NCBI GenBank assembly: GCA_051294905.1
Contig: CM119371.1
Span: forward strand, 9,302,001 to 9,366,000
Reading direction: 5' to 3'
Source of the DNA: Botryllus schlosseri
Lineage: Eukaryota
DNA length: 64,000 nt
Part shown: positions 1-64,000 of the stretch, piece after piece
How the letters are laid out: the number at the start of each line of letters is the position of its first letter
Numbering within the stretch: position 1 is the first letter of the stretch
Program-made: the position numbers and the translations under genes
The notes under the pieces: generated by a model
Told to the model about the DNA's origin: nothing
The model's database searches: none
What the model saw: the letters and a program-made list of their open reading frames with translations, nothing else

Positions 1-464
1 GTCTCAAACTCAAATGTGTTCCCTGGCCAGTTTTCCAGTTTTGACGACGCCGCGGGCCGCAGCATTTATAGGGGTATCCTATGTCTTTCCAAGTAGGCCT
101 TATTTGGCCGGAATGAATTGTCCTATTGAAAGTGAGCCGATCCAGCAGATTAACAGTAAACACACATCGTCAAAATTTGATTTACTCTTGTATCAATTTG
201 GGCCTGGCACGAAAAGAATCATCACATTTATAACTATTTGAGAAGAATTGTTGTTGTACTTGATATATATTAATTATAAGATATAGAGACCATATGGGCG
301 GTCAAATGTATGATGCCATCATAAAAGCTATCGGGTTATAATTTTGCGGCTACTATGTATATTTTAAATTTGACAGATTGATAATAGAGACTGATCTGAG
401 ATCAAAACGTTTTTAGGTTGGGCATTGTAATTCCAATCCAGGATTCGTGTATACTTCTGATAAG

Positions 465-2491
465 TAGGCTGGGTAATTTCCTGCCAAATCAACAAGGGGG
501 TTGCACCAAGGTTGGAGAATTTATATGAGATTTGGCACACTGGCTGATGTAGCTTTAGACAGGCCAAATCCAAATTTTTTTTGAAAAATTCTGAAAAAGT
601 ACCAAGTTATGAGGCTTCAAAGTTTGCACATTTTCCTTGTCACACTTCATTGAACACTGTCAATAATTTTTTCAATGTCATAATTTTAAAGGTAAAAAGC
701 CGTCAGCGTGGCTGAAATTTGGGGACATGATGCTACTGCTATCCAAGAATTCTTAAATTGATGGCCCAAACATTTCAGAGTATGTTATCATAGAAAATAA
801 TGTCACCAAAGACTCCTACTGCATGTTTTGGTACCGAAAGTTTACACTCCCATAAATAAAAAGGGGAAAAATTTTAGAAGCCTAAATTCTGGAAAAATAA
901 TCTTGAATATATTGTCTTTCATTTAATATTGATTCAATTCATTAATTTCCAACTACACCAGTAAAAAACTTCAAATTAATAATTGGATTAGATAAACAAT
1001 GAACTAAAACTTTCAAGGCATTGTTCACTGTGATGTCACAATGCATGGACTGTTAAAGGTGGCTGAATGGAGTAAACTGGCCATGGGAATTAAAGTACAG
1101 TTGTGGCTGAGTAACTAGTCCAATTTTAGTGAGTGAGTGACTTTATTGTCTTAATTTCAACAGGTAAATAACTCATTTGAATGCATAGTTAGAAAGGTGA
1201 TGTCTCAGCTTGAAAATTGCAGTATTGGAAGAAACTTGGAAGAAATTTGCCACAAATTACATTTTACTGCAAAAACCGGGTTGATAACTGTGCCAAGCTT
1301 ATTTCATTGGCCAGCAAGAGAAGATATCTGCTATGTCCCATTTTCTCATATACTTCTTTGCATTGACATGCCTTCAACTTTAGTGGCAGGCAGTACAAAG
1401 TACATGAAGACAATATCCAAAAAATACAGAACATTTTCCATGGATTGGGCAATTGAGATGCTTTTGTACAAGTATGCTACGAGATCAATTTCATTTTCTT
1501 TTAGTTATGTGGTATATGATTAGAGAAACTGTTAATTCCAGACCAATTAGCATGGGAAATTTGGATTGAATTACATGTATTCATTTACAGTAGGCCTATA
1601 CAACCATTTTATGTGAATTTCGTTTGTTAAGCTTGTTTGGTTTGTGACGTCATAATTGGAAATGCTAAAAATTCACAGTAATCAGAAATTGTCCAATTTC
1701 CACCTGATAACGTGGAAATTAATTGTTCATTTTTTGTAGCAAGGTAGAATGCTCATTGAAAAGTCGACTTTTATCAAAATACACCAGCCAAGGCTGTGTC
1801 AACAAAAAGAGTTCGTGTATCATCTAAAAATAGTACATTGAACGCTCTCGTATTCGACATTTCGTGCTGGTGACGTCATATTTTGTGCTACGATTGTTGA
1901 TATACGCTGTTCTTTCGAATTCTCTACTAGTTGCTGACGATTACCCCTGACGAGTGTCAGCCGAAAATATTCGGGTTCATTTTAATATGAATATGCTATT
2001 CAATTGTATATTGAAGTTCTGTACCTCAAAGAAGCTGTTCATTGAAAACCATTAATTCATGAAAATGACCTTAAATTTTTTTTCCCCTTTTCAGATATAC
2101 CACATTCCATTCAAGCTGTAGGAAAATGAGAAGCTGCTGTTCACAAGCCGCACTAACATGATATAGACTTCAAATGGTTCATTCAGCTCACTTTATATGT
2201 TAGTCAGGCTCTTGAGGAGATTTCCACCAAATTTTAGGGTTATCAAACTATCATAGTAAGATATATTGCTGTTTCACTGCAGATTTGATGAAAATCACTG
2301 AAGCGTGACATGCAAAAAGCATGATTTTGTGAGGAGTGTAACTCGGTCATCAGATTGAATTTGAGAAAAAAATGTTGGATTCCCTCATGATAATGACAGA
2401 AGAATCAATGTGCCAAATTTCATAGCCATCCATTAACCTTGGTGCTCATCTGAAAATAAATTTGCTCATTTGGCAGGAAATTACCCGGCTA
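465..2491. mobile_element. TIR DNA-transposon derivative, superfamily uncertain (TAG..CTA ends)
   Basis: TIR gctgggtaatttcctgccaaat / atttggcaggaaattacccggc; absent from the sister copy at 11909-13136. Confidence 0.65.
1765..2040. repeat. Partial copy (loop plus one arm) of a hairpin-forming repeat family
   Basis: Shares ttacccctgacgagtgtcagccgaaaat with copies near 8545, 8965, 38790 and 43440. Confidence 0.8.
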
Positions 2492-4185
2492 TTAATCTCA
2501 TGGTCATATATCTTAGAATATAGGAGCAGAAAAAATATAAATATAATATAACTATATTAATGAATGTGACCTAGTGGTTAAAATGTCTGAACGCCGAACG
2601 GCCCATTGTTGTTACATCGTTGGAGCGTACCACTACGGTACTCGGTACCTTTAAGTGGCCTTAATAACATGGTTTAGCGACCAAAGATGTAACTAACAGA
2701 TTGCCAATGGTTGTCATAACTACTTGCTTGATTGGCGAAATACCAAGCTGCGACCTTCTGATCTATTACTATTCCCCTGATACGCGATTAGTTCATTATG
2801 CGTCCATGGTTCTAACAAATTCACGGCATTCCGAGTCACTCCCAGTCCACTTGAGTCATTTTCATTTTGTTGTCGAGTTAGCCCGAGTCTGAGTAATTCT
2901 AAGAAAGGTCGCGTCCAAGTCCAACTCACAAATTTCAGTCAAGAATCGTTTAAGGGTCAGGTTTTGTCATCGTTAATTGGAACTGTGGCGAAATAGTGAA
3001 TATTCCGCTGCATGGTAGCGTTTACAATTGATGTGATAGTGAAGTTTGATGAATAGTTTCAGGCTTTAGGAGCAATTTAAGAGGGAATTTTCACTTTATA
3101 ACCTGAAAAGATATATGTGACATTTATATATTGTCAAATTAATAATAATCTAAAATGTAGTCGCGGGCCGCACAAAAGGCTCTGGCGGGCCGCGTGTTTG
3201 AGACCTCTGCATTAGACGTTCTTTCATCTTCACAAAGGGGCAACAATATTAAAAGCAAGAAATTGAGTGACAACACGTTGCGCTAAGCGTGTAGAAATTT
3301 TTTACTTTTGATAAATCTATCTCAAATTAGTCTGCTTTATTATAGTGTGCGAAGATCTACCAAAATGTGACTGGCTCATGGATCTGCCAATGCGTCGGAA
3401 CTGATATTTTAGTCATCACATCTGAAGTGTTGCGGCCAGACTAATCAAATTTTTGGTTGGCATTGCAAGTTCACAATCTGTGCAATCCATTTTTGATAAT
3501 ATTAAAAATTTCGGAAATTACCTCGCGGACCACATGTGGCCCGTGGGCCACGGGTTGGCCGGCCCTGTTATAGAAAAAATACCAATATTGCGGCAACTTA
3601 AATACGGTAGCCTATTCTTCTGAATTACAATGAAATTACCATAACTATTTGTTCTCTCTCTGCCCACGTGATCAGATTTATCAGTCGAGCTGACGGAGGT
3701 ATTGGTGTCTTTCCCGATCAACGTTTGCAAAGCCATTGGAGGAAAGAATGAATTCTCAGGCATAGGCCTACACAATTTCCATAATGCAACGCCCAATTTC
3801 ACGGTCCAATCAAATTGACTGTCACGAAAATCTGGCTGACGAATTATTGTCAGCACGGGAACAAAGTTTTGCACGTTACTGGAAGTGACATATCTGCGAA
3901 GTCACGATGAAACCACAGCATTGGTTCAAAGTGCAATGAGATGGGCATGGCCGAAAGTAAGCTCTACCGAATTATCTTGAATGTGATGTAAATCCGCCAT
4001 TACATTCTTTGTGGTAAAATAAAGAGGTACATAATTGAGAATCGAATCACTCCATGGTGTGTTCGATTTTGCCCAGACCTAGATTTTCAAAATTGAGCAT
4101 TCAACCGAACTCCTGGTTAAACCAATTTTGCAGGCAATCAGTCAACATCGATATAATTTATTAATGCATATATCTGATTTCACAG

Positions 4186-7100
4186 GCCGGTAGCACGTGC
4201 TGATTCGGAAGCAAATACCGATGCCACTGATGATGTCTCCTTGACAAAGACCCCTACTTCTGATAAGTCTGCTTGGTCTGCCAGAATCAAAGCCGTATTC
4301 GATTATACTCTGTTTTCTCGACCAGTTTACGTCTTCGCTTTCGTATCCAGCATGACTTATTGGTCAGCCATGGTAAGCAGACAGGCTAATACTGAGAAGA
4401 CTGCAGGGTCAGATCATGTCAGGTGATCCAGAAAAATTTCAACTTATGCCCCCACCATCTCAGATTATCATGGAAATTGGTATGCTTAGAAAACTTTTCT
4501 TTCTGAATTCAGAAAAACAAATTTTATGAAAATCGGTCAAGTAAAACTGAAGATGTGGCCGTTCAAAAATTGCTGTTTTTTTGATCGCTTAAGCGGAAAA
4601 AATGTCAGAAATTTACATATGTAATTGAAATCTGCCATAATTCGATCAAATTAGGGTTGTTGAGGATGACACTTTCACAATTGTTCATTTACATCCTACT
4701 TGATACTTTGCCCCCTTCTTTGACACCTGGGGCTGCATAGTCTGACCTTTAACCCCATGATTCTGTTCGCGTCTTCGAAAATCGCTCATGCATGACGTCA
4801 TTTTTAATTGCAAATTTCTTTTGACCAAGAGGTGGTGTCATCAAGTGTAAGGTGTCATTGGAAAGCTCCTGATAAGGACTTTCAGAATCAACTATAACAT
4901 TCCTCGCTATAGAATCATTACATACCATAAGAGTGCCATGAAACTAACCTGCAAATAACATGTTTTAATTGAAAATCTCACCTTTCTCAACATGACACAA
5001 ACTCTGTAAAACAACTAATTTTACTTTTATTCTATATACAGTACCTATTGTACTACACACAAGGTAGTCAGTATAACTCAAAACAGATAATTGCCGACAT
5101 AAATTATGCTGGAAATAATTTTTGAAAATTGAAGAAAAATTTGCTACACAGTTTGAGGTGAACACACAGTACTTCAAAAATGAATCAGAATTCACAACTA
5201 ACGCAATGATAAGATGCAATATTTTATGTATTCTACACAATACATTTGGGCAACGATCAGCACTAAACAATGAAATGGACAATAACAACGAAAATCAATG
5301 TCAGCGGGTTGGTAGATTTCATATTATGGTGAGATATCAACTATGCACTTGCACATATCAGATATATATATTTATCTTTGATGATATCTCTTCCAAACTT
5401 CTTTGACTTTCAGTGTTGTTTATACACACTCTTTTTGATGCTAACTCGGTCTTCCAACGCCGGCATCATCCTATTGTTTTTGCTGTTTCAAAAAAACTTC
5501 ACAACTTTTTCAATTTTTTCATCTGAAAGCATCTTCCATTTTTCTGGTGGTGGCAAAGAATAACTCCAGTGTCTTGTTCTTGCTGTTTTGCATCTCTCAA
5601 CAACCTTCCACTTACTCCAAAAATTTCCGAGATTTTCATTCTTGACCAATTGTTAAGATTTGAATTTTTTGAGGTCTTGTTGAATTAGGGCTATTGTTTT
5701 TTCTTATATTTTTGATACGATATTTCAAAAGCAACTTCATTTTCATATTCATCTTTTCCCGTCCCTACAAATTCTTGAATCTCATCAACATGTAAAACCT
5801 TGGCAAGCTTTGTTTCAACATTGAGATTCAATTCTTGTATTTTTCTTCTTCCGTATCTAATTTTTCGATTTCCATAAAGAGAATGCAGCTTTACTGGAGA
5901 TTCACCAACAGCATGAAGACTCTGATATGTGCATTGTTAATATATCACCATAACATGAAGACTACAATGCATGAGATATTGCATCTTATCATTGCGATAG
6001 TTGTGAATTCTGATTAATTTTTGAAGTATTGTGTGTTCACCTCAAACTGTGAAGCAAATTTTCTCCATTATTTTAAAAATATCTCCCAAAATTATTTCCA
6101 GCATAATTTATGTCAGCAATTATCTGTTCTGAGTTATAGTGACTACCTTGTGTATAGTACAATAGGTACTGTATATAGAATAAAAGTAAAATTAGTTGTT
6201 TTACAGAGTTTGTGTAGTGTTAAGAAAGGTGAGATTTTCAATTGAAACATGTTATTTGCAGGTTAGTTTCATGGCACTCTTAGGATATGTAATGATTCTA
6301 TAGCAAGGAATGTTATAGTTGGTTCTGAAAGTCCTTATCAGGAGCTTTCCAATGACACCTTACACTTGATGACACCACCTCTTGGTCAAAAGAAATTTGC
6401 AATTAAAAATGACGTCACGCGTGAGCGATTTTCGAAGACATGCGCAGAATCAAAGGGTTAAAGGTCAGACTATGCAACCCCAGGAGTCAAAGTAGGGGGC
6501 AAAGTATCTAGTAGGATGTAAATGAACAATTGTGAAAGTGTCATCCTCAACAACCCTAATTTGATCGAATTATGGCAAATTTAAGTTACATGTTTATATT
6601 TCTGACAATTTTTCCGCCTGAGCGTTCACAAAAATGGCAATTTTTGGACGGTCATACCTTCGGATTTAGTTGACCTTTTTTGTTGAAATTTGGATTTCTG
6701 AAATCAGAAAACAAAGCTCTGTAAGCATGCCAATTTTCATGATGTTTCGAGATAGTTGGGATATGGCCTGGACCAAGTGATATGATATTACCCTGCAGCA
6801 ATGAGCTGATTAAAATCATGCGGATAAAGTATTCTGCCAGCCAATTCATGTTCTGTAAATCAATGCGTTCACTATAGCCTACTGTTCAAAGTAAGTGCCC
6901 GAATCACAAACCTATATGCCAGTGTTGGGATCAAGTCACTTCCTTTGAGTCACAATTCATATCGAGTCATTGCACATTTTGACTCAAGTCAAGTCGCTCG
7001 AGTTTTGAAGGTGACTCAAATCTAGTCGAGTCAAGTCTCAAAGTCCTGTCGAATTATCGGAGGCATGAGGCATGTTTCAAATCATTGCATTTTGCAAGAT

Positions 7101-10100
7101 GATTAAAGTCCAGAGTGTGTCGCTATCAATTTTGAACCTAGTAGCGAATATCAAGTTAATTATACCGTCAACGGGGTATTGCTTAGGTTCGTTATATATA
7201 TGCATACATGCATACCGGTATATGCATACTGATAAAGTACGTCGGTAACTGTCAGCCAAACTGATGATAGAATATGAAACCTCAGCAAGTTTAAACAAAT
7301 CGATAAGATGCAATCCACAATCCACCAATTGACCTATGCAATGCATCCGTGTGATACCATTTTAGGGTGCACCAATTGTTGACGAGTAATATGAAGTATA
7401 AACCAGGGTTATATTGACTCGAGTCACGATTATCTGATGACTTGACTTGACTCGAGTCATTTTCGCAAAATTCAGAAATGACTCGACTCGAGTCAATCTG
7501 TGTATTGACTCGACTTGGACTCGAGTCCTTGCGCATGACTCGAACCAAGTCATATGACTCGAGACTCATTGTAATTTCGAAGAATAGTTAAGTAACCACA
7601 GTACTGGGACTTCGTCTATTGCTACTGGACTTGAAAAAGCCACCAGAAACTGCTAAAAGTGAGAAAATTAGAGCTATAGGTATAAAGTGGGTTAAGAAGA
7701 CTTTAGCTGGAAACTGAGCAGTCAACACAATGACTTGGACTCGACCCTCTGCTAGCTGACTTGGACTGGGACTTGACTCGGTGGTGAATTGAAAATGACT
7801 CGACTTGACTCGAGTCAAAACTATAAAAGTGAGATTGAGTTGTGACCTGGAGCCTTGTGACTTGGTTACAACCCTGGTATAAACTGTATCGTTCTGATCT
7901 AAATCATACAAGTGTTTCGCTAAGACAGTGGTTCTTAAACTCTTTAAACCGTGACCATGATCTGAGTTTGAATGGCATCTCGCGACCCAAGAGTCACACA
8001 CCAAAAAGAATACATTTTTAATATTATTATGCTACGTTTTTACGGGCATATGTGGCATAGATAACTTCTCTTCGTTTGCAATCAATTTGTTTGGGACATT
8101 CCGATGGAGACCTATTTACACCGTGTTTGTATTCTTGACGCTTTTGACTTCCAGGTGGGAACTACCTTCCTTATTATTCCACTCGGGATGGAATCGATGG
8201 GTTTGGATCGGACCGCCGCGTCAATTTTACTCGCATGCCAATCAGCCGGAGACCTTGTCGGAAGGGTGATGGGCGGATTGATCGGTGACTGCAGGGGGGT
8301 GAATAAGTAAGTCAAACATATCTTGGTTTTCGTTGTAGGTCGGCCCTTACTAACCTTTGTTCGACGCGACCGAGTGACACTGACTCCAAACAATCGCTTT
8401 GCAAAAATACAGCCCAATTTACAAGCTGACTAACTTACCAACTAAAAGCTATATCGTAGTCGAATTCTATTCACTAGTCTTGTAATCGGGTTTCCGATGA
8501 AACATAGTATATTCAATTATTCATGTTGAAAAAAAAACACGATTATTTTCGGCTGACACTCGTCAGGGGTAATCGTCAGCAACTAGTACAGTAATGGAAA
8601 GAACATTGCACATCAACAATCGTATCACAAAATATGACAATCACAGGCATGAAATTTCGAATATAATCGGGGCAGATAGAGGGCTTATTCTTAATAATGT
8701 ACTATTTTTAGATGATACACAAAGTCCGTCTGTAAGCACGGGCTGGGTTGGCGTATTTTGATAAAAGTCAACTCCAAGGTACCTATATATAAGTGTGAAC
8801 GGCCTTTGCCGACGACACGGAATCTGTCGTCCAGATAATTTTTCGCGTGAACAAGAATATCCATCAAATGTTTGCTGATGGCAGTATTTCATTGTGGTGA
8901 CGTCATATTTTGCAATACGGTTATTGATTTACGATGTTCTTTCCAAGTCTCTACTAGTTGCTGACGATTACCCCTGACGAGTGTCAGCCGATAATATTCG
9001 GGTTCATTTCAATATGAATGTTCTATTCAATTTCGATTGAAGTTCTGAAAACCTTCTTGGAGGTACAGAACTTCAATTTACAGTTGGATAGCATACTCAT
9101 ATTGAAATGAATCCGAATTGAAGTTCTGCACCTCAAAAAAGCTCTTCAATACTCAAAGCGTACCTCAATAGACGTTGTGTTTGATTCATGCAAAATAAAT
9201 AGCGTATCACGTTACCACGAATAGCGTAACTTCTACTTGAGTACCAACGACAACACTATTTTGATCTCCTCTTTGACCATCTCCAGTAATACTCGTTGTC
9301 TTGCAGCTCCATTCTGCTGGGCGTTACGACCACACTGGGTACGGTTTCAACGTACGTCATTACATTCTCCGGGAATTACGCGTTACAATGCGTGCTGGCG
9401 TTCGTTCTGGGTGTGACCTATGCGCCGTTTGGCAGCTTGTTTGTCGGTTTGTACACGGAGGTGTTCGGTCCGGAGAAGATGACGCATGCTTTAAGTTACG
9501 AGGGATTTGTAAGCACCATACTCACTCTGCCCATGACTTATCTTCTGGGTAAGTTTATTGTGCTCTGTTTGAGTGTATCAATCAGGGTTGTAACCAAGTC
9601 ACAAACATCCAGGGTTGCAATGACTCGAGTCACGATTTTCTGATGACTCGAATTGACTCGAGTCATTTTCTCAAAATACGGAAATGACTCAACTCGAGTC
9701 AATTTTTGTATTGACTCGACTTGGGATCGAGTCATTGCGAATGACTCGAACCAAGTCATATAACTCGAGACTCAAACGGCCAAGACCTACATTTCGCTGT
9801 AATTTCGAAGAATAGTAAAGTAACCACACCATTTGGATTTCGTTTATTGATACTGGTACTTGACAATGCGACCAGAAACTGCTAAAAGTGAGGAAAACCA
9901 GTGTATTATAAATGCGAACCATTCGATATCACCAAAGAGAGCTTTAAAAAGTGGGTTTAACAAAAATTTTACTGGAAGCTGAGCAGTCAACACAATGACT
10001 TTGACTCGGACTCGAGTCATAATACCATGACTCGGACGGGACCTGCTGCTCGCTGACTTGGACTTGGACTTCACTCGATGGTGAATTGAAAATGACTCGA

Positions 10101-11385
10101 CTTGACTCGAGTCAAAACTATATAAGTGAGATTGACTTGCGACTCGGAATCTTGTGACTTGGTTACAACCCTGCGATGATTCCAGTCACAAGTGAATCTC
10201 ACTGTCATAGTTTTGACTTAAGTCAAGCCGAGTCAGTGAGTAGAGGGTCAAGTCCGAGTCATGTTGTTGTGACTCGAGTCCGAGTCCAAGTTATTGTGTC
10301 CACTGTTCAGTTTTGAGTTCATTCCGGTTCAACCCACTTTTTTCAACTCTTCTTGAGTGATATAGAATAACTCACCTTTATACTGCCGGTACCGTAATTT
10401 TCCTCAGTCCCAACAGTTTCTGGCCCTATTTTCCAAGTATCAGGACTGATAGACGAAATACCAATCATGTGGTGACTTTACTGTTCTTCGAAGTAACAAT
10501 GAAATGTACGTCTTGGCCATCATAGTCTCGAGACGTGCACCGAGTCATTAACACCCTGGTATCTATGATTGGATAGTAGGTAGGACTCGGACTTAAACTA
10601 AAAAAAATTTCCGCTTTTCTTAATTAGAATAAATTTTGCATTATAGCTGCACACTGTGCACAGTCTTTTCCAAATCAGATTAAAATATAGAAGTACAGCT
10701 TCACAAATTTTTCCAAATAAGATTTAAAATGAGGATTCCTGAATTTTCGAAAACTTGTAGTAGTGTCTCTTAGTGTACTCCACTGTACCCAACTAAATAT
10801 ATTACAATGAAAAGACCAGTACAGCAATCGGCTACTTCTAGATTTTGAGTTTAATTTCATGGTTTCTCCTTTTCATTTGTCAATATTAATATTTTAAAAT
10901 TTTAGCAATGGCCACACCTGTTGAAAAGGAGGTATGGTGAAACTGACCTTTAGCTTGGCTTTAAATATCTCCATCTTAAAGGATTGTGTAAGCCGCAATG
11001 TGTTTCAAGTTCAATAGTTCTGCTTCTGACTATTCTATGAAATCGGAATTGCTATAAGTTTTATAATAGGGGGAGGGCAGTGATTTTTCAAAAGATTAAA
11101 AGCAAATAACTGTGTGAAAGAAATTGAGAACCCCTGCTGTAAACTTCACAATGTGTGGTTCTGGAAAATCGGTTTACGTTAGGTGTTTATCTCAGCTACC
11201 GTATTTCATTTACAGGCATTATCATTGATACGACCGGAGAAGTTCTAATCGCTTACTACGTGTGTGGGGTATTCATGGCTCTAACTTCGACGTCAATCTA
11301 CATTATCTACATACTACAAGGACGGAACGCCATGGCAATATCTCATGTGCGTAATGTAACGGCACAATCCGTGGAAAATGGATGA
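4186..11385 (+). CDS. MCT/SLC16-like MFS transporter, gene A, 3' part only (exons 4186-4372, 8155-8306, 9307-9548, 11216-11385); 5' exons lie upstream of the window
   Basis: GT-AG sites (cacag|g, atg|gtaagc, ttccag|gtg, aa|gtaagt, ttgcag|c, g|gtaagt, tacag|gc) join in frame with phases 2,0,2,1. Translation gives MCT-like C-half helices (FDYTLFSRPVYVFAF; AGDLVGRVMGGLIGD; EVFGPEKMTHA; GIIIDTTG). The 152- and 242-bp exons match gene B exactly. Confidence 0.88.
4401..6798. mobile_element. Foldback-type DNA transposon derivative with ~780-bp inverted arms
   Basis: About 4450-5230 is the reverse complement of about 5975-6750 (mirror ORFs 4965-5288 - and 6021-6245 +); ends ctgcagggt...accctgcag. 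Confidence 0.8.
7404..7876. mobile_element. hAT MITE of the GACTCGAGTC-rich family
   Basis: TIR cagggtt..aaccctg, perfect 8-bp TSD gtataaac, subterminal gactcgagtc arrays. Confidence 0.9.
8505..9150. repeat. Unedited two-armed hairpin copy of the 'ttacccctgacgagtgtcagccg' family, followed by a short deleted copy
   Basis: About 8510-8640 is the reverse complement of about 8895-9030. Confidence 0.8.
9583..10558. mobile_element. hAT MITE (GACTCGAGTC family) containing an opposite-orientation copy of the same family at 9610-10173
   Basis: Outer TSD gtatcaat/gtatctat; two cagggttg starts (9583, 9610) and two ccctg ends (10173, 10558). Confidence 0.8.
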
Positions 11386-11634
11386 AACGTCGGACATGTT
11401 TTGAAGCCAACAAGAGGCAATATCAGTACCAATACGACCACATGTAAAGCAGAGGAACGAAGCCTACTTCTCCCAGGATTTGAGATTGCGCATGGTGTTG
11501 CAACAACAGACTAAGAAAATGAAATGAAATTGAAATCGAGAATGGATATGACTCTGATACCCGCATTCTGTACACGGTCATTGATGTAGGCTATTCGTCG
11601 ATGCAACTGTAGAGATTACACAGTGCCACCTAAA

Positions 11635-11900
11635 AGATCATAGCTCTATCAAATATGCCCGACCTGATGCGTGGAATAGTATCCCGCCGGCCATCCAACA
11701 GTTGACGAGCATGTCCACATTCAAGCCAAAATACAAGCAATTACTACTAAATAAATACTAGTCCATCCTCAGGATTACCGGACCACGACTGAGTTATCGA
11801 TCTCGCTTTCCATGACATGCCGCCTTATTTCTTGTCGCGTTCTTTTTTCTGTTCTTCTTTCTTTACTCTTCATTCAGTGTGCATGCTTCCTCTATACATC
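11635..11900 (+). mobile_element. Degenerate LINE 3' end; its 3' UTR continues at about 13145-13210 after a hAT insertion
   Basis: Aligns with 20320-20650. Confidence 0.65.
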
Positions 11901-11908
11901 GCCTAGGC

Positions 11909-13136
11909 CAGAGGTCTCAAACTCAAATGTGCTCGCGGGCCAATTTCCTACTTTTTGATGGCGTCGCGGGCCGCAGCACCAATAATAGGGTAATTCAATG
12001 TATTTCCAAGGAGATCTTATTTGGCGGGACCTTGCAGACTGACATTCCACTCGAATTCACGCCTGTCACGGAAAAATCATATTTTAAAATATTTGAATAA
12101 AATTGTTGCTGTACTTGGGATAGTTGCTGTATATTTAGTTGTAGTCACCATGCGAGAGTAGGCTACGAATGCATCAGGACATCGTAAAAGCAGCAGCGTT
12201 ATAATTTTGCAGCTAGCGGGCATTTGCCTTGTCACAATAATAGGTAGAATATTTTAGAATTTTACAAAGATTGATCTGATATCAGAGCATTGGAGCTATA
12301 CAGCATACTCCGGATAACTAGACTATTGATCATGTCCTTGCCAAAGTTAAATTAAATCAGTGTCAGATTCCACTTCGAATATTTGAACAGATCTATAACA
12401 ACTTGAATATAATGATTACTGTGCCATAGCAATAGAAATGTTCAATTGCCAGAGAATTCATTGGCGTTACAACTATGAAGCGTACGCTACGACTACTTTA
12501 TACTAACTACATTTAATTGGCGATATTAACAAGGATAAAGATACCCAAGATGACACAGGGTATAACTAACTGAATATCAAGATGGCAACATAATGTCAAT
12601 GCAATAGTTGCTATACCGACCTCTTTAGATATCTAAAAAAGCGACATAACACAAGCTAAGACTTTATATATATATATATATATATATTACGATTCCCCAT
12701 ACCAGTTTGTTGCGTCCGTGGTTGCCCGAGTCACAGTAATTCCTTCTCTGATTGTAACATTTGAAGCGACTCAACTGGAGTCATTTTTATTTTACCACCC
12801 AGTCAGTCCGAATTCGAGTAATTTTACGAACGGTCGCGCCCAAGTCAAAATCACAATTTTCAGTTATGAATCATCATCGGGTCATGTTTTACCCTCATAA
12901 ACAAGTAGTGTGACGTAATAGTTGATCTTCCACTGCGAGCTAACTTTTGAAAGGGATGTAAGAGTGAAGTTTGATGAGTAGTTTCAAGCTTCTGGAGTAG
13001 TTTTAGAGCAAATTTCCAGTTCTCAAATGAAAAAAGAAGATATTTGGCAGGTAAATATTCTCCAATAGTTCGAAATCCAAAATGTCGTCAAGGGCCGCAC
13101 AAAATGGTCTCGCGGGCCGCGTGTTTGCGACCTCTG
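11909..13136. mobile_element. Non-autonomous hAT (Charlie-like) element
   Basis: TIR cagaggtctcaaac / gtttgcgacctctg, perfect TSD gcctaggc. Confidence 0.9.
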
Positions 13137-13333
13137 GCCTAGGCCAAGGCGGGTGTTTGGTTCCATAGACCACTCCAAGTCGCTTCGACACCTTCCTATA
13201 TTTTCATTCAGTGTGCATGCCTCCTCTATATCCTAGGCCAAGGTGGGTGCTTGATTACATAAGCCTAGGCCAGTGGTTCCCAACCCTTTGTCTTCATTCC
13301 CCACTTCAGATTTTTGATTTTGATATAGTAGTA

Positions 13334-15693
13334 GGGGAGACCGGGGACAATTGTAACACTTTTTGGATTTTCAAACATTACGTGTTGTTCTCATGGAAAT
13401 TTCATTTCCAAAGTTTTATATAAAGAAGCCAACAACTCGATAGTTTATATAAAAACTAAAATGGAACTCAATCAACACTCAATCATGGAAATTTTGGATC
13501 GCGAAAATCGCCGCTCAAATGTTACAATCGCCGCGTACCCAGGAGCAATTGTACCACCCATACGGGGCAATTATAACAGTGTTAGGCCTATTTATAAGTA
13601 AAAACAAACGAAATGAGCAACGAAAACGCGACCTCGACTTGTACTATTGCATTAAACTAAAGAAATAGAAGTTTGAACGCTTCCAGGCTACGCCCCATAG
13701 CATTTTGGCATTTGAATACAATATCACCCTTCGTGCCTTCTTTATGAGCTCAAAGTCTACAAGAACCACATTCATTCCATGATCTCCTTCCACATATCAG
13801 GCATCTTCTACCAATGTGCTGTTGTTCAACATGCACAATGGGTTGGACATTGGATCACCTGCGAAGGTGCGAAACCGACCTGGTTAATATATTTAAATAG
13901 TGTAGCAAAACCAGGACAAAACATTTTGTGGAGTCAAAGCTAATGGCATTCTTCTTTGTAGACCAGGGGTTCTCAACTTCACTTGTATAGCGGGCCGCAT
14001 TTTAACAGCAAAAGACGCTGCGGGCCGCAGAACATTATTTCCATGTATTCGCGGGCTACTATTAAATTTAGGCTACTGTAGCCTATTTACCAGTCGTATA
14101 CAGGCGTTTAATACATTTTATGCATTCGAAAGCATTAATGGACAGAGTTCGTATGTTTGCAGTTTTTTTGTGAGAATATTATCTTCCAGCGGCACAAGTA
14201 TGCCTATATCCCATCATTGAGCGTGCATTGCATTAGTTGCCAAGTCGGTATATGCACCTTCAAACCCTTTCACCAGAGAACCGAATTCTCATTTTCAATG
14301 TGTGGGCGAGCAAGTATAAAATTACGGTCACTTTTTTTGCTACAGAGGCCATTATCACTTTGAGCTCCCAATGATATGAGAAGAAGTCTGGCGTTCGGGT
14401 CATTTCTGAACAAACCAATCAACCCTGCTCCTCTCCTTTCACGGAAGGAGCCCTGCGCCAATACAGATAGAATTGAGCTTTCTTAAGTTGATGTTTTTCG
14501 CTGGTCCCTACCCGCGTTTGCCCTGCCAGCATTTCTACTCTGATGAAAAGCATCCAGATAATTAATTAGCTATGTAATGTCTGTTGAGTCAAAGGATTCA
14601 TCCGATGCTAGGCTAAAGTAGTCGAAGCGTCAACGTATTTCAGAATATGCGATGAAAGATCGACTGAAATTGCTGTTACTCTTCGGGTCACGGTTGAATC
14701 AGACAACTGTAGCTTCAAAATTTGTCAGGTGATGTTGTCCTTGCTGTTAAAGTTCCGGAAGCAGCGAATATTCACACAGTATGGTAAAATTTTAATGAAA
14801 TCACACTTTCTTTGGCAAATGTCATGAGTTTAGCGATATTCCAAGCCATTTTGAACCATGCGTCTGTAACATCATCGACAATTTTAACAATGCCGCGGAA
14901 TATAGATTGGTGGGCTCGACACCTAGCTTGCAATGTTTTTTCTAACATTAGGCGATACGTATAACTTCAGAAGAAAGTGTCGTGGTATAATTTGAAACTT
15001 CTACGCTTCGTTACGAAAACTGTGATTCGACAAATATGTCACATCGGTTTTCCATTTATATCTGAGAAAGCAAATTGATTGTTCCGCGCAGAGTTACAAA
15101 CCCAGTTCCCGCCGTTTAATTTCCCGATCCTTGTTCTTGTATCTGAGTTACCACTCTTTAAAAGTGTACTACACAACGGAATTCTCTTGAACCAGAGTCC
15201 AGCGGAATACCGATTCAAAACAATAACAATCCACAGTGGAGCATGTATCAAGAAACCAGAACACATCGAAGAATGAGTAACAAAACGAGACAGAGAGCCA
15301 AGTAGCTAAATTAATATGTAACATCGTGCCAGTAGCAATTGCGTTTATAATAAAAGATGTCGCGGGCCGCAAAATAAACGTCTGCGGGTTGAGAACCCCT
15401 GCGGTAGACTGTGGTAACATTGTTCCAGCTACATATATTACGTTGTAACCACTTGAGGTATTATTCATCTGAACAAATTATTCCAGATCAGAAAATATTT
15501 ACTCAGGTGTGCAAAATTCCGTTTTTTTCAAATTTTTTCAGAGTGTCGCGTCGTATCTCAACGTAACTTCAGACATGTTGGGAGATATAACTACCACATG
15601 CGCACACAAAATATCAAGGCGATTTATCCACCCTACTAGCGGTGACGTCGATTGTTACATTTGTTCCTAGTTACCTTTGTCCCCGGTCTCCCC
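13334..15693. mobile_element. pogo/Tc1-mariner-like derivative interrupted by a hAT element
   Basis: TIR ggggagaccggggacaa / ttgtccccggtctcccc, TA at the left flank. Confidence 0.7.
13964..15401 (-). mobile_element. Degenerate Buster/Charlie-type hAT element
   Basis: TIR caggggttctcaac / gttgagaacccctg; flanks ttgtagac/cggtagac; decayed transposase-like sequence on the minus strand. Confidence 0.75.
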
Positions 15694-16429
15694 TTCTCGA
15701 TTTTTACCGGCCATACTCGCTATACAGCAGTCGCTCGCATCATTTTGAACAAATGAGCTACGGGTAGGCAAAATTGAGGAGTTGTCTGAATCGACTAAAA
15801 AAAGGAATTGCAAAGAGCCAGACTTGTACAAACCACTCGGGATGGTGTGAACCTCGGAAAGGTTCAGGTACGTGTGAACGCGAACCTTTTTGAAAGGTTC
15901 TGTGTGAACGCGAACGTAAACCTCATGACGTCGGGTTAATATATACACGATACGTATAGCGATGACTCGGGCCACATAATGCCACAATGCTGAAGTACAT
16001 ATTGACGCCAAATGTATTAACTGGCGCAATCAAATGATATGATAATCCCATAAAATCAATATCTTTCGTCGCTTTGCCAACAAGTTCGACGGGAACTTGC
16101 AATGCAAGTAGTAAGGGAAACTTATGAAAATCTGTGAACTATATTGTTACCAATAAATTCCTTCACCAATATCTTTGTTAGGGTGTGTAATAACATGAGC
16201 TAAAATGCTGAAGTTCAACTCTTCTGGGAAATCCCAAAAAAAATCTGTTAAATTTGACGAATTAAAACAAATTGAAAAAAAATGTATTTGTCGCCCAAAA
16301 GTAACTTACGACGGGTTTAATGTTGGCTTTCGATAATTCTCAATTGATTGTAAACACTTATATTTCACTACAGGCTCTGCTTTGTGAAAAACGCCACACC
16401 CACTTCTATATTTATCCGCAAAATAACCT

Positions 16430-17060
16430 TTATTTCAGGTCGCTTTGTTTACTAAAGAGTTATTTCTCATGCACAATATCAGACATTTCAACAGGCATTG
16501 CCTATATGCCTTCTTCATACTCAACATCATCGTGACTGCAGTTTTTGCATGTAAGGCATTTAGATAGCCTACTCCACAGGCCGAAATGCACGTGACCCCA
16601 TTCTTCTTGCAATGGCATCTTGTTACAATCTTTTTGAGAATTACGGATTGTGAACTGCAAAATCTCATCATAAAGAGCCATGGGTTTCATCCAGTACTGG
16701 ATCTGGCTCATATCCATATACGCCTACTGTCCATCCGTAATCGCTGGGGTTCAGAGACATGTTCTGTAAAAGATTAGGATCTCAGGTCTGCAGGTGCGCG
16801 CGGAGTGAACGTTGTGTATCTGCACCCTCTGTTAGGTTAGAGGTAGTGTCTCTGGTTTAATCACTCCTGCCGCTGTCTTCTTTGAGAACATGTTGTATCT
16901 TTTGGTGAACTGCTGTGACCATCAAAGACCACAATGACATTCTGAAAGCAACAGCCCAGATACTGCACGTAGCTCAGGTAATCGCTGGCAATTTTGCCTT
17001 TCATGTCTGACGTTGTTCCCACTTCACCATGTACAGAAGCCATCCACCATCAATTACGAC
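16430..17060 (-). pseudogene. Decayed transposase fragment, Academ-like
   Basis: Frameshifted pieces 'YLSYVQ...VIVVFDGHSSSPKD', a PETLP..SLRAHLQ-like segment and a Cys-rich 'CHCKKNGVTCISAC'. Superfamily assigned from recalled motifs only. Confidence 0.5.
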
Positions 17061-17132
17061 GGTACAGCACAGGGTAGTAACCAAGTCACGAGGTTCCGAG
17101 TGACAAGTCAATCTCACTTTTATAGTTTTAGC

Positions 17133-19129
17133 CAGGGTTGTAACCAAGTCACATGGTTACGAGTCACGAGTCAATCGTACTTTTGTGGTTTTGACTCGAG
17201 ACAAGTCGAGTCATTTTCAATTCATCACCGAGTCGAGTCCGAGTCCAAGTCACTGTTTGAAGGGTCAAGTCCGAGTCATAGTGTTATGACTCGAGTCCGA
17301 GTCCAAGTTACAGTATTGAAGTCATGTTCATCCCATGTTTTCAATCCTGCTTTTGGGTGATATCGAATTCCTTGCTTGCCAAACATGCTTATTTTGTCCC
17401 TACCAGAGTCTTGGCACATGTTTATTTAGGTAGATTACGGACAGTTCCTGGCGTCATTTACCAATGCTACAGTTAGACGAGACAGGCCGCCAATATGACA
17501 ACTTTACTAATCTTAGAACTTAATATCAAATATATATCTTATCAGTCTGATACATCACAAATACAAGCATTCAGTTTTTACTACGAGCACATCGACGACA
17601 GCTCACAAATAGCTGATTGAGAACCAACGAATTCAAGTCTACATTCTATCTGACAGAGAACCTACGAATTCACGTCTGCAAATAAGGTGATAGAGAATCA
17701 ACAGATGCATGTTTATTGTTTATGTAGGCTAGAGGTATTTTCACCAGGCCAGCATGCTGTAAAAGCGTGCATGCCGATTGCAGATATGTGCAGTCACATA
17801 AAAAAACTGATACCTTTTGATATTACTAAATGTTTTCCCGATTGCATGACAGACTACATCGCAGTTACAGCACTGGAGAAATAATTGGGGCTGTTAAAAA
17901 ACATTTTTTCCAATTTTCCGGCTAGTTCTTAAAATTGTTAGATTGCCTAAAAAAACTCAAGTTTGGCTCAATTCCAACTGGTAGAAAGTAATGCTCCGAG
18001 AGAAATTTTGGATGAATTACGAACGTAGATTTTCGAATTTTACTGGCTACCTCATGATATTGTTAGATTGTGTCAAAATATGATTCGTAGCAAATTTGGC
18101 TCAATTCCAATTAGAAGAAGCGAAGTTATTAGATATTTTGATATTGGATATTTTGGATATGAAAAAATAATCGGCTTACCACTAGTATGTAATCATATTA
18201 CGCGAAAGAATTCTCACTAAAAATATTCCATTAATTTTCAAATCCACAATTTTCTCTTCTCGTATCATTGATTCTACTTTTTAAAATTTAACCAGATTCA
18301 GTGTTCTTTTAATGCAACATAACAATTTTATCAAGTAGTCATCAAGTAAAATAAAAAAGAAGTTATTTTTGAACGGCCTTATTGGACAATTATCACACAA
18401 CATTAGCCATTGATTATTACTCACGTGCACAACGCAAAATTGCACATACCTAACAAAACGTCAATTGGACGGAGGGTATTGTGTGTTTTCACAGACTGCC
18501 GATCAAATCAATGATGAGTTACACTTCAAAAATACCGAAGTGGAAAGAAGATCTTCAGATATATTGAAGCGGCATGGCCTTAGAATAAATCCACATCTAC
18601 TGAATACACTTTCCACTGGTGCACTAGATGCAGGAATTGACAAGCATATTTGAACCTCACTGAAGAGCATTGGATACTCATTCTTTCTAGTCGTCCAAAA
18701 ATGCAAATAATCATCGCCTTCAAATCTACACATGAGCTTATCGGTCTCTTCGAAGTACTTGACCATCTGAGTCATTGCATTGGCTCTAATTGAACTTTGC
18801 TTCGATTGTTTACTTATATAATTGAAAAGTCTTGAGTACTTTGTGGTGACAAATAGCGATGTCGGCAGAATTCGTCAGATGCGTTGATCTAGCCATTACG
18901 ATTCGCAAATTTCTTCGTCTTCGAGTCATATAAAATAAGTCAAGTCAATGACTTGGGTCGAGTCATGCGCAATGACTCGAGTACAAGTCGAGCCAATCAA
19001 AATATTGACTCGAGTCGAGTCGAGTCATTTTCCATTTCAAGAAAATGACTCGAGTCAAGTCGAGTCGCAAAAAAATCGTGACTCGAGTCTGACTCGAGTC
19101 GAGTCATGACTCGAGTCATTACAACCCTG
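17133..19129 (-). mobile_element. Longer hAT element of the GACTCGAGTC family with a transposase C-terminal dimerisation-domain remnant (18503-18775), inserted into another copy of the same family (17069-~19210)
   Basis: TIR cagggttgtaa / ttacaaccctg, TSD gttttagc/gttttaac; peptide LHFW....YPML......LSIPASSAPVESVFS.CG....R......L....FLKCN. Confidence 0.9.
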
Positions 19130-20162
19130 GTTTTAACTCGAGTCAAGTTAAGTCATGTTCAATTCACCACCGAATCAAGTCCGAGTCCGAGTCATTGTGT
19201 TGACTGATAAGTTCCGCTACCCATTTAGTTAGTTGACGGTCAACTAAATAACAGTTTTGTGAGTAGTTTCAGTTCTAGTTCTAGTTGTGGATTTTGAAAG
19301 TTGAGTAGTTCTAGTTCTAGTTTTAGTTGCAGTTTTTAGAAATACAGTAGTTCTAGTTGCACATTTGGTAAAAATATTAGTTGCCGAACAACTATAAAAT
19401 ACGTGTCGTCAGTTTGCGTGACCGGTGTTCTGTTGAATGATGTTTCTGCGGCCATTGCCCGCTCACAGCCATCACTGATAACAGTGAAGTCGCTAGTGGG
19501 TTAATTTTTTGGGTCGGATTCTCTCCCACTTCAAACTCAAAGTCCCGTTCTTTTAAAATGTCGCTTCAATGTCTGATATTTCCGATAAAATAAAAATTAC
19601 GGCTCTTCACCTTTAATGACTTGGGAACCCCTACGTCACAGGTGGGCAACTATTTTTCTGAGAATGACAGGCAGAAAATACTTTGGCGAGATAATTAAGT
19701 CAAAAGTTTGCACTATATCCTAATGTGTATTAATTTCTTACAATATCTAAATTGAAAGCACTGAGTTACGTTGTTAACACAAGCATCAGGTGGATGTGTT
19801 ACTGCTCGGTAATTAGGAAGTTAGAGTTGAAGTACCAAATAATATTCATCCAACGTAATTATTCAAAACAGCGGTAAACAAGAAACATTGTTAACTCTTT
19901 TTAATCACACCAGCCCATAGACACTTCCTTCCATTAAGAAACCGAAATGTATGGGATATTACAGCTTGGTCAATATCCCGACCGGTGTGTAGCTTGGCGA
20001 AATCATTCTGTTGTTTTGGTAGTTTGCCTGGCAGGTTTTCCGAAGTCGTCTTCTAGCAGCCTCAGCCGTGACTGCGAGCTTATGTCATATTCCCGACTTA
20101 AATTTATCCATATTATATCGATTTTATTTTTAATATAGATTATGGTGTTCTAAACGTAGAAA

Positions 20163-20650
20163 ATGAGGAATCAAGAAATTGCCAAGTTTATGTATCAGTT
20201 CCATTGCGGTCACTGTCCCTCTAATTGCAACGACTACACTTCACCTCAGAGTCAAAAGTCGGGCACACGCGCGTCAACGATGGAAGAACAACTACCATAT
20301 GGTCAGGACGGAAAACCGCATTGCTCCATCAAGTATGACGGACCGCAATTGTGGAACAACATTTCGCCAGCTCTTGGACAGTCGTCAAGCATGTCCGCAT
20401 TCAAGTCGAAGTACAAGCAATTTCTTCTAAATGAATACTCGTCGGCCTTCAGGATTACCGGAACACGACGTATCTTACCGATCTCGCCTTCCACCACATA
20501 TCCCTCTTCATTTTGTCGCTTGCTTTTTATATTCTCTGTTTGCTTTTCATTCAGCGTGCATGCTTCTTTTCTGCTTCGCCTAGGCCAATGTGAGTGTCTG
20601 ATTTCAAAGAATACTCCAAGTCGTTTCAACACCTTCCTATCTTTTCATTG
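20163..20650 (+). mobile_element. 5'-truncated LINE (CR1/L2-group-like): ORF2 C-terminus plus 3' UTR
   Basis: SIKYDGPQLWNNIS......SSMSAFKSKYKQFLL matches the typical GPxLWN...S...FK..K..L ORF2 tail; second copy at 11635. Confidence 0.7.
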
Positions 20651-21004
20651 TATCGCAATTTGTGGTGTTTTGAAATGATGAAAATATTATGACGCATACG
20701 ACGAACGTAGACTACGTAACCACGGTGAACAAATAAACACTAAACCGCCCTCAAAGTAAACGCAATTCCGGTTCAATTTATACACAGCCCATGTTTTAGG
20801 ACACATTCATATGTATAATTCAAAATTGCAAGCAGCTTTTCGCGGTCCGTATTTGGCTCGCGGGCCGTAAAATGTCCCGGTCCGTCCTACGCTAATCTAA
20901 AAGCCTTCGGGGAACACCTAATTTTCAGTAGGTCACAAAAAAAGTTCCAGTTCTAGATCTATAGTTTTAGTTTGGAATTTGGAACATTTGATAGTACTAG
21001 TTGC

Positions 21005-22380
21005 ATCAAAGGTCTCAAACACACGGCCCGCGACGTCATTTTGTAATTTCTAGCATTCAACAATATTCAAGTGCCATATATCTTTTTAAGATATAAGTAG
21101 CCTACTTGAAGCTGACGCTAAAACTATACTATAAAAATCACTGAAGTCTCAACTAACTTCACTATCTTATCACTTTTAAAAGCTACCATATGCGGTGGAA
21201 GATCAGCTATTCCGTTTCATTTCTAGTTCATGATGATGAAACATGACCCTTTGATGATTCGTGACAGAAAATTGTGATTATCGTTGTGATTTGGTTTGGT
21301 GCGACCTTCTCGTAAAATTACTCGATTTCGGTTTGACTGCTTGAATAAAAATGACTTGAGTTGAGTCAGGTCAAACGTTAAAATCAGAGAAGGACTTGCG
21401 ACTTGGAAAGGTTACTTGGTAATCCTTCGGACGCACCAATCTATGAAACTGTCATGTGGAATAGTATCATATCAAAAGGCTGCAGCTTGCCTTGCGTAGG
21501 GCATCTAGCTATCTAACCAGGTCAGTATGGCAACCATTGGTATTTTGTGAGCCCCGTGACGTATAGTTGGTTACATGCTGGGTGTTGTTTGTTCTCTTTA
21601 TCCATGTTATTATCGGTGGTTAGTAAAGAATATTTGGCTAATTAATTCAACTGGAAAACATTCTTCGCGCTACGCGCGATTTTATGTGAATGGACTTTCA
21701 GATTTTGATATAGGTACCATCATAATTGTGTTGAAAATGGACAGGGCTACGAGTAAGCCTATTGGAAGCACAGGGGTACGATCGCTAAGTAAAAAGGTTA
21801 AGAAGCATTGCTACTACTAAGGCTCAATAATGATAATATTTAAGTTATTGCTGATATGCTCCAATATTAATCGAAGGCAAAATCCAACGCTTATTTAATT
21901 TGACTTTGGCAATGACAGTAACAATAGCCGAAACTTATCACGACTGTATTAAAACCAGGATTAGGCTTCACCGCTCAAATGCTCTGATATCAGATCAACC
22001 TCAGTAGATTTTAAAATATTTTACATAAAATTGTGTCACGTCAAAGGTTCACTAGATGCAATAATATAACCCGACAGTTTTACGATGTCATGATGCATGC
22101 TCTGGCATGATGTATATAACTAATAAAAAAAATCATCCCCGACACAAAAACAATTTTGTTCAAATATTTGAAAATGTGATCTTTTTCGTGTTGAGCATGA
22201 ATAGTACAATAGTGAACTACATTTCTACGATGTTTGTGGAATGCCTGTCTGCAAGGTCCCGTCAAATAAGGCCTACTCTGAAATTATACATTGAATACCC
22301 GTATTATTAATGCTGAGGCCCGCGGTGTCATCAAACACAAGGACATTGGCCCGCGAGCACATTTCAGTGTGAGACTTCTG
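21005..22380. mobile_element. Third, inverted copy of the Charlie-like hAT family seen at 1-3209 and 11909-13136
   Basis: aggtctcaaacacacggcccgcg ... ggcccgcgagcacatttcagtgtgagacttctg; internal sequence is a reverse-complement match. Confidence 0.7.
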
Positions 22381-24267
22381 AGTTACATAGTTCTACTTGC
22401 TAGTTTTAAAAATTGAGTAGTTCTAGTTCTAGTTCTAGTTGCTCATTTTGAAAATCCAGTAGTTTTCACGAGTCTGCTTTAACAGTTCTGATTACAATAT
22501 CGGCTATAGTAGCCTACATGCACCCATCAGCTCATGTGGTGACGACTATCTGTGAAAGCGGGGGAGATAGCGTCGTGGAGAGAGTCAGCGTCATCTGCAC
22601 AGGCGGCCCGGGTGTGGAATTGAATGGTTTCTGATTGGGAATAGAGGCATTTGGTAAACAATATATACAGGATAGTCTACATATTTGCGGAGAGACACGC
22701 TCGATTACCGTTACCAGTTAACTGCTCTGGAACGTAGGTACCGAAAATTATAAATTGAAAGTGTCCTCGGAAGACGCCTAAATGTCCTCTTTTTAGGGAA
22801 TTTGGCCTCCTTTTCTTTGAAACGGATATAAATGCAACAAAAAATGCGATCCCAACGCGGCGAACGTTAGAGTTTCGTGAAAATCGGGAGCCGAATCAAA
22901 GTGATGACCTTTTTTTCATAGTCAACACAATACTATCAGTCGAAAATTTTTCAAAATCAACAGTTTTCTTGCAGCTTTCAAATTTATGGAAAGTGTCCTC
23001 TGTTTAGGATCTCAAAGTAGGGTACCCAAATTTTAAAGAGTATATAGGAGTTTTGGGTAGTGGGGAATGAAGACTCGAAATAAAATTGAAGTGGGGAATG
23101 CAGACAAAAAGGTTGAGAGCCACTGTTCTAAAAGGACCGACGAAGAAAGAGTAACATCGAAGAAGACTGTGACATCTGGCACTAGGTTGAGGTGTATGCC
23201 AGTTTACGAGACCCCAACCGGTCATTCGGCATCCCCCTATTTGTTCATTACAGCGCATTGTGTCTTGTATATCGGGTTGTACGATGATGTGACGGATGAA
23301 CGATCTATCTGTCATAAGTCGCCTTGCTTTAGCGCAGGGGTCGGGAACCTATGGCTCGTGAGTCATAGCATGGCTCCCGTGGGGTATAAGATATGGCTAT
23401 TTCACGAACCAAATTTCGTATTTGATTTATCAATATTGCAGCAACTTGTTAGTAAATTTTCAAAACGGCCAGAATTCGTATTCACGTGGCATCATGAACA
23501 TGTGTTTGAGAAGTCGTTACAGTGGAGTGTACACTGTATGGGTTTAGAGCAGTGATTCCCAAGCGCAGCCCCGAGGGCCGCATGCGGCCCTCAGATAGCC
23601 TTCTTGGGGGGGCCCCAAAAATATATAGAGAAAGCGATTTATGACAAAAATAAAATTTTTATTTTTAAAATACTCTTGCTTGGCTTGGTCTCTGTAGTTT
23701 TTAATTATAGAATTGCAGGAAAGTTGTGAGTATAGACTGCTAACGTTACGTCACTGCTATTTCATTGCAATGTGCCCTAACTTTCGAGTTGAACCAGCAG
23801 TAGCTATAGACGTGAATAGGTATTGATAACTTTCGAAACCCGGATAAACTCCCGAAAGAATGGTAAATTTTTCCCACTTCGTGGTCGCTTGAAAAAAAAG
23901 AAAAAGAGGCTCAACTCCCGGAAAATACAGTTATTCTTTCACATTAACAGGTGGTTGACTGAAAAAAAGGTCAACCTTCCGGTCCAGCTCCCGAAATAGC
24001 CGCCGTAGCGTTCCTACAGTGCTGATTTAATGTATACCAGTCGCAGTTGGCCCTATATGTAACCAAAATCCTCAAAAAAGAAAAAAATCTCAAAAAAGAA
24101 GACATTTGGGCGTCCTCCAAGGACACTTTAACAAAAATCAAAAAAGAGGACAAATCATCTTAAAAGAGGACGTATGGAAACCCTATGATAACTAGGTGTG
24201 CATTGAATATGCCGAGATGCATACTGCTTAGCCGGCTAAAAGCAACATTTATTGGTAGTCCTAAAGT

Positions 24268-25440
24268 CAGGGCCGTAACTCCCGCACCCAAAACCCCCCA
24301 ATTGAGGGGGGCCGAGCTCGAAGGGGCCCGAAATTATTTCGTGAATTAGCATAAATTATAGAGTATTTTTTGAAAATTTATGCAACATTTTCAAAAATTT
24401 TTCGCGCCCTGCGCGATTTCAATTCTCCACATATCTTGATTTTTGTATACTCTTTCCCCCCGAAAAATATTCGCAAGATATATAGAAATGGGCATATCAG
24501 CGTTGGACATGACTGCACCACAACGCACCAAGACAAATAAAGTTTTAGGCCATGTAACATGTGACTCCGAGAAATGTGTCACAACGATTGGCAGCGAGAA
24601 AGGCCTGGCCATAAAGGACTGCTTTTATGCTGACCAAAAACTTTGAAATATCAAAAACTTTGTTATATATACAAAATATATATAGGTTTAATTGTCCATA
24701 TAGGCGCCTAAATGACTGGCTCCGAATGTTCTTGTCTTGGCAATCTGAACCTCACAAGACAAATACCATCCCGCAGGAAAAAAAATATATGCCAGTGAAG
24801 AAATAACAATCTGAAATCGTGTGATCTTTCAGTTTAGTAGGTTTAGGCCATTCCACATTTTTTGATATAGCAGACAGGAGGTCACGAAATAACATCATGT
24901 AACGATAAGTCATACCTAGGGGTCCGCCCGCCCGAAGATGTTTAAATTTACGGGGTCTGCAGTTTCAAAGACACCTCTCACTCAGCTCTACCGGTAAATC
25001 TGATTACGTGGGAAAAGAGGACAACCATGCAATTCTCGATCTTATTCACCGATTTTATCATGAATTTTCGAAATATTCGCGCATCGCGCTGTCTCACTAA
25101 ACAGTACAACTTTAATTTCGTGGCAAAAGCGAACAACGTGATGCGGGGTCAGTTTATCACCCTATGGGATCCCGGGGTCCTGACGAAGTGCTGTTACGTG
25201 TCTGCCAACGGGTATCCCCCCGGAGATGTTTAATTACTATTGAGGGGGGCCCATACCTTTTCAAACCCGCCTCACTCAGCTCTACCGGTAAATCAAAATA
25301 CGTGATCAGCGACAGGATGAAAATTGATAGCAATACATGCAATTCCCGATCATATTGACCCATTCAGTCATGAAGAAATTTCTTGCGCTTCGCGCGTTTA
25401 GGCGAGAAAAGCTGATTCACTCAACGGACACCCAATGCAG
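24268..25440. repeat. Interspersed repeat shared with about 41195-42060 and, inverted, about 32250-32730
   Basis: Shared gagctcgaaggggccc, gcagcgagaaaggcctggcc and cactcagctctaccggtaaa blocks. Confidence 0.7.
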
Positions 25441-26094
25441 CAGATAAGTAGCGGTAAACAGTGTACAGTTTTGAAATCTCGCTAGGGCAATAAAACTACT
25501 CCGAAATAGCCATGATGACTGTTTGGGTCCGTTTCATAGCCGTAGTATTCCTGCGGCCCCGACCGTACTCTAAAATTCTAAATTTGGCCCTCACACCGAA
25601 AAAGTTTGGGAACCACTGGTTTAGAGGCTCGTACCCCCTCCTCAAATCTAAGTTGCTATTGCGACGACGACTAACGCCTTTCGTGAATTCGATCCACCCG
25701 ATATCGCGCGCCTCGAAGTCTTGGATTGCACGATACCCTGATTTATCAAAGATAATACCAGACATGGCGACGCTTGCATATCAATTCAGTTTTCAGATAC
25801 ACATTGTCTTCTTGAACTACGTTGAGAAAGGAACGACATAGGTGTGTACTGTATATAGAGCAACTTCATGTTACCCCAAATACTTGACGTGTCGATCAGT
25901 ATTAGATTTTCAGAATCGGTGCGACAATTAGTCCTACATTCGATTAATATCAGTGATTATAATAACTGAGCTATATTTAGGATGAGTTGCGCTATTACAG
26001 GTGAGGCATCGCCCATCTGTGCATCACCATGTGTCTTACCTCTCTTTCCGTTCTTTATATTCGAACACTTATAAATATGAACAGCTCGTGATTT

Positions 26095-26627
26095 TGGCAA
26101 TGACTCGAGTCAGACTCGAGTCGCGAAATGTTGATGACTCGACTTTACTCGAGTCCTTTTCTTAAAAATGAAAGGTGACTCGACTCGACTTGAGTCAATT
26201 TGTGTATTGACTCGACTTGTACTCGAGTCATTGCGCATGACTTGGACCAAGTCATATGACTCGAGACTGGATCTACCAAGACTGACATTTCATTGTGATT
26301 TCGAAGAATAGTAAAGTTGTCACATTATTATTATTTCGTCTATCAGTACTGGTACTTAAAAATGTTACCAGAAACTGTTTAAAGCGAGGAAAATTAGTAT
26401 ATTTTGAATGGGAAGCATTCGATATCACTGGGGAGAGTTGTAAAAACTGGGTTTCACATGACATTAACTCGGAACTGAACAGTCAACATAATGACTTGGA
26501 CTCGGACCCGAGTTAAAACACTGTGACTCGAACTCGACACTCTTCTCCGTGACTTGGACTCGGACTTGACTCGGTAGCGAATTGAAAATGACTCGACTCG
26601 GAACATTGCGACTTGGTTACAACCCTG
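26095..26627. mobile_element. hAT MITE (GACTCGAGTC family)
   Basis: gactcgagtc arrays; right end ggttacaaccctg. Confidence 0.8.
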
Positions 26628-29097
26628 GATTTTGAGAGTAAAAATAATCGAAATCTATAGCTGAAAAGGATCAAAATTTAGTCATTCATAGACATCGATA
26701 GAAGATACCAATATTATTAATAGTTGAAGGAATTCGACACGTTTCATAGGGAACGCACTCAATCAATGAGGGGCATTGTATTCCGATCTTTAGTATTTTT
26801 ATGCGCCCACTCGGAACGCTTCGAAATCATTTCAGTACGCGTCCTTGTACAATACACAGGGTTGCATTTAAAACAAATGGTTGTTTAAAACACTTGATCA
26901 TGTTTTAGTTAGACAGTGTTTTAAACAAACGGTCTATTAGTTTTGTTTGAGTTGTTTTCGTCTAATTATGCCATAATTGTGTAAATACTTTCCAAAAACA
27001 TGTTGTATGAATCTACGGACGATTATTACGGAATATAGCCGACGTATACGATATGGGATGGTTGGAACCCTCGAAATAGTCGGTTCAATAGCTATAGTAC
27101 GTTGATATCGATCATTGGTACGGAATGAATGTTCTGATGATGACGACCGCCGACCGTAGAAATGCTACATGGCAATGTAGCCCTGGTTAAATATATTTTT
27201 GATCCGTATATGACAGTGGTTGGCAGCTTATTTTGTGGAAGGAGCCATATTTACCCTATATTTTCAATCGTCAAAGTCAATTCGCTATGACGTCCCGATT
27301 GAATATTCATGACGTCACGACTTAAAAAACAACAAAAAAACAACAACAATAAATACACGTTTTAATCAAGGGCCTCGTGCAACCCTAATAATAACCCAAT
27401 ACACGAGAATGTCTCGATGATTGAAAGGTTTGATCGTCTGGGACGGATCAGTAATGATTACCGTATCTGCATTGGATGCAATTCTGACCCGTCGGAATAC
27501 CCTGATAGCTTTGACTTGGGCTCAGTTAACTATTTATTCTCTTGTCGGCAAGAGACGCATTGCAATGGCGTGCGCAATCAGTGGATAGAAAGTATTCAAT
27601 GCCTCTATAAAGTTGAATAGGTAAGGGCTCCCGAGACTGAAGGACGTTGTAGCCGGAGATAGTCAGGTAAAGACACGAATGTAGCGTACTTCTACTATTA
27701 GCCGAGCTCATTCGGCCATTGTATCAGGCACTAAAATGGGTAGGCAATGTCAGATCGTAGCCTGTAATCATGCTCGCATACTAGTATTCATTGAATAGAA
27801 TCGTGTCTAGTGGCCTATACTTATACCTGTTACATTTTGAATTAAGTCGTCGAATTTCTCAGGGCAATGACAGCGCCACATTAGTAACTGTCGGTAGCAA
27901 GGAGTTCCTAGCTTTATATTGATTCTTCAGTAATTGGTGGATCATTTCTGTTGGTATTTATGGTATCGCCCGATATTGCGTACTTTCCATGTTACTGTGT
28001 CCAATGCCCCTACACACGCCTTCGATTCACCTGAACCTTCTCCACGCTTCAGTAGAATCAACCACGATGGTCCTGTTAACTCTCAATCTCTCATCGTATG
28101 GCCAAGAATATCGCGCTCGTGAACAGCTCGTATAAAATGATGGTAATAATGCGACGCGCAAATAGCAACGCAGCATTTGGTAATCGCTATCATTTGTCCG
28201 ATGTGATACATCTGAGGAAGGCCATTCAATGATTGGATCTCGCTCCGCGTCTTAATGGATATTTAGGCTGCGAAAATTGATATTAAAGTAATGGTTAACT
28301 GCTGGGAATTTTTGAGGTGTTCGACGCAGGAAACTAATTGCCTGCCACTTTCACAAACTCAATCAATAATAATAATCAATTGTTGGGTTATAATTTTCAT
28401 CAGAACAAGTTACACACAATATACGATGCGATAAGACACAATGCGATGTAATGAACAGATAGGAGGATATCGAACGACACGCAGTTGCGATCCTTTTTAG
28501 ACTGACATCCACCTCGGCCTAGAGTGCCCGATGTAACAGTTCTTTTCGATGTTGATCTTTTAAAGCCGCGGCCCTTTCTAGGTCTTTCCATTCCTTGTGA
28601 GTGCTTTCTTTAGTCGGGTCTTTTTTTGTGTCGCCATATATTTCAACCTACCGTGAACGAACTCACTTTGCCTACTGCCTATTACTGTCAAGCTTGGTGA
28701 ACACGAGTGAATGGATCCAGTTTACGAGTAGGCCGACAACCTGGGCACAATCGTTCGAGTTCCCGAATGCGACTTGCGTATCAACTCTAATGCTGCGAGT
28801 GTAGTAGTAAGAGATGCTTATTTCGAGAATTGAAGCTACACGCTCCCTGTCATTAACAGTTGATTTATCAGCGAAAATGGTTTCGATACTATTTCCACTG
28901 TGAAATCCATATTTTCCATTGGGAACTCCTTGAAACTACTATATTCCATTGCGAAATCCTTGAAACCTCGACTCGGGAAACGTGTAGTAGCCTACAAAGC
29001 TACGCTGACGTTGGTGATCTGTTATGTCGTGATCAAGCCGCACCATTGTCACAAAAGGCAGTGAAGTATAGGCATAGCGGACAAAATAACAAATTAC

Positions 29098-31330
29098 ACC
29101 GGTTAACACATATTTTTGAGCAGACAAAGTAAGAGTGGTTTTGGGGGTTCTAAAGGGCACCGATTCCGAATATGACCTTAGTTTTTTCAAGTTGGATCTT
29201 GTTGTGGAGATAACCCATTGGGCTATTTTGACCAAAATCTCCGATTTTCGCGGTAAGGACTAGATATAAAATCAGCTCACTAATGCTATGAAGTTTAGAA
29301 AATCTATTTACCTGTTATTTTTACACACAGAAGACTCTTTTAAATCAATATACAGCAACAGCACTATATTTAGGGGTATTACATTTATCATAGTTACAGA
29401 TTTTCACGGATATCATGTAAATAAATGAACTCCATTCATGTTCATAAGTAGGCCTATTTGCCTAGATACTCAAATAACATGGCATCAATTCAATCAGTTT
29501 TACGCCAACCACCTATTGTAAATTTGAAATAATCAGTTCTAATATAATATTATTGATATATTTTGAATCGCAATTGTTTTATTTAAGATTTTCGCCTGTA
29601 TGCTATCTAGTCCAGTTTTTTGGAAGCTTCCGGCCATGGTCTGACATAATATGTCCAATTGTTCATCTCATCTCCCCTGATATCTTTCTTTAGTTGTTCT
29701 GATGTCTTGGTAGAACCTCTACCCTTGCTAATCAACAAGATAATCAAAAAATATATCAAGATTTCTGAACTGGAACTCAACTTTTATGCTCATCTGTGTG
29801 CTGAAGTGTTCGATATGCAGATACTAATATTCGGACCAACTGTTTGTGGTTGGGTGATTTATGATTCCCTTAAAAAAAAAATTATTTACTACATCTTAGG
29901 AGAAGTTACATGCAGTGAACTCCTTCCTAATGTGAAATTGGAATCTTTCATCCGTATTCGAATGTACCGGATACCAGATTTAAGCTTCTCGTTTGATAGG
30001 GTTACTAGGTACACCCATTTTATTGACTTTGCGAAGAATTATCCATTTACCAGTGAGAAGAAGAGGCATACGAGTATTGTAGTTAAGCTTTCCAAGGACA
30101 AATTTTATAGTTTTATACACCTCTCTAATCTTGGTATAATGACCAATTGATACAGGAGAATATGTATTTCCGTGGTGCAAAAGTACAATTTTGAGGCGTG
30201 ACAAACTGCTTTTTTGACAAACAAATATTTCGCATCATGTCATGCTAATATTGATAGAATGACTTATAATGGCATAGGGGTTTTTCATAGCTAATTAGTT
30301 ATTTGTATAAAATTAGAAAAATGTCACTTTTTCCTGCCAAGTGAAATATTTGAAGGTAAATACAGTAGGGTTACATATTTCTGCGACCTAAATTCTGGAC
30401 ACTCTTTAGCGCCCACTAGTGGATTTCAAAATGTATTACGACGTCACACTAGCAAAGCTTTGCTCGTAGACCAGAGGTAGTCACGATCCGGCCCAGGAGT
30501 ATGTTCATGAACTTCATGTCTTATTGTCTTGCCGATAAGATTGAATTTCAGCCATATGCCGGTGTGCACCACGGAGCTTTATGAACACCCCCGACCCAGT
30601 GGTTTCCAACCTTTTATGGTCACTACTCGATCTCCAATTTGAAAATGTTCCGTGGCCAAGATCAATGACGACCTAGAAGTCAGCACCTTTGCCCAGACTT
30701 ACTCGCGGGCTATTTTGGAAGCTGATTACGTTCAACATATTCGCAAACCACGGGATAAAGGCTAACGACCCCAACGTTTGGAACCACTATCTTTGTAAAG
30801 CATTTAAAGGGCCTTAACGATCTCTAGGAATATACCGTTCTCCTATAATTGCGATTACAATTGGGCTTATTTCAGTAAATGGAGGTTGTTTTTATTTATA
30901 TTTTATTGCAGTGTTTGCGAGAGTGGTAGTCTCCAGATTAAAATCCAAAAAAGTGATAGTAAATCGCGCGCAGCGCGAAGAAAAATCATGCATCAGCATA
31001 AAAAGTCCCCAAAACAAGGTTTTTATGTTGATTTACGAAAAAATTATGATCCCATGTCAAGTCTTCTAAATTCCGGACATTTGACATATTTTAGAAATTC
31101 CTCCCGGACGCTAGCTCGAACAGTGAAATTCCGGACATGTCCGGGAAATTCCGGACGTATGGCAACCCTAAAATACAGTAATGTTGACCTTTTTTAGGGG
31201 TATAAATATCTTCTGACAAAGAGCCAATCTGACAAAACTAATGTGATATTCGTAATCAGCAAGCTCAAAAAAAAAACTGAAACGGCTTCCAGATGTTCTG
31301 CCTAAAAAAATTCATTATGTTGACCACGGT
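29098..31330 (-). mobile_element. Decayed Chapaev-like (CMC) DNA transposon with nested MITE pieces
   Basis: Peptide SRLKIVLLHHGNTYSPVSIGH....EVYKTIKFVL..LNY (29980-30204) resembles the Chapaev3 LKAVLLHNGN motif; weak TIR ccggttaacac / tgttgaccacgg. Confidence 0.6.
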
Positions 31331-32994
31331 TATCTTTAAAGTGATTTAGACCTGGCATCATAGTCTTTGTGATCGCATGAAATGTACATATTTGATGTTT
31401 TCCCATCTCGCGTGCTTCCATGACGTCATAAGTGACACTCGAATACACGACCGTACTCATAATAATACTCGGTTCATGGTCTAATCATTCATTTACTCGA
31501 TTTGGCAAAGCCAAAATCCCCTGAGGTATATCTATATTGACGTTTTCGCACACTGAAGTGGACGTGGAACTGTTGTACATTGTACACGAAAGTGCGCTCT
31601 ACCAGATTTGCACCTTGAGCTATGGCGAGAATCAGTATTTACGCACGAATTCCGTTTACTACGTTGTGAAATAAATTTCAACGTCGTTGCTCGGCTTCTG
31701 TAGTGAGTTGATCACTAAATAAATGTCACATCCTATTTGGGAAACTTGAGTACTAAAAGAGATCAACGGTCAGTCTCTTCATTTAGACCCAGGGCCAAAA
31801 CAGCACTCCGTCACCCCCCCCCTAAAACGTTGTTGTTTGGCTCCCGCAGAATGATCAACCGAACTTCTGGAGGTGGTCGACCCCAGACCCTTCCTAACAC
31901 GGCTACTACACTATCAGAAATAATTGTTATCTGACAACACCCCGTGTTTGGTCATCAGCTAGTCTCGCCATGACGCGAGGAAATTTCAAATTCTCGATGG
32001 AATGTTGTCAATAAAACCAGTAATCGGATAACAGCTGGATCATTTTTCATCCCACGTGATCAGATTATACGGTATAGCTGAAGGAGGTGGTCTCTTCGAA
32101 AACATGAGGCACGTTAATTACATGCTATCAATAATCATACGTATTCGGGGCCCGTTTTTATTAAATGTTCTTGAATGTTATCTTAAATGGTCTGATTTCG
32201 TGATCTCCCGCCTGCTATATAATTACAAAACATTGGAATTGCCGAATAATGACTGAAACAAAAACCTCTTACGCGAGACTCGCAGGTTGGCATTTCTTGC
32301 ATCATTTTCTCTGATTACCATTTAGTAGCTTATATAAGCATTGAACAATTGACAATTGGACATATATATTCGCACATGAAGTTCTCAACCAACATTTGGA
32401 GGTCATTTTCGGCGAAGCATTTCTGGCCGCCAATATTTTGGTAGCGCACTTTGCGGAGTCTTGTATTGGTCGAAATATAATATATTTTGGAGTGTCGTGC
32501 CTTGGTAATGGAAGGCGTGAAACGCCAATTTGTATAAGTAAAATTAGAATCGATTGTTTATTTGCATCCATTCATATTAAGATCAAGACATGTAGTGAAA
32601 TTAAATCGCGCACAGTGCGAAAAAAATTATAACTTCAATAATTCTACCAGAAAATACTATCTATGATTCAGTTTATTCACGAAATAGTTATGGGCCCTCT
32701 TCGAATTGAGGGAATATGGGTGCTGCAGTTAAGACGCTACTAAGACCGATTACAAATAAAAACGCGATCACCATTTTCGTGATCGCAGATAAAAGGCGAA
32801 TGAGCGTCGGGTTGAAAACACTGGACTGCATGCATCTCCGCGGCAGACCTTTTTCACCTTGCGCAACTGGAACAAGAACTAGAATTACATACGTTTTAAT
32901 ATTCGCCACAAGAGATAAAACTAGAATCATGACAACTCAACAAATCAGTGGTTAATTGAGCTTTACCCAACTATTGGATTGGTAGTTTGTATAT

Positions 32995-35900
32995 TAGGGA
33001 GGTGTGAACCTCGAAGGTTCAGGTTCGTGTGAACGCGAATCCTTTTGAAAGGTTCTGCATGAACGCGAACGTGGACCTCGTGATGTCACGTGACGTCAGT
33101 GCTAATTCCAACCCTACATTCCGTGAAGTGATAGCTTATATTATTGTACACCAGGGGTGGGCAATTATTTTCCTCCGCGGGCCAAAAGAGAAGTTGGATA
33201 TACGTTGGCGGCCCGAGTGAAAATTTTAGCTACATTTTTCAGCGTATTTTAATTTCATTTCCAAGTTACATTGTTAATAAATACTGCTCAGTGAATGTGT
33301 TCAGGTCAGGTAATGAAAAAGTGACGGTAAATGAAAAAAATGTATATTTGCCGTCATGATTCGAAACAATGGTAAACATGATACATTTCTAACTCTCTTT
33401 AAACCCATATCCACATCACTCTATGAAGTGGTTCTCTAAGTTTGTTAGGCACGCGTCTCTTCATGATAGTGAAAAATTAGCACCCCGCTAATGATATCAC
33501 AAAATATTAGGTGCATTCAGAATGTTAGCAATCCCAACGGATAGTTTGATGACATGGAAGTTTATGGCTTTTGATGAGGAAATTCTGAAATATCAAATTC
33601 TGAAATATCAGAGTCGGACAATACACTGAGCAACAACTGCCAGCTTGGGGTAAATCGCGCGGATCGCGAAAAAGAAATTCTCAATAAACTTCGGTTTCGC
33701 GCCCCCTTCTGATGCTTTTACGTCTCCAGTTCGAGAACCACTGCACTGAAATGTATATGCAATCAGAGGTGGTCAGGAACGAAGTACTTCTACTTTTTAG
33801 AAGTACTCAAGTAGTTTTCCTCTACTTCTGGTACTTACCCAAGTAGATATATTTTTTTTTACCTCTACTTCTACTTCGTAATATTGTGTGGTCCACATAC
33901 TTACTTTTATCTATTTTAAGTTGGTCAAGTTGAAGTGGTTTAGTACCCCCAATACAAAAGATAGAGGAATGAGGAATTTCGGGGCTTTTTTCACGGCGTA
34001 CCAACATTTAATATTCCTAAAAGTCAAGTAAAGCCCAGAAATTTTGTTGCGCTTCGCGCACAGTAGTTATGGTGTGACAACTATGTTTTCAGGAAAGTAT
34101 CAGTGAATATAATTTAGGTACCGGATTGCTTGCTTCCACTAACACCGCATTGTCGCCCATATCAAATATTTCATCAAAGTAAATATGACCCACCGTAACG
34201 TTTGAAACTACCGTTTCGCAATCTAGCAATTACCAATGATGTCGTAATATAGCAGCCCATTGCGTGTCTTTGTAATCTGGAAAATCCAGCATTTCTTAAC
34301 GTTACACCTGTATTAGCAGATCACCTTCGAAGTTTTATGGACAAAAGACACGAAACATAGTCTCCGCTTTTTAAAAAGTGGTATTTGTATTCTACTTTCA
34401 ATTGCGAGTATCATGCTTTGAGTTCTGTAATTACTTGCAGTTCTTCTATCTGCAGAACATACATGTTGAAGCATAAAAGCAATTGAAATAATGCCTCTAT
34501 TTTCCGAAAATAAAGCTTCACTAAATATAACTTTTACAATCCACAATATTTGCTATTAGCGTATACCAATCGCGCAGAGTGATGAAACCGTATCCGATAA
34601 AACTTCTACGTATTGCACTTCGCCTAAACCTGAGCCCTTATGATATGCGGTAGGGCGCCATGCCATGATATTCTCCAAAACGAGGTCTTCTAGTAAACAA
34701 AGGGAGAGTATCGCATTTTCATATCAACACTATAATTTGCATCTCATGATACGAAAAAAATGCTTCTTCTGCCGAAAATCGATACCTCCTGGGATGCATC
34801 ACTACGATCAAGCTCCCTGCACCTTCCGCGTAGCTCAATTCGCAGCTTTTGACAGTCCATGCGAACGAAATAAGACTTATTTCAAAACTACTTACTTACT
34901 TCAGTAGATTTAAAGTCAATCAATTCTACTTCAACTTCAAGTAGTTTTAGGTGGCTTATTAAAGAAGTACTTCTACTCGTACTTGAGTATATTTTTTCGT
35001 GGCTACTTCTACTCCTACTGGAGTAGCTTGACTACTTTGACCACATCTGTATGCAATGGTACAAAAGTAATTTTCTTGTTCGCTGCCTTCGAGTCGTGTA
35101 CAGCTTAAATAGCTTTGATGCTGAGCGAAGCTTGCAGTTTTTTTGAGCTTCGCCCTACCTTGGCTGAGTGCGTGTTTTTTGTCATAAAACCGACATTAAT
35201 TAAACTCCCTGATCTCTTCGACAAGTTCGGCAAAAACTAAAATGCTGGTTTACCCTGACTCGATTTACAAATGTTAAGTGGTTTCAAGTCTAAACCTTCT
35301 TTGAATTTCAGTTTTCGGCTTTCTTTCTTGGCATGCCCGTTAATCCTATATGGGTGATAGATATGATGAGTCATGTAGTAATCGAGAGACTGGTTGACTT
35401 GTTTTACGAATTAGGGATTTGGAAACGTATCAAGTAACAATTGAAAGACAGACCGTAGGCTATAATGGCTAATGTTGACAACGGCAACAAAGAATGACTG
35501 AACTGAACTATATGGAAAGAGTGATTTCTTGTAACTTTGTTTGCTATTCATACTTTCCACATTGCCTTTATTTGGAATCCGGATTACGCATGTGACGTAG
35601 GTAGGTACCGTAATCGTGGCATATTAATGAACAGGCTTCAAAGGAAATGAAATTCCTGTTGAGTTGATGCAGTCTATGGTGTAGGTCATTCAGAAAGCAG
35701 TCTATGGTGTTTCGAATTCCAAGCAACCTTTCGCGGGCCGCACAGAATAGCCTTTGCCCAGATGTATTGTACACGATACCTAGCGACGACTCGGGCCGCA
35801 TAATGCCACAATGCTAAAGTACTATTGACGTTCGAAACGTCGCTAAATGTATAAACTGAGGAAATGTAATCGGCGCCTGAGTATTGCTACGTTGATACTG

Positions 35901-36385
35901 AGCAGAGTGTAAAACGGATTTCTATACTTGCTACCGATATTACCCTATTGGCAAGTTCGACCCCGTACTCCTGCTACATATTTTTACATCAGACGACGAC
36001 GATATCAATTACAATGATTGATTGGTTCGCTGACTACCCACATATAGTACGGGGCAAGCTCACAGCAAAGAGTCGCTAAGTATTCACAAACGGAAAATGG
36101 ATATTTCGCGCAAGCTTTTGTAACAAAGCAAGTAAAATTTTGGAAAGGTTCATGCCCATTTGGTGTTGGATTTTGTTACGCTGCCGGCGCCATGCATAGA
36201 GTGGTGCGAAGTTGTAATGCAAGGAATTTCAATCAAAGATGTTATAATGACACGAAAATGGCCATCTAAGTGACATGTTTACACTGCAGAACCTACCAAG
36301 GTTCGTTTGTGATCGTGAACCTATAAATTTCAGAGGTTCAGACATCTAACGCAAACGTATAAACCTCGCGTTAACACCACCCCTA
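32995..36385. mobile_element. hAT element (TAGGG..CCCTA) hosting nested hATs at 33152-~35764, ~33427-33743 and 33764-35049
   Basis: Outer TSD ttgtatat/ttgtatag; ttgtacac on both sides of the second layer; perfect TSD tatgcaat around 33764-35049. Confidence 0.8.
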
Positions 36386-37076
36386 TTGTATAGGTACGGT
36401 CCGTGTAAAATGTAAATTGCCAGATCTTCGTAACATTGTTCGCCGCAAATTGGAATTGCCAGAAAATTTGATTTTATCGATTGAATTTCGGTTCGGTTCA
36501 AATGGCCTGCCTCACGCTCCTCCATGCGTAATATATTTTGTAAGGATCAGGGAAACATCTATTTATGTTGAAGTGTGCCACGCTATCTCGTCACTTCAGG
36601 GATTCTGACCAATATCAGTCTTTTGTGACATGGATGTCGCTGTCGAAACGCAATAGTCATCATCATGCAGATCAAGCACGTCGCAGTGACGGAAGCCAGG
36701 GCAATTATCATTCGCAACCGTACAGGCATGATTTGCCTGACAAAATTCGAAATAATCATAAACCTATTATACGACGGCCTCATTCGTTTTTAAAATCTGT
36801 CTAGTCGCGAATGTGTTGATCAAGTTAATGATGAAAAGTCGAAGTATTCGTATTGTGGCCTATAACATATTGAAGTTTCATCGTGCACGGAGTTAGAAGA
36901 TTGGACAAGTTACAAGATTGGGCGAGGGAGTCGCATATGGACAATGTCTTGAGTCAGACTCCCCCCTCCTATCCCTGGGTCGAACGGTCTCTTACTCTAT
37001 TTGATTACACGTGTCTTCATTTCAGAACTTTAATTTACGCTAATATAAGACTTCAGTATAGTAGACAACGTTCATC

Positions 37077-40000
37077 ATGGAATGTTTTGGCAATGAACCA
37101 GTGCAGCCGGACAGTATAGATGTGTTGGTGATTTTGGCCGGTAACATATTGACCTCTTTCTGCTCTCTTGGCATTTATCGCTGCCTGGGAACATTCAACG
37201 GCGGTATCAAGACTGAATTCCACGTCAACAACTACGAGATTTCGCTAGTACAAGGGCTGTTCACGGGATTCATGTCCTTCGGAGGTATGAAAGCATTTTG
37301 TGCATGTATTCTCGTTGTGGTACGGCCAGAGGCGGTAAAATTTGTCCGCGTTATTATCAGTGGCGGCTCGTGACAATATCGGGTGGTGGGGCAGGGGGTG
37401 TACGCAATTTCAATTGTCTAAATGATGTCACAATAGTCTATTCCGACGTGAAAATGTGACTTCGTGTTGGTCACACACAGTTTGTATGGGGTAGACATTA
37501 GGCATGAAAACAAGGTATTTCAAATTATTCGTAAGAAAATATGAAGTACAGTAGTGCATACCTGCATATTTTAACGTTTGTATCAGTAGGCCTATTGCGC
37601 GCGGCGTGATTTCATAGTTTCAAAATGTTCAATGACTAGTTGATTGAATACCCCGAATGAGAGCGTTGAGAATCGTGAGCACATCAAACGCATCGAGCTT
37701 AATTACAGCAGCAAAGTTGATAGAGAGCGATTTTTCAACTACAGGGATTTTCAAAGTTCACCAGTGGTTACTATACTTCGGAAAAAGATGTATTGGAATA
37801 TAAACAAGTGAACTGGAGCCGAGCAATCAGCAATGTAGACCATAGGGTAATATCGAGAAAACGTTTGCAGTCCCAGACCACATGCTTCGGATCACGATAC
37901 CCAATTTCGGTCGAACTAGAGACACTGTCCCCTGGCGCCAGCAGTGTAAAAGTGCATAACAAGGCGTCCTTATCCTTGGATATACGTCAGCCTTTCATTT
38001 TTTATCGAAATACGTTGGGAAAGGGTATGAGTGCGCTTTCCTTTCGTGTGCGATTAGATTAATGGACCATTTCCAGGCTGGTAAGGGCCGAGTCTTGCGT
38101 AAAACACCGAATTTAGCGTAAAATTTATTGAGGAATAGGCTAATCAAGTGATCAGATGTTAGCCGTCATCGAAAACGAGCTAGCTATATCGCGCTTGACA
38201 TGGCGTTATCAGTAGGGCAATTTTTTTTTACCTAAAAACGGAAGATTTTGACCTAAAATATCTAAGTTTTGACTTTTTTTTGACCTAAAAAACTGAAATT
38301 TGACCAAATTTTGATCTTAGGTATACAAATTAGGTGTTTTCACACATAATGTCAAAATTGTACTACTTATCTTCATTTCTACTTGGAACTGTCTGTCCTT
38401 ACAAAGTAGATTGGCCTGAAAAACGTTTTAATCACAAAAACGAGCAAATTTTTTACATGAAAAAACAATTGAATAGCACATTCACACTGAAATGAACCGG
38501 AACACCCCCGGCCGACACCCGCCAGGGGCAACTGCCAGCAACCAGTAGAGAACCGGAAAGAACACGGCACATCAACAATCGCATCACAAAATATGACGTC
38601 ATTTGTGTGACTTGGAGTCGACTTTTATCAAAATACACCAACCAAAACTCTGTCAACAAAAGGAGTTCGTCTACCACCTAAAAATAGTACATTAAACGCT
38701 CTCTCTTTCATGCTGGTGACGTCATATTTTGCGACACGACCGCCGACACACCATGCTTCTTCCAACTCTCCACCAGCCGCCGACGACCACCCCCGACGAG
38801 TGCCAGCCGAAAACACTCGGGCCCACCTCAATATGAATACACTATTCAATTGTATATTGAAGTTCTGTACCTCCAAGAAGCCCATGAAAAAACTAGTATT
38901 TTAACGAAATCTGGCCCTATGAAGAATTCCAGTAGTTACATTACGTATTATGGTGGAAATAATTAAAATTTGTTGTAGTACAACGAACGAAAGACAGCTT
39001 ACTTTCCTACATTCTCGGGTAGAAAGTGTTTGTCCTTACTAAGTAGCTTGCCAAGAATGGAGAAAGAACGTTAAACAGCAGCGGGTGTTGGCTGACAACA
39101 CTGAAGTTGTGTGCACACTGCTGGTGACACACCGTGTTGCTTCATTCTGACAATGTTGTCTATATCACAATTTTTCAGCTTGCGCTTCTTGATATAAGAA
39201 TCATGCAACGTCCAAGCAGTCTTGCTTCAGTTAGTATATTGCGGTACGTTGACCATAAAACCATGTCACTATTTGTTTCATTTGATCGTTTATGATTCAC
39301 AATGAGCAGACGATGGGTCGTTTTACAACGGTAGGCCTATAAAGTAGGTTACAAGCTCTAAAATAGCAAGTGATAAATTCACCGACAGCGCAAAATCTAC
39401 GATACAAACAAAATTCAGAGGTCAGAAAATGTTTGACTTTGTAAACAATTTTGACAAATTTTTGACAAATTTTGTCCTAACGTTACAATTTTGACCTAAT
39501 TTTCATTTTTTTTTGACATGTCAAAAAAAATCGCCCTCGTTATCAGCAATATAGGCTTGAAGGCCTGAATTTCACTATGAAATCTACATTGGAGAATATA
39601 TAATAAGTAGGGCAATTTTTTTTGACCTAAAAAACGGAAGATTTTGACCTAAAAAATCTAAATTTTGACCTTTTTTGACCTAAAAAAACTGAAATTTGAC
39701 CAAATTTTGACCTCACGTATGCAAATTAGGTGTTTCCGCATATAATGTTAAAATTGTACTACTTATCTTCATTTCTGGTTGGAACTGTCTGTCCTTACAA
39801 AGTAGATTGGCCTGAAAAAACGTTTTTTGCTCAAAAACTGACAGATTTTTACATGAAAAACTAGTATTTTAACGAAATCTGGCCCTATGAAGAATTCTAG
39901 TAGTTACATTACGTATTCTAGTGGAAATAATTAAAATTTGTTGTAGTACAACGAAAGATCCTTTCCTACATTCTCGGGTAGAAAGTGTCTGTCCTTACCA

Positions 40001-43000
40001 CGTAGCTTGCCAAGAACGGAGAAAGAAGGTTCAACAGCAGCATTTGTTGGCTGACAACACTCAAGTTGTGTGCACACTGCTGGTGACAAACCGTGTTGCT
40101 TCATTCTGACAATGTTGTCTATATCACAATTTTTCAGCTTGCGCTTCTTGATATAAGAACCATGCAATGTCCAAGCAGTCTTGCTTCAGCTAGGATATTG
40201 CGGTACGTTGACCATAAAACCATGTCACTATTAGTTTCATTTGACCATTATGATTCACAATGAGCAGACGATGGTCCGTTTACAACGGTAGGCCTATAAA
40301 GTAGGCTACAAGCTGTAAAATATCAAATGATAAGTTCACCGACAGCGCAAAATCTACGATACAAACGAAATGCAGAGGTCAAATAATGTTTGACTTTGTA
40401 AACAATTTTGACAAATTTTGACCTAACGCTACAATTTTGACCTAATTTTGACTTTTTTTGACATGTCAAAAAAAAATTGCCCTAATAATAAGGTAAATAT
40501 TTGAAAGCAAACCGAGAATCTTAAACTGTTTCATGAGATCATCATCTCATCCCGTATCTCAGTATGAAACACAGTTAAAATTTGCAGATATCGACATCGG
40601 CTTTTGCTTGAAATCCGCAACGCCGTAGTTTGCGCATGTGTCAGATTTGCGTACATCTCTACCATGCTCGACCTCGATAACGAAATTACTAAACATTGAG
40701 TATCAACCGTACTTACCACAGCGTTCGGTACTGAAATCTAGACATGCCTTCCAAAAGCTCAAGACCGATCTTGGTATAGAGCAGTGGTTCCCCAATGGTG
40801 GGAAATTCAATGGTTTCTGGTGGGGAATAGACGCATTTGTTCAAAATCATATACAGGACAGTATATACACATTCACGGACACACATGCGCAATTACCGTT
40901 ACCAGTTAACTGCTCTGGAATGTAAGTATCAAAAATTATATTGCGTGTGGTTCACAAAATCCCATTTTAGTTCTGGATGGCTAATCATGGCGTCACAAAC
41001 GAACCCAACACGACTAGTTTAACGTGAAATTTCACTCTCGCGAAATTTTGAGCGTTACTGGGTATCGGTTCAAAATACGTTTTATGTTGCAGTTATACGC
41101 GATTGTCTCGCATACTGGTGTGGTCTTGTGTCTCGTGCAGTAAAACCAGCAAAGTATCTGCTCTAGTGTGATGACAAAGTGCTGGGTAGTAGGGAAAAGG
41201 ATCGTAACTGCAGCACCCCCCCCCCCCCAGTAGGGGGCGAGCTCGAAGGGGCCCAAATGGATTTCATGAATTAACATAAATTAAAGTATTTTTTTCTAAT
41301 TTATGCCACTTTTTCAAAATATTTTCGCGCTGTTGCGCGATATGATATTGCCGAATATCTGATTATTAGGTAGGCCTACTCTTCCCCCACGAAAATACGT
41401 AGAATATATAGAAATGAAGAATTCGGCGTCGGCCATTGCTGTGTCACGACGCACCAAGTCATACGAAGTTATAGGACATGTAAGATGCAATTCCGAGAAG
41501 TGTGCCAGAGCGATCAGCAGCGAAAAGACCTTGGCCGAGAAGGAATGCCCTTGTGGTGACCCAAAACTTCGATATAAATACAATATACATATATGTTTAT
41601 TTGGTTGAATGGCTGGCGCCGAATGTTCCTGTTCTGGCGATCTGAACCCAACAGGACAAATGCCATCCCACGGGGAGAAATTATTTGCCAGTAAAGCAAT
41701 AACAATTTCAAATCGTGTATGCCTTTTACTTTTGGCGATTTCCATATCTTTTGACATAGCAGATATAGGAGGTCACGAAATAGCATAATGTAACGGAAGT
41801 CTATATACCAACGGGTCCGCACGAAGATGTTCAATTCTTATTTAAGGGCTCTACCTTTTCCAGCACGCCTCACTCAGCTCTACCGGTAAACCTGATTACG
41901 TGAGCAGAGAGGGGATTAAAAATTGACAGCAAAATATATGCGATTCCCGATCAGATTGGGCGATTCAAACACGAATTATATATAATTTTCGCGCTTCCGC
42001 CTGTTTAGTCGAAATAAGGCGACGCACTAAATAGTAGACCCAATGTAGCTATAAGTTGCAGGGAAAACGCGTACAAGCTCAGCGGGGCTGAGGAGGTTCT
42101 GGGGGCCCAAGACCAACGTTTTTTTCCGGGGCTGACAAAGTGCTGTTACGGTCCTGGTGGGGAATGAAGGCTCGGAATAAATCTGAAGCGGGGAATGAAG
42201 ACAGGTTGGGAACCACTGGTATAAAGCATCGGTAAAATCGATCAATACCAGTATTGCGTAAAATATGTAAGTGATAAATGGCGAGTCAGCTCTCGCTCGA
42301 CTTGTGAAACGAAATTATCACCCATATAATTGAGTGATGAACTTAAAAACTGGGTACGGCGTTCGATATTAACATTAAGACTAGCTATGCGAAATGTCAT
42401 GACCAATCTCGGTATCGAACACCGTCAAAATCAATGGAGACCAATACCCGCTTTTGAGTGAAATCTGTTTGCGATACGTGACGGATCAGCACACAGTCTT
42501 TAGAAACGAAACTACTACCCTACACTTTATGTAGCAACCCTGAAACTTGGAGCAGTGTTAAATACCACCTTCACAACATAACACACACCAAGTTTCAAGA
42601 GTTATCATGGAGCGAAACATCTACAAAATCGACCTATACCAGCAAAGGTCACTCTACGCATATGACGTAACCGAGTTAAGATATAGATACGATTGTTACA
42701 TCACAACTTAGGGGAAACCAGGTTAGGTTGCCCCACTCGCTCGGTAATTTTATGAATAGGAGAGAGTAAATCACCGTTTCTTTATTGTGCGCGGCTTTGA
42801 GAGAACAGACAGTAAACGCTTGTTATGGGCGCTACCGGGGCAAGCCCCGGCTAGGTGTTCACAAAGCGAAAACACAAAAGGATTCGATTTCCGCCGATAC
42901 AAGCGCATTTACAAGCGAAAGAACAAAAAGAATGCGGGTTTCGCTGTGATTTAGGTATCTGTTGATTGCTGTGAGTCTATAAATGGTGAATAATTGTTAT

Positions 43001-46000
43001 TGAACAGAATTTTAGGTGGGGCAATGCCCCAGTTTCCCTATAGGACGAGCCGCAACTGGTTATTATGGTCCGAGCGGAAGTGGAACCGGTTCCGTAAATT
43101 TCTACACAATTACTTTTCGAAGTAGCAGTTTCCAGTATATATCCAACATATTTCGACCGCAGTAGAAAATGAAAGGTATGAAAATTAAGCTAGTCATAGT
43201 TGCAAAATATAAATTTGGTCGAGTGGTTGCATACGTCTAGCAGCTACACATATCAGTGGCTACTTGCAAAATTCCAACACGCATCTTCCGAACCCGTGCA
43301 AATTCACCACTTGTGTACCATCTAAAAACAGTACATTGAACGCTCTCTTAGTCGAAATCTCATGCTGGTGATGATACATTTTGTGATACGATTGTTGATA
43401 TACAATGTTCTTTCCAATTCTGTACTAGTTGCTGACGATTACCCCTGACGAGTCTCAGCCGAAAATAATCGGGTTCGTATGTCAATTGCTACTTGAGTAG
43501 CGCAAGTTTGGCGCATGCTTTGTGAGTAAAAAGTAGTAGTGCTCTGTCACTGGCCACAGTTGGGCAGGGTTTCACGGACTCTGGTCACTTTTGGTTACTC
43601 TACTTGACACGAGTTATTTTCGAAATGTAAAATGTAAATGTATATAATATTAATAAAATACTTAATTTATTTTTATATATATATAAATATCATTATAATG
43701 ATAGATAATATTGTAAATGTAAAAGAACGCGATCGACCAAAGTCCTTCTGTGCATTGACTCGACTTTTACTCGAGTCATTGCTCATGGCTGTGCAAAGCA
43801 TGTGACTTGGAACATTCTATATCTGACTTGATTCAAGTCTGGTGTACCAAGACCGATACTTAAAAATAGGCCAATAAACTGTCATTTATCCAACAGAACT
43901 GAGAAAAATGAGTATATGATGAATATGAGGCCTTCGATATCACCCAAGACTTGAGTCTTATAAAAAAGCGAGGTAACCGGTGAACAGTAGGAGTCTTACT
44001 CGGACTCTGGCCTCACCACCATGACTCTGATTTAAGCCTTTGCTATCCGACTTGGACTCGGATTTGACTCGGTGCTGAGTTTAACATTGACTTCAACTTG
44101 ATCCGAGTTTGAACTACAAAAGTAAGATTGACTCGTGACTCGGTACCTTGTGACTTGGTTACGGCATTGAATCTGGGCCCGGCAAAACTTTCCAGGTATA
44201 ACTTATATTTTAACAGCGCCGGCGGTCGTATTGGTGAAATGGATTTCCTACCGAAAACTTGGATTGATTTCGAGTGCCCTGTTCTCTTTGAGCTTGTTAG
44301 CAGCGTCTTTTAGCCCGAATTTTGCGATGTACGCGACTTTAGGCGGAGCCACAGCAGGTGAGTAATGAAGATTTCTTGCACGGAAACATCTTGCAAATAT
44401 CGATCTTTCGAACACTCCGACTTCAGTACGGCCTTAGGAAGTCGCTTGGATTCGTTAAGAATTTTTCAAACTGTCGCTTTAAATCGGATATTGCATCTGT
44501 TGGTGCGAGATATCATTATTTATGGAAACGTGTGTACTCCGCAACCGATTCGGACAATGCTCAGACTTGTTTGGTCGCTATTCCAACGAACTTCCAAAAC
44601 CGAATTGCGCCAATAAGACCAATAAACGAATATAAGTTGCATCTGAGAACGTTAATTTCTACCAATACCTAATTATACGTACAGTTACGAGTTAAGGAAC
44701 TCTTGATATACCTTGAAAATATCCAGGTCATCACCAACGACGTCTCGACATGCACTTATCTCGCCACCCTTTACAATACAATCCACATACAATTTACCCA
44801 AATGCAGACAAATTAGTCGCATTAGCTACTTCGATAAAACTATAGGTAACTTCGTTAATTTTTATTTGCTTGTCGAAAATTTCTACATATTTGCAAGTAA
44901 ATTTAGCGATTCCCAAGAGATGCCTAAACGAGATCAAGTCTGCGGAGGCCTACTCGAGTAGCCCAATTAGTTTCAGAATGTAGATCTGGTCGAGCGGTCC
45001 CATCACTACACTCTAAATCGAAAGCATCGATTTAGACACAAAATTGTGCATTCAAAGATGCAATATGGGACAAACACATAAAGTCGACCCAAATCTTTCG
45101 CCGAAGTGGTGTCATAATATGTGCAAGTCCACACTTCATCAGATAAAGTTACGAAATATGTGCTTCTGCTCTCATCTTATCATCTGTCGCCGGCTTTGAT
45201 CACTATGAAAGAGTTTACGTATACATTTTAATAGTCCGGTAAGTCGCCGCACGAGTTGTGAGATCAGTAAGATTGAGAGGGATTGTGAGGTCGACGATGG
45301 AAACGCTGCTGAAATGTAATCGTAATGTCACTGGTAAATGACCAGATCATCCAGGGTAAGGTACGGTACACTCGTGTGTCGATCATGACGTCATCGGTAA
45401 ACCCAATGACCCTGGGGTCCGTTTGCTCCCGCTGGGTTATTTGCAGGGGAGGAATTAAGCTGCAAGATATAGATTCTCAAATGATGCAGCCTTTCTATAA
45501 TAGATGTTGAACGGTAATAACGACTCTCGCGTAAGTAATGCGTGCTTTTAGCCCCGTTTACATATAGCTCAGAAGCAATGTTACCTCTAATTTTGACGAG
45601 TCTGCAGCAAGCGCTCACCTATTCACTGCGCAGTCCCTTGGACAACAGTGCGTAACCACTAAAAAAAAGTCATCTCTTCGGATTTTTTGTGCACAACTGA
45701 TAATTTATGTGAGCAGAGGCTGCGTCAGCTCAAATCAATTGCAGACATGCGTACCTAAAAGGGCACATTGCTCAGGAGCCATGAAGTGGACTGCTGTTTC
45801 ATCAATGTCGCTCCATTATTTTAGAGTGTCGCTTTCTTGCATTTACTAGATTTTGTGATCGTTTCTCTTTTCATTTTATTTACCAACCAAACTGGCAGAA
45901 GAAATTGATCATTTCCATTATATTGCATTTCCTCATTATTGATCATTGATATATCAGCAGTATAGCAATGAAGAAATCAATCAATCAATCATTGTCATCA

Positions 46001-46179
46001 CCATGTAATTTTGAAGTACGTTGTTTAGTAATCGTTAGTGTTACCTGGCTATTATCAGTGCATTCTGCTTTTGACTGTTGACTGAATAAACATCTCTGTA
46101 TTTCTCTATAGATAACTAACCTACGTTTCTCTATAGATAAACCTACGTAGGTTAGTTATCTATAATTTCTCTATTGCTA

Positions 46180-46222
<43 letters not shown>

Positions 46223-49200
46223 CACGCTTCACATCTCTCGGTAACGGCGGAAACTCAGTCACGGTCAAAGGGTCAAATTTAAATGGAGCGACAGGCCGCA
46301 GTACAGTGACTTTGTGGATGTCGATGAACGTGTCGCTAATCTCATCATAGCGGAAGGAATAAAGAAGATGTTGATTGCGTACGGCATTACAAGAGAACAC
46401 ATTGCTTTAATAATTGAAGGTAATTCGTTCAAGAATATCAACATGCGATATGTTATGATTACCGGTATGTTGTCAAGAGGGTTCTTCAGCAAGCAGCAGT
46501 GTGAGAAATATTGGTAGATTGCCTTTTAGATCAACTTGCAGTAGCATCGAAACGGAGTTTCAGAATGTCAGTTAATCCTCTACGTTGATGCAATATGGGT
46601 TTACAACTAGATTTCATGACCAAGTTATATAGATCTTGCTTTGCAGTTGACTCACTTGTTTTTCCAACTACACGACATTTTCATTAGTTCAAAACATGAT
46701 ATTTTATTCATGAACCTATTATAATAATTATTGTTTATATTATCCAGTGAAATAAATCTTATTATATTCATATCAAGTTCCCTCTATATAACACATAGAA
46801 GTGTGTGCAATGTGCATGCTTAGCTCACTAGCTGCTTTTATAGTAGGCTAACACTTTGCCTTTGTAATAGATCAGAGCGGGGTTTCAAATGTTCGTTCCG
46901 AGAAGTGTCGAAGCAAAATACTTACTACTCCTGACGAAATATTTGGAGCAGCGCTAGAGACAGATGAAGAGGTTAGTATTTTTTAACTATTCTAGAATGA
47001 ACTTATTAAATATTGTTTTGTCAGAACTCTTGCCTTCATATCAACCGGAAGGCAATAAGTGGAATGTCCTTCAACCAAATCTTCTACTTGATATTTATTT
47101 GTAGGGAAAACAAGCCGCTGCGGTTATGCTCCTGAGGGAGGGAGTTACGAAATGCAGTAACTGAAGAGAGAATCACAACAGGATTTGAGGGCGATAACGC
47201 TTTATCAGGTGAGTTGTAGGATTTGCTGCTTGCTTAACCTGGAACTGTGTGAACAATGAACCTAGATGTACCATAACGTCCTGATTTGTCAGATTTGTAC
47301 TGATTTCTACTCTTGTCCTGATTTTTTGGCAAACATTGTTCGGCGTTTTCCATAACACCTTGAACGTTTTGCATGCCACAATCTGGCACAAGTTTGAACT
47401 TAACAGACCGTCACAAAAGTACTGCTAGTGCTGTTGTTTGAAAATTTTATGGCTTAACATGCGTGCATGTTGAGTTGGTTCTAATTCGGGGTCTGTTAAT
47501 TTCCAAGTTGCGACACAAACATGTGTTCTAATTCGGGGTCTGTTGAGCTCAGACGTGTGCCTCATTTTGTTTTTGGGTGCTGAAAATATTGTAGGCCTAT
47601 GTTTTGATTGACGCTGTTTACGTTATGACGGTGCAATAAACACTCGAACTGAAAGAAGGCCTCCAAAAATAGATGATTATTAAATGCTTTTCAATTACAT
47701 CATTATTTTTGATAAGGCTATAAATCTAAGTTAGAATGAGCTGGTGTAAATTCGTTTTCGTCCCACACCACGGAAAATCATTTCTGCTGCTAATGTAATT
47801 TTTGGTTTTCCTGACTTCGAGTCCATGAGGATGGCTACCATGGATATAGTGCATAGAATCAGTGAATGTGAACATAATGCTTGTGCCGTTCCAAAAGGAA
47901 CCTGTATGATGGTATACTGATCAAATCTGAATGGATCATTAAAGGTTAGTAAACTTATGATTATGTGGAAAAACCCATACATGTCAGCGACTAGACAGCA
48001 TGTCGTGACGACAGAATTTGCTATCACTTGTTTCCATGAGTTAAGCTTGTTAAACCATATTGGCAAAAACCTATATTGGCCTATTCAGCTCTATTTTTAT
48101 TCAATATGCATTATGCAGAAGTCCCATAAAGGCAATTCTACATAATCTAAATCTTGTGCTTTCGATTCACACATGGATTATTGGCAATATAATTTTACTT
48201 AACATATTTCTTTCAATTCCAGGCCCATTCAGTCCAATTAACGGCCACAAAGCTGAGTCCTCGACATCTCGTACTAGCGTACCATGAAAATGGTGACCTG
48301 CAGTCATGGATCGTGGCGAATGGCATCCGCATAAAGGGATCGTCTCACAATAAAGCGAAACCATTTGAGATGGTGCTGGATCTTCTCGCGTGTTATTATG
48401 TTTGTGACCATATCCAAAAGTTTTACAGTATGTCCTGATTGGATACAAAAATTTGTGTTTCAATCCAACAAGCTTCTCTGTTTTATGAGCAGATTCTAGA
48501 AATCCCAGTAATGATTTTGATTTCGTTTGCTGACTTGGACAACTATACAATTCTAGTACTACTCTAGTTGTCTAATTAGAGTGAAAATAAAATGTGTAGC
48601 TAAAATTCTGATTATACTCTAATTTTGAAAAAAAAACTAGCTATAATTATAATTCTACTTTAATTCGTGAAGTGCTTCGTCTCTCTCATTCGAATCTAAT
48701 TTGTGAAAACAACTGAACCTATAATTCTAATTGTACTCTAATTTGGAAAAACAGTGTAGCTATAGTTCTAATTCTACTCTATAATTTGAAAAAAACTGTT
48801 GCTATAATTCTGATCCCACTCTAATTTCGAAATAAAAACGAGCTACAAATCTAATTCTACTCTAGTTTGGAAAAAGCTGTGTAGCTATAAATTCTGATGC
48901 TACTCTAATTTGTGAAATGTTTCTTTGCTCTCAATCTAATCTAATTTAGAAAACCACTACCGTATAGCTATATTTCTAATTCTACTCTAATTTGAAATAA
49001 AAACTACATCTAATTGGATTCTAAGTCTAATTCAGAAAATATACTGCAGTAGTTATTCTGATTCTACTCCAATTTTTCAAATGTTACTTTGCTCTGATTC
49101 GAATCTAATTTGTGATAACAACTGTGTCGCTATAATTCTAACTCTACTCCAATTTGGGAAATGTTTTTTTGATCTAATTGAATCTAATTTGTGATAACAA

Positions 49201-52200
49201 CTGTGTCGCTATAATTCTAACTCTACTCCAATTTGGGAAATGTTTTTTTGATCTAATTAGAATCTAATTTGTGATAACAACTGTGTCGCTATGACTTTAA
49301 TTCTACTCCAATTAGGGAAATATTTTTTGCACTAATTAGAATCTAATGTGTGAAAACAACTGTGTTGCTATAATTGTAATTCTACTCCAATTTTTGAAAT
49401 GCTTCTTTGCTTTGATTCAAATGTAATTTGTAGCTGCAACTGGTCGCTATAATTCTAATCACATACCAATTTGTGAAATGTTTCTTTGCTCTAATTAGAA
49501 TCTAATTTGTGATAACAACCGTGTCGCTAGGATTGTAATTCTACTCCAATTTTTGAAATGTTTTTTGCTTTACTTAGAATCTAATTTGTGATAACAACTG
49601 TGTCGCTATAATTCTAATTCTACTCCAATTTGGGAAATATTTTTGCGGAAATTAGAATCTAATTTGTGATAAGAACTGTGTCGCTATGATTCTAACTCTA
49701 CTCCAATTTGGGAAATATTTTTTTGCACTAATTAGAATCTAATTTGTGAAAACAACTGTGTTGCTATAATTGTAATTCTACTCCAATTTTTGAAATGCTT
49801 CTTTGCTTTGATTCAAATGTAATTTGTGGCTGCAACTGGTCGCTATAATTCTAATCACATACCAATTTGTGAAATGTTTCTTTGCTCTAATTAGAATCTA
49901 ATTTGTGATAACAACTGTGTCGCTATGATTCTAATTCTACTCCAATTTTTGAAATGCTTCTTTGCTTTGATTCAAATGTAATTTGTGGCTGCAACTGGTC
50001 GCTATAATTCTAATCACTTACCAATTTGTGAAATGTTTCTTTGCTCTAATTAGAAAGTAATTTGTTAAAACGAACGTGTCGCTAGGATTGTAATTCTACT
50101 CAAATTTTTGAAATGTTTTTTGCTTTAATTAGAATTTAATTTGTGATAGCAACTGTGTCGCTATGATTCTAATTCTACTCCTATTTGGGAAATATTTTTG
50201 CGGAAATTAGAATCTAATTTGTGATAAGAACTGTGTCGCTATGATTCTAACTCTACTCCAATTTGGGAAATATTTTTTTGCACTAATTAGAATCTAATTT
50301 GTGAAAACAACTGTGTTGCTATCATTGTAATTCTACTCCAATTTTTGAAATGCTTCTTTGCTTTGATTCAAATGTAATTTGTGGCTGCAACTGGTCGCTA
50401 TAATTCTTATCACATACCAATTTGTGAAATGTTTCTTTGCTCTAATTAGAATCTAATTTGTGATAACAACCGTGTCGCTAGGATTGTAATTCTACTCCAA
50501 TTTTTGAAATGTTTTTTGCTTTACTTAGAATCTAATTTGTGATAACAACTGTGTCGCTATGATTCTAATTCTACTCCAATTTGGGAAATATTTTTGCGGA
50601 AATTAGAATCTAATTTGTGATAACAACTGTGTCGCTATGATTCTAATTCTACTCCAATTTGGGAAATATTTCTGCGGAAATTAGAATCTAATTTGTGATA
50701 AGAACTGTGTCGCTATGATTCTAACTCTACTCCAATTTGGGAAATATTTTTTTGCACTAATTAGAATCTAATTTGTGAAAACAACTGTGTTGCTATAATT
50801 GTAATTCTACTCCAATTTTTGAAATGCTTCTTTGCTTTGATTCAAATGTAATTTGTGGCTGCAACTGGTCGCTATTATTCTAATCACATACCAATTTGTG
50901 AAATGTTTCCTTGCTCTAATTAGAATCTAATTTGTGATAACAACCGTGTCGCTAGGATTGTAATTCTACTCCAATTTTTGAAATGTTTTTTGCTTTACTT
51001 AGAATCTAATTTGTGATAACAACTGTGTCGCTATGATTCTAATTCTACTCCAATTTGGGAAATATTTCTGCGGAAATTAGAATCTAATTTGTGATAAGAA
51101 CTGTGTCGCTATGATTCTAACTCTACTCCAATTTATGAAATATTTTTTTGCACTAATTAGAATCTAATTTGTGAAAACAACTGTGTTGCTATAATTGTAA
51201 TTCTACTCCAATTTTTGAAATGCTTCTTTGCTTTGATTCAAATGTAATTTGTGGCTGCAACTGGTCGCTATAATTCTAATCACATACCAATTTGTGAAAT
51301 GTTTCTTTGCTCTAATTAGAATCTAATTTGTGATAACAACCGTGTCGCTAGGATTGTAATTCTACTCCAATTTTTGAAATGTTTTTTGCTTTAATTAGAA
51401 TCTAATTTGTGATAACAACTGTATCGCTATGATTCTAACTCTATCCCAATTTGTGAAATGTTTCTTTGCTCTGATTCAAATGTAATTTGTGGTTGCAACT
51501 GTGTCGCTATAATTCTATTTCCACACCAATTTGTGAAATGCCTTTTTTCTCTAATTAGATTCTAATTTGCAAAAACAACTGTGTCGCTATAATTCTAATT
51601 CTACACCAATTAGTGAAACGTTTCTTTGCTCTAATTAGAATCTAATTTATGATAACTTTGTAGCTGTAGTTCTTATTTCTATTTGGATAAGCTTAAGTTT
51701 TTCAATTGTGCAAGCTAGAAATTCACACATTTTCGTCTGCAAATGAATGTTCTGTATTGATCTTTCGCTGCAATAAAATCTTTTTTGAGCATAAGCTGAG
51801 TAAAAATTCATGGATGGCTGGTATTAATTTCGAGCTCTGCACCAGTCAACATGAACATACCACTACTAAACACAGGAAAGCCAGGCACACATCGGCTCCA
51901 GCACGTTGTGTGGTAGTTAAAAAAAAAAACGGATTTGGCATGTAAGTTTGCGTTCCTCTGCACGCATTCGAATTTAGAGTGTAAGCTATAGCAGTTATTC
52001 CTAGGCCTCGTTAGAAATGTCAAGATCTATCTTGAATATTGACTATTGGCACTATACATCTATGTAGATAGGCACAATCCACCACCCTATATTCAATTAC
52101 TGCCATGCGTGGGATATTTCACCATTTTGTCAACTATTTAACTCAGAACAGTGATGTAATCGTAGCCTATTCTAAAAGTACTTGGTATGGTATAGAATCC

Positions 52201-55200
52201 AGAATGAGAAGAAAAGAAAAGCACATTTGCCTGAAATACTCGGGTCGACGTGAAAGTAGAATCACAAACACCGATGTGAATAAGTAACATACTTGGGTGA
52301 TCGGAAAGATAGAAGTGCTTGGATACTGAACACCACGTCGGACCAAGATCCCAACAAATGGAAACCTGACTGTTACGAAATGACGACTCGTAGTAATTTG
52401 ATTAAACTGTCATTTACTTCCTTCGACGCATTTCATGTGTTCCCTAGTCACTGCGGCGACGGGACACATGCTAATCATCATATGAGCTGTAGTTGCACCA
52501 CAGATGCGAGCTTCGAATTAGCCTGCCTTTGCTGTGTAAACGTCAGAAATTTTCAATTGTCAGGACTTTTCGGTGGGACGTCGATCAATCTCCTGTACCT
52601 CTCCATACCGAGATACTACATCAAGCATCGCAGCATAGTGGCTGGATATATATACACTGTGGAGACGATTGGTGTGTTATTGACGACGGCCTTGTATTCA
52701 CGGCTCACTGAAGAATATGACTGGCACACAGGGCTGTTCTGGATGTCATTCATATCAGCTGGCGGTATTGTTGGAGCATTCGTGTACCGGTGAGGGAAAT
52801 ATATACGGCCCGAGATGTTTCATCGCCTTCAGTAGTTATGACATAGATGTATATGAAGTAAACTTTGGTGTAGTCAATAAAGCGGTACCTGCGTGGTTCC
52901 ATTCTGAATAGATAGGTTCGAAATGCAAAGATGAAATAGGTAGTGTGACGTAAGAATGGTATAACAACAACAACGAGAGAAATCACAAAACGAGAGCGTT
53001 AAGCAAAAATGCAATACAAATTGGCTATAATGTATAGCCATAGACGCAACACTAATGAAATACACGGAGAGAATAGAGTCGGTCCTTTCTGAATAGAGTA
53101 GTAGGCTTCGCGTCAGTATTACAGTGTCATTCATCACGTCGTAAGAGTATGTATAATGTGGAAGTATAGCCTTTCTATTTTGTATGCCAGCTCTGTATCG
53201 CATTGAGGATGATCTGGCATTTTCCAAACTTACCTATTTTACTGCACTTTGTGACCGTGCTGAGAATTGACCGCGACCTCGACAAAGATATCAGTTCCAC
53301 TAACGTTCGTATGTTGGTATTGTAGGTTTCGATTTCAATATTGGTTGCGGTTATGTTTCGGTTGTTGCATTTCACCTTGTAATTCCCCGATACTTGATAC
53401 AGCGTTACCGAACCCATGTCCGCAAAATATGTGATTTGTATGTTTGAGCTGTTCGCGGTGTTTGTCGACAACTATGGTCATTTACACCAAGCCGTGCTTG
53501 TTATTCCGTAGCTGCCGACTTGTAGCACGGCCCTCTTCTAGACTTTTATAAGACACCGTGACATGTCCATCCATGGGTGCGAGGATTCTCTCCTGGGGGT
53601 GTGGAGATGTTGTGTCATTCGTGGGATTACTTAAATCTAGTCCAGGGCCGGGCAACATACGGCCCGCCACGGCATTTTGTACGGCCCGCGGGCAGCTTCC
53701 CGTCTTACAAGATAATGAGTCCCACGGCATATCAGTCTGCCGAGATTCCCCAATCCCCACTACTTGCTTACAACATTAAGTTTTAGTGAGTGTAGGTTAT
53801 GTTAATATATCGTGTGTGCGCATTGCGCAGCGTGCGAGAGTGGAGCTGACGGGTAAGTTCGTCGAAGCGAAGATTGCATTGTCATCATTCACTATATGCC
53901 TAACCCTAATGTTTCTTGTGGTAGTCATGGTGTTTGTCAACTGCAATGGTCATTTACACCAGGCCGATATTTCTTATTTTTGATTCCGTAACCGCCGAGT
54001 GGTAGCATGGCACACGTCCAGGCTTTTGTGAGACACCGCTCAATAGTTATGCCGATGAGATGGCGCGGAGGAGCCTGGATAAACATCCAATACTTAGGTA
54101 GAAATTATGGAGTCGGACTCGAACTCACAACACATTGCTTTCGTAGCTGTCACATTATCTCGCCACCTACTCAACTCGAATGAATTGATATCTTGGTAAG
54201 TTCGGGGTACCGGGCCTGTCGAACGACCTTGAATCTTAATTAGGGATTGCACATTGGGTTGATTGATCGAAGAGAAGCAAACATGGCAGTGCATGTATGA
54301 CAGTGGTTTTCAAGCTGGGGGCGTGAAAGCATCTGAAGAAGGGGCCCGAAGTCACAGTTAACTGAAAAATTGTTCGCGCACCAGACTTACCTCCAGCTCA
54401 TTGTGTTTACTCTATCCCTCATTGTGTTTACTCTATCCATTGTCCGAATTTCATATTTGAGAATTGTCTCATAAATAGCCATAACCTTCATTGCCATCAA
54501 AATATCCGTTGCGATGGCTAGCATTCTGATTTACCTCTTTAATATTTGTGATATAACGATAAGGGCGCGCGGATTTTTCACTATTCAAAAGGGGGGCGTG
54601 TTTAAAAAAAGTTTAAGAAACACTGCTGTATGACAATTCTGTTCCCAAGTCCACATTCTCTTCATTATCGGTGAGAATTTCTTTGAAATAACATTGCTGC
54701 GTTAAAATACATTCATTAAATACGATTTTTACCTTGTATATGTGAATAAATGGGCAAATGATGTATCGATTCAGCAATTCGGCCCGCCAAGTGCTTAATT
54801 CTTATATATCAGGCCCGCCGACTGAAGAAGTTGCCCGTCCCTGATCTAGTCCATTGGTCCTCGAATCACGGGTTAGTCAAATATATTAGACTTTCTGTTG
54901 GAGTTGTGGTCTCTTAAACTACCCTCCACCTCGACCTAGTGCCCGAAGTCATAGTTTTTTCTGCGGTGTATGTCTCGATTCCCTGACTTCTTGCCGCCCT
55001 TTTCATTCCATTTCCACCGGGTCTATTTTCTGGGCTTTTTGTCGATGTAAGAACAGCGACGCGAGGGAAGAGCCCAGAATAACCTCCGTCACGGAATCGA
55101 ACCCGTGCCGCCCGGGCCACTGTCGCCTATTGTCACCACTACCTCATCGCCATTCCAAATTGGAAGAGGTTGCGCTCCTGTGTATTAATTAGAGAAATGA

Positions 55201-58200
55201 AACGTCAAAATTCGACACTTGCGACCTATTTTACGACATGCTGTCGTAATATAGAGTTCATGGTGTGCTTTGGGCTTGGCGTGCGTCACAATCCTTAAAG
55301 AGCTGTACGAACCTCTTTCAAAACGGCTCAAGGAACATTCATACGCGAAATCCGGAAGACAACGTATAATCGAAGACCGTTATGTTTAGACAGCACAATT
55401 TATCGACATTTGGCAGTAGGATAGCGACTCGCACTTCTTTCAAATGCACGTTACAATAACACCTTTCCGTCGTCACAGACGGGTGCGAGAAATGATTAGT
55501 GATTTCGAAGGGTTGCCAACGGGGGAAGGGGGGAAAGGTCTAAGAATCACTGGTGGCTGGTGTAAATCATTGTTTTAAATCCTACATGTCTGCCTCCATA
55601 CGTCCCTACATAACCAGGTCGTACTCTATTCATGCTTGTTCAAATTCTTCAGGTATAATTTGATTAGCCTATAGTGTTTCGATGTATCGCGTGGTTTAGG
55701 ATTTTGAAGCAAGTTGTGTTTTCGTGTGCCATCATTTGGGTGGGAATACTCCCTTTGTAGCTAAAGAGTGTCGCCATCAACATTGATTTATTCCAATTCC
55801 ATGTTTACAGACCAGTGGCAGTCGTGAATGAGGCGCCAACCCAAGGAGAGGACGTGGCGGAGACCGCGTTTGGACCGGAGACTTCTGCGGGTCAGCAGAT
55901 AGCCACGTTACAGCCGCACGCTCAAACATACGAGAACGAGGTCATCAAAGCACCAATTGTTCAGCAAGACAAATTCGGGGACGTGATAGATTCAACTGTT
56001 CAATCAGATGAGGAGAAAAGCGTGGTCGTTCAAACAGGTTCGGGAGAGTCGGCTGGGATCCAAAATACACCTGATCAAGCCACGCCACAGCCGGACTCTT
56101 CAGCATACGAGAATGAGTTCATCAAAGCACCAGTTGTTCAGCAAGAGGAATTCGGTGACGTGATAGATTCAACCGTTCAATCAGATGAGGAGAAAAGTGT
56201 GGTCGTTCAAGCAGATTCGGGAGAGTCGGCTGGGATCCAAAATTCACCTGGTCAAGTCACGCCACAGCCGGACGCTTTAACATACGAGAATGAGTTCATC
56301 AAAGCACCAGTTGTTCAGCAAGAGGAATTCGGTGACGTGATAGATTCAACCGTTCAATCAGATGAGGAGAAAAGTGTGGTCGTTCAAGCAGATTCGGGAG
56401 AGTCGGCTGGGATCCAAAATTCACCTGGTCAAGTCACGCCACAGCCGGACGCTTTAACATACGAGAATGAGTTCATCAAAGCACAAGGATTTCAGCAAGG
56501 GGAAGTCGGAGACGTGATAGATTCAACTGTTCAACCAGATGAGGAGAAAAGCGTGGTCGTTCAAGCAGATTCGGGAGAGTCTGCTGGGATCCAAAATTCA
56601 CCTGGTCAAGTCACGCCACAGCCGGACGCTTTAACATACGAGAATGAGTTCATCGAAGCACCAGTTGCCCAGCAAGAGGAAGTCGGCGACGTGATAGATT
56701 CAACTGTCCAGTCAGATCAGAAGAAAAGCGTGGTAGTTCAAGCAGATTCGGGACAGCCGGCTGGGATCCAAAATACACCTGATCAAATGTCGTCGTTGAA
56801 CCGACTCAAGGCTCGACTCAAATCTGTCTTCGACTATACCCTATGCTGTCAACCGATATACATCCTTGCATTCATATCCAGCATGTTGTACTGGTCGGCC
56901 TGGGTGAGCAAGCGTACACTATGAGAATCAATGGGTGGAGAATAGCTGTATTTAACGTATTTTATTTCCGTCGTGACCGTGGGGCGTAAATCCGTCACAC
57001 GGCACTTGCATGTACCGAATTTTGGTTTCGTACCCATTCCCATGAATCAAATACATCATCCCGTTAGGGGATTTATTCCGGGGGGCTGTGGGTTCTGTTA
57101 ACGTGAGGGTTACCATAAGTCCTCATTAGGAGGATTAGCCTCCCTTTTCCCGTTCTTGAAAATGTTATCCGAGGACTCCTATATCACCTCCTTTTTGACC
57201 ATTCGTTCGCCAAATTGTACAGCTGAGATAATGGACAGATTCGAGTGAACATCGGCATAAATGACGCAAAATAGCAAACACGGACGTTCGAGCAGAAATT
57301 TCGTAACAGCGTGTAAATCGGTATTCGAACGAAAGTGATGACCTTTTTTAATATTTTAGTCGAAAACTTGCCCAACTGAGCACTGATCATAGTGATCATG
57401 ATAAAGAAATGACCGGATTTATAATTTTACAAATAGTTTTTCAATTCCAGCTTGCAATATTTAACGTTATTGAGCTGTAATCTGACTGCGGTTGGTTGCG
57501 CTGCGTATTCGCTAAATATATAGTATATTTTCCGACGGGTCTGATCTCGTTCGTGTATATCACTTCGACGTAACATGCAACAAGCCCGTCTTGCAGACAC
57601 AGAGACCACGACATGGCGAGGTTTTTCTTTATGGAACTATGTAAATATTTTCGAATTTATTCGATTTCATAACACGTACGTATATTGATGCGATAAGAGT
57701 ATAACGGCGTGGCAACTCCTATCAAGTTACAGTCTAATTACAGTTACAATCAGGGTTGTAGTGACTCGAATCATGACTCGACTCAAGTCCGACTCAAGTC
57801 ACGATTTTCTGATGACTCGACTTGATTCGGGTCATTGCACATGACTCGAACCAAGTCACGTGACTATAGACTCAGACAGCCAAGACCGACATTTCATTGT
57901 AATTTCGAATAATAGTAAAGCAACCGAACTATTGATATTTAATCTATTGGTACTTTTGAAACTTGAAAATACAACCAGAAACAGCTAAAAACTGAGGAAA
58001 ATTATAATATCATTAATGCGAACCATTCGATATCACCGAACAGAGGTATAAAATGGCTTTAGCAATACTTAAACTGGAAAATGAGCAGTCAACACAATGA
58101 CTCGGATTCGACCCTCTGCTCGCTGACTCGGACTCGGACTTGACTCGGTGGTGAATTGAAAATGACTCGACTTGGCTCAAGACAAAATTGTCCAAGTGAG

Positions 58201-61200
58201 ATTGACTTGTGACTCGGAGCCTTGTGACTTGGTTACAATCCTGGTTACAATCCTAATTACAATCCTAATTCAATTTGGTATCACGATCAATTCCAAGCTC
58301 GTGTCCAGTAGCAAATCAAATTTATTCCCAGTATTGAAACGAAACAAAATGGTAATTAGTTTATGCTAGCTGCTGTTTTGTAATCTGTCAGAATATGTGA
58401 GCTGTCGTTTCCGTTTCCGTATTTGCAGGCGGGGATTGCGTATCTTATGTTACCACTGGGAACGAACCGCTTGGAAATGGAGACCGAGGATGCGGTCAAG
58501 CTCATTATGACACTCGGGGCCGGAGAGTTTTCCGGAAAATTTGTAAGCGGCTTTCTCTGTGAATGGAGCCGTGTAAACAAGTGGGTCAAACAGAGGTTAT
58601 ATTTCTGATTACAAAATTGGCCGAGACTGTGGTGCAACACAAGACTCATGATAAAGTATCAAATATCAAACTTGTGCTTATAACAGGTGATCACTGGTAA
58701 GTAACGAAGTAGGCCTACTTTTGTGAACCTGCACTACTCGCTGCACTCAACAAGGAAGTAGTTCTACTTAAAGGGGGTACTGCAGTAGGTAGATAACTTG
58801 GCCAAATTTGGTGTTTACGAATAGAACGGTAGTTCCGATACACATCTTACTCATCACCCCCGTTTTAAGCTCAGCATACCTTTATCCCCGGTCTAAAGCG
58901 ATGATTCTTAAACTGTGCCTCCACAGATTCTCGGGTGTGCTGCGAATCTTTTTTAATTTAATAAGAACACGTTATGACTAGGTAAAACATAACGTGATTG
59001 CATTCAGGCATGCGACGTAACTGATTCCTATTTGATGAATGAGAACTGCGACCATTAAAATGTAACTAATTATGACGTTGCCGATGAGTAGGCTAGGTGC
59101 TGCGTGTCGAAGAGAGGTCTTTCGTTTCCCGCTCTTAGAGAATCAACTCGTCAACAAACTATTCCACAAAGCACGAGCACACTGCCGGGCATTGATCTTG
59201 CATGGTAATATTAGTTTTCAGGATCTGTTGTGATGCGTTTTTAGATGGGAAGTTAGCCCATTTTGGATTACATATCGAGGTCCCCTATCAAATCTTATAT
59301 CATGATAAGTACATAAGCAATCAGACTTTAATTGACATTTGAATCCATGCGTTATTAATGCAGTGCTTCTCAACCTGTTGGTCTTCGCGCACCCCCTTTG
59401 TACCGTCACGGCCCCTGCGGACACCTCAGGGGCCAAGGTTTAGTGCAAATTTAGCTCAATAATCCTACAGCCGACATCTGTATTGTGCAAATTTTAACTG
59501 TAGGGCAGTGATGAACAGAAATACTCTTTTTTTTTGAAATCAACATACTATTTATGCAGAAATTGGGATAACATTTGTTATTTTGAAGCGAATTCTGTAG
59601 CTGCATTCATTAAAATACGCGGTCGAGTCTTGAAAATCCGCCCCGTTGATTTGGTATGAGCTAGTACCGAAAATCCTTTTCCACAATGACGGTGCCGAAT
59701 GTAATAATAAGACGTAACGCTTCCGACGACATCTTCGGGCATAATCGCAAGTAGCATATTTGGCACCATAATTTAGAAACAAAATTTTAATGAACATACA
59801 ACGTCTAACATAACGTTCAGCAGCTTATACTGAAGTTATAACGGGATAGCGGGTATTTATATCACAGGAAAATTAATTTTTGCAAACAAATTTTTCACAC
59901 AGCCCAACAAAACTTCTCGAAACAGGAACGTGTTTAGGCGATTGGCAATTTGGAATTGAAATAAACCTTGCACAGTAGAATATTTCAAGTCAGATGGCCA
60001 TTCTGGTTATGTGGGTCCCGAAGTTGTAGCGGTTATGGAGCGAAATTGCCTCGTGATTTATCTAATTTATAAACTACAAATTAAGTTTATCGACCATTTT
60101 GCAAATTTGGAGGTTCCCTTAAAATGCTTCGCGGACTGCGTTAATGCATTCATGACTGTGAGCACAGCTTCTTTTTCTAGTCAACCAACGTAAAATTCGG
60201 TAGAAAGCCGGTAATTCAGGATTTGAGCCGGATTTTTTTCAACCGACAACAAAGTCGGGAAAATTCTATCATTTTTTCTGATTTTACTCCAGTGTTGCAA
60301 GGCAGAAAATTTTGAAAATGTGTCCTCTTTTCGGATTTCCAAAATATGGTAACTCTATCTTCATACCATCTTGACCAATCATGCCTAAGGAATGCCTTCG
60401 ATGTTCGGTAGCACACGTGAGCAATTGTTTTCAACAATAAAATTCGCGTGGAGCAAACTACGATCGCGCATATCCGATGCCCATTTAGAAAATATTCTAG
60501 CGCTTGCTTTATCTGACTTGATCCAGAAGTTAAAAAGAAAACTTTCAAAACGAAAGCAGCATCAAGTGTCGCATTAATGCTGTGTTGCTTGAATGTGAAT
60601 ACATTTCCTCTTTTTGTGATGGATATGATTGAGATCGCAGAAATGTAGCGCAACATACTGAAGTGAGTGTGAATTATAGTATGAAAAGTCCGGCCCGCCA
60701 ACGGTTTGTACACTCGGCATTCGCCCCGTTTCTAGCAAAAGGTTACACATCATTTTTCTAAGGCAACTTTTTGTTAGAGTGCCGCGAGCGTTTTATAGTT
60801 TGTCTAGTGTGCCACAAGTCAAAAGGTTTTAGGACCCACTGCTCATAAGTAAGGTTATCCTTATATTTTCCGTATAGTATTCGATTGGGTGGTATCGACT
60901 TACTCCAGTAGTTATGCTTGTATACTATTTCTACTTCATCCGTTTTTTCGGCTCCGTGTCTCAAACCCGCCTACTTAGGGAACCACAGATCGTTTTGACT
61001 ACTACATTCAACATCTACTAAACGGGTTGTTGATGCCAAGATACTTCACTACATTTTGGATTCTGAGTTAGACGGGGAGGTAACCCTATATAATGTGAAG
61101 TAACAATTTGTTAAAAAGTCCACTTGTTTAGATGGTCATTTATTTTGGATTCAACAGTAGCCATTTCCGGGGTATTATTTACTTCACGCCAATTCTAGAC

Positions 61201-62853
61201 TCTTTATGGAAATTTGCATTATTTCCATTTACTCGCATTCACGACGTAATTTAAGATCGCATTTGATCAACACTAGGCATTGAATGCATGGATTTTTCAC
61301 ATGCAATTCCAATCCAATCGAAACGAAAATTCGGTATAGTAAATATATGGAGTATTAGAGGTTGTATGTTTAGTCAATGGTAATTGTAAATTGGTTAAAC
61401 ATGGGTAATTGCAAGTTGGTTAAACATGGATAGCATTGTGTAACCACTCAAACTCCAGTACTTCGGTATGGCCAAGATGACATTATAAGGGATGGGCGGA
61501 CAAAGTTCACTTTTTCTGCAGCGGAAAGTTATATTTAACGCGAAACAGTAACTTCATATTGTAAATTTACTCGCTAAAAGCTTTTCGACTAGTCGACTCT
61601 CAAAGGTAGCGAACGTCAGTAATAAGGTGAATCAAACTCGAAATGTAGAAAGTATTTCGTCTTTATGACGAAACAATAACAAAAACAAACAACTGCGTTA
61701 CGGTCGTAACGAGATAAAACAAACGCAATACTCAAAGTTCAGAGGCGAGATCGCCTGTCGCTTAGATAGACCCTACTTGTTTTTTCGCCTCTGATCGCTG
61801 GATATCAGACTTGTAAAAAATTCCAATCTAATGTTAGTTGACGGTCAAGTAACTACTGTTTTACTTGTTTAAAAGTGAGTATAATGCTATTTCTTATTCT
61901 AGCTGCGCATTTAATATAATCTGTTGCCTAACAACTAGAAAATATGTGTCGCCGTTCGGCGTGCATCGCGATCCTGCGTCTTAGTTGTGTGATGTCTCTG
62001 CAGCTAGAGAGCTCAGAGCCATCGCTATCAACAGTGGCATATAGTCGTGAGTTTTGGGAGTTCCTGATTTGGGGGTCGAAACCCCTCAAACTTCCAACTC
62101 GAAAGCCTGGTCCTCTGCATTACTGATTCTATCTCCGCCATCCTTTTCATCTTCTATAGCGAAAAAGTAAAAAATCAGTGAGCTGCTTCGAAATTGAAAC
62201 TCGTTAGTGTATAGTGTTTAAGTTGGTTAGTTAGTGACGGACCATTTTAAAAGTCGCTAGTTCTAGTTTCAGTTCCAGCTGCTTGTGTTGAAAAGTGAAA
62301 ATTTCTAGTTCTAGTTGTAATTGCGTACATTTTCTGTCCAACAGCCTGTACAAATATGCTGCATTTGTCTCTGTGGATATGACGTTGCTTCGTTACTAAC
62401 GAAATTTTACTCTTTAAGGGCCTTTCTGCTAGCCTTCACGAACGTGCTCGCCGCGATCTTTACATCCGCCATAACATTGTCTCGAGATCACGACATAGTG
62501 TTATTCCTGTCGTTCGTCCTTGGACTGACCTATGCGCCATTTGGTAGCCAGTACGTGGTGCTGTATGCTGATGTCTTCGGGTCAGAGAAGATAACGCACG
62601 CTATGAGCATCGACGGATTTGTAGCCACTCTGCCGACATTTCTGGTTACTCTGATTCTAGGTACGTTGGAGTCGGCGATGATTGCTTCCTGTAATAATCA
62701 ATCTTTCCTGTAATTCCAGGTGCATTAATCGATCGGACTAAAGATGTTGTCGTTTCGTTTCACACATGTACAGGAATTACGGCTGCCAATGCAATTTGCG
62801 TCCTTTTCATCGGTTTGCTGCAAGGATGGAATGCCGGCGTCAATGTGGCTTAG
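37077..62853 (+). CDS. MCT/SLC16-like MFS transporter, gene B, complete 7-exon CDS (37077-37284, 44217-44357, 52564-52789, 55811-56903, 58429-58580, 62419-62660, 62720-62853), 2196 nt, about 731 aa
   Basis: All introns are GT-AG, phases are compatible and the total length is divisible by 3. MCT-like motifs: QPD before TM1, TEF, RYYIKHRSIVAG, EEYDWHTG, VYRP at the end of TM6, FDYTL, DVFGSEKITHA, GALIDRT. Confidence 0.88.
38213..39538 (-). mobile_element. Non-autonomous hAT, copy 1 (contains the 38467-38882 insertion)
   Basis: TIR tagggcaattttttt / aaaaaaatcgccctc, perfect TSD gttatcag. Confidence 0.9.
38467..38882 (-). mobile_element. Hairpin repeat insertion with an 11-bp TSD and dense T>C (minus-strand A>G) substitutions; putative retrocopy of ADAR-edited RNA
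   Basis: catgaaaaaac at 38456-38466 and 38883-38893; empty site in the sister hAT at about 39852; arms compared by eye with copies at 1871-2035 and 8510-9050. Confidence 0.8.
39608..40484 (-). mobile_element. Non-autonomous hAT, copy 2, with a dimerisation-domain remnant (39931-40090)
   Basis: TIR tagggcaatttt / aaaattgcccta, perfect TSD ataataag; peptide CQPTNAAVEPSFSVL.......R.F..EN.....LYYN. Confidence 0.9.
43565..44170. mobile_element. Old diverged copy of the GACTCGAGTC hAT MITE
   Basis: cagggttt start, gactc motifs, ttgtgacttggttac end. Confidence 0.6.
46183..46219. repeat. (CT)n microsatellite
   Basis: Pure CT run of about 18 units. Confidence 0.95.
48550..51680. repeat. Satellite array, ~79-bp unit built from two ~40-bp subunits, with ~395-bp higher-order periodicity
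   Basis: Unit aatctaatttgtgataacaactgtgtcgctatgattctaattctactccaatttgggaaatatttttgcggaaattag; variant ctgcaactggtcgcta recurs at about 49433, 49830, 49989, 50385, 50859 and 51255. Confidence 0.93.
53643..54843. mobile_element. Non-autonomous hAT with a nested MITE (54301-54625)
   Basis: TIR cagggccgggcaac / gttgcccgtccctg, perfect TSD atctagtc; inner cagtggtttt..aaacactg with TSD atgtatga/ctgtatga. Confidence 0.88.
54915..55155 (-). mobile_element. tRNA-derived SINE-like element
   Basis: The minus strand has a box-A-like ggtagtggt and box B gggttcgattcc; its 3' part resembles 23130-23195 and 28505-28570. Confidence 0.55.
55902..56787 (+). repeat. Coding tandem repeat, 5 x 177 bp (59 aa), in exon 4 of gene B
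   Basis: The Tyr codon of YENE recurs at 55929, 56106, 56283, 56460 and 56637 (period 177), and the frame stays open. Confidence 0.95.
57751..58243. mobile_element. hAT MITE (GACTCGAGTC family)
   Basis: cagggttgta..tacaatcctg, perfect TSD gttacaat. Confidence 0.88.
59361..60752 (+). mobile_element. Decayed Buster/Charlie (GTF2IRD2-like) hAT element
   Basis: Left TIR cagtgcttctcaacct; peptide SMFGST.EQLFS.IK...SKLRSRISD.HLE..L.......Q.SH at 60392-60577. Confidence 0.75.
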
Positions 62854-63014
62854 ACCACGCAATGAAATTGACAGTGAAGACAGCGAGAAGTCATCATTGA
62901 TCTGGAAGTTGATCTAATGCCACGTTAATTTAACATTGCCTGCCGATTGGCTAATTTTTGGTGGTCAAACTCTCGAACAATAATAAATCGAAATCTGTTC
63001 ATTCCTCGTAGCTA

Positions 63015-63600
63015 TTAGGGGTGATGCAATCGTGAGGTTCACGTTCGCGTTCGCGTTTTGCGTATGAATTGTCAGAAATTTAGAGGTTAATGTTCGACGA
63101 ACCTTGTTAGGTTCTGCACTGTGAAACTTTTTTTCACGTCGTGTGATAGCATCTTTGGTTGAAATTCATTTCATTTCTACTTCGGACCACTCCATGTGTG
63201 GTGCAGGCAGCATGCATAAAATCAACATGAAACTATGCACCTTGTCAACCTCAAATATTTACTTGATTAGTTCCAAAAGCTGGCTCGAAATATCCAGCTT
63301 TGCGTTTGTGAGTATTTAGTGACTTTGCTGTGAGCTTGATCCGCAATCACGCAACATCAAGAATGAAACACGCTACATGCAGGTTGTCCGCAAATGATGC
63401 ATATTCAAGCAATCAGTGAAATTGATAAAGAATACATGGTTGTCTAATGTGGAAAATCCAGCAGGCGTACGGGACCCATCATGACTTGATATGTTTGTTG
63501 CATCATAAAAACCATATCAGTGCCTATGGCGTGTTGGCTACGGTATAGCACGTTTATGCGGTAATATCGGTAGCAAGCAGATTTGGACAAGTAGAAAATG
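63015..63600. mobile_element. hAT-like fragment related in inverted orientation to 35870-36385
   Basis: taggggtg start; gactttgctgtgagcttg and atatcggtagcaag blocks are shared in reverse complement. Confidence 0.55.
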
Positions 63601-63604
63601 CTCA

Positions 63605-63835
63605 GCTTTTCTAAATTAGATTAGAATTAGAATTTGAGCTGCGTAGTTTTTTCGAAATTAGATTAGAATATTAGAATTAGAGTTACAAGATTTTTCCAAA
63701 TTAGATTAGAATTATAATTAAGAGCTTCACATCTTTTCTCAAATTAGATTAGAATTAGAATTAGAGCTACACTGTTTTTTCTAAATTAGATTAGAATTAG
63801 AATTGGAATTTATGAATTCGCAATAAATTGAGAAT
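63605..63835. repeat. Short ~42-bp tandem array related in reverse complement to the 48550-51680 satellite
   Basis: aaattagattagaattagaattagagctacac is the reverse complement of the gtgtagct...tctaattctactctaattt subunit. Confidence 0.75.
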
Positions 63836-64000
63836 TGAATGATATTGTGAATTATAAATAAATACAGCGCAAACCAAGCTCAGTTCATATCAAATCACAT
63901 TGCATTTTCGGAAACGTAAGAATGGTTTAAGTCCGTACATCAAGCTTGTCTCGTTTTGCACTATACCAGGGGTAACCAACACGCGGGCCACATGCGGCTA

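What the first reader, a model, noticed from the sequence alone, without database searches (positions are those of the whole stretch)
38467..38882. Genomic fossil of an ADAR hyper-edited hairpin RNA written back into DNA
Seen: this copy of a hairpin repeat family differs from sister copies (1871-2035, 8510-8640, 8895-9050, 43370-43480) mostly by T>C on the + strand, in both arms. By eye there are about 18-20 changes in the left arm (aatattttcggctgacactcgtc > aacacccccggccgacacccgcc) and about 25 in the right arm (gattgttgatatac > gaccgccgacacac; tagttgctgacgattacccctg > cagccgccgacgaccacccccg). The loop (~38600-38715) has only a few such changes, and the unpaired overhang (~38850-38880) has essentially none. 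Same-strand changes in both arms break DNA palindromy, so this cannot be the ancestral state, and CpG decay or APOBEC would give C>T/G>A instead. The insert has an 11-bp TSD, and the empty site survives in the sister hAT at ~39852. Established: ADAR converts clusters of A to I (read as G) only in dsRNA and disfavours a 5' G neighbour; several right-arm Ts followed by C are spared, though this is less clear in the left arm. Inference: a minus-sense hairpin transcript of a MITE-like element was hyper-edited and then retroposed in trans, probably by a LINE RT, making RNA editing heritable. No poly(A) tail is visible.
Basis: partly seen in the sequence, partly recalled or inferred. Interest (0 to 1): 0.9.

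Follow-up and report, generated by a model that had tools for sequence, protein, structure and literature searches.

The report
DNA copy of an RNA-edited hairpin
One copy of a common hairpin-shaped repeat carries the mutation pattern that the RNA-editing enzyme ADAR leaves on double-stranded RNA, which suggests that an edited RNA was copied back into inherited DNA.

Summary
The 416-bp insert 38467-38882 differs from the four in-window sister arms by 44 T>C changes on the + strand. All 44 lie in the two 135-nt arms (44 of 84 ancestral Ts). The loop has 3 of 36 and the 31-nt overhang 0 of 9. The arms have 0 of 88 A>G, 2 of 50 C>T and 0 of 48 G>A.

All 44 sites form G.U wobbles when the minus strand is folded as RNA. 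That strand folds at -212.6 kcal/mol and the plus strand at -96. An unedited sister folds equally well from both strands. Both helix ends are spared for 11-19 nt (0 of 22 Ts). The 5'-neighbour order is A and U above C and G (29 of 33 against 15 of 29, p=0.002).

An 11-bp target duplication and a paralogous empty site are present. The C-rich arms occur at about unique-sequence depth in contigs from three studies.

Best reading, about 0.75: a minus-sense hairpin RNA was hyper-edited by ADAR, reverse-transcribed and inserted in the germ line. The reverse transcriptase, the repeat's class and the presence of ADAR in this organism could not be tested, because no genome was available.

The parts
38456..38466 (+). 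Left copy of the 11-bp target-site duplication (CATGAAAAAAC)
   Evidence: The same 11-mer flanks the insert on the right. It occurs once in the paralogous empty site and in the read consensus of other host-repeat copies (table 7).
38467..38601 (-). Left arm of the hairpin, which is the 3' arm of the inferred minus-sense RNA. 17 T>C of 32 ancestral Ts, all within 38485-38582.
   Evidence: Pairs with 38717-38851 in the minus-sense RNA fold.
38602..38716 (-). Loop. 3 T>C of 36 ancestral Ts, plus 14 other changes of mixed type.
   Evidence: Matches the loop of sister A in the same orientation and the loop of sister B in the opposite orientation.
38717..38851 (-). Right arm, which is the 5' arm of the inferred RNA. 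27 T>C of 52 ancestral Ts, all within 38732-38840.
   Evidence: A contig of run X1 covers 38707-38793 with 0 differences, and contigs of run X5 cover 38710-38858 (table 8).
38852..38882 (-). 31-nt unpaired tail, which is the 5' end of the inferred RNA. Its partner is missing from the left end of the insert. 0 T>C of 9 ancestral Ts.
   Evidence: It is unpaired with the other arm in the fold.
38883..38893 (+). Right copy of the 11-bp target-site duplication
39852..39861 (+). Empty site in the adjacent paralogous copy of the host repeat (CATGAAAAAC, one A fewer)
   Evidence: The two host-repeat copies are 89-90% identical by BLAST (87% and 93% mean column identity in the MAFFT alignments).
38208..39537 (+). 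Host repeat copy that received the insert (38208-38466 and 38883-39537). It belongs to a high-copy ~905-bp interspersed repeat.
   Evidence: BLAST of the unit against the window; very high depth on the flanks.
1762..2035 (+). Sister copy A, unedited: loop, right arm and right end
8490..9050 (+). Sister copy B, unedited: both arms, with a longer loop in the opposite orientation
   Evidence: It folds equally well from both strands, -214.1 and -213.9 kcal/mol.
43313..43486 (+). Sister copy C, unedited: part of the loop and a truncated right arm

Best explanation
A member of a very abundant foldback (hairpin) repeat family was transcribed in the sense of the window's minus strand. The RNA folded into a ~135-bp, nearly perfect intramolecular duplex with a ~115-nt loop and a 31-nt unpaired 5' tail.

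An ADAR-type adenosine deaminase hyper-edited the duplex. It converted about 70% of the adenosines in the inner ~100 bp of each arm to inosine, and left alone the loop, the tail and the 11-19 bp at each helix end.

A reverse transcriptase then copied this RNA, reading inosine as G. The cDNA was fixed at a staggered break inside another repeat, which produced an 11-bp target-site duplication. The likely primer is the + strand 3' end ...AAAAAAC, annealed through 2 nt of microhomology to an internal site of the RNA. This would explain why the left end is missing and why there is no poly(A).

The copy is in the germ line.

Shown here: the substitution pattern, its confinement to the duplex, its neighbour context, the G.U-only outcome, the duplication with an empty site, and presence in independent runs.

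Inferred: the enzyme (ADAR), the reverse-transcription step, the priming mode, and the kind of reverse transcriptase. A non-LTR element acting in trans is the most natural candidate but was not tested.
For: 1. Single type, single strand. 44 of the 52 arm differences are T>C on the + strand. Arms show 0 of 88 A>G, 2 of 50 C>T and 0 of 48 G>A.

2. Duplex-restricted. 44 of 84 ancestral Ts in the arms, against 3 of 45 in loop plus tail, p=8.6e-8.

3. Extent. 44 of 62 Ts inside the edited zones and 0 of 22 in the four helix-end segments, p=1.2e-9. Overall about 52% of arm adenosines changed. This matches the 'nearly 50%' reported for ADAR-hyperedited inverted repeats of avian retroviruses (PMC12925331, passages read).

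4. Wobble outcome. All 44 changed sites pair as G.U with an unchanged partner. The stem has 132 pairs: 38 AU, 45 GC, 49 GU.

5. Strand asymmetry of folding. Minus-sense RNA -212.6 kcal/mol (z -16.4) against plus-sense -96.0 (z -3.2). The unedited sister B gives -214.1 and -213.9.

6. Neighbour context. The 5' neighbour on the minus-sense RNA within the zones is A 17/18, U 12/15, C 8/14, G 7/15; A/U against C/G p=0.0022. The 3' neighbour is G 8/9, C 10/12, U 17/24, A 9/17 (p=0.08).

7. Direction. The unedited state gives arms that differ at only 3 of 135 positions once the T>C changes are set aside. The palindrome is therefore ancestral and the Cs are derived.

8. New insertion. An 11-bp duplication, a paralogous empty site, and the read consensus of empty host-repeat copies.

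9. Not an assembly artefact and not a subfamily. The C-rich arms lie at low, roughly unique depth in contigs of X1, X5 and X7, which come from three studies. An X5 contig spans the left junction, 38450-38576, with 3 differences.

10. The editing step has precedent. Long inverted repeats of DNA transposons in mRNA are A-to-I edited (Tc3 in C. elegans; PMC12779559, figure legend read).
Against: - No poly(A), no recognisable LINE 3' tail and no L1-type TTTT/AA nick site are present. The primed strand ends in AAAAAAC.
- No reverse-transcriptase ORF lies in the window: 0 of the 125 ORF queries, which overlap.
- The ancestral states rest on only 2-4 sister arms from the same 64 kb. The real source copy is unknown (no genome).
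Only a RASSF8-10 RA-domain hit hints at an animal.
- The kinds of runs X5 and X7 are not on record. 'Independent genomic DNA' is therefore probable, not certain.
- The 5'-neighbour preference for A/U is also what polymerase eta (WA motif) would give. That property is recalled from memory.
- 7 of 15 adenosines behind a G were still edited.
- It is unresolved whether the right end is a true family terminus. Copy A, the fragment at 9120-9150 and the read consensus run on for at least 7 nt. The fragment at 9053-9070 ends at the same place as this copy.
Confidence: 0.75

Rival explanations
1. Same ADAR-edited RNA, different route back to DNA. A truncated DNA copy of the repeat was already inserted here. 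Its own edited hairpin transcript later served in cis as the template for repair of a break (RNA-templated gene conversion) and overwrote both arms.
For: The final sequence would look the same. The loop and tail would be 'converted' without visible change. The helix ends would be set by the truncated locus itself. This route needs neither poly(A) nor a LINE nick site, and both are absent.
Against: The conversion tract would have to span at least 356 bp (38485-38840) without interruption. RNA-templated repair as I recall it involves short tracts and is rare. The 11-bp duplication and the missing left end would then need a separate, unexplained DNA-level insertion of an incomplete element.
Confidence: 0.08
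2. DNA-level strand-specific mutagenesis. This would be error-prone synthesis, for example a polymerase-eta-like WA>WG signature, or an unknown adenine deaminase acting on an extruded hairpin or cruciform of the palindrome.
For: The preference for A or T before the changed A fits the WA motif (the motif is recalled from memory). Palindromes are fragile and are often repaired.
Against: - About 70% of eligible sites are changed in two separate tracts. The tracts mirror each other across a 115-nt unchanged loop and stop 11-19 nt short of both helix ends. A repair tract would be contiguous, and known polymerase error rates are far lower.
- Chemical or enzymatic deamination of single-stranded DNA would hit the loop, not the stem.
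- No eukaryotic deaminase acting on adenine in double-stranded DNA is known to me.
Confidence: 0.05
3. Artefact. The C-rich sequence comes from an assembly or polishing error, or from cDNA of hyper-edited RNA contaminating DNA libraries.
For: The family is extremely repetitive, which makes assembly hard (depths). The kinds of runs X5 and X7 are not on record.
Against: Contigs of runs from three studies (2020 and 2025) hold the C-rich arms. These include one with 0 differences over 87 nt (X1) and one bridging flank and insert (X5, 38450-38576). The X5 version differs at about 4% of positions (12 of 306). That looks like an allele or paralogue, not a copy of the same data.
Confidence: 0.03
4. 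The C-rich state is ancestral or is a separate subfamily. The T-rich family then arose by C>T hypermutation, for example APOBEC-like, RIP-like or CpG decay.
For: C>T is the commonest spontaneous change. Two later C>T changes are seen in this copy itself, at 38533 and 38758.
Against: All 44 C>T changes would have had to fall exactly opposite an A and so create a near-perfect palindrome from a non-palindrome. The C-rich form sits at about unique depth, while the T-rich form is 1e3-1e5 times deeper.
Confidence: 0.02

Closest known systems
ADAR-hypermutated avian retroviruses (Rous-associated virus 1, avian leukosis virus; Felder 1994, Hajjar and Linial 1995). Known to me through passages of the reviews PMC12925331 and PMC8586724; the original papers were not read.
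   Same: An inverted-repeat RNA is hyper-edited, nearly half of its adenosines becoming G. It is then reverse-transcribed, so the edits end up in DNA.
   Different: Those are exogenous retroviruses that use their own reverse transcriptase and integrase in infected cells. Here the template is a non-coding foldback repeat with no reverse transcriptase of its own. The copy is inherited, and it sits between an 11-bp duplication without LTRs.
APOBEC-edited retroelements fixed in vertebrate genomes (PMC4866542 and PMC2873906, passages read)
   Same: A deaminase leaves a cluster of one mismatch type on one strand of a retro-copied element. The cluster is then inherited as a 'fossil'.
   Different: APOBEC acts on single-stranded cDNA and gives G>A/C>T. 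Here the change is A>G on the RNA sense and is confined to double-stranded RNA. C>T is 2 of 50 and G>A is 0 of 48.
A-to-I hyper-editing of inverted repeats in transcripts, such as Alu pairs and Tc3 inverted repeats (PMC4365171 abstract; PMC12779559 figure legend)
   Same: Same substrate type, a long intramolecular duplex made by a repeat, and the same mismatch signature.
   Different: Those edits are seen only in RNA and are not inherited. Here the signature is in genomic DNA.
Processed retrocopies and SINE-like retroposition in trans by non-LTR reverse transcriptases (recalled textbook knowledge)
   Same: A cellular RNA is copied into a new site flanked by a duplication of 7-20 bp, without the ends needed by a transposase.
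   Different: There is no poly(A) or LINE-derived tail and no TTTT/AA target. The template is a structured, inosine-rich hairpin.

Membership tests
ADAR (A-to-I) hyper-editing signature | Cluster of a single mismatch type (A>G) on one strand only | tested here: met
   44 T>C on the + strand among 52 arm differences; A>G 0 of 88, C>T 2 of 50, G>A 0 of 48
ADAR (A-to-I) hyper-editing signature | Edits confined to double-stranded RNA, sparing loops and single-stranded tails | tested here: met
   44 of 84 in the arms against 3 of 45 in loop plus tail, p=8.6e-8. All 44 sites are paired in the minus-sense fold.
ADAR (A-to-I) hyper-editing signature | Roughly half of the adenosines changed in a long perfect duplex | tested here: met
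   52% of arm adenosines overall and 71% inside the zones. The reference value 'nearly 50%' is from PMC12925331.
ADAR (A-to-I) hyper-editing signature | 5'-neighbour preference U and A above C above G (preference recalled from the literature) | tested here: met
   A 17/18, U 12/15, C 8/14, G 7/15; A/U against C/G p=0.0022
ADAR (A-to-I) hyper-editing signature | The organism encodes an active ADAR | not testable with these tools
   No genome is held. Only an animal-type RA domain is seen in the window. Two homologue searches came back blank.
ADAR (A-to-I) hyper-editing signature | Hyper-edited RNA reads of the same family | tested here: inconclusive
   In RNA run X23, 890 of 892 laid reads fit only partly. 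A few reads cover the C-rich bins but cannot be assigned to a locus.
Retroposed copy made by a non-LTR (LINE) reverse transcriptase in trans | Target-site duplication of variable length, about 7-20 bp | tested here: met
   11 bp, with an empty paralogous site
Retroposed copy made by a non-LTR (LINE) reverse transcriptase in trans | Poly(A) or LINE-derived 3' tail at the RNA's 3' end | tested here: not met
   The left junction runs directly from the duplication into the arm. There is no T-run or A-run other than the target's own.
Retroposed copy made by a non-LTR (LINE) reverse transcriptase in trans | L1-type nick site (TTTT/AA on the primed strand) | tested here: not met
   The primed + strand ends ...GAAAAAAC before TAG. 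Other LINE clades have other or loose targets (recalled).
Retroposed copy made by a non-LTR (LINE) reverse transcriptase in trans | An active reverse-transcriptase-encoding element in the genome | not testable with these tools
   0 reverse-transcriptase domains in the 125 ORF queries of the window, which overlap. No genome is held.
MITE / foldback DNA transposon (identity of the repeat family) | Long terminal inverted repeats and no coding capacity | tested here: met
   Arms of about 135 bp in sister B fold from either strand. No Pfam hit lies in or next to the copies. No Rfam family or ribozyme was found.
MITE / foldback DNA transposon (identity of the repeat family) | Complete termini with a fixed-length target duplication across copies | tested here: inconclusive
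   Only four fragmentary or nested copies lie in the window. The termini could not be defined.
APOBEC-type DNA editing | Clusters of G>A or C>T | tested here: not met
   C>T 2 of 50 and G>A 0 of 48 in the arms

The most novel reading that the evidence does not exclude
RNA editing written back into the germ line. A reverse transcriptase copied an inosine-rich, ADAR-hyper-edited hairpin RNA of a foldback repeat that has no reverse transcriptase of its own, and the copy became an inherited locus.

The event turned a perfect DNA palindrome into a non-palindromic locus. That locus still encodes a strong G.U-rich hairpin, but only on one strand.

If the event is recurrent, it is an unrecognised route by which ADAR diversifies and disarms inverted-repeat families. 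It would also leave datable records of past germ-line editing. In the boldest version, the RNA was a hairpin released from a host transcript, as in the transposon-excising splicing described in PMC12779559.
Probability: 0.7. Interest if true: 0.85.

Novelty: new variant of a known kind. Interest (0 to 1): 0.8.

Why it matters
ADAR editing is treated as an RNA-only change that is not inherited. The reverse flow, from edited RNA to cDNA to genome, is documented for a few exogenous retroviruses. A 2016 review calls its role for cellular repeats 'not yet determined' (PMC4982230, passage read).

A germ-line locus with a clean ADAR footprint would show three things. Hyper-edited nuclear dsRNA can reach a reverse transcriptase in germ cells. 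Editing can create new repeat variants in one step: 44 changes at once, with loss of DNA palindromy and a hairpin on one strand only. Genomes may hold a searchable fossil record of past editing, including its sequence preferences.

It also gives a simple search recipe. Align repeats in three letters, ask for one-type clusters confined to the paired arms, and apply this to any animal genome.

Tried and rejected
- Whole genome: none is held. A genome-wide consensus, a search for the source copy and a genome-wide three-letter scan were therefore impossible. The three-letter scan was run on the window only.
- More family copies from public collections: two scans of metagenome contigs gave 0 matches and then 1 match. 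The single match is an unrelated GC-rich stretch, L001.
- Earlier notes of this scan: nothing by place, by sequence or by words.
- Taxon: two homologue searches with the RA-domain ORF and one Atlas look-up were blank.
- RNA evidence: no RNA holder is listed among the indexed runs. In the one RNA run laid (X23), 890 of 892 reads fit only partly. The few reads on the C-rich bins carry other letters at some sites (38499, 38508, 38814, 38823). They cannot be told apart as this locus, an allele, or edited transcripts of other copies. No conclusion was drawn.
- Ribozyme or retrozyme idea: the arms contain a CUGANGA...GAAA-like string. Rfam found no hammerhead or any other family, either at gathering score or at E up to 10 on sisters A and B. 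The only hits were sub-threshold look-alikes of plant hairpin miRNAs. Rejected.
- tRNA-derived SINE idea: no tRNA gene lies in the window.
- Reverse transcriptase nearby: Pfam on 9 and then 116 ORF queries, which overlap, gave only a hAT dimerisation remnant at 18506-18874 and the RA domain.
- Family termini and the usual duplication length: the in-window copies are truncated or nested. The read loose ends give only a weak consensus (agreement about 0.5). Left open.
- Literature: nine full-text searches, with passages of seven papers read, found no report of an inherited ADAR-hyper-edited retrocopy of a non-retroviral repeat. The library lacks most subscription journals. The 2015 review by Knisbacher and Levanon on DNA and RNA editing of retrotransposons was not available to read.
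Full report
WHAT IS THERE. The window is repeat-rich DNA of about 40% G+C. It has no tRNA gene and no Rfam family at gathering score. Two Pfam hits were found: a hAT dimerisation remnant at 18506-18874 and an animal-type RASSF8-10 RA domain in the ORF 55761-56924. No whole genome is held for it.

The finding concerns a 416-bp insert, 38467-38882. It is flanked by CATGAAAAAAC on both sides, at 38456-38466 and 38883-38893. It sits in one of two adjacent copies of a ~905-bp interspersed repeat, which BLAST aligns at 89-90% identity (the MAFFT alignments give 87% and 93% mean column identity). The other copy has a single uninterrupted CATGAAAAAC at 39852-39861. Read loose ends from many other copies of that host repeat also show the 11-mer only once (table 7). 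The insertion and its 11-bp target duplication are therefore real.

The insert belongs to a hairpin repeat family with four other, fragmentary members in the window: A 1762-2035, B 8490-9050, a nested fragment at 9053-9150, and C 43313-43486. Summed contig depth on the parts shared with the family is 1e5-1e6, against 35-180 on the parts peculiar to this copy (table 2). The family is very abundant.

I aligned the copy with the sisters and took their majority as the earlier state. The hairpin parts are the left arm 38467-38601, the loop 38602-38716, the right arm 38717-38851 and an unpaired tail 38852-38882.

| Part | T>C / ancestral Ts | Other changes |
|---|---|---|
| Left arm | 17 / 32 | 5 |
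| Right arm | 27 / 52 | 3 |
| Loop | 3 / 36 | 14, mixed types |
| Tail | 0 / 9 | 2 |

Arms against unpaired parts give p=8.6e-8. In the arms A>G is 0 of 88, C>T is 2 of 50 and G>A is 0 of 48.

Of the 44 sites, 38 have every aligned sister reading T. Using any single sister as reference gives 15-28 T>C. Sisters differ from one another at 8-18 positions without bias. A self-comparison of the whole window in three-letter alphabets (307 and 281 HSPs) finds such a cluster nowhere else.

WHAT THE PATTERN SAYS.

- Direction. With the T>C changes set aside, the two arms differ at 3 of 135 positions. With them, they differ at 52. The perfect palindrome is therefore the earlier state. The reverse direction would need 44 C>T changes that all happen to fall opposite an A.
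- Strand. All changes are A>G on the minus strand, in both arms. No DNA duplex can be the substrate, because the two arms of one strand are involved.
- Structure. All 44 changed positions pair as G.U with an unchanged partner when the minus strand is folded as RNA. The stem has 132 pairs: 38 AU, 45 GC and 49 GU.
- Folding asymmetry. Minus-sense RNA folds at -212.6 kcal/mol (z -16.4). Plus-sense RNA folds at -96.0 (z -3.2), and the + strand as DNA at -43.6. The unedited sister B folds alike from both strands, at -214.1 and -213.9.
- Limits. The changes occupy 38485-38582 and 38732-38840, with 44 of 62 Ts changed. They stop 11-19 nt short of both the loop end and the open end of the helix, in both arms, where 0 of 22 Ts are changed (p=1.2e-9). 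The spared margin at the open end is measured from 38467/38851. This fits a helix that already ended there when it was edited.
- Context. On the minus-sense RNA the base before an edited A is A 17/18, U 12/15, C 8/14, G 7/15 (A/U against C/G p=0.0022). The base after it is G 8/9, C 10/12, U 17/24, A 9/17 (p=0.08).

Four properties match what I recall of ADAR acting on long dsRNA: one mismatch type, duplex restriction, about half of the adenosines changed, and the order A and U above C above G. The 'nearly 50%' figure is also stated for hyper-edited retroviral inverted repeats in PMC12925331 (passage read).

IS IT REAL DNA? Contigs of X1 cover 38707-38793 with no difference. Contigs of X5, from another study in 2020, cover 38450-38576 across the left junction, 38710-38813 and 38784-38858, with 3, 5 and 4 differences. 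X7, from a third study, has depth 35-76 in the C-rich bins. The kinds of X5 and X7 are not on record, and X1 may be the source of the assembly.

Two of the X5 differences, at 38533 and 38758, are places where the window copy has a later C>T and X5 keeps the family's C. The X5 version thus looks like an allele or paralogue of the same insertion, about 4% apart (12 of 306). The same set of edits is shared, so this is one event that has since been inherited. The low depth of the C-rich bins argues against an amplified C-rich subfamily.

HOW IT MOST LIKELY AROSE. An RNA-specific, duplex-specific deamination pattern now sits in DNA. This requires RNA-templated DNA synthesis.

The simplest path is retroposition. 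The minus-sense RNA has its 5' end at 38882 and its 3' end at 38467. It was copied from a + strand 3' end at the nick ...AAAAAAC/TAG. The last two bases of that primer can pair with GU in the family sequence just beyond the insert's left end. A second nick 11 nt away gave the duplication.

The left end lacks the 31 nt that would pair with the tail. In most family copies the right end runs on for at least 7 more nt (copy A, the fragment at 9120-9150, and the read consensus). One nested fragment, at 9053-9070, ends where this copy does. An element lacking at least one terminus is not what a cut-and-paste transposase inserts; this is an inference.

Against a classical LINE-1 type event, there is no poly(A), no T-rich primer and no reverse transcriptase in the window. 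The enzyme is therefore left open. It could be a non-LTR element of another clade, a Penelope-like element, or repair-associated reverse transcription.

RIVALS.
- Cis conversion of a pre-existing truncated copy by its own edited transcript gives the same end product and cannot be excluded here (0.08).
- DNA-level mutagenesis fails on the two mirrored tracts, the unchanged loop and the 70% site occupancy (0.05).
- An artefact is unlikely given three studies and a junction-spanning contig (0.03).
- C-rich ancestry is all but excluded by the pairing argument and by depth (0.02).

COMPARISON WITH WHAT IS KNOWN.
- Editing of inverted repeats of transposons in RNA is well known: PMC4365171 (abstract); PMC12779559 (legend on Tc3).
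- Deaminase 'fossils' in genomes are known for APOBEC on retroelements: PMC4866542 and PMC2873906 (passages).
- ADAR edits carried into DNA by reverse transcription are known for RAV-1 and ALV, and in culture for HTLV-2 and STLV-3: PMC12925331 and PMC8586724 (passages).
- Nine full-text searches gave no report of an inherited, hyper-edited retrocopy of a repeat that has no reverse transcriptase of its own. The library lacks most subscription journals, so this absence is weak.

I therefore rate it a new variant of a known kind.

VERDICT. The ADAR footprint is strongly supported from the sequence alone. Write-back by reverse transcription is the best inference (overall 0.75). The labels LINE, MITE and hAT are untested. 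Interest is 0.8: it is a single locus, but an unusually clean one, and it suggests a search that can be run on any animal genome.

Noticed in passing
window 38882: The last base of the insert is C on the + strand, which is G at the 5' end of the inferred RNA. Copy A reads T at this position, and so do the fragment near 9140 and the read consensus. It could be an untemplated or cap-derived extra G, as described for full-length LINE-1 copies (recalled from memory), or just a variant of the source copy.
   Followed up: partly
window 38533 and 38758: The window copy has T where the family has C, and contigs of run X5 keep C. These look like C>T changes that arose after the insertion. X5 also reads T at 38777 and 38823 and C at 38828. 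The two versions differ at about 4% of positions (12 of 306), through allelic or paralogous divergence.
   Followed up: partly
window 8640-8890 against 38602-38716 and 1762-1870: The loop of sister B lies in the opposite orientation to the loops of the focal copy and of copy A, and it is longer. This suggests flip-flop inversion between the arms of the foldback element.
   Followed up: no
window 8994-9150: Ends of two family members are nested or joined end to end and form a second, ~125-nt hairpin. Rfam in E-value mode gives only sub-threshold look-alikes of plant hairpin miRNA families (best 37.7 bits against a gathering score of 80). I take these as spurious.
   Followed up: yes
window 38583-38601 and 38717-38731: The inner end of each arm carries TGACGTCA, an 8-nt palindrome that resembles a cAMP-response element (the motif is recalled from memory). 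This stretch is fully unedited (0 of 11 Ts).
   Followed up: no
window 18506-18874 (-): An ORF fragment matches the hAT family C-terminal dimerisation domain (Pfam PF05699, E 7.4e-09).
   Followed up: no
window 55761-56924 (+): A 387-codon open frame has a RASSF8-10 RA-domain match at residues 294-355 (33.2 bits, cut-off 27). It is probably the first coding exon of an animal RASSF7-10-like gene. Two homologue searches and one Atlas look-up found nothing.
   Followed up: partly
window 48001-52000: An AT-rich stretch (G+C 0.31-0.32) with strong negative AT skew (-0.11 to -0.15), unlike the rest of the window.
   Followed up: no

What the first reader, a model, noticed from the sequence alone, without database searches (positions are those of the whole stretch)
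38467..38882. Genomic fossil of an ADAR hyper-edited hairpin RNA written back into DNA
Seen: this copy of a hairpin repeat family differs from sister copies (1871-2035, 8510-8640, 8895-9050, 43370-43480) mostly by T>C on the + strand, in both arms. By eye there are about 18-20 changes in the left arm (aatattttcggctgacactcgtc > aacacccccggccgacacccgcc) and about 25 in the right arm (gattgttgatatac > gaccgccgacacac; tagttgctgacgattacccctg > cagccgccgacgaccacccccg). The loop (~38600-38715) has only a few such changes, and the unpaired overhang (~38850-38880) has essentially none. Same-strand changes in both arms break DNA palindromy, so this cannot be the ancestral state, and CpG decay or APOBEC would give C>T/G>A instead. 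The insert has an 11-bp TSD, and the empty site survives in the sister hAT at ~39852. Established: ADAR converts clusters of A to I (read as G) only in dsRNA and disfavours a 5' G neighbour; several right-arm Ts followed by C are spared, though this is less clear in the left arm. Inference: a minus-sense hairpin transcript of a MITE-like element was hyper-edited and then retroposed in trans, probably by a LINE RT, making RNA editing heritable. No poly(A) tail is visible.
Basis: partly seen in the sequence, partly recalled or inferred. Interest (0 to 1): 0.9.

Follow-up and report, generated by a model that had tools for sequence, protein, structure and literature searches.

The report
RNA-editing scar in a DNA hairpin repeat
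One copy of a hairpin-forming repeat carries dozens of one-directional letter changes, found only where its RNA would pair with itself, as if an enzyme-edited RNA had been copied back into the chromosome without any new insertion.

Summary
Against a consensus of 22 sibling copies, the window copy has 49 T>C changes among the 86 T in its two 134-nt arms. It has 0 among 44 T in the loop and tail, and 0 A>G among 86 arm A. Siblings have 0-2 T>C each. The edited sequence also appears in contigs of other sequencing runs.

The changes keep the minus-sense RNA hairpin folded through G-U pairs but wreck the plus-sense RNA and both DNA hairpins. The genome encodes ADAR-type genes.

The "11-bp TSD" junctions are shared by 29 unedited copies. 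The hairpin was therefore already inside a hAT DNA transposon, which spread with 8-bp TSDs.

A second, independently edited copy exists (L034, chromosome C6). It is a shorter hairpin, and its unedited zone follows its own tip. A genome-wide pattern search finds only these two.

Best reading (about 0.5): an ADAR-edited antisense hairpin transcript was copied back into the resident DNA copy by RNA- or cDNA-templated replacement. How it was written back is inferred, not shown.

The parts
38213..39538 (+). Non-autonomous hAT DNA transposon (1326 bp) that carries the hairpin. Its TIRs begin TAGGGCAATTTTTTTT.
   Evidence: The extent comes from the coverage of sibling copies. The termini were read. 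21 of 23 aligned composites have perfect 8-bp TSDs and 2 have 7 of 8.
38205..38212 (.). Left copy of the hAT target-site duplication, GTTATCAG.
39539..39546 (.). Right copy of the hAT target-site duplication, GTTATCAG.
38456..38466 (.). Left copy of the 11-bp repeat catgaaaaaac that flanks the nested hairpin unit. It is ancestral and shared by the unedited siblings.
38883..38893 (.). Right copy of the same 11-bp repeat.
38467..38882 (+). Nested hairpin unit (416 bp). The plus strand is the family's retroposition sense, with the constant tail at the 3' end.
38468..38601 (-). Left arm. 22 of 36 T are C, and all edits lie within 38477-38582. Read on the minus sense these are A>G.
38602..38716 (.). 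Loop (115 nt). 0 of 34 T changed to C; there are 2 other changes.
38717..38850 (-). Right arm. 27 of 50 T are C, and all edits lie within 38732-38840.
   Evidence: contigs of runs X1 and X3
38851..38882 (+). Unpaired tail, which is the conserved 3' end of the retroposon family. 0 of 10 T changed.
39608..40484 (+). Neighbouring hAT copy of the same family without the hairpin, showing the unfilled site near 39846-39855. Its TSD is ATAATAAG.

Best explanation
A resident DNA copy of a near-perfect hairpin repeat (134-nt arms, 115-nt loop) was transcribed on the minus strand, and the RNA folded on itself. ADAR deaminated about 57% of the arm adenosines, or 72% within the edited zone. The edited sequence was then copied back into the chromosome, replacing the resident hairpin.

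The likely route is RNA-templated or cDNA-mediated repair or gene conversion of a break-prone palindrome. No new insertion was made.

**Shown:** the mutation pattern, its restriction to the paired region, its strand, its presence in several data sets, a second independent case, and ADAR-type genes in the genome.

**Inferred:** that ADAR made the changes, that they were made on RNA, and the whole write-back step.
For: - **One change type, one strand, stems only.** 49 T>C among 86 arm T. 0 of 44 T in loop and tail (p=1.7e-12). 0 A>G among 86 arm A. Siblings have 0-2 T>C each.
- **Every edit sits opposite an A.** Consensus arms form 133 of 134 Watson-Crick pairs. The window copy forms 82 of 134, with 49 C-A mismatches.
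- **Only the minus-sense RNA still folds.** It folds at -212.6 kcal/mol through G-U pairs, against -96 for the plus sense. The consensus folds at -258 and -264.
- **The duplex ended at the arm.** No edits occur in the tail. No edits lie within 10 nt of the open end or 15-19 nt of the loop. This fits an intramolecular hairpin. It does not fit a sense-antisense duplex or a hybrid with trans RNAs, either of which would cover the loop or tail.
- **Neighbour preferences.** In the edited zone, sites with 5' A/U are edited 33 of 38 times and sites with 5' C/G 16 of 30 times (p=0.003). Sites with 5' G are edited 7 of 16 times, others 42 of 52 (p=0.009). Sites with 3' G are edited 8 of 9 times.
- **A second case, L034.** It is a stand-alone, loop-less mini-hairpin with 12+13 T>C on the same sense and few other changes. 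It keeps the family end CTCTTC, which the hAT-nested unit lacks, so it is a separate lineage.
- **The edit-free zone follows each copy's own structure.** Seven T sites lie next to L034's tip. None of the 7 is edited in L034, while 6 of 7 are edited in the window copy, where they lie deep in the stem (p=0.005).
- **No new insertion.** The junctions are shared with 29 unedited copies, and the carrier has a hAT 8-bp TSD.
- **ADAR-type genes are present.** The deaminase domain is found at 4 loci, two of them with a dsRNA-binding domain just upstream.
- **Reverse transcription acts on this family.** Copies of 153-892 bp share one 3' end and have TSDs of 8-14 bp.
- **The sequence is real.** It is seen in contigs of runs X1, X3 and X14.
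- **Transcript-templated break repair is in print.** PMC12065846 and PMC5854605 (search listing and start of abstract only).
Against: - The write-back step has no direct evidence here.
- No RNA-seq test of editing in this family could be run.
- In L034 the 5' G rule fails: 8 of 8 such sites are edited. Pooled over both copies, 5' G depletion is not significant (15 of 24 versus 59 of 77, p=0.19).
- 72-76% editing within the zone is higher than the 50-60% ceiling I recall for long duplexes in vitro.
- The two copies share 20 edited sites (9 window-only, 5 L034-only, 14 neither; p=0.007). I read this as site preference, but a link between the two events is not excluded.
- Only two such copies were found in the 495-Mb assembly.
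- L034 could not be checked in reads.
- The hint that the unit is younger than its flanks (5 background changes against 12.9 expected, p=0.01) disappears when only the right flank is used (7.8 expected, p=0.21).
Confidence: 0.5

Rival explanations
1. The edited hairpin RNA was retroposed in trans by a LINE reverse transcriptase into this hAT copy, creating the 11-bp TSD.
For: The family does behave like a LINE-dependent retroposon. An 11-bp repeat flanks the unit.
Against: - The same junctions and repeat flank the 29 other, unedited copies, so the insertion predates the editing.
- The edited sense is opposite to the sense that carries the family's 3' tail.
Confidence: 0.03
2. Born edited. A read-through transcript of a whole hAT composite was edited in its hairpin and reverse-transcribed. 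The double-stranded cDNA was then used by hAT transposase as a donor, giving a new copy with a normal 8-bp TSD.
For: - The copy has intact TIRs and a perfect 8-bp TSD.
- There is no close sister copy; the best flank identity is 95%.
- Reverse transcription is active on this family.
Against: - This route requires a full-length cDNA that includes both TIRs; nothing here tests whether one was made.
- It cannot explain L034, which is not inside a hAT.
Confidence: 0.1
3. DNA was edited directly. ADAR deaminated dA in the minus DNA strand while each arm was paired with the opposite arm of a minus-sense RNA, forming an RNA:DNA hybrid. No reverse transcription was needed.
For: - ADARs deaminate dA in DNA/RNA hybrids with their usual sequence preferences (PMC5389660, abstract read).
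- Such pairing would also spare the loop and tail.
Against: - The RNA would have to invade duplex DNA instead of folding on itself.
- 49 dI lesions would have to escape repair.
- An ordinary R-loop, or a hybrid with plus-sense family RNAs, would cover the loop or tail. 0 of 44 T there are changed, including 14 unedited T between 38841 and 38872.
Confidence: 0.12
4. An RNA-independent DNA process. Either an error-prone polymerase puts G opposite T, or an unknown deaminase acts on an extruded DNA hairpin.
For: - The 5' A/T preference also fits the WA motif that I recall for polymerase eta.
- Long palindromes are known trouble spots for replication (recalled).
Against: - A polymerase tract would be continuous, yet the loop between the arms has 0 of 34 T changed.
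- Spontaneous or single-strand-specific deamination would hit loops, not stems.
- I know of no enzyme that deaminates A in duplex DNA.
Confidence: 0.12
5. The feature is not a mutation event. It is either an ancestral C-rich state or subfamily, CpG/APOBEC-type decay in the other copies, or an assembly artefact.
For: None found.
Against: - The arms of this copy are not complementary (82 of 134 pairs), whereas the consensus arms are (133 of 134).
- No closer relative exists.
- The direction of change is T>C, not C>T.
- The sequence is seen in contigs of three runs from three studies.
Confidence: 0.02

Closest known systems
ADAR-hypermutated retroelements and retroviruses fixed as DNA. Knisbacher and Levanon 2015, Ann N Y Acad Sci 1341:115: I saw only its citation in the reference list of PMC5850729. 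The A-to-G hypermutated avian proviruses are recalled.
   Same: Clusters of A>G on one strand in genomic DNA, explained by ADAR editing of an RNA that was later reverse-transcribed.
   Different: In those cases the RNA is the element's own replication intermediate and the result is a new insertion. Here the copy sits at a pre-existing site inside a DNA transposon, there is no new TSD, and the edited sense is antisense to the family's retroposition sense.
Transcript-RNA-templated double-strand-break repair (PMC12065846, PMC5854605; search listing and start of abstract seen).
   Same: Sequence flows from RNA into a resident chromosomal locus without an insertion.
   Different: It has been shown with engineered reporters in yeast and human cells. 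I know of no natural germline footprint. No break or repair intermediate is seen here.
ADAR deamination of dA in DNA/RNA hybrids (PMC5389660, abstract read).
   Same: The same enzyme, the same chemistry, and a heritable A>G if the lesion is replicated.
   Different: It needs a hybrid, not a hairpin RNA. The sparing of loop and tail fits only an unusual arm-to-opposite-arm hybrid.
Deaminase-plus-reverse-transcriptase model of somatic hypermutation (PMC5704389, PMC11817618; search listing and start of abstract seen).
   Same: It proposes A-to-I editing of a transcript followed by copying back into the same gene.
   Different: It concerns somatic immunoglobulin or cancer loci with scattered WA-site changes, and I recall it as disputed. 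Here the event is germline, restricted to a stem, and saturating.
Repeat-induced point mutation (RIP) of fungi (recalled).
   Same: Dense one-type transitions that disable a repeated sequence.
   Different: RIP is C>T on DNA, acts on both strands, and is triggered by duplication rather than by RNA pairing.

Membership tests
ADAR hyper-editing footprint | Nearly all changes are A>G on one strand. | tested here: met
   In the arms, 49 T>C against 0 A>G and 2 other changes. In L034, 25 T>C and few others.
ADAR hyper-editing footprint | Changes are confined to the double-stranded part of the RNA. | tested here: met
   0 of 44 T changed in loop and tail, against 49 of 86 in the arms. The edit-free zone moves with the hairpin tip in L034.
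ADAR hyper-editing footprint | 5' neighbour preference U, A > C > G, and 3' G favoured. | tested here: inconclusive
   Window copy: 5' G sites edited 7 of 16 versus 42 of 52 for others (p=0.009), and 3' G sites 8 of 9. L034: 5' G sites edited 8 of 8. Pooled 5' G depletion p=0.19; pooled 5' A/U versus C/G p=0.006.
ADAR hyper-editing footprint | The organism has ADAR (deaminase domain plus dsRNA-binding domain). | tested here: met
   A_deamin is found at 4 loci. A dsrm domain lies in the same open frame upstream at C10:21717227 and just upstream at C13:1903842.
ADAR hyper-editing footprint | Hyper-edited RNA reads of the same family and sense. | not tested
   Reads were laid on confirming the DNA. 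At most about 2 RNA reads lay on the edited left arm.
Fresh LINE-mediated retroposition of the edited RNA | A TSD and junctions unique to this copy. | tested here: not met
   The same junctions occur in the 29 other copies.
Fresh LINE-mediated retroposition of the edited RNA | The edited strand equals the sense of the retroposed RNA (3' tail at the RNA 3' end). | tested here: not met
   The tail is at the plus-strand 3' end, while the edits read A>G on the minus sense.
hAT non-autonomous DNA transposon (the carrier) | 8-bp TSD and short terminal inverted repeats. | tested here: met
   21 of 23 composites have perfect 8-bp TSDs and 2 have 7 of 8. The ends read TAGGGC...GCCCTA.
Non-LTR retroposon (the hairpin family) | Constant 3' end, variable or truncated 5' end, TSDs of variable length. 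| tested here: met
   Stand-alone copies of 153-892 bp share the end ...CTCCAAGAAGCTCTTC. Exact flanking repeats of 8-14 bp were found for 21 of the 34 right ends not nested in a hAT; 13 had none of 8 bp or more. No partner LINE was identified.
RNA- or cDNA-templated replacement of a resident locus | RNA-derived sequence at a pre-existing site, with no new junctions. | tested here: met
RNA- or cDNA-templated replacement of a resident locus | A defined conversion tract, or an unedited allele at the same site. | tested here: inconclusive
   The unit has 5 background changes against 12.9 expected from both flanks (p=0.01), but 7.8 expected from the right flank alone (p=0.21). No population data were available.

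The most novel reading that the evidence does not exclude
This animal's germline can overwrite a resident DNA sequence with the sequence of its own transcript, and ADAR edits act as a watermark proving that the template was RNA.

The pathway recurs: two independent loci show it. It hits perfect palindromes, and it permanently disarms them. The DNA hairpin energy falls from -166 to -44/-70 kcal/mol, and the plus-sense RNA hairpin is lost.

If so, RNA editing would be heritable outside the retroelement life cycle.
Probability: 0.45. Interest if true: 0.9.

Novelty: new variant of a known kind. Interest (0 to 1): 0.8.

Why it matters
ADAR changes are made only on paired RNA (or, in vitro, on RNA:DNA hybrids). 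A stem-restricted A>G cluster in chromosomal DNA is therefore rare physical evidence that sequence moved from RNA back to DNA.

Such footprints are known for retroelements, whose life cycle includes reverse transcription. Here the site is a resident copy inside a DNA transposon. There are no new junctions, and the edits lie on the antisense of the family's retroposition sense.

If the reading holds, three things follow:
- It is a natural germline example of transcript-templated rewriting, which so far has been shown with engineered reporters.
- It suggests a way for genomes to neutralise long palindromes and dsRNA sources for good.
- It makes the question testable, because one can scan genomes for one-type mismatches between the arms of inverted repeats.

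Tried and rejected
- **Letter allowance.** After that, only a 471-bp stretch (L091) was fetched.
- **BLAST with the edited arms.** This is a poor detector of other edited copies. Only L034 stood out. The left-arm search did not even list L034.
- **Inverted-repeat scan.** I scanned the DNA in hand (window plus loci; 56 arm pairs) for one-type arm mismatches. Only the window hairpin is a clear outlier (49 versus 2). One pair in L044 shows 18 versus 4 (uncorrected p=0.004) and would not survive correction for 56 tests.
- **Sequencing runs.** No RNA holder was listed.
- **RNA reads.** At 95% likeness, reads on the unit come mostly from other family copies. The library looks unstranded, so they say nothing about the transcript's sense.
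- **Close sister copy.** I looked for one to date the event. The best flank identity is 95%.
- **Gene context.** No exon was found near 38 kb. The only domain hit is a RASSF8-10 RA domain at 55761-56924 on the plus strand.
- **Explanations rejected.**
  - Reverse-transcriptase errors during snap-back synthesis: errors in the first arm would be copied as complementary changes, and none are seen.
  - ADAR acting on the cDNA:RNA intermediate of retroposition: this would hit the tail and give complementary arms.
  - Sense-antisense dsRNA: this would cover the loop and tail.
- **Literature.** Five full-text searches found no report of an ADAR footprint in a resident DNA-transposon hairpin. That is not proof that none exists. 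The Knisbacher and Levanon review is not held.
- **Earlier notes of this scan.** Nothing relevant was found.
Full report
**What is there.**
The window belongs to a 495-Mb animal genome. An ORF at 55761-56924 matches the RASSF8-10 RA domain, which I recall as an animal family.

The flagged stretch, 38467-38882, is a 416-bp unit. It consists of a left arm (38468-38601), a loop (38602-38716), a right arm (38717-38850) and an unpaired tail (38851-38882).

A search of the genome with this unit scored 40 of 2947 first-look candidates. It returned 29 other full-length copies at 83-87% identity and none closer.

I aligned the whole carrier element from 23 loci and took the majority of the 22 siblings as reference.

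| Region | T>C | Other changes |
|---|---|---|
| Left arm | 22 of 36 T | 1 C>T |
| Right arm | 27 of 50 T | 1 C>T |
| Loop | 0 of 34 T | 2 |
| Tail | 0 of 10 T | 0 |

- Not one of the 86 arm A became G. Fisher p is 1.7e-12 for arms against loop plus tail, and 2e-19 for T>C against A>G.
- The 22 siblings have 0-2 T>C each in the arms (sum 11 T>C, 13 A>G).
- The carrier sequence around the hairpin in the window copy shows an ordinary mix: 3 T>C, 3 A>G, 4 C>T, 8 G>A and 16 transversions.
- Consensus arms form 133 of 134 Watson-Crick pairs. In the window copy 82 remain, and 49 positions are C-A mismatches.
- As RNA, the consensus folds at -258 (plus sense) and -264 (minus sense) kcal/mol. The window copy folds at -96 in the plus sense but -212.6 in the minus sense, because every change turns an A-U pair into G-U there.
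- As DNA, the hairpin energy falls from -166 to -44 (plus strand) and -70 (minus strand).

**It is real DNA.**
- Contigs of run X1 match 38707-38793 and 38791-38856 without a difference. Their depths of 13.7 and 11.6 are close to the 16.2 of the unique flank. X1 hardly covers the left arm (depth 1.2).
- Run X3, from another study, has contigs over 38450-38576 (3 differences) and 38710-38813 (5 differences).
- X3 reads the consensus C at 38533 and 38758, the two places where the window has C>T. So those two changes are later and polymorphic.
- X3 also reads T at 38777, one of the 49 edited sites.
- X14 has depth on both arms. The record does not say whether X3 and X14 are DNA or RNA. X14 contains a 131-kb contig.

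**The insertion story does not hold.**
- All 29 other copies have the same flanks on both sides (...tttttacatgaaaaaac | unit | catgaaaaaactagtatttt...). One has a later deletion in the flank and one a small insertion near the left end.
- The 11-bp repeat therefore marks a single old insertion into a larger element that then multiplied.
- That larger element spans 38213-39538. It has ends TAGGGC...GCCCT(A/C) and the 8-bp duplication GTTATCAG.
- 21 of 23 aligned copies have perfect 8-bp duplications and 2 have 7 of 8, each duplication different. This is a non-autonomous hAT DNA transposon.
- A second copy without the hairpin lies next to it at 39608-40484.
- The window copy has no close sister; the best flank identity is 95%.

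**What the hairpin family is.**
- Stand-alone copies share one end (...CTCCAAGAAGCTCTTC) and range from 153 to 892 bp.
- They start at many different points. Some have only the right arm; some are short loop-less hairpins.
- For 21 of the 34 right ends not nested in a hAT, I found exact flanking repeats of 8-14 bp. For 13 I found none of 8 bp or more.
- Examples are the truncated copy at window 1761-2036 (TSD CATTGAAAA) and L091 (11-bp TSD).
- That is the behaviour of a LINE-dependent retroposon read in the plus sense.
- The inverted 5' duplications could arise by snap-back or twin priming; this is inference.
- So reverse transcriptase does act on this family. But the edits lie on the opposite sense.

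**A second, independent case.**
- L034 (G000:C6:18420120-18420320, minus strand) is a stand-alone mini-hairpin. It consists of unit positions 2-82 joined to 304-416 plus the CTCTTC end, and it has no loop.
- It carries 12 and 13 T>C in its two arms, on the same sense, and few other changes.
- It retains the family end that the hAT-nested unit lacks, so neither copy derives from the other.
- Of 48 arm T sites covered by both copies, 20 are edited in both, 9 only in the window copy, 5 only in L034, and 14 in neither (p=0.007).
- The clearest contrast concerns the 7 T sites within about 19 nt of L034's tip. None is edited in L034. In the window copy, where the same sequence lies deep in a longer stem, 6 of 7 are edited (p=0.005).
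- The pattern therefore follows each copy's own fold, as an enzyme reading structure would.
- An exhaustive pattern search for the 26-nt edited core allowed up to 3 mismatches; the unedited form differs at 8 positions. It finds only these two places in the assembly.
- Because the arms are palindromic, that search sees either sense of editing.

**Does it look like ADAR?**
- The genome has the ADAR-type deaminase domain at four loci, two of them with a dsRNA-binding domain just upstream.
- Edits avoid the outer 10 nt and the loop-proximal 15-19 nt of the stem.
- Within the edited zone, 49 of 68 T are changed in the window copy and 25 of 33 in L034.
- In the window copy the minus-sense 5' neighbour matters. 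The edited fractions are A 16 of 18, U 17 of 20, C 9 of 14 and G 7 of 16 (G against the rest, p=0.009). Sites with 3' G are edited 8 of 9 times.
- In L034 all 8 sites with a 5' G are edited. Pooled, the G depletion is not significant (p=0.19), while A/U against C/G is (48 of 57 versus 26 of 44, p=0.006).
- The motif test is therefore only partly met. The main evidence is the restriction to one strand, the restriction to the stem, and the dependence on each copy's structure.

**How it most likely happened.**
- Sense-antisense RNA, ordinary R-loops and hybrids with plus-sense family RNAs would all cover the loop or the tail. Yet 14 T between 38841 and 38872 are untouched.
- A polymerase-error tract would not skip the loop.
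- Single-strand deamination would prefer the loop.
- An ancestral C-rich state is excluded, because the arms would not pair.
- What remains is a minus-sense transcript folded on itself, edited, and then used to rewrite the resident DNA.
- For the rewriting step I can only point to what is known. Transcript-templated break repair exists (PMC12065846, PMC5854605; listing and abstract start). Long palindromes break easily (recalled). This family's RNA meets reverse transcriptase.
- Three variants are not excluded:
  - A cDNA of the whole composite was used as a hAT donor. This does not explain L034.
  - ADAR acted on the DNA strand of an arm-to-opposite-arm RNA:DNA hybrid (PMC5389660, abstract).
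  - An unknown DNA process was responsible.
- One weak hint favours replacement by a template. The unit has 5 background changes where the flanks predict 12.9 (p=0.01). This rests on an oddly diverged left flank and vanishes with the right flank alone (7.8 expected, p=0.21).

**Verdict.**
- The retroposition part is rejected.
- The finding becomes more interesting rather than less. It is an RNA-editing watermark at a resident, non-retroelement site, seen twice.

Noticed in passing
window 39608-40484: A second hAT copy of the same family, without the hairpin and with TSD ATAATAAG, lies only about 70 bp downstream of the edited composite, in the same orientation.
   Followed up: partly
window 38213-38466: The left part of the edited hAT copy has 19 private substitutions, where 22 siblings average 5.3 (range 1-12). 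The right part is ordinary (15 against a mean of 14.4). This is unexplained. It may reflect alignment trouble in A/T runs or a recombinant origin.
   Followed up: partly
window 1761-2036; loci L035, L037, L049, L058, L060, L066, L084, L087, L091: The hairpin family behaves like a non-LTR retroposon. It has a constant 3' end ...CTCCAAGAAGCTCTTC, lengths of 153-892 bp, variable 5' ends, and TSDs of 8-14 bp. Many copies carry an inverted 5' duplication of varying length, including loop-less mini-hairpins. This suggests snap-back or twin priming at birth. No partner LINE was identified.
   Followed up: partly
window 8510-9130: A complex family copy with a different loop of about 250 nt. At its right end, an inverted second tail plus the start of an arm (about 9045-9110) is followed by another tail.
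   Followed up: no
L044 884-1005 with 2347-2468: Two family arms 1.3 kb apart show 18 A>G-type against 4 T>C-type mismatches, plus 14 others. Uncorrected p=0.004 among 56 pairs, so this may be chance.
   Followed up: no
window 4450-5235 with 5963-6760: A long inverted repeat of about 800 bp at 88.7% identity with balanced mismatch types (20 versus 25). It serves as an unedited control hairpin in the same window.
   Followed up: no
window 55761-56924 (+): A 387-aa open frame with a RASSF8-10 RA domain (E=5e-8). It is the only recognisable coding piece found in the window.
   Followed up: no
window 38533, 38758, 38777: Run X3 reads C, C and T where the window has T, T and C. The edited allele is therefore polymorphic between samples. 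38533 looks like later C>T decay at a CpG.
   Followed up: partly
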